From Schmidtea nova (lineage: Eukaryota), in the NCBI GenBank assembly GCA_044892505.1, contig CM097882.1, positions 213,121,341-213,158,000 of the forward strand: a stretch of 36,660 bases of DNA, given 5' to 3'. Positions 1 through 36,660 of this stretch are shown in pieces. The translations under genes were made by a program, and so were the position numbers. Positions within the stretch are counted from its first letter, which is position 1, and every line of letters starts with the position of its first letter. The notes under the pieces were generated by a model that searched no databases, had not been told where the DNA came from, and saw nothing but the letters and a program-made list of their open reading frames with translations.

Positions 1-949
1 AAAATAGAGAAGAGGTTCTTTCTGAACTGAAAGCTGTTTACCAACAAGCTGTTTGCCCATCCACAGCAACAATTTCTCGTTGGTTCAATTACTTTCAGAG
101 TGGTAGAACCTCCGTGGTGGACGAAGAAAGATCTGGAAGACCCTCAGAAATTGATGAAAAACTAACGCAAAAGCTGCAGACAATCGTGCAAAACGAGAGA
201 AAAATAACGACGAGAGAGCTCACAACCCGTCTAAATGTGAGCAAAGGCACTGTGCATACTCTCCTCACTGAAAGTGGTATTCGAAAACTATGTTCCCGTT
301 TTGTACCACGCTTATTAACGGTGGAAATGCGACAACGACGGTTGGAGTGCTGCTTGGAGAATCTGCAGATCAGGACCAATGTTGGAGACCGTTTCATTGA
401 TAATATCATCACTGTGGACGAGACACCGCGTTCCCTTTATGTATCCGAATCTAAAAGAGAGTCTCAAGAATGGAAACTGCCAGGAGAAAGCAGCTCACTG
501 AAAATGCGGTCCTCAACTTGCCACCGAAAGGCTCTCATGCTGACGGTGTTTTGGGACGACAATGGCATTATTCTGACTGACTTTGCTGAATCCGGCGTGA
601 AGATCAATAGTTCTTACTACTCCAACATCGTGTGATCTCTATTTTTTACAACGATAATGCTCCTATCCACACCAGCAGCGTTTCTATGGCCAAAATTGAG
701 CGTTGCGGGCTCAATTTGCTTCCCTATCCACCATACAGCCCCGATTTAGCTCCCTCCGAAATTTTCCTGTTTAACCATCTTAAGAAGCATCTGCGGGGCT
801 AGGTGTTTGCCAACAAACATGATTTGAGAGCAGCCATGGAGAGTTTTCTGGGAGAAAGGCCTCAAGAATTGTTCAAAAACGCCTTCGAAAACCTCGTTAT
901 TCGCTAGGAAAATTGTGTCAGTGCAGAAGGAAATTATTTTGAGAAATGA
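1..949 (+). pseudogene. Mariner-family (Tc1/mariner) transposase, decayed; N-terminus lies before the window
   Basis: Frame from nt 3 reads ..ATISRWFNYFQSGRTSVVDEERSGRP (HTH), then KLCSRFVPRLL and ITVDETP (first catalytic D). After a deletion/frameshift near 632-645 it reads NDNAPIH..PPYSPDLAPSE..EGNYFEK* with two internal TAG stops. Confidence 0.93.
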
Positions 950-1015
950 TGCCTATTTACCATGCTTGTTCTAAATACAAAGTTTTGTGTTGATATCTTA
1001 AGTCTTTCTATTTTA

Positions 1016-1044
1016 GTCTCACGACTTATTGAGCGCACCACGTA
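1016..1044 (-). mobile_element. Probable right terminal inverted repeat of the mariner element plus TA target site
   Basis: Reverse complement TA-CGTGGTGCGCTCAATAAGTCGTGAGAC resembles mariner termini, ends at a TA (1043-1044) and lies ~70 bp after the transposase stop. The left TIR is outside the window. Confidence 0.65.
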
Positions 1045-1102
1045 TCATAATTATCTTTTTCTTTCACCTTTGATCTTTTCTTAATATTAATATCAATAAT
1101 TC

Positions 1103-1168
1103 CCATAAAGGATGTGCCGAAATATTGTGTACTTATTTAAAGAAACTTTGATCTATAGTCTTACCATT
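1103..1168 (+). repeat. Dispersed repeat module, also present as the hairpin arms at 21828-21960
   Basis: ATAAAGGATGTGCCGAAATATTGTGT..TTTGATCTATAGTC matches 21903-21961 (ATAAAGGCTGTGCCGAAATATTGTGT..TTTGATCTATAGTC). Both copies are followed shortly by an N-run. Confidence 0.75.
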
Positions 1169-1701
1169 NNNNNNNNNNNNNNNNNNNNNNNNNNNNNNNN
1201 NNNNNNNNNNNNNNNNNNNNNNNNNNNNNNNNNNNNNNNNNNNNNNNNNNNNNNNNNNNNNNNNNNNNNNNNNNNNNNNNNNNNNNNNNNNNNNNNNNNN
1301 NNNNNNNNNNNNNNNNNNNNNNNNNNNNNNNNNNNNNNNNNNNNNNNNNNNNNNNNNNNNNNNNNNNNNNNNNNNNNNNNNNNNNNNNNNNNNNNNNNNN
1401 NNNNNNNNNNNNNNNNNNNNCGAGTTTTTGAGGCGTTTGATTGGATTTTCAGAGTGTTTAATACTTTTTTTCTTGGAAAAGTGGCATAAAATTGAGAAAT
1501 CCCTATTATATTATAGGGAAAAGATAGTGCAACAACCAATGGGGCACAATTACAAAGAACGCAACCTCATTGGTTTCAATAAATGGAATAATGAGCAGAA
1601 AAGTTCGAAAAACAAAACAAATTAAATTAGGAACATTGCTCCGCTCAATTAGACTGATGAAAAAAGAGCTAAAAGCTCACTAAATTATTAATATTATTAT
1701 A

Positions 1702-2269
1702 CTAATTATTATAAATATTATGATTGGTTCGCCCAGCGGTTTCCTTTCGGCGCGTTTCCGATAATTCTTTATTTTCAGCTTGTTGTAACATCGCTACCAT
1801 CTTTACGAGAATCATAATATTTGATGTTTCAGGCGGATAATGGATTTCATTCCACGTTTCAAACGTATCTAGAAACTCCTTAGAAACACTTTCGTTTGAT
1901 GAACATAAAAATTTATGATGTATTGAAAAGGCTTTTTCAAGGTAATATTTACTGCAATATTTAGCACCACACTTTTCACAGTTACAAAACGATGATTTTA
2001 ATGAGGAAATTACACAAAATTGTTTGTAAGGAGCAACTAACGAACTATCTCCCGTTAACCGTTTTAAATTCTCATCAAAACCCTCAAGAGGTTTCATACA
2101 TTCTTCGCATGCACTGTAGTTATATTTTTCTGTTCCAGGAATACTGAATTTGAACAAGTGGTTCCTCTTCAAATAAAACTGAATCCTTTTGAATATCAGT
2201 TTCAGCTAAAAGCCCTCGTCCGATTAACGATCCAAAGAATTGCCAAGATATCACTCTCCCCGATCTCAT
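1702..2269 (-). pseudogene. SMYD5: SMYD5-like SET/MYND methyltransferase, N-terminal part only
   Basis: ATG at 2269 gives MRSGRVISWQFFGSLIGRGLLAETDIQKDSVLFEEEPLVQIQYSWNRK. After one extra A in an A5 run (~2124-2128) it continues YNYSACEECMKPLE..ENLKRLTG..CEKCGAKYCS..WNEIHYPPETSNIMILVKMVAMLQQAENKE. This matches the SMYD5 hallmarks EENAQRLTG and [21 protein letters not shown]. Homology stops at ~1770 and the C-terminal SET half is absent. Confidence 0.85.
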
Positions 2270-2544
2270 GACTCCAATGCAATAGAACGATGCAAAAAAT
2301 CCAAATCAAGCCACGCTAAAAACAATTTATTCAAAATCGAAACAAAACTCCCATTAATTCCATTAAAGCCGAAATAAACATAATTAAATTCAAAAACTTC
2401 CCAAAATTCCTAAATTCACTGACACAGATAAACAACAAAAATCTAAACCACTAAATTACCAATAATTAAAGTTAATTCAAAAGTCCACACGAAATTACAA
2501 TTAATCCCATAAAACAACTCAAATAATCAAAAATTAACTCACCA

Positions 2545-3021
2545 TTAAAAACCAAAACACCCAGTTAAAATCCGCTGGTATTTTATATGACGCATTTCTA
2601 GTAATTGGTTTTTTTTCTCACTTTTTGGTAAAGAAAGACTGTTAATCGGGGAAGACTCAATTTTGGTTAATTTAATTTTCTTTTGATTTGGAGATTTGTG
2701 ATCATCTGATAAGCTGCTGGAAGATTCAGAAACTTGATTATTAACAATCTTTTTATTGAGAAAATCATATTCATTGAGTTTACATGATGTTCTACTTCTT
2801 AAACGAGATGATATTGGAGGAACATTTGCGATTGTTTCTTTAGAATTGTTTAACTCCATTGAGCTATTGTTTGAATGATAAGAATTCATATCACTTGATC
2901 TTTTGCGAGATTTCGTTATAAAATTTACATTTGTCGTTGATAATTTAATATTACAATTATCTTTTAGAATTTTTGAATTACTGTATATTGTCGTACTACG
3001 AGTGAAACGCTTTTCTTTCAT
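2545..3021 (-). CDS. Hypothetical 158-aa S/N/K-rich, probably disordered protein or captured N-terminal fragment
   Basis: Long ATG-initiated ORF for such AT-rich DNA, with basic NLS-like patches (KSRKRSS, PNQKKIKL). No family recognised. Confidence 0.4.
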   Translation of the reverse strand: MKEKRFTRSTTIYSNSKILKDNCNIKLSTTNVNFITKSRKRSSDMNSYHSNNSSMELNNSKETIANVPPISSRLRSRTSCKLNEYDFLNKKIVNNQVSESSSSLSDDHKSPNQKKIKLTKIESSPINSLSLPKSEKKNQLLEMRHIKYQRILTGCFGF

Positions 3022-3139
3022 CTTAATTCACGAAAAATATTTACAATTAACTTTATTGTAAAAATTTCATAATTCAAAATTCAAAATAAGAAACTAGTTA
3101 AACAATCGTTTAGAATCAGTAACCACGAACTATTATAGT

Positions 3140-3221
3140 CATATAAGATTTATATATATTTCGATAAGTCCGTCTTTACGGCTTCCAGGCTTACTCGAGA
3201 ATCTCTCACAGCAGTCAAAGC
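3140..3221 (-). promoter_or_regulatory. Second, diverged copy of the promoter-like module found upstream of the GBF1 fragment
   Basis: Direct repeat of 3455-3541 (CATATAAGATTTATATA..TCGATAAG.CCGTC..CGGCTTCCAGGCT..AATCTCTCACAGC). The minus strand contains GGAAG, TATCGA and TATATAAA. Confidence 0.55.
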
Positions 3222-3439
3222 TCTAGAAATGGTGAGAGAAATTCCAGCGGTTTTAGTTCTGATAGATCATTTATCTGAGATAATGTAGATTTAAGGCTCG
3301 ATAAATTACTGTACCACGGATCTGATATTTCTTCTTGATAAGAACAAATTGCGTTGCCTTTCATTCTTCCTTTCATGGCAGCCAACAATAATGTTACTTC
3401 TAATTGAACGACATATTTAGCATCTTTCTTGCTGGTCAT
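3215..3439 (-). pseudogene. GBF1: GBF1/Gea Arf-GEF N-terminal fragment (74 aa)
   Basis: KYVVQLEVTLLLAAMK..EEISDPWYSNLSSLKSTLSQINDLSELKPLEFLSPFLEL aligns with the GBF1 N-terminus as I recall it (IYIIQGEINIVVGAIK..DPLLHSFGHLKEVLNSITELSEIEPNVFLRPFLEV). It ends abruptly where repeat 3140-3221 begins. Confidence 0.8.
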
Positions 3440-3454
3440 TTAGAATAGATATTG

Positions 3455-3541
3455 CATATAAGATTTATATAGATGTCGATAAGACCGTCCAACGGCTTCC
3501 GGCTTCCAGGCTCGCCCCACAATCTCTCACAGCGATCAAGC
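3455..3541 (-). promoter_or_regulatory. Promoter-like module directly upstream of the GBF1 ATG
   Basis: Minus strand: tandem ETS-like GGAAGCCGGAAG, DRE-like TATCGA, and TATATAAA ~25-30 nt before ATG 3439. Confidence 0.55.
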
Positions 3542-3763
3542 ACCCAATTAATTACTTTAATTATTATTTAATTAATTTTAAAAATATTTTAAGAGCGNNN
3601 NNNNNNNNNNNNNNNNNNNNNNNNNNNNNNNNNNNNNNNNNNNNNNNNNNNNNNNNNNNNNNNNNNNNNNNNNNNNNNNNNNNNNNNNNNNNNNNNNNNN
3701 NNNNNNNNNNNNNNNNNNNNNNNNNNNNNNNNNNNNNNNNNNNNNNNNNNNNNATGGCACTAA

Positions 3764-4733
3764 AATAATTAACAACAAACGCCAATCCAAATATATATTT
3801 TGCACAATATATTTTGAGAACTTAATTCTCTTCATCAGGTGCTACCCAATCTTACATTCAAATATAAATCAAATAAATCGATTTTTTCGAACAAATTAGT
3901 ATTAATTTTTAAAATAAAATATATATTTTAAATTCTATTATAGTCAAAAAATTTAAATCGATTAAAAATTTTTTAATTTAAATAAATTAATCTTAAAAAT
4001 ATAATATTCTTTTATTTTTTTACAAAAAAATATTTTTTTAAGAATATATTATAAATATTTTCATATTTATAAACAACAGAATGATTGAAAACGAAATCCA
4101 TAATACCCAATTTACTTAATTTACTTAAACCGCAAAAAATGAGGCAAACACACGGACTCAAAACTCTCACACTCACATATTCACAAACAACGATATGACT
4201 GAAAACAACGCTAAATCCCATTAATTGACTCCGCTCTGAAACTCGAATACAGAGAAGACGGGCAGTCTTTTCCAATGTATTTCAGAGCGGAGTCAATTAA
4301 TGGGATTTAGCGTTGTTTTCAGTCATATCGTTGTTTGTGAATATGTGAGTGTCTTTTCTGTACTCGAGTTTTAGAGCATTTTCAATTGGGTATTATGGAT
4401 TTCGTTTTCAATCATTCTGTTGTTTATAAATATGAAAATATTTATAATATATTCTTAAAAAAAATATTTTTTTGTAAAAAAATAAAAGAATATTATATTT
4501 TTAAGATTAATTTATTTAAATTAAAAAATTTTTAATCGATTTAAATTTTTTGACTATAATAGAATTTAAAATATATATTTTATTTTAAAAATTAATACTA
4601 ATTTGTTCGAAAAGATCGATTTATTTGATTTATATTTGAATGTAAGATTGGGTAGCACCTGATGAAGAGAATTAAGTTCTCGAAATATATTGTGCAAAAT
4701 ATATATTTGGATTGGCGTATGTTGTTAATTATT
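3764..4733. repeat. ~970-bp imperfect palindrome with a 38-bp spacer (4242-4279)
   Basis: 3764-4241 is the reverse complement of 4280-4733, apart from about three substitutions and one non-matching internal block (~4115-4170 versus ~4351-4382). Confidence 0.93.
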
Positions 4734-5200
4734 ATAATTATTATTACTATTACTATTATTACAATTATAATTATTGTTATTATCCTTACAATTTTATTAT
4801 TATTAGTATTATTACTTTAGTAATACTATTATTATATCACATGAAAGTTTCATTATAGCTATTATTATTATCACAATTATTAAAATTAATAGTATTAGGA
4901 GAAACCGTAAAGAATATTTTCTTGAATAATATACGTGTTAATTNNNNNNNNNNNNNNNNNNNNNNNNNNNNNNNNNNNNNNNNNNNNNNNNNNNNNNNNN
5001 NNNNNNNNNNNNNNNNNNNNNNNNNNNNNNNNNNNNNNNNNNNNNNNNNNNNNNNNNNNNNNNNNNNNNNNNNNNNNNNGTTATTACAATCGTCATTACA
5101 ATTATTGCCAATTATTACAATCATTATGGTTGCTCCAATACTTTCGGTATCGTCATTACTATTAGTTATTAGTCGAAGAAGTCTCTTTTGTGATCTCATT
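4734..5200. repeat. Degenerate (ATT/ATC)n low-complexity tract containing an N-run
   Basis: Visible triplet-periodic AT-rich sequence. Confidence 0.7.
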
Positions 5201-5389
5201 TAACATTTCGGTGCAATTCTGGTCGACTGCCAGATTAGTGATATTGTTTTGTCTTACTCATTCATTATGAAGTCGGTTGATGGTCAGTTTTCTAGTTTTA
5301 AATAACGTTATTTCCTTTGTTTTGGTTGCCTTTTATGTGATTAATTTTCTATCTTTCAGCATAATTACCAGATTCAAATTGTTGATTAT

Positions 5390-6182
5390 TGTATTGAAAG
5401 GCTGAAAAGCATTAAATTTGCAACTAATAATTAAATACAAAAAAATTAATTAAAAATTTGAAAATTAAAAATAAAGATTTAACGAAGGAAATTGGTATAT
5501 ACGGATGGCAAATTGGGAGACGAGTACGAATATGATAATAAAATATCAATGAGTGGTCCACAGAAAAAGATTTTCAGTAAATAGAAATTAATTAAAAATT
5601 TTTGAATAATTTATTAGTCATGTAGAAAACCCGAATCAAGGGAAAACCCGAGTGCATGGGAGATCTGAGCTAGTGGAGAGCCCGAACAAAGGGAAGCCCT
5701 AGAGGAAATCGAATTACCAAAAGCGCGGATCAAATAAATCAAATTAGAACAAATTCTAATTAGCAAAATTTCAATTACGAAAATTCATAATCGAATTTGA
5801 CCGCAAGTTTGGAAAACATAACCAATTTGTTGAAAAATTGGTAATCTATAAAAGGGGCAAGAAAAACAGCAAATTGCCAGTTTGGTCGAAGAAAATTTCC
5901 AATGTTTAAAAGAGTGGGTAAATCAAAAGGAGATCGTTGTAAAGAAAACATTAGCCAATCAAGCGTCTCAGAAAGGGCAATCTACCTTTGGTAGACCTAA
6001 CCCTATCGCTTAGAAGAAGAGTGCAGAAAGAGAGTGTAGAAACAATAAAGACTACTGATTTTAGTTGTTGTGAATTGTCAGATTTGAATAAATAAAATTT
6101 ATTGTGTTGGGTCTCAGTTACATTGCTACTGACGGAGGACAAGTAGTCAGAAACTAGACTGACTCAGATTAATAACCCAACA
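5390..6182 (+). mobile_element. Solo-LTR-like dispersed repeat, copy 1
   Basis: Homologous to 11220-12017 (GAAATTGGTAT..GAGACGAGTACGAATATGATAATAAAATATCAATG, GTAGAAAACCCGA, AAGTTTGGTCGAAG, AAGAAGAGTG). Has TATAAAA (~5847) and AATAAA followed by TGTGTTGGG, and ends ..CCCAAACA. The 5' end is not recognisable. Confidence 0.65.
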
Positions 6183-9100
6183 TGCGCAATGGTTTTTATA
6201 TTAAAATTCGTTTCCTTAAAAGAATAGAATTTTTTTGTTTTATTTTCAAATTAAATTCTTCTTTAAATATCAAGAACAGTCTGTTGAGGTTCCCCGAATC
6301 TCAACTTGGTATCTTATATAAATAAATAAGATAACACTGGTTAAAAGATTTTATTCAAATATAACAAATACAAATTACCTCAAAAAATTATTAAAGATTT
6401 ATAATGTCGTTCCTTTAATGTGTAAATATATGTGTATGCGTGTGTATGCGTGAATGCCTTCTGAGCTCGATATCTTGTATGCTCGAAATTATTATTTCAA
6501 TAGTCGATAACAACTATGAAATTCTTCTTACGCAAAGATTTTATGGATGATTTGACTGAAAAATCAGTCAGTTTATATACTAAATTTTAAGGCACTTAAT
6601 CTGTCAATAATGATTGTTATTTTGCCTCTTGAGTTGATTGAAATTGTTTTTGAAAATAGAGTTGTTTTCAAAATTATTTTTTAACCTTGAGATATTATTT
6701 CATTTTTCTAACCTTTGTAGGTCATAAATATAATTTATTTAAACAAACAGTAATTTATTTATTTTTGATTTATTTAAACAATATGTATTATTTATTTATT
6801 TAATTATTATTATTATAATTTATTGAATTAAAATATTTAAATATAACTGAAAATATAATCCATTTTCCAAATAGTTAAAAATATTATTTTTTACATAAAA
6901 TATTTTCAAAACAAAATATTTTTTCAAAATTATATAAAATTTTGTCCATCACCATGAAAAATGTCAATAAATGTTCGCAATATCACAAATGATAAATTGT
7001 CAAATTATAAATTGTCATGCTGATAAATTGTCATTACAAAAATCAATTGTCAACAATATTTTATTAACAGAAACAAAATAAAATTATCCCTTAAAAATAA
7101 AAAGTGCCAGATAGTCACAGCTTAATCACATAATTTTCATCATCATAAAACAAAAGTCAAATGAGATCAACAGTAAAATATCATCATATAAAATCACTAA
7201 AATCATAATGTCGTTGAAGTTGATATTCTCCATTGATTATTGAATTGTCATTGCCATCTGATCCACATGTATATTTATCCTGTACCTTCCATTTCATACT
7301 GTATAATGTTTTAATTTTAAAACCCTTATTCTACGCCCATTTTCTAACAAGTCTGACACACATATTTCACAGTTTCAGCGAATGAATGGATTGTCAGAAT
7401 TATGAGAAAGAATACAGGTAATTATATTAAAGTTGTAGTAGAAATCTGATTTCATTTTATCATAAAAGATATTCATTAATATATATTGCAGTAAAAAGTA
7501 AAATTGTCAGCAAATCTAGCGGTTGTAAAAGAGCGATCAAAACAAGAAACGAATTAAATTAGAGATTTAATAACTATAAAGTTTGAATTCACAAAGAATT
7601 GGTTATGTGGTGATTGTGGTCAAAAGGAGAGGATGAATGATTAAAATTATGATGAGATTTTATATCATAAAAGTCTGCTTAACTAAGATTTGAGGATGTA
7701 ATAGTTAATTTAAATATTTTCGGTTTTCTCAATTAGTTAAAAATTTTTTTGTTATGACAGATTACGAGGTGCACCTTCTTTAGAACTCTTCTTTTAACTT
7801 TTCACCTGATTAGTCGCTGTGTAAGTTCACCGAACTTCGATTATGCGAGATCCTCATGCGTATAGACTATATCCAACACATTCCACTGACACGAGAAAGC
7901 TCACTCCGATATCAAGGCAAAAATAGAGCCCCCAGTCAATCATAAGCCAGAGTCTCTCCTTATCTGAGTATAATACAAATCATCAGAACCAGAGCATAAA
8001 CAATTTATGAAATCAAAACAAAACTGAGTTAAAAATAATTTAGATTATTTTTTTCAAAACAAATGAACTTTCAAAATACCATTACACATTTCACAAAATT
8101 CTGTTCTCCTGAATAGCGAATAAAATTTATTCAGTATCCTGCCTAATAAGTTAACTAGGGTAGTAGGAATGAAGTTGAATTGATGATTTCAGCGTTGTCT
8201 TTATACCATAATTATACCATCGTATTTTACACCCATACATTCTGTTATCGAGTTTCATATGTGAATCTGAATATTAATCGTGTACAGAGAAATTTTGATA
8301 TATTAGAATTTATTGAACACATTTAGTCGTTAAATGAATCATTTTATATTTTACTCAATAAAGTTAATTTTTAATTTATTTTTCTAACTATTTGCTATTA
8401 ATTTACTAATATGATACTTGTGTGTACATCATGACAATGCCTTGGTCTTTAGCGTGCATTAAATGATTAATTAAAACAATACAATTTGACTTAATTCTAT
8501 TTTTCTCCTATTTTCTGTAATTTTGATATTTTTATGAGGATTTTATACATTAACTTTTAATAAACTATTTTCTTTATTTTAGTATTACTTAAATATCTTG
8601 ATCATGCTTTTATATATTTTATTATTAGTTATGATCTTCCTCATTCAATTTTTCCGCGGTTCTTCGTATATGAATTTGACCTGCAATCAAATTGTGTGCT
8701 CTCATTTGAGATGCCTGTTTTTATCGTTTTTATCGTTTTTCTTATTTATGGTTCTTGTAACTTCTTGCATTTTATTATTTTAATTAATATTGTTTATCGA
8801 TTCTCTTGCGTTGTTTATATTTTGTATTACTTGGTGTTATCGTGGATTTTAAATTAACTCCCTGTGGTGGTTGTGTATTTTTAACGCATTTAACAAAACG
8901 GGAATTCCACTTCTGTCAGACAGACATTATTTTGAAATATTTATATTATGACATTCAAATCTTTTTAATATAATGAAATTATTTAAAACAATGTAATTTC
9001 AGTTTAAATAATTTAACAGTAAAAGCATAGTTTTTAAAACTCTCTATATTTCACTCTCTTAACTTTTATCAAAAATGAAATTTCAATATGCATTCTCAAT

Positions 9101-9242
9101 GCTATGAAATATTTATTCAAACTTATATAACATATTTTAGATATAATTACGTTATCTCTTTAATCCGAAGTTAATGAATAGATAATAATTTATCTTGAAA
9201 TAAGGAAATAACGCTAGATTTGACATATCAATATTTTTAAAA

Positions 9243-9425
9243 TTAACCCACTTTCCGTGATCGTATCAATCTTAAGTTTTGATAGCATGCAGTGTTCTTG
9301 ACATCAAATTTACTTGCCAAATTTCAGCTCGATCCTATTACAGGAAGTGGGTTAATTTGCCTTCGCAAAATTTGCGTGGTACAATCAATCAAACGCAAAG
9401 TTAATATAGAGAGAGTAAAAATAAA
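9243..9425 (+). repeat. Dispersed repeat resembling a non-autonomous Helentron (HINE/DINE-1-like) 3' end, copy 1
   Basis: Internal inverted repeat TTAACCCACTT..AAGTGGGTTAA. The string CAAATTT.AG.TCGAT..GAAGTGGGTTAA..AAGTTAA.A.A.AGAGT.AAAA is shared with 21040-21150. Family assignment is by resemblance only. Confidence 0.4.
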
Positions 9426-10756
9426 TGTATTGATAGAAAGTAATGAGGATTGATTGAGGTTGTGATGAATCTGCTTTACATTATTATGAGGATTGTTGGG
9501 GAAATAATGTTTTTTATTAGTATTGTGTTGAGGAAGTGTATTGTGGGAGAGATTTGTTGAGCCCAGCTGAGTCACCTGTAAAAGTGTGTCGGGACAACTG
9601 GGGTGGGCGTTATGTACGTGCCTGTAAGTGTTATTGAGTGCGTGTGTATATAGTGTATGCTGTTGGATGACAAAATAACAAAATAACGAAAATTTCTATT
9701 AAATAACGCTTTTATTAAATATTTACAAATTATAACAACATGTACTCACGATTTTTGTAGGAAAGTTTGTTAGGGATTAATATTTCTTTCGTTAAAAAAA
9801 ATCTTTTCCAATAGTTTCTTTCGTTTAATTTTTTGTTTGTTTTTTATAATTTAGTTGGCTTAGTTATTTCTGTTAGAGTTCTTCCAATCTTTTCTATGGT
9901 TCTTAATTACTGTTTTGTGGATATTGTTTTGAATCTTTCTATTGTTGGTTTACTGTCGTTTCAATCGGTTGCTGATTTGTGGTTTTTTTATCCTTAGTAA
10001 TTTTTTTAATCAATTCCCTATTTCTAAGGGTTATTGATTTTTTGTTTAATTTAAATTATTATTTTTTATTTTTTATTTTTAACTATTTTCTGTAATATTT
10101 ATAATTTGACACACACAAATAGGGGGAAAACCACACATGGGGGAACCAAAAATCAAAATTGACAATGACAATAATAACAATAATCAAATTATACAACATT
10201 AAGGATCATGTACTAATTTTAATAAAAAACAGTAAATTACTAAAATATTAAATTATCGGGAATAACTTAATGGAATTGATTATTTACAACGAAATACGCT
10301 GTCCTGAGTTATCCGAGGTTGTATACAAATCGATTTTTAAAAATTATATTTTGAAATACTTGAATCATTACGGACATACAAAATGAAAATAATTTTTCAT
10401 CGAAATACGTTATTTTAAGTATTAGAAATTAAAACTATCTTATTTATATGCAGTTTTCCAAAATCCTGGCACCATTGGTTGATGTAAGACAAAAAATGCT
10501 TTGCTATTGTACATTAAATAAAAAAAATATTTAGATTTTGCATTTTTTCTTTAGAGATTACCCGGAATTTATGAGTCTTTTTCGTTTTCATTTCGAATAT
10601 ATGAGAGTCTACTGAATGTTTAATTATAACTTCTTTATCACTATTATACAAAAATGTCTTCACAAAAGTATGATAATTATTTTGCAGATATTTCACAAAT
10701 GTAAATAAAACACGCATCTCATACTGTTTTTTTCAAAAAGAGTACATAGTGCATAT

Positions 10757-12452
10757 GAATCAATTAGTTATTTATTTTTAGTCGGTTTCCTGTCTTACTC
10801 CTCGTGCTCCTATAATTACAAATCACCAAAACCCAACACAATAATTTTGATTAAATTTCACAATTTACAAACGTTAAATCAATACAATTTCAAATTTCTC
10901 TAAAACACTACACTCTTCTTTATTCCAGCGATAGGGATAAGTTCATCAAGGGTAGATTTCCCTTTCTGATACGCTTTTGATTGCTAATATTAGATTTCTG
11001 ATAATCGCACCTTTTTCACTTACCCAAATTGTCGTACTTACGAATAATTTTTACTTCGACGAAACTGGCGATTTACTATCAGTTTGATATTCCTTTTTTA
11101 GTAATTTTATTGCGTCAATATATCAATCAAATTTCTAGAATAGGGATATAATATGATTGTTGAGGTTCGTCTAAAATGGTTCAAAATGAGACGAAAGTGC
11201 GCGGAGATAGGGGACAAATCAATAAAAAGGCTGAAAAATTTAAAACTCACAATTTATAAATAAGTACAAAAAAATAATTAAAAATTTAAGAAAAATTAAG
11301 AAAAATTAAAAATTGACATATTGTGATTGAAATTGGTATGTGCGGACGGCAAATGGAGAGACGAGTACGAGTACGAATATGATAATAAAATATCAATGTG
11401 GGGTTCCTAGAAAAAGATATTCAATAAATAAAAATTAATGAATAATTTATTAGTTATGTAGAAAACCCGAGCACATGGGAAACCTGAATGAATGGGAAAT
11501 CCAAACAAAAAGGAAACCCGTCATAAAATCTAATTATCGGAGTCACAGTCCGAAATAATTGAGTTATAAAAGACAACAATCATCTCAATTCTGCGAAAAT
11601 CCAATTATAAAAAAAGGATAATCATATTACATACCTATTTTAGAAATTTAATTGAAATATTGACGCAATAAAATTACTATAAAAATATCAGAACGGCGGT
11701 AAATCGCAAGTTTGGTCGAAGTAAAAATTTATTAAGGAGTAAGACACATTTGTTAAGTGAGGAGAGTGCGATTATCAAAAATCAAATATTAGCAAATCAA
11801 AAGCGTATCAGAAAGGGCGATCTATCTTAGTTAGATTTAACCATATTGTTGGAATAAAGAAGAGTGTAGAGTGTTTTAGAGAAATTTGAAATTGTATTGA
11901 TTTACCGTTTGTATATTGTGGAATTCAATAAAATTCATTGTGTTGGGTTTTAGTGATTTGTAATTATAGGAGCACGAGGACTCAGACAAGAAACCGACTT
12001 AAAATAAATAATCCAAAATAATTATGTTTTTTCATAATTGGATTTTCGCTGAATTAAGATGATTTTTGTCTCTTATAATTCAATTATTTCGGCCATCGAC
12101 TCCGATAGTTTGATTTTATGTCAGGTTTCACTTTTGTTCGGGTTTTCCATGAGCTGACTCGGGTTTCTACATAACTAATAAATTATTCATTAATTTTTAT
12201 TTATTGAGTATCTTTTTCTAGGGACCCCACGTTGTTATTTTATTATCATATTCGTACTCGTCTCTTTATTTTCCGTCCGTACATACCAATTTCCCAATGA
12301 TATATCAATTTTTAATTTTTGTTAATTTTTTAATTAATGTTGTTACTTGTTTATCAATTGTAAATTTTACATTTTCAGCCTTTTTATTGATTTAAATTCC
12401 AATCTCGGCGCACTTTTATATCATTTTGAAAAATTTTAGACGAACCTCGTCA
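10757..12452 (-). mobile_element. Solo-LTR-like repeat, outer copy (minus strand), split by an inserted copy of the same family
   Basis: 10757-11157 plus 12023-12452 join to give the reverse complement of 11158-12017. The 5' terminus is TGACGAGGTTCGTCT (rc of 12438-12452). Confidence 0.75.
11158..12017 (+). mobile_element. Solo-LTR-like repeat, inner copy (~860 bp)
   Basis: Starts TGTTGAGGTTCGTCT and has AATAAA followed by TGTGTTGGG. Candidate 5-bp target duplication ATGAT (11153-11157) / ATAAT (12018-12022). The 3' CA is not preserved. Confidence 0.75.
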
Positions 12453-12604
12453 GTGTGTTTTGTCAAGTTCCAAAGTTTGTAGAACCCAAATCAATAGATA
12501 TTATTGCGCATCTTATAATTAATTGTTCAATTTCTTTATTCAACTATACGCATTTGGTTTAATGAAAAGTACTTTTTCTGCATTTTAATGTTATTTTTTT
12601 CCAG

Positions 12605-14185
12605 CAAAATAGTATCAACGGCCAAGAGGATGTCCAAGCAGTGAGAGTAGTTAGCGATGCGGAAGAACGGAGCTATTCAGATTGGATTAATCAAGCCCTC
12701 AAGAACGAAGAGATCTGTCAGAAATACCTCCCAATAAATTATGAGAAACTTTACGAAGCATGTTCTGATGGAGTTCTGATGTGTAAAATGATCAATTACT
12801 CAGTTCCTGACACGATCGATGTCAGAGCGATTAATGTTGGGAAAAAACTGGAAAGCATATTTTGTAAAAATGAAAATTTATCATTAGCTGTTCAATCAGC
12901 ATCATCAATTGGATGTTGTGTTGTAAACATCGGGCCAATTGATTTGGGAAAAGGGGTTAAACACATTGTACTTGGCCTTTTGTGGCAAGTAATCCGAATA
13001 GGGCTAATAGGTAAAATCAACTTAGCCAATCACGCAGAATTAGTGGCTTTGTTACGCGACGGAGAAAGTCTTGACGATTTAAAGCATTTAAGTCCCGAAG
13101 AAATCCTAATAAGATGGGTGAATTATCATATGGAAAAAGCAAATGTTTCTCGAAGAATTTCAAACTTCAATATAGACATAATAGATTCCGAAATTTATGC
13201 ATATCTTATAAATCAAATAGCACCTAATGAATGTCGATCAAAAATGATGTCGCCCAAAGAAATCTTAAGATCGAATGATAATGTCCAAAGAGCTGAGAAT
13301 GTTCTTTGCAATGCAAGTGCCATGAACGCAAAGGCCTTTGTTGAAGCAATCGATATTGCAATGGTCACACAAAAAGGTAAAAATCGTGAAAAATTAAACA
13401 TGGCGTTTGTGGCACACTTGTTCAATAACTATCCTGCCTTGCATATCACAGAACAGGTAATTCAAGAATTCGACATAGTCGAAGAGACTTTGGAAGAGAA
13501 AACTTACCGAAATTGGATGAATTCAATGGGCGTTGAGCCTTATCTGAATTACCTATACTCTGATCTGCGAAACGGGATAGCATTACTGCATCTGATAGAC
13601 GTAATCCAGCCAAAGACCGTTAATTGGGATACGGTGATAGTCAAGTTTAATCCACTGAAAAAACTGTTTCAAATGCAAGACAATTGTCTAGCATTTATTA
13701 GCTATGCAAAAAAATTGAATATAAAACTAGTCGGTTTAGCTGCCGAAAATATTCGAGAAAGTGAAACGACTTTAGTTTTAGGATTGTGTTTTCAATTGCT
13801 AAGAAAATACACATTTCAACTGCTCCAGAAACTGCAGCCAGACAAATTCAATAAATCCATTGAAGACCGAGACATCATTGAGTGGGCAAATAAAAAATGT
13901 CAATCTCTTGGCAAGCCAGAGTCTGTCATTCGATCTTTCAAAGATCAAAATATAAAATCCTCAAAACCAATTCTACATTTGATAGATTCAATAAAGCCAA
14001 ACTCGGTTGATTATTCAATGATAACAAATAACCCATTGGATGATGCAAAATACGCCATAACTGTGGCAAGGAAAATCGGAGCCAACGTTTACGCGTTACC
14101 GCAACATGTTGTTGATTTGAATCATAAAATGATTCTAACAATTTATGCCTGTCTGATGTTAGTTGACTTGCAAAAGCGTTCTTAA
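12605..14185 (+). CDS. fim: Fimbrin/plastin (two actin-binding domains, four CH domains); visible exon lacks EF-hands and a start codon
   Basis: EERSYSDWIN..DGVLMCKMINYSVPDTIDVRAIN..ENLSLAVQSASSIGCCVVNIG..HIVLGLLWQVIRIGL, LSPEEILIRWVNYH, EEKTYRNWMNSMGV, TLVLGLCFQLLRKYT, DAKYAITVARKIGANVYALP. The frame is open from 12566. Splice acceptor TTATTTTTTTCCAG ends at 12604. AATAAA at 14247-14252. Confidence 0.95.
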   Translation, partial: QNSINGQEDVQAVRVVSDAEERSYSDWINQALKNEEICQKYLPINYEKLYEACSDGVLMCKMINYSVPDTIDVRAINVGKKLESIFCKNENLSLAVQSASSIGCCVVNIGPIDLGKGVKHIVLGLLWQVIRIGLIGKINLANHAELVALLRDGESLDDLKHLSPEEILIRWVNYHMEKANVSRRISNFNIDIIDSEIYAYLINQIAPNECRSKMMSPKEILRSNDNVQRAENVLCNASAMNAKAFVEAIDIAMVTQKGKNREKLNMAFVAHLFNNYPALHITEQVIQEFDIVEETLEEKTYRNWMNSMGVEPYLNYLYSDLRNGIALLHLIDVIQPKTVNWDTVIVKFNPLKKLFQMQDNCLAFISYAKKLNIKLVGLAAENIRESETTLVLGLCFQLLRKYTFQLLQKLQPDKFNKSIEDRDIIEWANKKCQSLGKPESVIRSFKDQNIKSSKPILHLIDSIKPNSVDYSMITNNPLDDAKYAITVARKIGANVYALPQHVVDLNHKMILTIYACLMLVDLQKRS

Positions 14186-15755
14186 CTGATTATAAAATTC
14201 AATATTCTTTATTTATCACTTAATTTGAAATTTTAATTTATAGTTCAATAAATGAATTTTTTATATTTATTAAAATGTGAAAATGAACAATAAACTAATT
14301 AAGGACTTACGCAGTTTGCAAGTTGATTAAATAATAGATTAATCTAAATTTATTCATTACATAAGAATCAAGGAAACGAAATCCATTTTATTGCTTCTAT
14401 TTATAGCTAATTTCATCATCAACTATTTAAATCATAATTGTAACAGATTTATCGGGTCTATTATTGTAATCAGTTTTAATATTTGTAAATAATTCGCTTA
14501 TAAGCGTTTAGTAGGTAGTTAGTGGCCTGCTGCGTCACTCCATCTCCATCCCTCAGGAAAAATGTTTTTCAAATGAGTTAGAGGACAAATATATATTTCA
14601 GCCTTTAAAATGAACTGAAAAATACTTCAAAATCTTTATTATAGAATTTTTATACTCAGTTTTCAGTAGTCATATTTTTCATACAAGAGTTTTCCACTCT
14701 CATAATTTCTAGAGATGAAAAGGGACTCAATCTTTTCCATAGAAATATTTTACACAGTGTAAAGAATAAGAATAAATTTTGAAGTTCTGAAACTTTATTT
14801 AAGAAAACTTGGTTCTATTTATAGTACCCGGTGTGCCAACACCAGCACAATCAGCAATAGCTTATTGGGAAATAATAAGCAATGATGCCATCTGAGGACC
14901 CAGTCAATCAAGCATAATCAATCACACTTGCAGGCATTACACAATATATAATAGGGGTTAGGGAAATCAAATATTCCATTATAATTACATCACACACAGT
15001 TTTCAATTGTCAAATTTGCAGCTCTTACATTGATTTCAATATAAAAAGGTTCTCATGTATTTTTGAACGAAATTTTTTGTTAATATTTAAATAGAATATT
15101 TTATAAACAATTTTCAATGTGTTGGGCTGGTAAAAGTGAAATTAAATTCTTGTTTTAATGAATTGGAAAATAAATACACAAAAATAAGTCAATTAAAAAC
15201 GTTCGATGTCACATAACAGCACTAAGTAGCAAAATAGCATAAAAGGAAGACAGAATATTTAAACACAAAATATACTGTACAACGATGAATAGCAGCTCCT
15301 ATAATATAAAATGAAATTATACTATAGAAATTTCAAACACTCACCTGTGTGTGATCGGTGTGCTGACAATGAATAATAATACCTTTTATTATGTGGTAGA
15401 CAAAAAGGGTAGAAAAAATTTGTAAACCACAAAAAGACATTATGTAGTAAAAACTGATTGCAAACTTTTAATGGGTGCAAATTTAATCAATTAATAGCGC
15501 CCAATAATAAATTCTACACACACAAAAAGTTGGTATCTTCTTCATTTTAATTATTTTTTATCGATTTTTGAAAAATCAAGTTTAAAAGCAAAATCATAGA
15601 AAATAAATATTTTTCAAGAGGGCATATTGTAAGATTTATTTTTTATTTAATAATTAATTAATTTTTTTTTACATCAATTCCGATATTTCTGAAGGCTCAA
15701 AATTAAGTTTTCGGGAAAATAACCAGCCAAATTTGTAAAAATGATTTTTTAATAT

Positions 15756-15877
15756 AGTTAAATCAAACTCGGTTTTAAAAGACTGAACTTCCTTCATAGA
15801 TTTATTTAATTAAAATTTTATAAAAAGTGCCAAAATACCCAATTATTAAAACACCAGTTAATTTTAAATATCCAACT
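15756..15877 (-). repeat. 3' LTR (122 bp, AGTT..AACT termini)
   Basis: Base-for-base identical to 20264-20385. Confidence 0.97.
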
Positions 15878-15888
15878 CTCCCCTTCTT
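15878..15888 (-). other. Polypurine tract AAGAAGGGGAG
   Basis: Abuts the 3' LTR and overlaps the integrase stop codon (15887-15889). Confidence 0.9.
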
Positions 15889-17125
15889 AAGAACTTTTCC
15901 ACTTCTTCAGCCACTCGATTCTTCTTTCTTTCGTTCCTTCTTGCGAATGTAGTTCGACTCGATGAGGTGATAGAAATCTGATGATTTTATATGGGCCATC
16001 GTACTGCATACCATCCTTGTGTCTGTTCTGCGGTTCTTTGCGTACGAGTACCTCCTCCCCCACCTCAAAAACACGAGTTCCTCTCTTTGTCTTATCCATA
16101 GCTCTCATTGTGTCTGCGGCTTTACTCGAGTTATATCTTGCGTCTTCTATCCATTCGCTTCTTGATATCTCTGCTTGTTTCAGGTTTGAATGTAGGTTAA
16201 CACTCCGTCCATAAATTATCTCAAATGGTGATAAGCCTGTAGCACTCTGTCGACTGCTATTTATACTGAACTCTATTCTAGGTAGAAGTTCATGCCAGTT
16301 TCTCTCTTCACACCCACCTGCCAATGTCGCTGTAATAAGATCTCTTACTGTTCGTATGGCTCGTTCGGCTAATCCATTTGATTGGTGCTGGTAAGGTGAG
16401 CTGAATTCCTGTTTGATTCCAAGTTTCTGTAGTCTCTGTCTTAGAAAATTCCCTTCGAAATTGCGTCCTCTATCTGTTAAAATGCTCTTTGGTTTTCCAA
16501 ATCGATAGATCCAACTGTTAAGTATAGTTTTGAAAATTGTCCCTTCGTCTTGCTTCGTGATTGCGGTCAAAGAAATCAATTTACTAAAACGGTCCACAAT
16601 TACTAACATATATTTTTTAATGGTGTTTTTTTCCATGTAGGCCACATCCATTACAATCTGTTCTAGGAATTCAGAACTACATCTAGGGATAAATATTTCC
16701 TTGGTTCTTGTCTGGTCGATCTTTCTCTTAGAGCAGATATCGCAACATTGTAAACAGAGCTGAATTGTTTCTTGCATCTTCGGCCAGTAAAATATCTTTT
16801 CCATATAATGGAATAATTTCTTAACTCCAATATGACATAATTCTTCATGTAGAGTTGTTGTTAATAAGCCTGCAAAGGTTTCTGGAACTAACATTAAAAT
16901 ATTTTCGTTCTTTTCGACTGTTATTAATCCTCCATCAATTCTTGTATTTTTTACGTTAAATGGGAAACAATTCTTTTTGTCCCGTGCGCATCCATTTTCT
17001 AATATCTCTCGTAACTCTCGAAACCTAATGTCCTTCTGCTGTTGCTCCAATACTTTTTCCATAGCTTCTGTTCTTTGGATAGTATATATATCGGATTTTT
17101 GACTTTCCTTCCTTGGCATCTTCAT
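15887..17125 (-). CDS. Gypsy integrase portion of pol, out of frame with RT/RNase H
   Basis: HHCC zinc finger (LHEELCHIG..CCDIC), DVAY..IVDRFSK, TDRGRNF, SNGLAER catalytic core, GPY module (YDGPYKI). Confidence 0.95.
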   Translation of the reverse strand: MKMPRKESQKSDIYTIQRTEAMEKVLEQQQKDIRFRELREILENGCARDKKNCFPFNVKNTRIDGGLITVEKNENILMLVPETFAGLLTTTLHEELCHIGVKKLFHYMEKIFYWPKMQETIQLCLQCCDICSKRKIDQTRTKEIFIPRCSSEFLEQIVMDVAYMEKNTIKKYMLVIVDRFSKLISLTAITKQDEGTIFKTILNSWIYRFGKPKSILTDRGRNFEGNFLRQRLQKLGIKQEFSSPYQHQSNGLAERAIRTVRDLITATLAGGCEERNWHELLPRIEFSINSSRQSATGLSPFEIIYGRSVNLHSNLKQAEISRSEWIEDARYNSSKAADTMRAMDKTKRGTRVFEVGEEVLVRKEPQNRHKDGMQYDGPYKIIRFLSPHRVELHSQEGTKERRIEWLKKWKSS

Positions 17126-19046
17126 GTCGCGTTTGACACTGGGAACAAATCATACTTTTTAATCTTGATAGTCCATCTGCATTCGAATGTTGTTCACCTT
17201 TCCGATATTTTAGTTCAAAATCATATTCAGACAAGTTTGCTAACCATGTTTGAAACTGCGGACTGATTGGTGTTTTTGTAGTGTTCATGAAAACCAATGC
17301 TTTGTGGTCGGTGCGAATTATGAATTTCTTTCCGTAAAGATATTCTCTAAAATGTATGACGTACTCATGTACAGCGAGCAGTTCTTTCCTGGTTACACAG
17401 TAACCCTTTTCATGTGATGTCATATGTCTCGAACCATATGCTATAACAGATTCTTCTCCATCTTCTTTAATTTGGCTCAAAACTGCACCAATTGCTCCAA
17501 AGCTAGCGTCTGTGTCTAAGATAAATGTCCTATCTTCTCTTGGATAATCAAGGATAGGTGCCTCGCACAACCGTTCCTTTAGTGTTTGGAAACTCTCATT
17601 GCATTCTTTAGTCCAAATTATATCTTTATCGCATCCAGATGTTGCGGCATATAGTGGTTCTGCGATTCTGGCGTAGTCTTTAATAAATCTTCGATAATAG
17701 TTCGTTAATCCGAGAAACGATCTTAATTGCTTTGAACATTTTGGTATTTCTGCTTTCTCGATCTCTTCAACTTTCTTTCTGTTTGTCTGGATACCCTTCT
17801 CGTTAACTGTATGCCCAAGGAAACACAATTCTGTTTTATTGAATTCACATTTTTCTGGATTTATCTTCAATCCTGCCATTTGAATTCTTCTAAATATTTC
17901 CCCTAGTAGCTCATCGTGGTCTTTTTGACTTTTCCCATAAATCAAAATATCATCTAAATAAACAACTACCCCTTTGAATAGCATTCCTTCTAGTACTTTG
18001 TGCATCAGTCTCTGGAATGTCGCAGGAGCTGTTGCTAGGCCAAACGGTAGTCTGTTAAAGCAAAATTGTCCTTCTCTTGTACTGAATGCAGTCATTTCTT
18101 GAATTTCTGGGGCCAACTCTACTTGATAGTACGCCTGACCTAAATCAATTGACGAAAATATTTTTGCATTCGCTAGACAGTCTAATAAGAATTTGGTATT
18201 AGGCATCGGAAATGATTCCTTTTCTGTTATGGCATTCAATCCACGATAGTCTACACACATCCTGATGGATCCATCTTTCTTCCCTACTATAACTAACGGG
18301 GCATTCCAAGGACTCTTGCAACACCGAATAACATTTGCTTTTATTAATTCTTTTATCAGTTCTTCAATCTTTTTCTCCATGTGCATTGGTTGACGTCGAG
18401 GATGTTGCATTATTGGGCCTCCTGTTATCCGCATCTCATGTCGAACTAAATTTGTAAATCCCAAATCAAATTTCGACGCCATAAATATTCCGCCGTATTT
18501 CCTGATCATTCCTTCAATGTCTTTATTATTTTCACTTGCCATCGCCATTAGTGCTTTATTTATTCTTTCTTCATCAGTGTGGATTTTGTTTATGTCTGAA
18601 GTTTCTATATTATTGATCTTCACTAACTTTACTCCAAACTCTTTCATTGTATCAATACCCCCTATGAATTCTGGCTTGATCTCTTTTACAACCACTACTG
18701 TGATAATTTTGGTCTTCTGATTCCATGTGGCTGATATATTCATATATCCCATTGCCTCTTCCCCTCCAGTTGAAAATACGCCGCATAATAATATAGTACT
18801 ACGTTGAAGGTCTGGTTTGCCTATTCTCTCCCACAGATTCTTGCTCATAACTGTTACTGACGCTCCAGAGTCCCATAACATATCTACTTCTGTATTATTC
18901 AACATTATTTTACTCCAACTTCTTCCATCCTTCGTCTGATACATCTCTTCTTCTGCCTCGTCTCTTCTTCGTTCATTTCTTCTTTCATAATTTATTGCCT
19001 TGACTCCACCGACGAAATGAAACCCATGGAGTCGCTGATGTTTTTT
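17025..19046 (-). CDS. pol: Gypsy pol: aspartic protease, reverse transcriptase, RNase H; expressed by -1 frameshift from gag
   Basis: LWDSGASVTV, SPWNAPLVIV, LPFGLATAPATFQR, YLDDILIYG, LDTDASFGAIGAVLSQ, RTDHKAL. The frame is open upstream of Met 18944 to ~19075, overlapping the gag 3' end in the -1 frame. Confidence 0.96.
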   Translation of the reverse strand, partial: KKHQRLHGFHFVGGVKAINYERRNERRRDEAEEEMYQTKDGRSWSKIMLNNTEVDMLWDSGASVTVMSKNLWERIGKPDLQRSTILLCGVFSTGGEEAMGYMNISATWNQKTKIITVVVVKEIKPEFIGGIDTMKEFGVKLVKINNIETSDINKIHTDEERINKALMAMASENNKDIEGMIRKYGGIFMASKFDLGFTNLVRHEMRITGGPIMQHPRRQPMHMEKKIEELIKELIKANVIRCCKSPWNAPLVIVGKKDGSIRMCVDYRGLNAITEKESFPMPNTKFLLDCLANAKIFSSIDLGQAYYQVELAPEIQEMTAFSTREGQFCFNRLPFGLATAPATFQRLMHKVLEGMLFKGVVVYLDDILIYGKSQKDHDELLGEIFRRIQMAGLKINPEKCEFNKTELCFLGHTVNEKGIQTNRKKVEEIEKAEIPKCSKQLRSFLGLTNYYRRFIKDYARIAEPLYAATSGCDKDIIWTKECNESFQTLKERLCEAPILDYPREDRTFILDTDASFGAIGAVLSQIKEDGEESVIAYGSRHMTSHEKGYCVTRKELLAVHEYVIHFREYLYGKKFIIRTDHKALVFMNTTKTPISPQFQTWLANLSEYDFELKYRKGEQHSNADGLSRLKSMICSQCQTRHEDAKEGKSKIRYIYYPKNRSYGKSIGATAEGH
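18972..19046 (-). promoter_or_regulatory. -1 ribosomal frameshift signal (slippery heptamer plus stem-loop/pseudoknot)
   Basis: A AAA AAC in the gag frame (19046-19040), 6-nt spacer, stem GACUCCA/UGGAGUC, and loop UUCAUUUC complementary to downstream GAAAUGAA. Confidence 0.8.
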
Positions 19047-20305
19047 CCGTCTTCTCTCAATGTAGTATATTTTTCAGGAACATTGTATCTATCTTCCATA
19101 TCGCTGTGAGCCATTCTGAAATCTTGGCTGTTTTCGGTGTAATCTCTTCTTTCAGATTTGGAATCTTCTTCTTCTATGCACGCTATTCTTTGATATCGAC
19201 GGGGCACCTCTTTCCGTAACGAAAAACAATCTCGGAATCCGTGTCCCTCTTTACCACATATCAGGCATTTATTTCCCAGTGGGCACTCATATCTTTTGTG
19301 TCCCCTTTCGCCACAGCAAAAACAATCACCTACTGTTAATTTTGGAGCCGGTGCTTGTGGTAGTCCTCTACTTTCGTTATAGATCCTTCTTGCTATATTC
19401 TTCATGGAAATTGTTGGCAGTTTCCTTTCTGAGCCATCTTGGATTCTAACATTTCTCAAAAATTGTTCTTTTGGGAATTGTTCTCGTCGACCGCGGTTAT
19501 TTTCTTCGAATTGTATCGGATGTTCATCTCTTCTTGGTCTGTGATGACTAAATGGGTCTTCTGATTGTCTTCTTTGTGATGGTGTAGGTCTGGTATCTTG
19601 AGTATTCTGTTGAATTCTCATTTGCCCTCTATCAATCACGCTGGCATATGTTCTTTTACCAATTGATTTAATAAATTCAGTTTTATTGCTTCCCTTTTGG
19701 TTACTCTCAAAAATCTTCGCCAATGATCTCGTTTCTTCAATTTTTGTTTCTGGTTTTGTCAATAATATTTCCCTCAATCTCGCATCACGTGCTTTATTTG
19801 CGATGAGATCTTGAACAATATCTTCTTCTGATCGTCCTGAATTTATAACTTCAGCTAAAGCTTTCCTTAATCGAATCTCGAAAGCTGCAAAACGTTCATC
19901 ATCTTCCTGTTCCAGAACTGCCAATTCTCTGATTTTGTCAGTTATTGACTTCGTAATTGTGAAAGTATTTAGGAACCAAGTTTTGGCTTTCACATCTGTT
20001 GTTTCTGTTTCTCTGACGTTTCCCCACAATGTCTTAGCTTCTGCCACTAATAACACATCGAAGGTGCTTGTCAATCGCTGTCCATTTGTCAACAGCCATT
20101 CTTCTATGTCTCTGATCCATTCTTCTGCTTCTTTCGATCCTCGTCCATCATATCGTCTGATATTCAGCGTGAGCATATCTTGGCATGATTTTGGTAGGCA
20201 TTCCATTAACGTCTTTGTTGATTTCGAAACTGCATTGACATTCTGATTTTCGGCGTGGTCGCCAGTTAAATCAAACTCGGTTTTAAAAGACTGAACTTCC
20301 TTCAT
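18992..20305 (-). CDS. gag: Gypsy gag (437 aa) with two CCHC zinc knuckles
   Basis: CFCCGERGHKRYEC and CLICGKEGHGFRDC; position upstream of pol. Confidence 0.93.
   Translation of the reverse strand: MKEVQSFKTEFDLTGDHAENQNVNAVSKSTKTLMECLPKSCQDMLTLNIRRYDGRGSKEAEEWIRDIEEWLLTNGQRLTSTFDVLLVAEAKTLWGNVRETETTDVKAKTWFLNTFTITKSITDKIRELAVLEQEDDERFAAFEIRLRKALAEVINSGRSEEDIVQDLIANKARDARLREILLTKPETKIEETRSLAKIFESNQKGSNKTEFIKSIGKRTYASVIDRGQMRIQQNTQDTRPTPSQRRQSEDPFSHHRPRRDEHPIQFEENNRGRREQFPKEQFLRNVRIQDGSERKLPTISMKNIARRIYNESRGLPQAPAPKLTVGDCFCCGERGHKRYECPLGNKCLICGKEGHGFRDCFSLRKEVPRRYQRIACIEEEDSKSERRDYTENSQDFRMAHSDMEDRYNVPEKYTTLREDGKNISDSMGFISSVESRQ
20254..20264 (-). other. Primer-binding site TGGCGACCACG (tRNA-Arg type)
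   Basis: Directly follows the 5' LTR, sharing its last base. Complementary to the ..CGUGGUCGCCA 3' end I recall for animal tRNA-Arg(UCG); needs confirmation against host tRNAs. Confidence 0.75.
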
Positions 20306-20385
20306 AGATTTATTTAATTAAAATTTTATAAAAAGTGCCAAAATACCCAATTATTAAAACACCAGTTAATTTTAAATATCCAACT
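20264..20385 (-). repeat. 5' LTR (122 bp) containing the gag start codon
   Basis: Identical to 15756-15877. Minus strand has TATAAA (20330-20325), AATAAA (20314-20309) and ATG (20305). Confidence 0.97.
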
Positions 20386-20526
20386 AATATAATTAAATCA
20401 AAATTTTTATAGGATATCATTTAATGAAGGACAACCAAGTTTTGCAGTACTTGATTTTGAAAGAAAAACTTGAAAAAAATTAGATTTTCTTGGCTAAAAC
20501 TTTAAAAATGTAATATTGTAACAGAT

Positions 20527-20630
20527 TTTCAGGAGCTGACAAAGCCAAAATCGCGAATGCCATGAAAAATGGGGAGAATTATCAACAATTTGGCATACTG
20601 TTAGGAATCCCAAAAAACACAATTTAATAA
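20527..20630 (+). pseudogene. Remnant of a Tc1-like/HTH transposase N-terminus
   Basis: SGADKAKIANAMKNGENYQQFGILLGIPKNTI followed by stops resembles a transposase HTH. Short and unconfirmed. Confidence 0.4.
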
Positions 20631-21039
20631 TATTTAAGTATTAAAAATTTGGCATTATAAAAAAAGGAAAAAGGATACAAAAATCTCAAAAAATCTTATC
20701 AGCATATCCATCGCCTTTTTCCAAAATGCTGCAAAAAATAGATATCTTTGGAGATTAATGTTATTAATGTAATAAAATAATAAATTTTACTTTAGTTTAT
20801 TACTTTATGCGAATTTAAATCCTTTATAATGTTGATAAATTACTAAATAAAAAAGGAACCCATAAAAACAAGTTTTTAATGTAACTCTTTCTTTTTCTCA
20901 TGTTCTCGGTTAATTTTATTGTTGTTTCATTGTTTGGTAGTTTCTTGGCAACAGTAAATTGAAAAATCACATTGTTTCAAAATTTTTCAAAATTTTTCAA
21001 TTTTTCAATGGAATAATTTGTGGGCCACCACAAGTCTGC

Positions 21040-21150
21040 TCGCAAATTTTAAGATCGATTGGATATCGAGAAGTGGGTTAAAAATCGATCCAAAGTTTGA
21101 CAAGAAAACAAACAGAAATTGGAAGTTAAAAGAAAGAGTTAAAAAAAGTC
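21040..21150 (+). repeat. HINE/DINE-1-like dispersed repeat, copy 2
   Basis: Similar to 9310-9425 (GAAGTGGGTTAA core). Confidence 0.4.
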
Positions 21151-21216
21151 ATATTTAAATGATAAATTTAAGTTAAAATTTAATTTAAATTTCTTACTTA
21201 ATACAGTGAAAATTCA

Positions 21217-22342
21217 CGGGTCGCCCCATTTAATCAACTTCTAAAACATCAACTTTTAAAACATCAACTACGAAAACATCAACTTTTTACCCTAAAACAT
21301 CAACTGTCAAAAACATCAACTGTCAAAAACATCAACTGTCAAAAACATCAACTGGCAAAAACATCAATTAGCTAAAACATCAACAATCTAAAACATCAAC
21401 AATATAAAACATTTAATTTCATTANNNNNNNNNNNNNNNNNNNNNNNNNNNNNNNNNNNNNNNNNNNNNNNNNNNNNNNNNNNNNNNNNNNNNNNNNNNN
21501 NNNNNNNNNNNNNNNNNNNNNNNNNNNNNNNNNNNNNNNNNNNNNNNNNNNNNNNNNNNNNNNNNNNNNNNNNNNNNNNNNNNNNNNNNNNNNNNNNNNN
21601 NNNNNNNNNNNNNNNNNNNNNNTTANNNNNNNNNNNNNNNNNNNNNNNNNNNNNNNNNNNNNNNNNNNNNNNNNNNNNNNNNNNNNNNNNNNNNNNNNNN
21701 NNNNNNNNNNNNNNNNNNNNNNNNNNNNNNNNNNNNNNNNNNNNNNNNNNNNNNNNNNNNNNNNNNNNNNNNNNNNNNNNNNNNNNNNNNNNNNNNNNNN
21801 NNNNNNNNNNNNNNNNNNNNNNNNNNNACTATAGATCAAAATTTTTTTTATAAACAATAACACAATATTTCGGCACAGCCTTTATCAAGAAATACACACT
21901 TGATAAAGGCTGTGCCGAAATATTGTGTTATTGTTTATAAAAAAAATTTTGATCTATAGTCATTATGAGAATTATTGATAATAATAATAAAAAAAGATCA
22001 AAGGTGNNNNNNNNNNNNNNNNNNNNNNNNNNNNNNNNNNNNNNNNNNNNNNNNNNNNNNNNNNNNNNNNNNNNNNNNNNNNNNNNNNNNNNNNNNNNNN
22101 NNNNNNNNNNNNNNNNNNNNNNNNNNNNNNNNNNNNNNNNNNNNNNNNNNNNNNNNNNNNNNNNNNNNNNNNNNNNNNNNNNNNNNNNNNNNNNNNTGAT
22201 GTTTTAGACAGTTGATGTTTTAGACAGTTGATGTTTTAGACAGTTGATGTTTTAGTCAGTTGATGTTTTTGACAGTTGATGTTTTAAAAGTTGATTTTTT
22301 AGTAGTTGATGTTCTAGAAGTTGATGTTTTGGGGGAGCGCCG
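21217..22342. mobile_element. Non-autonomous foldback-type DNA element with modular TIRs of 16-bp subrepeats
   Basis: Left arm (AAAAACATCAACTGTC)n, right arm (GACAGTTGATGTTTTA)n, termini CGG..CCG, flanking direct repeat AAAATTCA (21209-21216 and 22343-22350). The interior is partly N. Confidence 0.8.
21828..21960. repeat. Perfect hairpin: 62-bp arms, 9-nt loop
   Basis: 21828-21889 is the exact reverse complement of 21899-21960; loop AAATACACA. Confidence 0.97.
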
Positions 22343-23184
22343 AAAATTCATGAGTAATCATGAATTGGCACACCAACTAGTTTTATAGAAAATGCTATTT
22401 ATCGTTGTACGGTGTAGTAAGCATACAAACACCATTTCATTAGTCAGTCGAGGTAGGAATAAAACGATAGAAAAGTGGCATCTCAAAAGATGACATACAA
22501 TTTCAGTGCAGCTGGAATTTACACACGAAGGACAGTATTGGGATTGAATGGGGAAGATCATTGCTCATATGTTAGATACGAAAAACAATGATCGAAGATA
22601 AAATTAATATTAAGATAAAGAGAATAAGTTATTAAAGTTATAGTAGAAATCCCCATTGAAATATCATTAAGATAACAGAGATAATCACAAAAATAAAAAA
22701 AATCCGATTATTTAATCAAATAAAGCGCGTGCCTAGTTTTATTAGAATTAATAATGAATATTTTGAAAATAAATGAAACAAACTGTAATTTTAATGAAAA
22801 ATAAATAAATAATTCAATTATTACTAATAGCATTTAAATTAAATTATAAATTTCTACATATAATTCATATAGTGAACAAAATACGTGGGCGTGACATTCA
22901 GAATTAGTATAAGTAGGACGCCGAAAATCATAATTTAACACTCAGCTTTTTGATAACAGACATGGATTTCAATTTATTTCGCTTGCCAGCTCACATCAGT
23001 ATTGTGATTGATCATTTTTGTAGAACGAATTTAGATGGAACCAATAAGTATGCTTTATAATTTGTGTAATTGATAATTTTAAAAGTTTTCTTTGTCACGT
23101 TCAACAAATATTTAAATTTGAATTTTGCATGGTTTTATTAAATCTTATCATGCTTTGGCTCATTCGATTCTACGATCAAACTGA

Positions 23185-25160
23185 TGTAGGAAGAGCTCTG
23201 GTGGCCCACCGACTAACAGTTACTGATATGATTGAGAAACCGAACCTAGGAGTCTAACAGGGTCTCAAACCATCGTTTTATTAAGTTATATCGTTTGATT
23301 AAGGGAAATAAGGGGTAGTAAATGAGAATTGAACTAGGAAGTATAGGAAGGATACTATACAGAACGTTTAAGGAATAAATAGTTGAAAAGGCTGGATAGA
23401 ATAAAGCAATGTTACAGAAAGCCACGTGTTTATAAGTATGGAAGACCTTTGAAAGATGGAGTAATTATACGCAAAAGACCTGTCTGCAGCAGGAACCCGA
23501 AAGATAATACAACGAGGACTAGTTTTGGGAACAAAACTCTCTAGCTATTTGGGTTTTTGCACCACCGTGTACATTACCAATATAGATTATCAAAGAGTGA
23601 CTATCGGTACACAAATAAGGTCTCTTAGCATTTTCATGAAGGTAAGTTGGTTGCGGAAGTCCCTAGTAACAACGATTCTTAACTACCCATACACTAACAT
23701 ATGATGATATTGTTGTGCAAAAATTAAATCCAATTCATTTGAAAACGATACATGTAGAGACAGTGGAAAAAGTATAACAAAATATCTGAGCGAAAACCAA
23801 ATGAACAAAAGTAATTAAAAATACATAGGAAAAAAATAAAGGGAAACAAAAGTAAAATTTAAATTGAACAAGAACAAGAAGTAACCACGAAAAAGCATAA
23901 ACATAACAAATTAACAAAAATTCATAAAATAATTAGTTAATATAAAAATTCAAAGAATTTTATAATTAATTATCTATATTCTGATAGTATTTTGGTACCA
24001 TAGTAAAATCTATTTCTGTGATTATAATATAACTATAACTTAACCAGTAGTTACCCATCGCAAGCAACATTCATAATGTAACAAATGAGTGAAATACTCG
24101 CAAAAGGCAAACGCCGTTACCAGAACTATAATTGATCGAACAATTTCTATGGGTTCAATAGCTATCTATAGAAGATACGTGATCATTTTGATTTACGGTC
24201 CTTTACTTTCATAAAATTGTTTATCTTTCTAATGTTTGTTTAACATTATTGTTTTCCCGAGAAGCTATAAAATGTTTCACTATGAGATATACCAAATTAA
24301 ATGTTAATTTATTCTAAATGATCATTGTTTGATTAGCGGAAAATCTAACAATTCATAAGACTTGTTTATATTTATGAAACTTTGACTATGCGTTAATACA
24401 CGAATAGGGGTTAATACATTTTCTTCTAGATGAACGCCAAAAATGAACTCTATAGTATAAGAATTATTATAGAGAATAAAAGTTTTTTATTTCTGTCTCT
24501 TGGAAGAGAGGGAATTTAACAAACATAATAAAAATAATATATTACATTAACCAACCTACATCAAATCATGTACAGATGACTCTCACGTTAGAGCAAGTGC
24601 TTGTGGAGGTAATGAATGCTCTCCTGCCTCCACATCGACATGAAGAATGTTCTATGATTGCAGATTTTGCGTGATCTTGGAAGGAGAAAAGAAATACCCA
24701 ACTTTCGTGGAAAAATATCAATTCCAATCAGTTTCGAAGATAGCTATCCTCAAACGGAAACCAGTGGAATCAGAAGTAACTAATATAGAAAATGTCATAT
24801 ATCATGACTAAATTGAAAGTGCGAAGACAGAGTTCGAGCCAGCCATCGCAACAGGAAAGCAAACTCAAATCACCTAAAAGGACCAAAAACAATCCCGGTA
24901 AACAATATGTCGTCGTTAGTACTATATAAAAGGTAGAAGGAAGCCGGGACCTTAAAGTACATATTTCAAGGTAATTCGCTAAACTCATGACTTTGAAATA
25001 TATACTTGTCCCGACTTCCATCTACTTTTTATATATTACTCTGTACTAAAAAGAAGGTATAAAATAAAAAAATACATTATATAATTTTAAATTTATTAAT
25101 TTAATTTAATTTTTTTATAAATTTAATTTAATTTTCTTGTTTTTTTCTAAAGGGAGGGGG
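23185..25160 (+). mobile_element. Possible heavily decayed and deleted LTR retroelement relic
   Basis: LTR-like block starting TGTAGG, PBS-like TGGTACCA (~23993), a degenerate CRFC gag-like patch (~24660) and PPT-like AAAGGGAGGGGG (25149-25160). No intact diagnostic domain. Confidence 0.25.
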
Positions 25161-25174
25161 TTAGGAAAAAAATA

Positions 25175-27186
25175 AGTAAATTACTAGCACCATTAACCCT
25201 TTCTAAGGTGGTGGCAATATACTGTACACCATTTTAAACTAATAAAAATATTTAAGTGTAACGCTGTCGGTAATCATTTTTACTTTTAGTACAACTACTG
25301 ACATATATTGAGCCAAAAGAGAACAAATTTATAGTATTTTTATGTTTTTATTTTTTTATGATCATTTGTAACTATATAATTATTATTAATAAACTTTGAG
25401 TTTTACATCACTTTTAGTTTCCTTTGCCTTAGAAAGGGTTAAATGACATTATCACAAAACAACCGAAGCATTCGAGAAGCCAAAGAAAGTCTTTCAACGG
25501 CAACACTACTCGGATACCCAGACCCAGAAATAGAATACCAATTAACTACAGACTGCTCAGGTTTCGCAATGGGTGCAACAATTTTCCAGGAAAACAAATT
25601 CGGAAAACAACCACTAGGTTTCTTCTCTAAAATGCTAGTCACACCAAACAAGATATTCGACTTTCGACAGAGAACTCCTAGCAATACATGATTCAATCAA
25701 ACACTTCCAACATTTACTCGAAGGGCGAACTTTCAAAATATTCACCGACCACAAACCGCTAACAAACGCAAAAGAAATGAAAAATCCTTCGTCAAGGCAG
25801 ATCAGACAAATCAACTTCATTTCACAATTCAATTGTACAATAAACTATGTAGCGGGAAAATCAAACATAGCAGCAGACGCCTTATCCAGAACCGAAAGTG
25901 ACATAAATTCCTTAGAATTCGGAGAAATAATTTATTTGGATCAAATCAAACCCAAACAAAACGAAACAATAAGGAAACTGCCTACTAAACACAGCCTGAA
26001 ACTCCAGGAACTTAACGGAGTATGGTACGATGTATCCAACGAAAGCAACAGACAAATTCTACTACCCGAAGAATTCCGCCAAAAATGCATCGAAAAGATC
26101 CACTCAATTAATCATCCGGGAAACAAAACAACTTTCGAATTAATACATAACAACTATATATGGCCTGACATGAGGAAAGAGGTAAAAAAGTTTGTCAAGA
26201 GCTGCCATAATTGCCAAATAAGCAAACCAACAAAGAAAATCAAAACCGAAAAAGTAAACTTTCCAAGTAGTCAACCCTTCGAGGTGATCCACATTGACAT
26301 AGTAGGACCGTTACCACCAAACAACGGGTACAACTACCTACTAACAATCATCGACAGAAAGACAAACTGGTTCGAAATCGTTCCATTAAAAGAAATATCC
26401 GCACAAAATATATGTAACAACTTCGAACTAAATTGGATAGCTCGTTACGGACAACCCAAAATACTAATAAGAGATCAAGGGAGGCAATTTGAATCAGAAA
26501 TATTCAGCGCTCTATGTAAAAAATACGAAATAAAACGGAATCGAACAACCGCTTACAATCCACAAGCGAATGGAAAAGTCGAAAGACTGCATAGAACGCT
26601 TAAACAAAGCATCCGAACCAAATCGAATGACAGAAATTGGTTGTCTGAACTACCGACAATCTTACTGGGACTAAGGAACATACCAAATTCAATAGACAAT
26701 GAAAGTCCAGCATACAAAGTGTTTGGCAGAGAATCAAACCTCTCAACAATTAAAAACAAAACAACAGAAAACGCAAAAACCAACAAACAAGCAACCAACA
26801 CAAACAACGAAAGAGTAGAAAAGAAATTAAAAGGAATCCTAAAAAGGAGAGCGAACTCTGAAATGGACGGAAAAGTAGTTCTAACGACAGACTACATATT
26901 AATCAAAAAGCCCTTCACCAAAGGTTTCGAACCAAAATACGAAGGCCCATTCAAATTGCTAGAAATCAATAAAAATGTTGCAACAATAATAAAAGACAAC
27001 ATCAAAATAAGAATCAATCTAAGATGGATAAAACCGTATCATAACAATCAAAACATCTCAAACAATCCCACAAAAGAAAAAGCACCGACACAAACAAAAA
27101 CACAACCAAACCACAAACACATCTCATTCAACTCCAAAAACTCAGTAAAACTGTTCGACAAGGACACAATAATCACACCCTTTTAA
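25175..27186 (+). pseudogene. pol: Second Gypsy pol, 5'-truncated: RT C-terminus, RNase H, integrase
   Basis: SKLLAPL|NDIITK across the MITE, then AKESLSTATLLGYPDP, LTTDCSGFAMGA, a frameshift, YSTFDRELLAI..FTDHKPL, HHCC (IHSINHPG..CHNC), IHIDIVGPL, RDQGRQFES, ANGKVERLHRTLK, YEGPF. Confidence 0.93.
25197..25438. mobile_element. piggyBac-type MITE (242 bp)
   Basis: TTAA-CCCTTTCTAAGG..CCTTAGAAAGGG-TTAA (12-bp TIR, TTAA TSD). Removing it restores CCA TTA AAT in the pol frame. Confidence 0.92.
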
Positions 27187-27428
27187 AAAAATGCTACAGC
27201 GATTGCCTCAAGTAAAAAGCACAAACATACATAAGCAAAACACAGGCACAACATAGTCATTTGCACAGATTTTTATTTTTTTGTAAATACGTAATTTTAG
27301 GTGTTACATTGTAAACAAAAAAAACAAAACATAAACAAAACAAAACAAAAAAAAAGGTTTCAAGTTATTGTTTAAAAAAATGTAAATTTGGTGTGAACTG
27401 TAAATTTTCATTGTTAACCTTCGGTTTT

Positions 27429-27560
27429 AAAGGGGGAAGTTGTGTTGTGTATTGGGAATTTTTCTTTATTATTTTTATTGTGTATGGTACTGCGTATACC
27501 GGAACCCCCCTTTTTATTATTTAGGCGCTTTATGTGAAGGAATTATCTTTTATATTTTAA
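27429..27560 (+). other. PPT (AAAGGGGGAAG) and start of a putative 3' LTR (TGTGTTG..) of the second Gypsy
   Basis: Purine tract 27429-27439 followed by TG at 27441, ~250 bp after the integrase stop. No second LTR copy is in the window. Confidence 0.6.
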
Positions 27561-27580
27561 TTATTTAAATTTGATTTTCA

Positions 27581-27620
27581 AATTTGGCTTACTATAGCAA
27601 ATGCTATAGTAAGCCAAATT
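27581..27620. repeat. Perfect 19-bp-arm hairpin
   Basis: AATTTGGCTTACTATAGCA-AA-TGCTATAGTAAGCCAAATT. Confidence 0.95.
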
Positions 27621-27689
27621 GACAACAAATAAAAAATCAATAGTAAATTTTGATAGTTTAAAATCCGTCGTATACAACGTAATACAACG

Positions 27690-28028
27690 TAAATTAAACT
27701 AGCTAGTGAACAGTAGATAAAAGCCAGTTCCTCCGAACAATTCAACAAACAAAAGAAATATTGTCCAAGAGAAATATTACCTTTCAATCAAATATAAAAT
27801 TAAACAAACTATTGAACAATAGATAAAAGGCAGTTCCTCCGAACATTTCAACAAATAAGAGATATTGTCCAAGAGAAATATTACCTTTCAATCAAATATA
27901 AAATTAAACAAATTATTGAACAATAGATAAAAGGCAGTTCCTCCGAACATTTCAACAAATAAAAGAAATATTGTCCAATAGAAATATTACCTATCAATCA
28001 AATATAAAATTAAACAAGCTATTGAACC
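27690..28028 (+). repeat. Tandem repeat, ~105-bp unit, three copies
   Basis: Anchor CAGTTCCTCCGAAC at 27725, 27831 and 27935. Confidence 0.92.
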
Positions 28029-28513
28029 ATTCTATTGGTAGTTTTGTGATCCGACAGTTTACAAAGTAATTACATTGTGATTGTTGTGTTAGAGTTAAAT
28101 AATTTAAATAATAAAATTTTTATTATAACGTATCATTTTGTTTAGTGTTTACGCATAACATAGCATACACCCCGAGTGTCTGCACACAATTACCGCAAGA
28201 AAAAATTTCTTTACACACAAGATACTGCGTCGTATTTACNNNNNNNNNNNNNNNNNNNNNNNNNNNNNNNNNNNNNNNNNNNNNNNNNNNNNNNNNNNNN
28301 NNNNNNNNNNNNNNNNNNNNNNNNNNNNNNNNNNNNNNNNNNNNNNNNNNNNNNNNNNNNNNNNNNNNNNNNNNNNNNNNNNNNNNNNNNNNNNNNNNNN
28401 NNNNNNNNNNNNNNNNNNNNNNNNNNNTAATGGTTTTGGAACCCTTGAAGATTTTAACCCACCATAAACCTTCGAAGGTATGACCATCATACTTACCTCT
28501 CAATTATCTTTCG

Positions 28514-28517
<4 letters not shown>

Positions 28518-28573
<56 letters not shown>
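28518..28573. repeat. (AT)n microsatellite
   Basis: About 28 uninterrupted AT units. Confidence 0.99.
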
Positions 28574-28576
<3 letters not shown>

Positions 28577-28879
28577 AATGTTAAGAATACTTTGAAGGTT
28601 TTTAACCTTTTGAAGGTTCAGGACCCTCCATAAACCTTCGAGGTATGACCTTTGAATAGACATCTCAAAGACCTTTTGAATCATATCTTTGTTTGAAGGT
28701 TTAACCTTATTTGACCTTGGGAAATTCAAATTTTAAATTTGAATTTTAAATAAATTTTTTTACCCCGGGTGGGGGAGGGGGAAGGGGTATTTGTTTGAAT
28801 TTTTCCGTCCACGCATGTCTTTGTGTTTGACTCCACACATCTAACTACTCTCATGTTTTTTCTAACGAGGTTTTTGACA

Positions 28880-29960
28880 CTATTCTGATGTGATCAGGTT
28901 TTTATTGTAACTATGCATAGGCATAATTTAATTCTCTACAAAATGGCTTTATTCAGAATTTAAACTGTTGGGTGTTGTGTTGTGCACACGTGCTTTGAAA
29001 TTAATTTTGATATTTAATTTATTTAAATTATTTTATTGTATTTTCATTGTAACATCGAATGCATTAAATTTAAATGTCTACAAAATGGCTTGATTGGAAA
29101 GGTAGTGTGTTGATGTGTTTTTAATACACACTTATTTTGCACTTTAATTTGCATTTTTCACATATATAAATTAATTTTAATGAGTTTTAATTGCAATAAT
29201 GTATAGATTAAAATTTAATTTTCTACAAAATAGCTTGATTAGAGAATTGAAAGTTATCGTATTTTGGGATGCACACGTGTTTTGTTATTAATCTTTGCAT
29301 TTTTAAACTATAAAAAGTAATTTTAGTGAGTTTTCATTATAGTATGTATAAAATTTAATTTCCTATACAATGGATTGATTAAAGATTTTAAAAGTTTCCG
29401 TTTTCATGTTACACACATGTTTTGTAATTAATTTCGCCTTTTTCATCTATATAAAATTACTTTGTTAAGTTTTCATTGTAATATTGTAGATATAAAATTT
29501 ATTACAAAATGACTTGATTCAAAATTATGTATATCGATATGTTTGTAATGCACACGTGTTTTGTAATCAAATTTGTATGCGTTTGGCAAACGTTGGCAAC
29601 GTTGCGTCCAGCATGGTGGAAACTATTTTGAGTTCCTCGATGATATGGATGATTAATTTGCTTCATAAAATTATTTGTCTTTGTTAAATATATATATTCA
29701 TTGATCAATGTGACTGCAGAAACTTGAATGGCATTAATTTTTCTAACTGCAGAAACTTTCCGGTCAAACCTATATTTAATCTATTTAAAATAATTGTATT
29801 GAGCTTTTATAGTAATAAAGTAAAGTTTAAATTTAAATTCCTTTAAATGGCTTGATTCAAATTTTAAAAGTTGCGCTTTTTCATGTCTTACGCGTTTTAT
29901 TTTAAAATATTTTTCGGCTATTTAGCATAAATTTATTGAATATTTATTGTAATCATGTAT
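28880..29960 (+). repeat. Degenerate ~141-bp tandem array (five consecutive units plus one)
   Basis: Anchor CTACAAAATGGCTTGATT-like at 28936, 29078, 29223, 29363, 29502 and 29841; recurring GCACACGTG. Confidence 0.8.
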
Positions 29961-30320
29961 AGATCGAATTTAATTTTCTATCGTACTCAATATATAAAGG
30001 TTTTGTGTGTGTTATTGACAATTCTAATGTATTTAATCATTAGTATTTACAATAACTTATAACTGACGTAATTACTGTAATATAATTTAGATGTAATTCA
30101 TTCAAATATTTGATCTAATTTATTGTAATAATATTCCGTGTATGGGATTTATTGAAATATTTTATAACTTTGATGTAAATTATAATTTGGTGAAATAATA
30201 TGATGTTAACTAAATAATAGCGTCAAATCGTCTTTTAAAAAATTATTTAATATTTTAAAATGCTGCAACATAATATATGTTTATTCATAATTCTCTATCC
30301 ATTTCTTGAATTTGATCTGC

Positions 30321-30470
30321 TGATAATAATAAATTTCCTACGACTTACTCAATTTTGATTGGTTGATAAGAATAAATTTCCTACCCCTTACTCGATTTTG
30401 ATTGGTCAAAAGTTATGTGTTTATAATAACTTTGAAATATATAAATAATAATCTTTCATTCATTATTCAC
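30321..30470 (+). promoter_or_regulatory. Pol II promoter candidate: duplicated 43-bp unit with inverted CCAAT boxes, TATA box, Inr-like TCATT
   Basis: 30321-30363 and 30364-30406 are near-identical and each ends in ATTGGT. TATATAAA at 30438-30445, TCATTCATT at ~30456, ATG at 30495. Confidence 0.55.
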
Positions 30471-30494
30471 TTTAAAAAATACAAAAAACTTTAA

Positions 30495-31513
30495 ATGAAC
30501 ACTACAGCAACTAGTTTTATGATCGAAAAACCAAGTGACAAAGAAAATAGTAAATTTATTTTTAAAATTATTATCATTTAGTATTTATTTAGGTAATATC
30601 AATAATTTAAGTGGGAATTCGAGTTTAGAAAAGGTGGAAGAAAATGGTACTTAATCTTTAACTTAGTATATTATTTAATTTTTACTTTAGGTGATGTAAA
30701 TATGAATGATCAAACTCAAGTTCAAATAAAGATTGTTAGCGACGAAAATATTATGATTGATGGAATCATACCTTATGCATCGATGCATATTCAATGTAAA
30801 TATTGATTAATTTTAATTAATTTCATTAACTTTTGAAAATTAATTTAATTAAATTATTAAATATTTTTAAGTAAAATTTCTGGAAAATTTCTGTAAATAT
30901 TTTGTAATTATTTAAATAATTTTTATTTTGCGTAGAGAATTAATTTGAACAAATTTCTTTAATATTATTTTTTAATAAGTTTTATAGTAGATTTAAATTA
31001 TTTTATGTAATTATTATATTTAACTAATATTTATTTTATATTTTATATTTATTTTCAAATAACTCATATTTTTGTTAATTTATTTTAAAAGAAATTTGGA
31101 TATATTTAAAAATATTTCATAACTAAGGTAATTTTTATGCGAATTATTGTAAGTCGTCAAATCATAACGACTGCCACAAATTAATAGAAGGATACTATCG
31201 TCTTATAAATAACCAAGTCATCTTCTTTTTATGCCCCATTTGTAAAAGCGCCCAAAATATAACATATATTGATTTTTATTTCCAACAATATCTCCATTTA
31301 AATCAATTCTCATGCACTAAGAAAAGTCTTTTCGCATTAATTAATAAAAGTAAACGACGAAATGTTACTGTTTGTCCTAATCCAGCAAAAATAATTGTAA
31401 TATCCAATGATGAAGATGTTCATTCATTAAATGACGATGTTTTAGTTATTTCTAATTTATCTGTTGTTCAATATGGGGGTTCTGTTGAACCCTTGGGTAA
31501 ATATATAATTTGA
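30495..31513 (+). CDS. Predicted four-exon ORF (30495-30549, 30593-30646, 30691-30795, 31128-31513), probably the 5' part of the Polinton PolB gene
   Basis: Three GT..AG phase-1 introns (43, 44 and 332 nt) keep one frame open: MNTTATSFMIEKPSDKENS-NINNLSGNSSLEKVEENG-DVNMNDQ..HIQC-NFYANYC..FLCPICK..QYGGSVEPLGKYII. The last exon is ~128 stop-free codons missed by the ORF track because it has no early start codon. The third acceptor (AAG) is weak. Confidence 0.55.
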
Positions 31514-33757
31514 AAAATTCATATGCAATTGTAAAAATGGATGTGAATTCTTTAAATCTAAATAAATTAATTATCCCTTTGCCTTTATTAAATAAATTTA
31601 ATTCAGTTATTTCCGAAATGGGGTATGTAAAAGTATAATTCTGCATTAAAGTAGAATTTGGAAAAGATGGACAATTCCAATCTTTTATAATATCGAATTC
31701 CGCAAAGCCCATTTAGATGTATTGCCCTATTAAGTGAAAGAAGTACTAAAGTCTGCTAAAAGGGCAGCAAATGGCCAATTAATAAAATTAAAGAAATAAG
31801 CTTTAAACTTTCAAAATATTCACAAATAAGTAGATTGAGCGGTAAAGGTTCTTGTTCAACCCCACCATCATAAAATGCAAAACATTGAACTGTTAATGTA
31901 AAAATACCGATAATTTGTGTTTTATATATAGTATTTTGGCTATTTTAAAATACGATGAGATAAATAACAATCACAGAAACAGAGCATCTAATTATAATCC
32001 CTCAGACATTGTTTTTGATCCTTCTGATTTTCCGATGAAATTATGTAGTATTCCCAAATTTTAATCGAAAAACCCCGGGCTGTCAATAAATGTCCTTTCT
32101 TATGATGAAAGCAATTTAATCAATTGCTTTGAAAAGAATGAAATATTGAAACATCCATTTGTAGATATTATTCATAGGTCAAATGCTGTAGGTGGAACTC
32201 CTATTAATTTGATATTGTTAGAAAATTACTCTTTTCATTATATAGGATTTACCTGTAAATAACTCTTGTAGTTTCTGTATTTTATATGTTTTCGTTTTTT
32301 CTTGTTTTAATGTATAAAATAAAATGTCGTGATAACTAATCACAAATATTAAATAGATAAATCAATTATAATACTTCATATTTAATACTTCATTATATTC
32401 ATACTGAAATCATATTTTAATACATCATGCCGACGTTTAAATTACCAATCTTAAAAGGCTTTTGAATTGTGAAACTCTTTCTTTTACTAACTAACTTTAC
32501 TAGTAAAAAATCATATAAAAGCTTTTATGGTCTTAACTGTGTAGAAGAGGTTTTGACTGAAATCAAAAATATAGGAAAAAAAGTAGTTTTACCTTACTTT
32601 ATAAATAATTCCAAAAAGAAAATGGAATATCTTACCCCTGCACAAATAAGATCGTCTCTTAGTTCTACAATTTGTTATTTGTGTAATAAATCTTTGAAGA
32701 ATCCGGTTAAAGATCATGGCCATTATACAGGTAAATATTTGGGTGCTGCTTGCTCTAAATGCAATTTTTCTCGGAAAATTAGATTCATCATGCCTGTAAT
32801 TTTTCATAATTTACGTGGACATGATCTACCGTATATTCTCAAATATGGTTTAAATAAATTTCCAAGTTGGAATATAAGTTGTATTTCTACTACTAGTGAA
32901 ATGCTTTTGACTTTATATGCAAGACTCGATAGTTTAACTATTAAATTTATCGATTCTTGCCAATTTGTAAGCTCCAGCTTAAACGATGCTGTAAAGACTT
33001 TACCAGATTTTCCTCTTACTTCATTCGAATTTAAAGGGACTATAATTACTTCCAAGGCAATATTCCCATATAATTTTGCAACTTCTTTAGAGGTTTTACA
33101 AAATATATACGAGTTGCCACCGATTTGGGAGGGAGTTACAACCAACGAGAATAAAAAAGCTCAACATATATGAGATGAATTTGATTGTGACACATTGTTT
33201 GATTATATGATGTTATACCTGAAATTGGATGTTTTCTTACTTGCCGACTTTTTTCAGCAATTTAGGGCAAAATCCATTGTACATAACTGACTTGAGCCTC
33301 TTAATTTCTTGGGAATTCCAGGCATGTCATGAAATTTCGCATTGATGACTTTGAAATCTCCTATCGAATTGCTCCAAGATATGGAAATGTATAATTTTTT
33401 CGAAGGGGGGATCCGTGGGGGGTTAACTTATGTTAATAAACACCATATAGTATCCTCCGATGACATTGAGCTTCTTAATATAGATATAAATAATTTATAT
33501 GGGTTAGCCAAAAACTGCCTTATAAAGAATTCAAAAGGGTAAGTGATAGGTGAAAATTAAATAAAATAATTTATTACTGTGAATCTGCTGATTTAAAAGT
33601 ATTAACTTATGGGTTTACATTAGAAGTCGATTTAGAAATTCCTGATTCGATTCAAGACAAGCTGGATGATCTTCCAATTGCCGCTGAAAAGATGTGTCCA
33701 CCTGGCTCAAAGGTAGAGAAGTTGATGCGAACGCATTATCCGAAGAAGAACTATGTT
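31501..33757 (+). pseudogene. polB: Polinton protein-primed DNA polymerase B, N-terminal part (N-domain, endonuclease VII, exonuclease, motif A), multiply disrupted
   Basis: GSKW, NTDNLCFIYSILA, FPMKLCSIPKF..SINV, HYIGFT|NLKRLL, CYLCN..DHGHYTGKYLGAACSKCN, HNLRGHD, FIDSCQFVSSSL, KAIFPY, YLKLDVFLLADFF, GIRGG..DINNLYG, LEVDLEIP, ending at KKNYV. Motifs B and C are not in this segment. Confidence 0.92.
32254..32441 (+). mobile_element. 188-bp solo-LTR-like insertion within polB
   Basis: Flanked by a 5-bp direct repeat TTACC (32249-32253 and 32442-32446). Starts TGTAAA and ends TTTAAA, one change from TTTACA. Removal restores HYIGFTNLKRLL. Confidence 0.75.
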
Positions 33758-34316
33758 TCAAAGACAAGAGTACAACAAATCCTAAAATAATTAAACTTTA
33801 TCAACACATGTTCATCTATAGCAACATTGTTGAACCGATTATTGTTGGTGATTCTCGTGTTTCTCTGTTAACCCCTTTCTGCATGAGTGTTCATATATGA
33901 ACATAATTAATTAAGACTCGAAAATATTCTTTTTTCATAAAAATATTATTTTGTTTCTGGTAACATTCTTAAGTTGCAACCCTGTTTATTCTAATTTAGT
34001 ACCAAAAACTGTCAAGTGGCGCTAATGACCCTACTTTTCTAAATGTAACGGTTACTATTCGGCCATTTTTTAAATATATTTTTTAAATATAAACAAAAAA
34101 TTCATGCAGAAATGGGTTAAAGACGGTGTGGGATGAAAAATACGAACAAGATGAAGTAGTGCGAATTGTAATAGAAAATCCAATGTATCTATCTATGTCA
34201 ACATCATTTATAAACAATATAGAAATTATTATACCTGATGATTCTGGAAAATCTATAAATTTTTCAAAACATTCAAAACTCATTTGACTTTGCATTTCAA
34301 AAAGGTAGATATCTAA
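33758..34316 (+). pseudogene. Polinton minor capsid (penton) C-terminal part
   Basis: HMFIYSNIVEPIIVGDSRVSLL|KTVWDEKY..NPMYLSM..NIEIIIPDDSGKSINF..TLHFKK. The N-terminus is missing at the junction with polB. Confidence 0.85.
33872..34116. mobile_element. piggyBac-type MITE (245 bp) inside the penton gene
   Basis: TTAA-CCCCTTTCTGCATGA..TCATGCAGAAATGGG-TTAA (14/15 TIR match). Removal gives in-frame CTG TTA AAG ACG. Confidence 0.9.
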
Positions 34317-34700
34317 TCCTGATATTGTTTCGCTTTATAATGGTAGTCAATCAGGTGGTGAATTACCATGATTTGTTGGTAAACAATATGGTTCTGATTG
34401 GTTGCTCACAATCGGTTGATATGCACTTCCAATTCTTAAAAAGATTGGTTCTTTTGGAATGAAAGCAGCAAAGGATGTGTTAGTGTAAGATCAAAAGATT
34501 TTACCAACTTTAAAAAGACATGGAATGGACGAAATTGGAAAAATAATGCCTAGTGCAAAAAGAGATTTTTAAACCAAGTGAACCAGAAAAACCAACACCA
34601 AAACTAGTTGTTCCTCGTAGTAAACGAAAAAAGTTTCTTATAAAAAAAGATGGAAAGGTCTTGGAACAATATTTGAAAATGATTTGGGGCAAAACTGAAT
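34309..34700 (+). pseudogene. Basic core-protein-like Polinton gene (adenovirus pVII/pX-like precursor)
   Basis: SNPDIVSLYNGSQSGGELP*FVGKQYGSDW..*YALPILKKIG..PRSKRKK..KGLGTIF. Has QxGG/QxGxG-type motifs and lies between penton and major capsid. Confidence 0.6.
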
Positions 34701-35896
34701 TGTCACTTTTTGATCGTCCATCTCCTCAAGTAGTAACATGGTACATTTGAAGATGTATTTCCTATGAACTCAATTACTGATTCGCGAAATGATGTAGAAT
34801 TCTATATTAATGGATCACAAACATAGTAGTTGGACTTGAACGACACACTTTTATCCATTCAATTGAAAGTTGTGAATAAAGACAAGAAGGATTTGGCTGA
34901 TGGTGTAGATGTGGTACCGAATAACTTTATGTTTCATACACTATTTAAAGATGTCATACTTGGATTTAATAACATCAAGATTGAAGAAGAAAACAAAACA
35001 TATGCACAGAAAGCTTTGATTGAAACTATTTTAAACTATAATGGAGATACAAAGAGTGTTTCGCTTGCAGCAATGGGTTATGAAACTAAAGACTTTCGAA
35101 AACAATGAATTGCAAAATCAAGATTGTTTTCAATATGTTCATCATTGCAACTAGATTTCATGGATCAACCCAAATACTTTCTTCCTGGTCTAATTGTACA
35201 CATTTGTCTAAAGTGATCAGATTTAAAATTTTGTTTGGATACAACAGTTGCTAGATCAGCATCAAAATATCAGTTGATTGATGCAAAATTATTGGTTCGT
35301 AGTGCTAATTGAATCATCAGTGTTGGTAGGTCATTAGATTGGTCTCAATTCACAACATGCAATTTATCCCATCAAGTCAAAAGAAATTGTTGCATTTGCA
35401 ATAAGCAAAGATTCGTCATCGTTTTATAAAGAACAAATATTTGATGATAAGCGTTTACTAAACTTTATTCTGGTAACATTTCAATCGGAAGCTCAATATA
35501 ATGGTTTGAATGCAGAAATGAGTTCAAAATTTAACCATTTCAGTATAACTTCATTAACTTTATCGAAAAACTTTATTATCGTGAAACATATAAGCAAGAT
35601 TTTGACAAAGATAATTATGCTGTAACTTAAATGCAATCTATTGTACGAAATATGGGTTATTTAGACAATAATCTATATTGTGGAATAAATCTTGTAGACT
35701 TTAAAAGTAAATACCCTTCTTTACATTTGTGTTGGCTCCCGACTTTGATTGGAATCAATCGCAGTTACCTCAAAATGGAAATTTAAGACTTGATATTAAA
35801 TTCAACAAGGCTCTTACATCTCCTGCATTTGTAATAATGTATGGTGTTTTTGAGAGTGAAATTCAGATCTCTGCAAATCGAACTATTTTAGTGTAA
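34679..35896 (+). pseudogene. Polinton/adintovirus major capsid protein (hexon-like double jelly roll), with stops and frameshifts
   Basis: KTELSLFDRPSPQ, VEFYINGS..LDLNDTLL, HTLFKDV..TYAQKALIETILNY, DFMDQPKYFLPG, AIYPI, GNLRLDIKFNKAL..MYGVFESEIQISANR. Confidence 0.9.
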
Positions 35897-35927
35897 ACAA
35901 AGTTGTTGATGAATATTACTTTGAAAT

Positions 35928-36286
35928 ATGGAGTAAGTTAGTTTTGTTACTAATAATTCTACTAATGTAGTTCTATTCAGCTTAATAGAATTGCAACAAA
36001 TTTATTCGGATATAATTTTCCTTTTCTAAACGATAACAAAGCCATCATTGTCAAAACATAATCTTCAAGTCTTGATGAAGAACATTGGCTAGTCATATAT
36101 ATGACCCCTGAAAAGATTCATGTGTTTGACCCTATGGGTTATTATTATCTATCACTCTTGGTATCAAAGCTCTCCAAATTATCAAAACCTATTGTTTACA
36201 ACAAAAATAGATATCAAGATCCATTAACAGTTACTTGTGGACAATATCGTATTGTTTGGTTATATTATTTGTTTAATAAATGTTAA
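35928..36286 (+). pseudogene. Adenain-like maturation cysteine protease, two exons (35928-35932, 35971-36286), one premature stop
   Basis: ATG GA|T TCT gives MDSIQLNRIA.. across a 38-nt GTAAGT..CTAATGTAG intron. Catalytic motifs EHW, HVFDPMG, YQDPLTVTCGQY. TAA at 36059-36061. Confidence 0.88.
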
Positions 36287-36417
36287 TTATTTGGCGTATG
36301 ACTTTTATTTTCAAAAATAACTAAATTAACTCGTTTGTTTTATAACTTTTAATAAAATAACATTTAGACAACTCATCAAATAATTTTAGCAACAACAACA
36401 ACAAAGTAAAATGTTTA

Positions 36418-36660
36418 ATCAGATAGATATTGTTCTGATTCACTTGATAAATAACTTGGTGAATGCTCAGCTTGAACACCTTCCTGAAAAATTACTATAG
36501 AATAATGCCCATTAGCTAGACTCTTATTTCTCCTGACCCAACCCTCTTATCATCGTTGTTAGTTAATGCGACTTTAGTTGTTTTAAATTTAAAGAAAAAT
36601 GATGATTTTTATTGCCAATTCTAATTTGTTGGACTTTTGGAATTATCATTCCATTATAAC
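36418..36660 (-). pseudogene. polB: PolB extreme C-terminus on the opposite strand, continuing beyond the window
   Basis: With two frameshifts: QIRIGNKNHH..KTTKVALTNNDDKRV..SLANGHY, matching the Polinton PolB end pattern K.aL...DDKR...la.GHY. Confidence 0.75.

Follow-up and report, generated by a model that had tools for sequence, protein, structure and literature searches.

The closest described relatives of the elements considered here are the Polintons, or Mavericks (adintoviruses), and the available text of reports on them describes AGT..ACT ends, 6-bp target duplications and a pPolB gene, all of which are shared (PMC8097293; PMC8502044; 10.1101/2022.07.12.499685). An rve integrase with a chromodomain, an A32-like ATPase, an adenain-type protease and complete elements of ~17 kb are likewise held in common. 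In the accessible parts of these accounts, intact vertebrate Mavericks lack introns (PMC8097293), nematode core genes are called intronless (10.1101/2022.07.12.499685), and Polinton inverted repeats are given as 100–1,500 bp (10.1101/2023.08.22.554363). Introns described in portions of the literature on related elements concern cargo genes (10.1101/2022.07.12.499685), group I introns (PMC12220804) and introners (PMC12166617). Unlike the intronless core genes, the polymerase exon of the elements discussed here is preceded by two or three GT-AG introns in six families, as judged by comparison. Instead of repeats of 100–1,500 bp, whole 7-kb arms are inverted, carrying PolB alone or an integrase/capsid block alone.

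Three further systems bear on the comparison. The TP-vOTU-EXO-PALM type of pPolB, as presented in the available part of its description, probably shares a terminal protein, an OTU-like region with a Cys in CFIYS, and exonuclease and palm motifs (PMC11071308); here a probably spliced leader and a Cys/His unit precede the terminal protein, and the terms "zinc", "splic" and "intron" are absent from the main text of that paper. The adenovirus E2B pTP gene shares a start codon supplied by a short upstream exon, of 9 nt and ~3 kb upstream, with predicted splice sites, in the section of the report that was available (PMC2397415). Whereas adenovirus keeps terminal protein and polymerase separate and lacks an integrase, here a terminal-protein-like domain lies in the polymerase frame, an integrase is found in related elements, and the leader comprises 30–120 codons in one to three exons and gives a predicted metal ligand; by analogy, the gene would work like E2B without being an adenovirus. 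Bidnaviruses, as far as the accessible text describes them, share pPolB replicons split over segments with matching ends (PMC8502044; 10.1101/2024.03.25.586562), but are single-stranded, parvovirus-like and not integrase-driven, while the pieces described here are integrated, young and numerous. Among full-text articles, in the portions available, no description of a spliced Polinton polymerase or of gene-carrying palindromic Polintons was found; Repbase and Kapitonov and Jurka 2006, which fell outside that scope, may cover flatworm elements.

The polymerase locus and its leader exons

The window, meaning the whole stretch of 36,660 nucleotides that was analysed, comes from the AT-rich, 1.25-Gb genome of Schmidtea nova. 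By comparison with other copies in this genome, it holds one decayed PolB arm (28432–33757) and, next to it, what is left of a complete-type element (from 33772), with the following features.

28432–28850, no strand assigned: decayed spacer-like sequence, as at the centre of PolB palindromes; 72–84% to a family-2 palindrome centre, L045
28898–29981, no strand assigned: array of a ~144-bp repeat upstream of the promoter; staggered matches, in 144–145-bp steps, to L043/L045/L046 and within the window
30357–30460, forward: predicted RNA polymerase II promoter; two reverse CCAAT boxes, TATA box, initiator-like TCATT
30495–30549, forward: leader exon 1; 55 nt here, 52 nt in siblings
30550–30592, forward: intron 1; 43 nt, phase 1
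30593–30646, forward: leader exon 2; 54 nt
30647–30690, forward: intron 2; 44 nt, phase 1
30691–30795, forward: leader exon 3; 105 nt, its final base being base 1 of the split Cys codon
30796–31127, forward: intron 3; 332 nt, phase 1, acceptor position common to six PolB families
31128–31331, forward: predicted two-zinc unit, from alignments, structure models and 79 profile-search matches; one His replaced by Gln here
31332–31496, forward: low-confidence linker (pLDDT < 50, model residues 78–110) ending in QYGG (31469–31480), a candidate protease site
31497–31835, forward: predicted PolB terminal-protein domain, from sibling alignments and a model; the frame of the window copy is broken near the domain start
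31836–33757, forward: remaining PolB gene; several stops and frame breaks, an unrelated stretch at ~32254–32480, cut off at 33757
33772–36660, forward: remains of a different, complete-type Polinton; 88–95% identity to L115/L116 and L110/L111

An original prediction had placed three phase-1 GT-AG introns between four exons, giving a 199-codon frame with a Cys-rich patch and a QYGG motif, behind a CCAAT/TATA/Inr promoter. The frame and its exons, from the ATG at 30495 through the fourth exon, which begins at 31128, to the TGA at 31511–31513, are all present in the sequence, as are the Cys-rich patch and QYGG. The predicted intron length of 43–44 nt is correct for introns 1 and 2 but not for intron 3, which spans 332 nt. 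GT..AG boundaries and phase 1 are found throughout, and GC content in this copy is 30–31% in exons and 9–16% in introns; a scan of 11400–12760 of the window found no short host intron for comparison. The putative promoter motifs are also there, with reverse CCAAT boxes at 30357 and 30400, TATATAAA at 30438 and TCATT at 30456; CCAAT, TATA and initiator are consensus names. Families 2, 4 and 5 have these motifs in the same order in front of their leaders.

The downstream frame is that of a protein-primed family-B polymerase. The stretch 32469–33170 matched the Pfam profile DNA_pol_B_2 with E 6.5e-4, which falls below the cut-off, and also gave an Endonuclease_7 match; relative P0001 matched DNA_pol_B_2 with E 1e-25. 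A search of the organism's own genome with exon 4 returned at least 150 matches, many of them in open frames of ~1,255 codons (1,246–1,270). In siblings with a frame of 1,252–1,255 codons, this frame runs continuously from exon 4 through QYGG into the polymerase and includes motifs that we take to be those of the exonuclease and the palm. Judged from these alignments, the leader exons are no separate gene, exon 4 is the beginning of the Polinton pPolB frame, and the window copy of PolB is a decayed one. It is a single truncated arm for which no target duplication or ends of its own were found. The adjoining remains at 33772–36660, which contain a predicted penton end, core protein, major capsid protein and protease, were considered as part of the window PolB and rejected, as they match a different element (L115/L116, L110/L111). 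That element has its own PolB on the minus strand past the window, and L057 runs on into L116.

Predicted splice junctions and zinc unit across PolB families

Comparison with other Polinton copies, which the original prediction had called for, bore out the conservation of introns and exons. Among the young family-1 loci, 18 of 19 keep a leader with exons of 52, 54 and 105 nt, as do 14 of 15 family-2 loci, and the aligned splice sites are intact in all but one of these 32 loci (one damaged donor); the two arms of one palindrome count as two loci here, hence the loci are not independent. Several of 19 older copies lack the sites or the frame, as dead copies do.

The genome contains six PolB families, five of which, compared over their full length, are 57–69% identical; because of their common ancestry they do not count as six separate trials. 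Each family has an AG 21 nt ahead of the second Cys codon, with GT or GC directly after it, and a final leader exon that ends in T before a GT donor; therefore, the splice makes a Cys codon. Sequence alignment across the families thus points to a last intron that is old and is placed so as to create a cysteine. Read without splicing, the junction codes for Gly, and the first Met comes only 19–28 residues in, behind an invariant C, H and C; the Gly directly follows a stop codon that overlaps the AG in families 1, 3 and 4. The leaders themselves differ. Families 1, 2 and 5 have three coding exons and family 6 no fewer than three, whereas family 3 has two (seen in 9 of 18 checked loci) and family 4 a single one (10 of 12); in families 3 and 4 the coding leader lies behind a short intron of the untranslated region. 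By eye, the leaders of families 1/2, 3, 4, 5 and 6 bear no resemblance to each other, and the length of the final intron varies between 130 and about 1,300 nt. A fixed GC-boundary rule placed the T|GT donor nearest or second-nearest in families 1, 2, 5 and 6 and missed it in families 3 and 4, where donors were read by eye.

Leader exon lengths vary by multiples of three (52/55, 31/37, 168/201 and 189/306 nt), and intron lengths vary between copies by single bases. The dN/dS of exon 4 is 0.22. The leader peptide appears weakly constrained because its values in families 1/2 are 0.39–0.93 (68 codons); they are 0.53 in family 4 and 0.34–0.76 in family 5, with 0.34–0.41 for exons 1–2 of two family-5 subtypes. 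The peptide is likely to be loosely constrained and disordered, its frame being what is kept. On these comparisons, it is highly likely that the polymerase gene is spliced in vivo. Four sequencing runs of unrecorded kind yielded no joints at the predicted splice sites among 15 of 65 joints. Three of the four dip over intron 3 but cover the promoter equally, and the dip was therefore read as AT bias in DNA runs and used neither way.

The segment that this splice would complete is a unit of ~65 residues ahead of the QxGG motif and the terminal-protein domain. Alignments identify eight conserved Cys/His positions, C-x6-C-x4-H-x2/5-C followed by C-P-x-C and H-x2-H. The unit models as a helix, a hairpin and helices with pLDDT of 83–97 over residues 11–70, and confidently over 11–77; the unit of P0017 models with a mean pLDDT of 80.7. 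The unit very probably has two zinc sites. A profile search of 1.84 billion proteins returned 79 matches, in which one to four tandem copies of the unit, sometimes behind classical C2H2 fingers, are followed by Polinton-type PolB sequence; in some relatives true zf-C2H2 domains precede the unit. Among the 44 complete units in these 79 matches, the upstream Cys lies 5–8 residues before the second Cys in 42, the other two proteins starting too late, and the unspliced relative P0017 has the identical C-x6-C spacing without an intron. The original prediction of a spliced viral polymerase with a novel N-terminal domain is supported, as to splicing and the extra domain, by six families and by unspliced relatives, but the 79 matches indicate that the Cys unit is not private to the window element.

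Other searches returned little. A word-index search with residues 1–300 gave one match. Pfam gave no clear match, including none to a zinc-finger profile, and matches to NCC-H and YfmQ were rejected as below the cut-off. The best structural match among 48,161 chains was Serrate (Z 2.7), a weak one, and a search of BFVD gave none at E ≤ 0.001; matches this weak, between a model and known structures, show neither a new fold nor a different one. Nine of the 18 short profile-search matches stop a few residues past the unit in Gly-Lys/Asn/Thr and a hydrophobic run. Such ends resemble a frame reading into an intron, a hint that other lineages may be spliced right behind the unit. Viral contigs searched with two proteins as queries, and metagenome contigs searched with a three-protein alignment, yielded no relative with flanking DNA.

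The reading that very probably applies is that the window holds a decayed copy of a Polinton pPolB gene, whose leader exons give the start codon and the first Cys of the predicted zinc unit. Translation could instead begin at the conserved internal Met ~20 codons into exon 4, the upstream GT-AG pattern being untranslated or incidental. This Met, which might also act as a second start, is invariant in 10 of 10 aligned units, library proteins P0003, P0025, P0026 and P0081 begin at it, and leader dN/dS is near 1 in some pairs. However, the C, H and C before it are invariant as well, it is internal in unspliced relatives, six families retain both the place of the AG and the T that precedes the donor, and exon lengths shift by threes. 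An internal start of this kind is very improbable.

Still less probable is the idea that the exons come from a host gene or a piece of one, either fused to a Polinton polB, as the original prediction also offered, or lying beside it. Short introns and a promoter give the leader a host-like appearance, and an old host origin of its exons is possible, the genome searches scoring best candidates only. Against a host gene, proteins from other sources (P0002, P0003, P0008, P0025, P0079 and P0081) likewise have the Cys unit in front of Polinton-type PolB, and the unit belongs with such polymerases. The leader lies inside elements bounded by target duplications, and separate PolB families carry separate leaders. 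Each of the best 40 matches to the leader of a sibling spans its full length and is almost identical to it; no intron-less DNA copy was found among them, in a search that favours full-length copies.

Palindromic elements and their gene content

These probably spliced pPolB genes are frequently found in inverted pairs. For family 2, 126 of the 150 matches listed form 63 head-to-head pairs, 3.6–7.8 kb apart (hand count); families 1 and 4 are arranged likewise, and families 5 and 6 rarely. Six PolB palindromes read to their ends measure 14,045–14,473 bp (~14.2 kb), with AGTAGG..CCTACT ends and 6-bp duplications, palindromes B, D and U being left out of this range for their ambiguous ends. They contain two PolB genes and no other long frame. 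A second kind, of 14,240–14,242 bp, has ATPase, integrase and predicted capsid genes repeated inwards and a protease in the spacer, without PolB. In a third kind, of about 14,760 bp, repeats of 3.9 kb flank a single family-3 PolB. There are complete elements of about 17.3 kb as well, whose ends recur in the second and third kinds. Ends were read in 12 elements, and all 12 have AGTAGG..CCTACT with 6-bp duplications.

Integrase, ATPase and protease genes are present in complete elements and in the integrase/capsid palindromes and absent from the PolB palindromes. Their Pfam matches are rve with Chromo and Pox_A32 in L110 and Peptidase_C5 in L097. The 420- and 362-codon frames gave no Pfam match and, by their position, are putative capsid genes (major capsid protein and penton). 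The two palindrome kinds have complementary gene content and similar sizes. To move, the PolB and integrase/capsid palindromes would have to draw on one another or on complete elements; because complete elements, which carry all genes, coexist with them, the palindromes need not depend on each other.

Arm identity within a palindrome is 99.87–100%, while copies are 86.6–99.7% identical to each other. Both arms often share one shortened frame (231/231, 656/656 and 845/845 codons), and therefore each arm is copied from its partner, and copies with dead polymerases go on spreading. Long-read methods can yield inverted duplicates, and the near identity of the arms is what an assembly or library fold-back artefact would give. 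An artefact is nevertheless very unlikely, given distinct flanks on both sides with an exact 6-bp duplication for each palindrome, sizes that cluster at 14.0–14.5 kb for three PolB families as well as for the integrase/capsid type, and elements nested in palindromes or palindromes nested in others.

Domain order, a proposed mechanism and its implications

In the structure model, linker residues 78–110 are unfolded (pLDDT < 50) and are followed by a confident alpha/beta domain at 120–235. QxGG is present in families 1, 2 and 4 and recurs in two further proteins that these elements encode; no QxG motif was found in the single, broken copy of family 5 that was scanned. The best PDB matches of the alpha/beta domain are Y-family polymerases, weak ones from E 0.013 (prob 0.99) to 0.1, and the available text of an earlier study relates Polinton terminal proteins to the little finger of Y-family polymerases (PMC11071308). 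In the putative OTU-like region, residue 270 of the sibling frame, within CFIYS, is a candidate catalytic Cys, to which no partner His was assigned; pLDDT there is 40–80. The best BFVD match of a 430-residue model was A0A7D4VFN9 (E 4e-8, TM-score 0.21), a C2H2-domain protein of Drosophila-associated adintovirus 2 with a zinc-finger annotation; this match probably rests on later domains, because the zinc unit alone matched nothing in BFVD. The order of domains is, in all likelihood, leader, zinc unit, linker, QxGG, terminal protein, OTU-like region, exonuclease with an endonuclease-VII insert, and palm. The original prediction also offered a fourth intron (31497–31606) linking the 199-codon frame to PolB, which is almost certainly wrong, since exon 4 in siblings is the start of the PolB frame: G|GTAAAT and TTCAG are present at those places in this copy alone, the donor occurs in 0 of the 31 siblings having the site (38 examined), and in families 1, 2 and 4, as in protein-library matches, the stretch codes for conserved protein sequence, modelled as the first strands of the terminal-protein domain.

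For the spliced pPolB gene, a mechanism may be proposed. The gene is likely transcribed from a central host-type promoter and then spliced, and its product would be a polyprotein comprising leader, zinc unit, terminal protein, OTU-like region and polymerase. In adenovirus, the precursor of the terminal protein is trimmed. By analogy, and tentatively, the zinc unit may help load the polymerase on element ends and be cut off at QxGG by the adenain-type protease of the element. Linear DNA replicons produce snap-back defective genomes, which are inverted duplications of one genome end. The palindromes are probably similar fold-back products of end-primed replication, borrowing integrase, and perhaps capsids, from other elements, and PolB palindromes would be inserted by integrase supplied in trans. 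The narrow range of palindrome sizes suggests packaging. A broader and more speculative proposal is that this Polinton lineage could be intron-dependent and effectively segmented, with a spliceosomal intron at a zinc ligand gating the polymerase and two complementary 14-kb palindromes of packageable size, the first a source of polymerase and the second of integrase and capsid.

The usual annotation of Polinton polymerases begins at the first Met in the long frame, and here such a start would cut a conserved unit predicted to bind metal. Polinton core genes are also treated as intron-free. If the splice is real, a replication gene of these elements depends on the host spliceosome, as does adenovirus E2B, which bears on the origin of adenoviruses from Polintons and gives host cells a control point. 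Lowered piRNA silencing is reported to de-repress Polintons in planarians (PMC8532177). The unit is present in dozens of unnamed proteins and, considering the nine short matches that end just past it, spliced Polinton polymerases may be widespread and have been missed. The palindromes provide many young, dated insertions for testing whether animal Polintons move via particles, and packaging would be expected to produce just such a narrow range of sizes near 14 kb.

Organization and nesting of the palindromic elements

The PolB palindromes have at their centre a spacer of 300-550 bp, bracketed by two internal motifs that resemble element termini (AGTAGG..CCTACT). A second kind of palindrome carries ATPase, integrase and predicted capsid genes, each in two copies, while PolB is absent. 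Two examples, flanked by 6-bp target duplications, are given below with the centres (L handles denote other stretches of this genome with related elements), and further pairs of this kind are numerous among the matches listed in the genome search.

L107:1532-1913, inner motif pair and spacer
L141:1841-2342, inner motif pair and spacer
window ~28790-28850, inner motif pair and spacer
L110:5042-L111:9283, integrase/capsid palindrome, 14.24 kb
L113:3793-L114:8032, integrase/capsid palindrome, 14.24 kb

Elements of this group have frequently inserted into one another. At L045:554-L046:7480, a family-2 palindrome adjoins a family-1 palindrome and cuts into the end of the family-1 element; further cases occur in L113/L114 and L144. 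A TATA-binding-protein-like frame (L100:6412-6858, Pfam TBP, E 3e-16; inverted copy in L099) lies within the 3.9-kb inverted repeats that family-3 elements carry, and it occurs in complete elements as well.

Other genes and transposons in the window

Pfam searches detected the four calponin-homology domains and the integrase listed here, and gave no match for the Cys-rich frame.

3-635, at the window start, presumably a mariner-like transposase fragment
1702-2205, minus, Cys-rich frame, which we take to resemble part of a host gene with SET/MYND domains
12566-14185, exon of a fimbrin/plastin-like host gene, encoding four calponin-homology domains
15887-20317, minus, and 25639-27186, plus, frames including an integrase, assumed to be of Gypsy-like LTR retrotransposon type (gag, pol)

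Probable leader exchange and possible spliced polymerases in other lineages

The family-2 promoter and leader (L045:4395-5445, minus strand) are ~91% identical to those of family 1, whereas the PolB DNA of the two families is ~66% identical; the leader module seems to have been swapped, with the exchange point within intron 3. Nine short proteins from the library profile search (P0028, P0029, P0031, P0042, P0047, P0049, P0058, P0062 and P0063) end directly after the zinc unit, a pattern typical of a frame running into an intron; other lineages may have spliced Polinton polymerases too.
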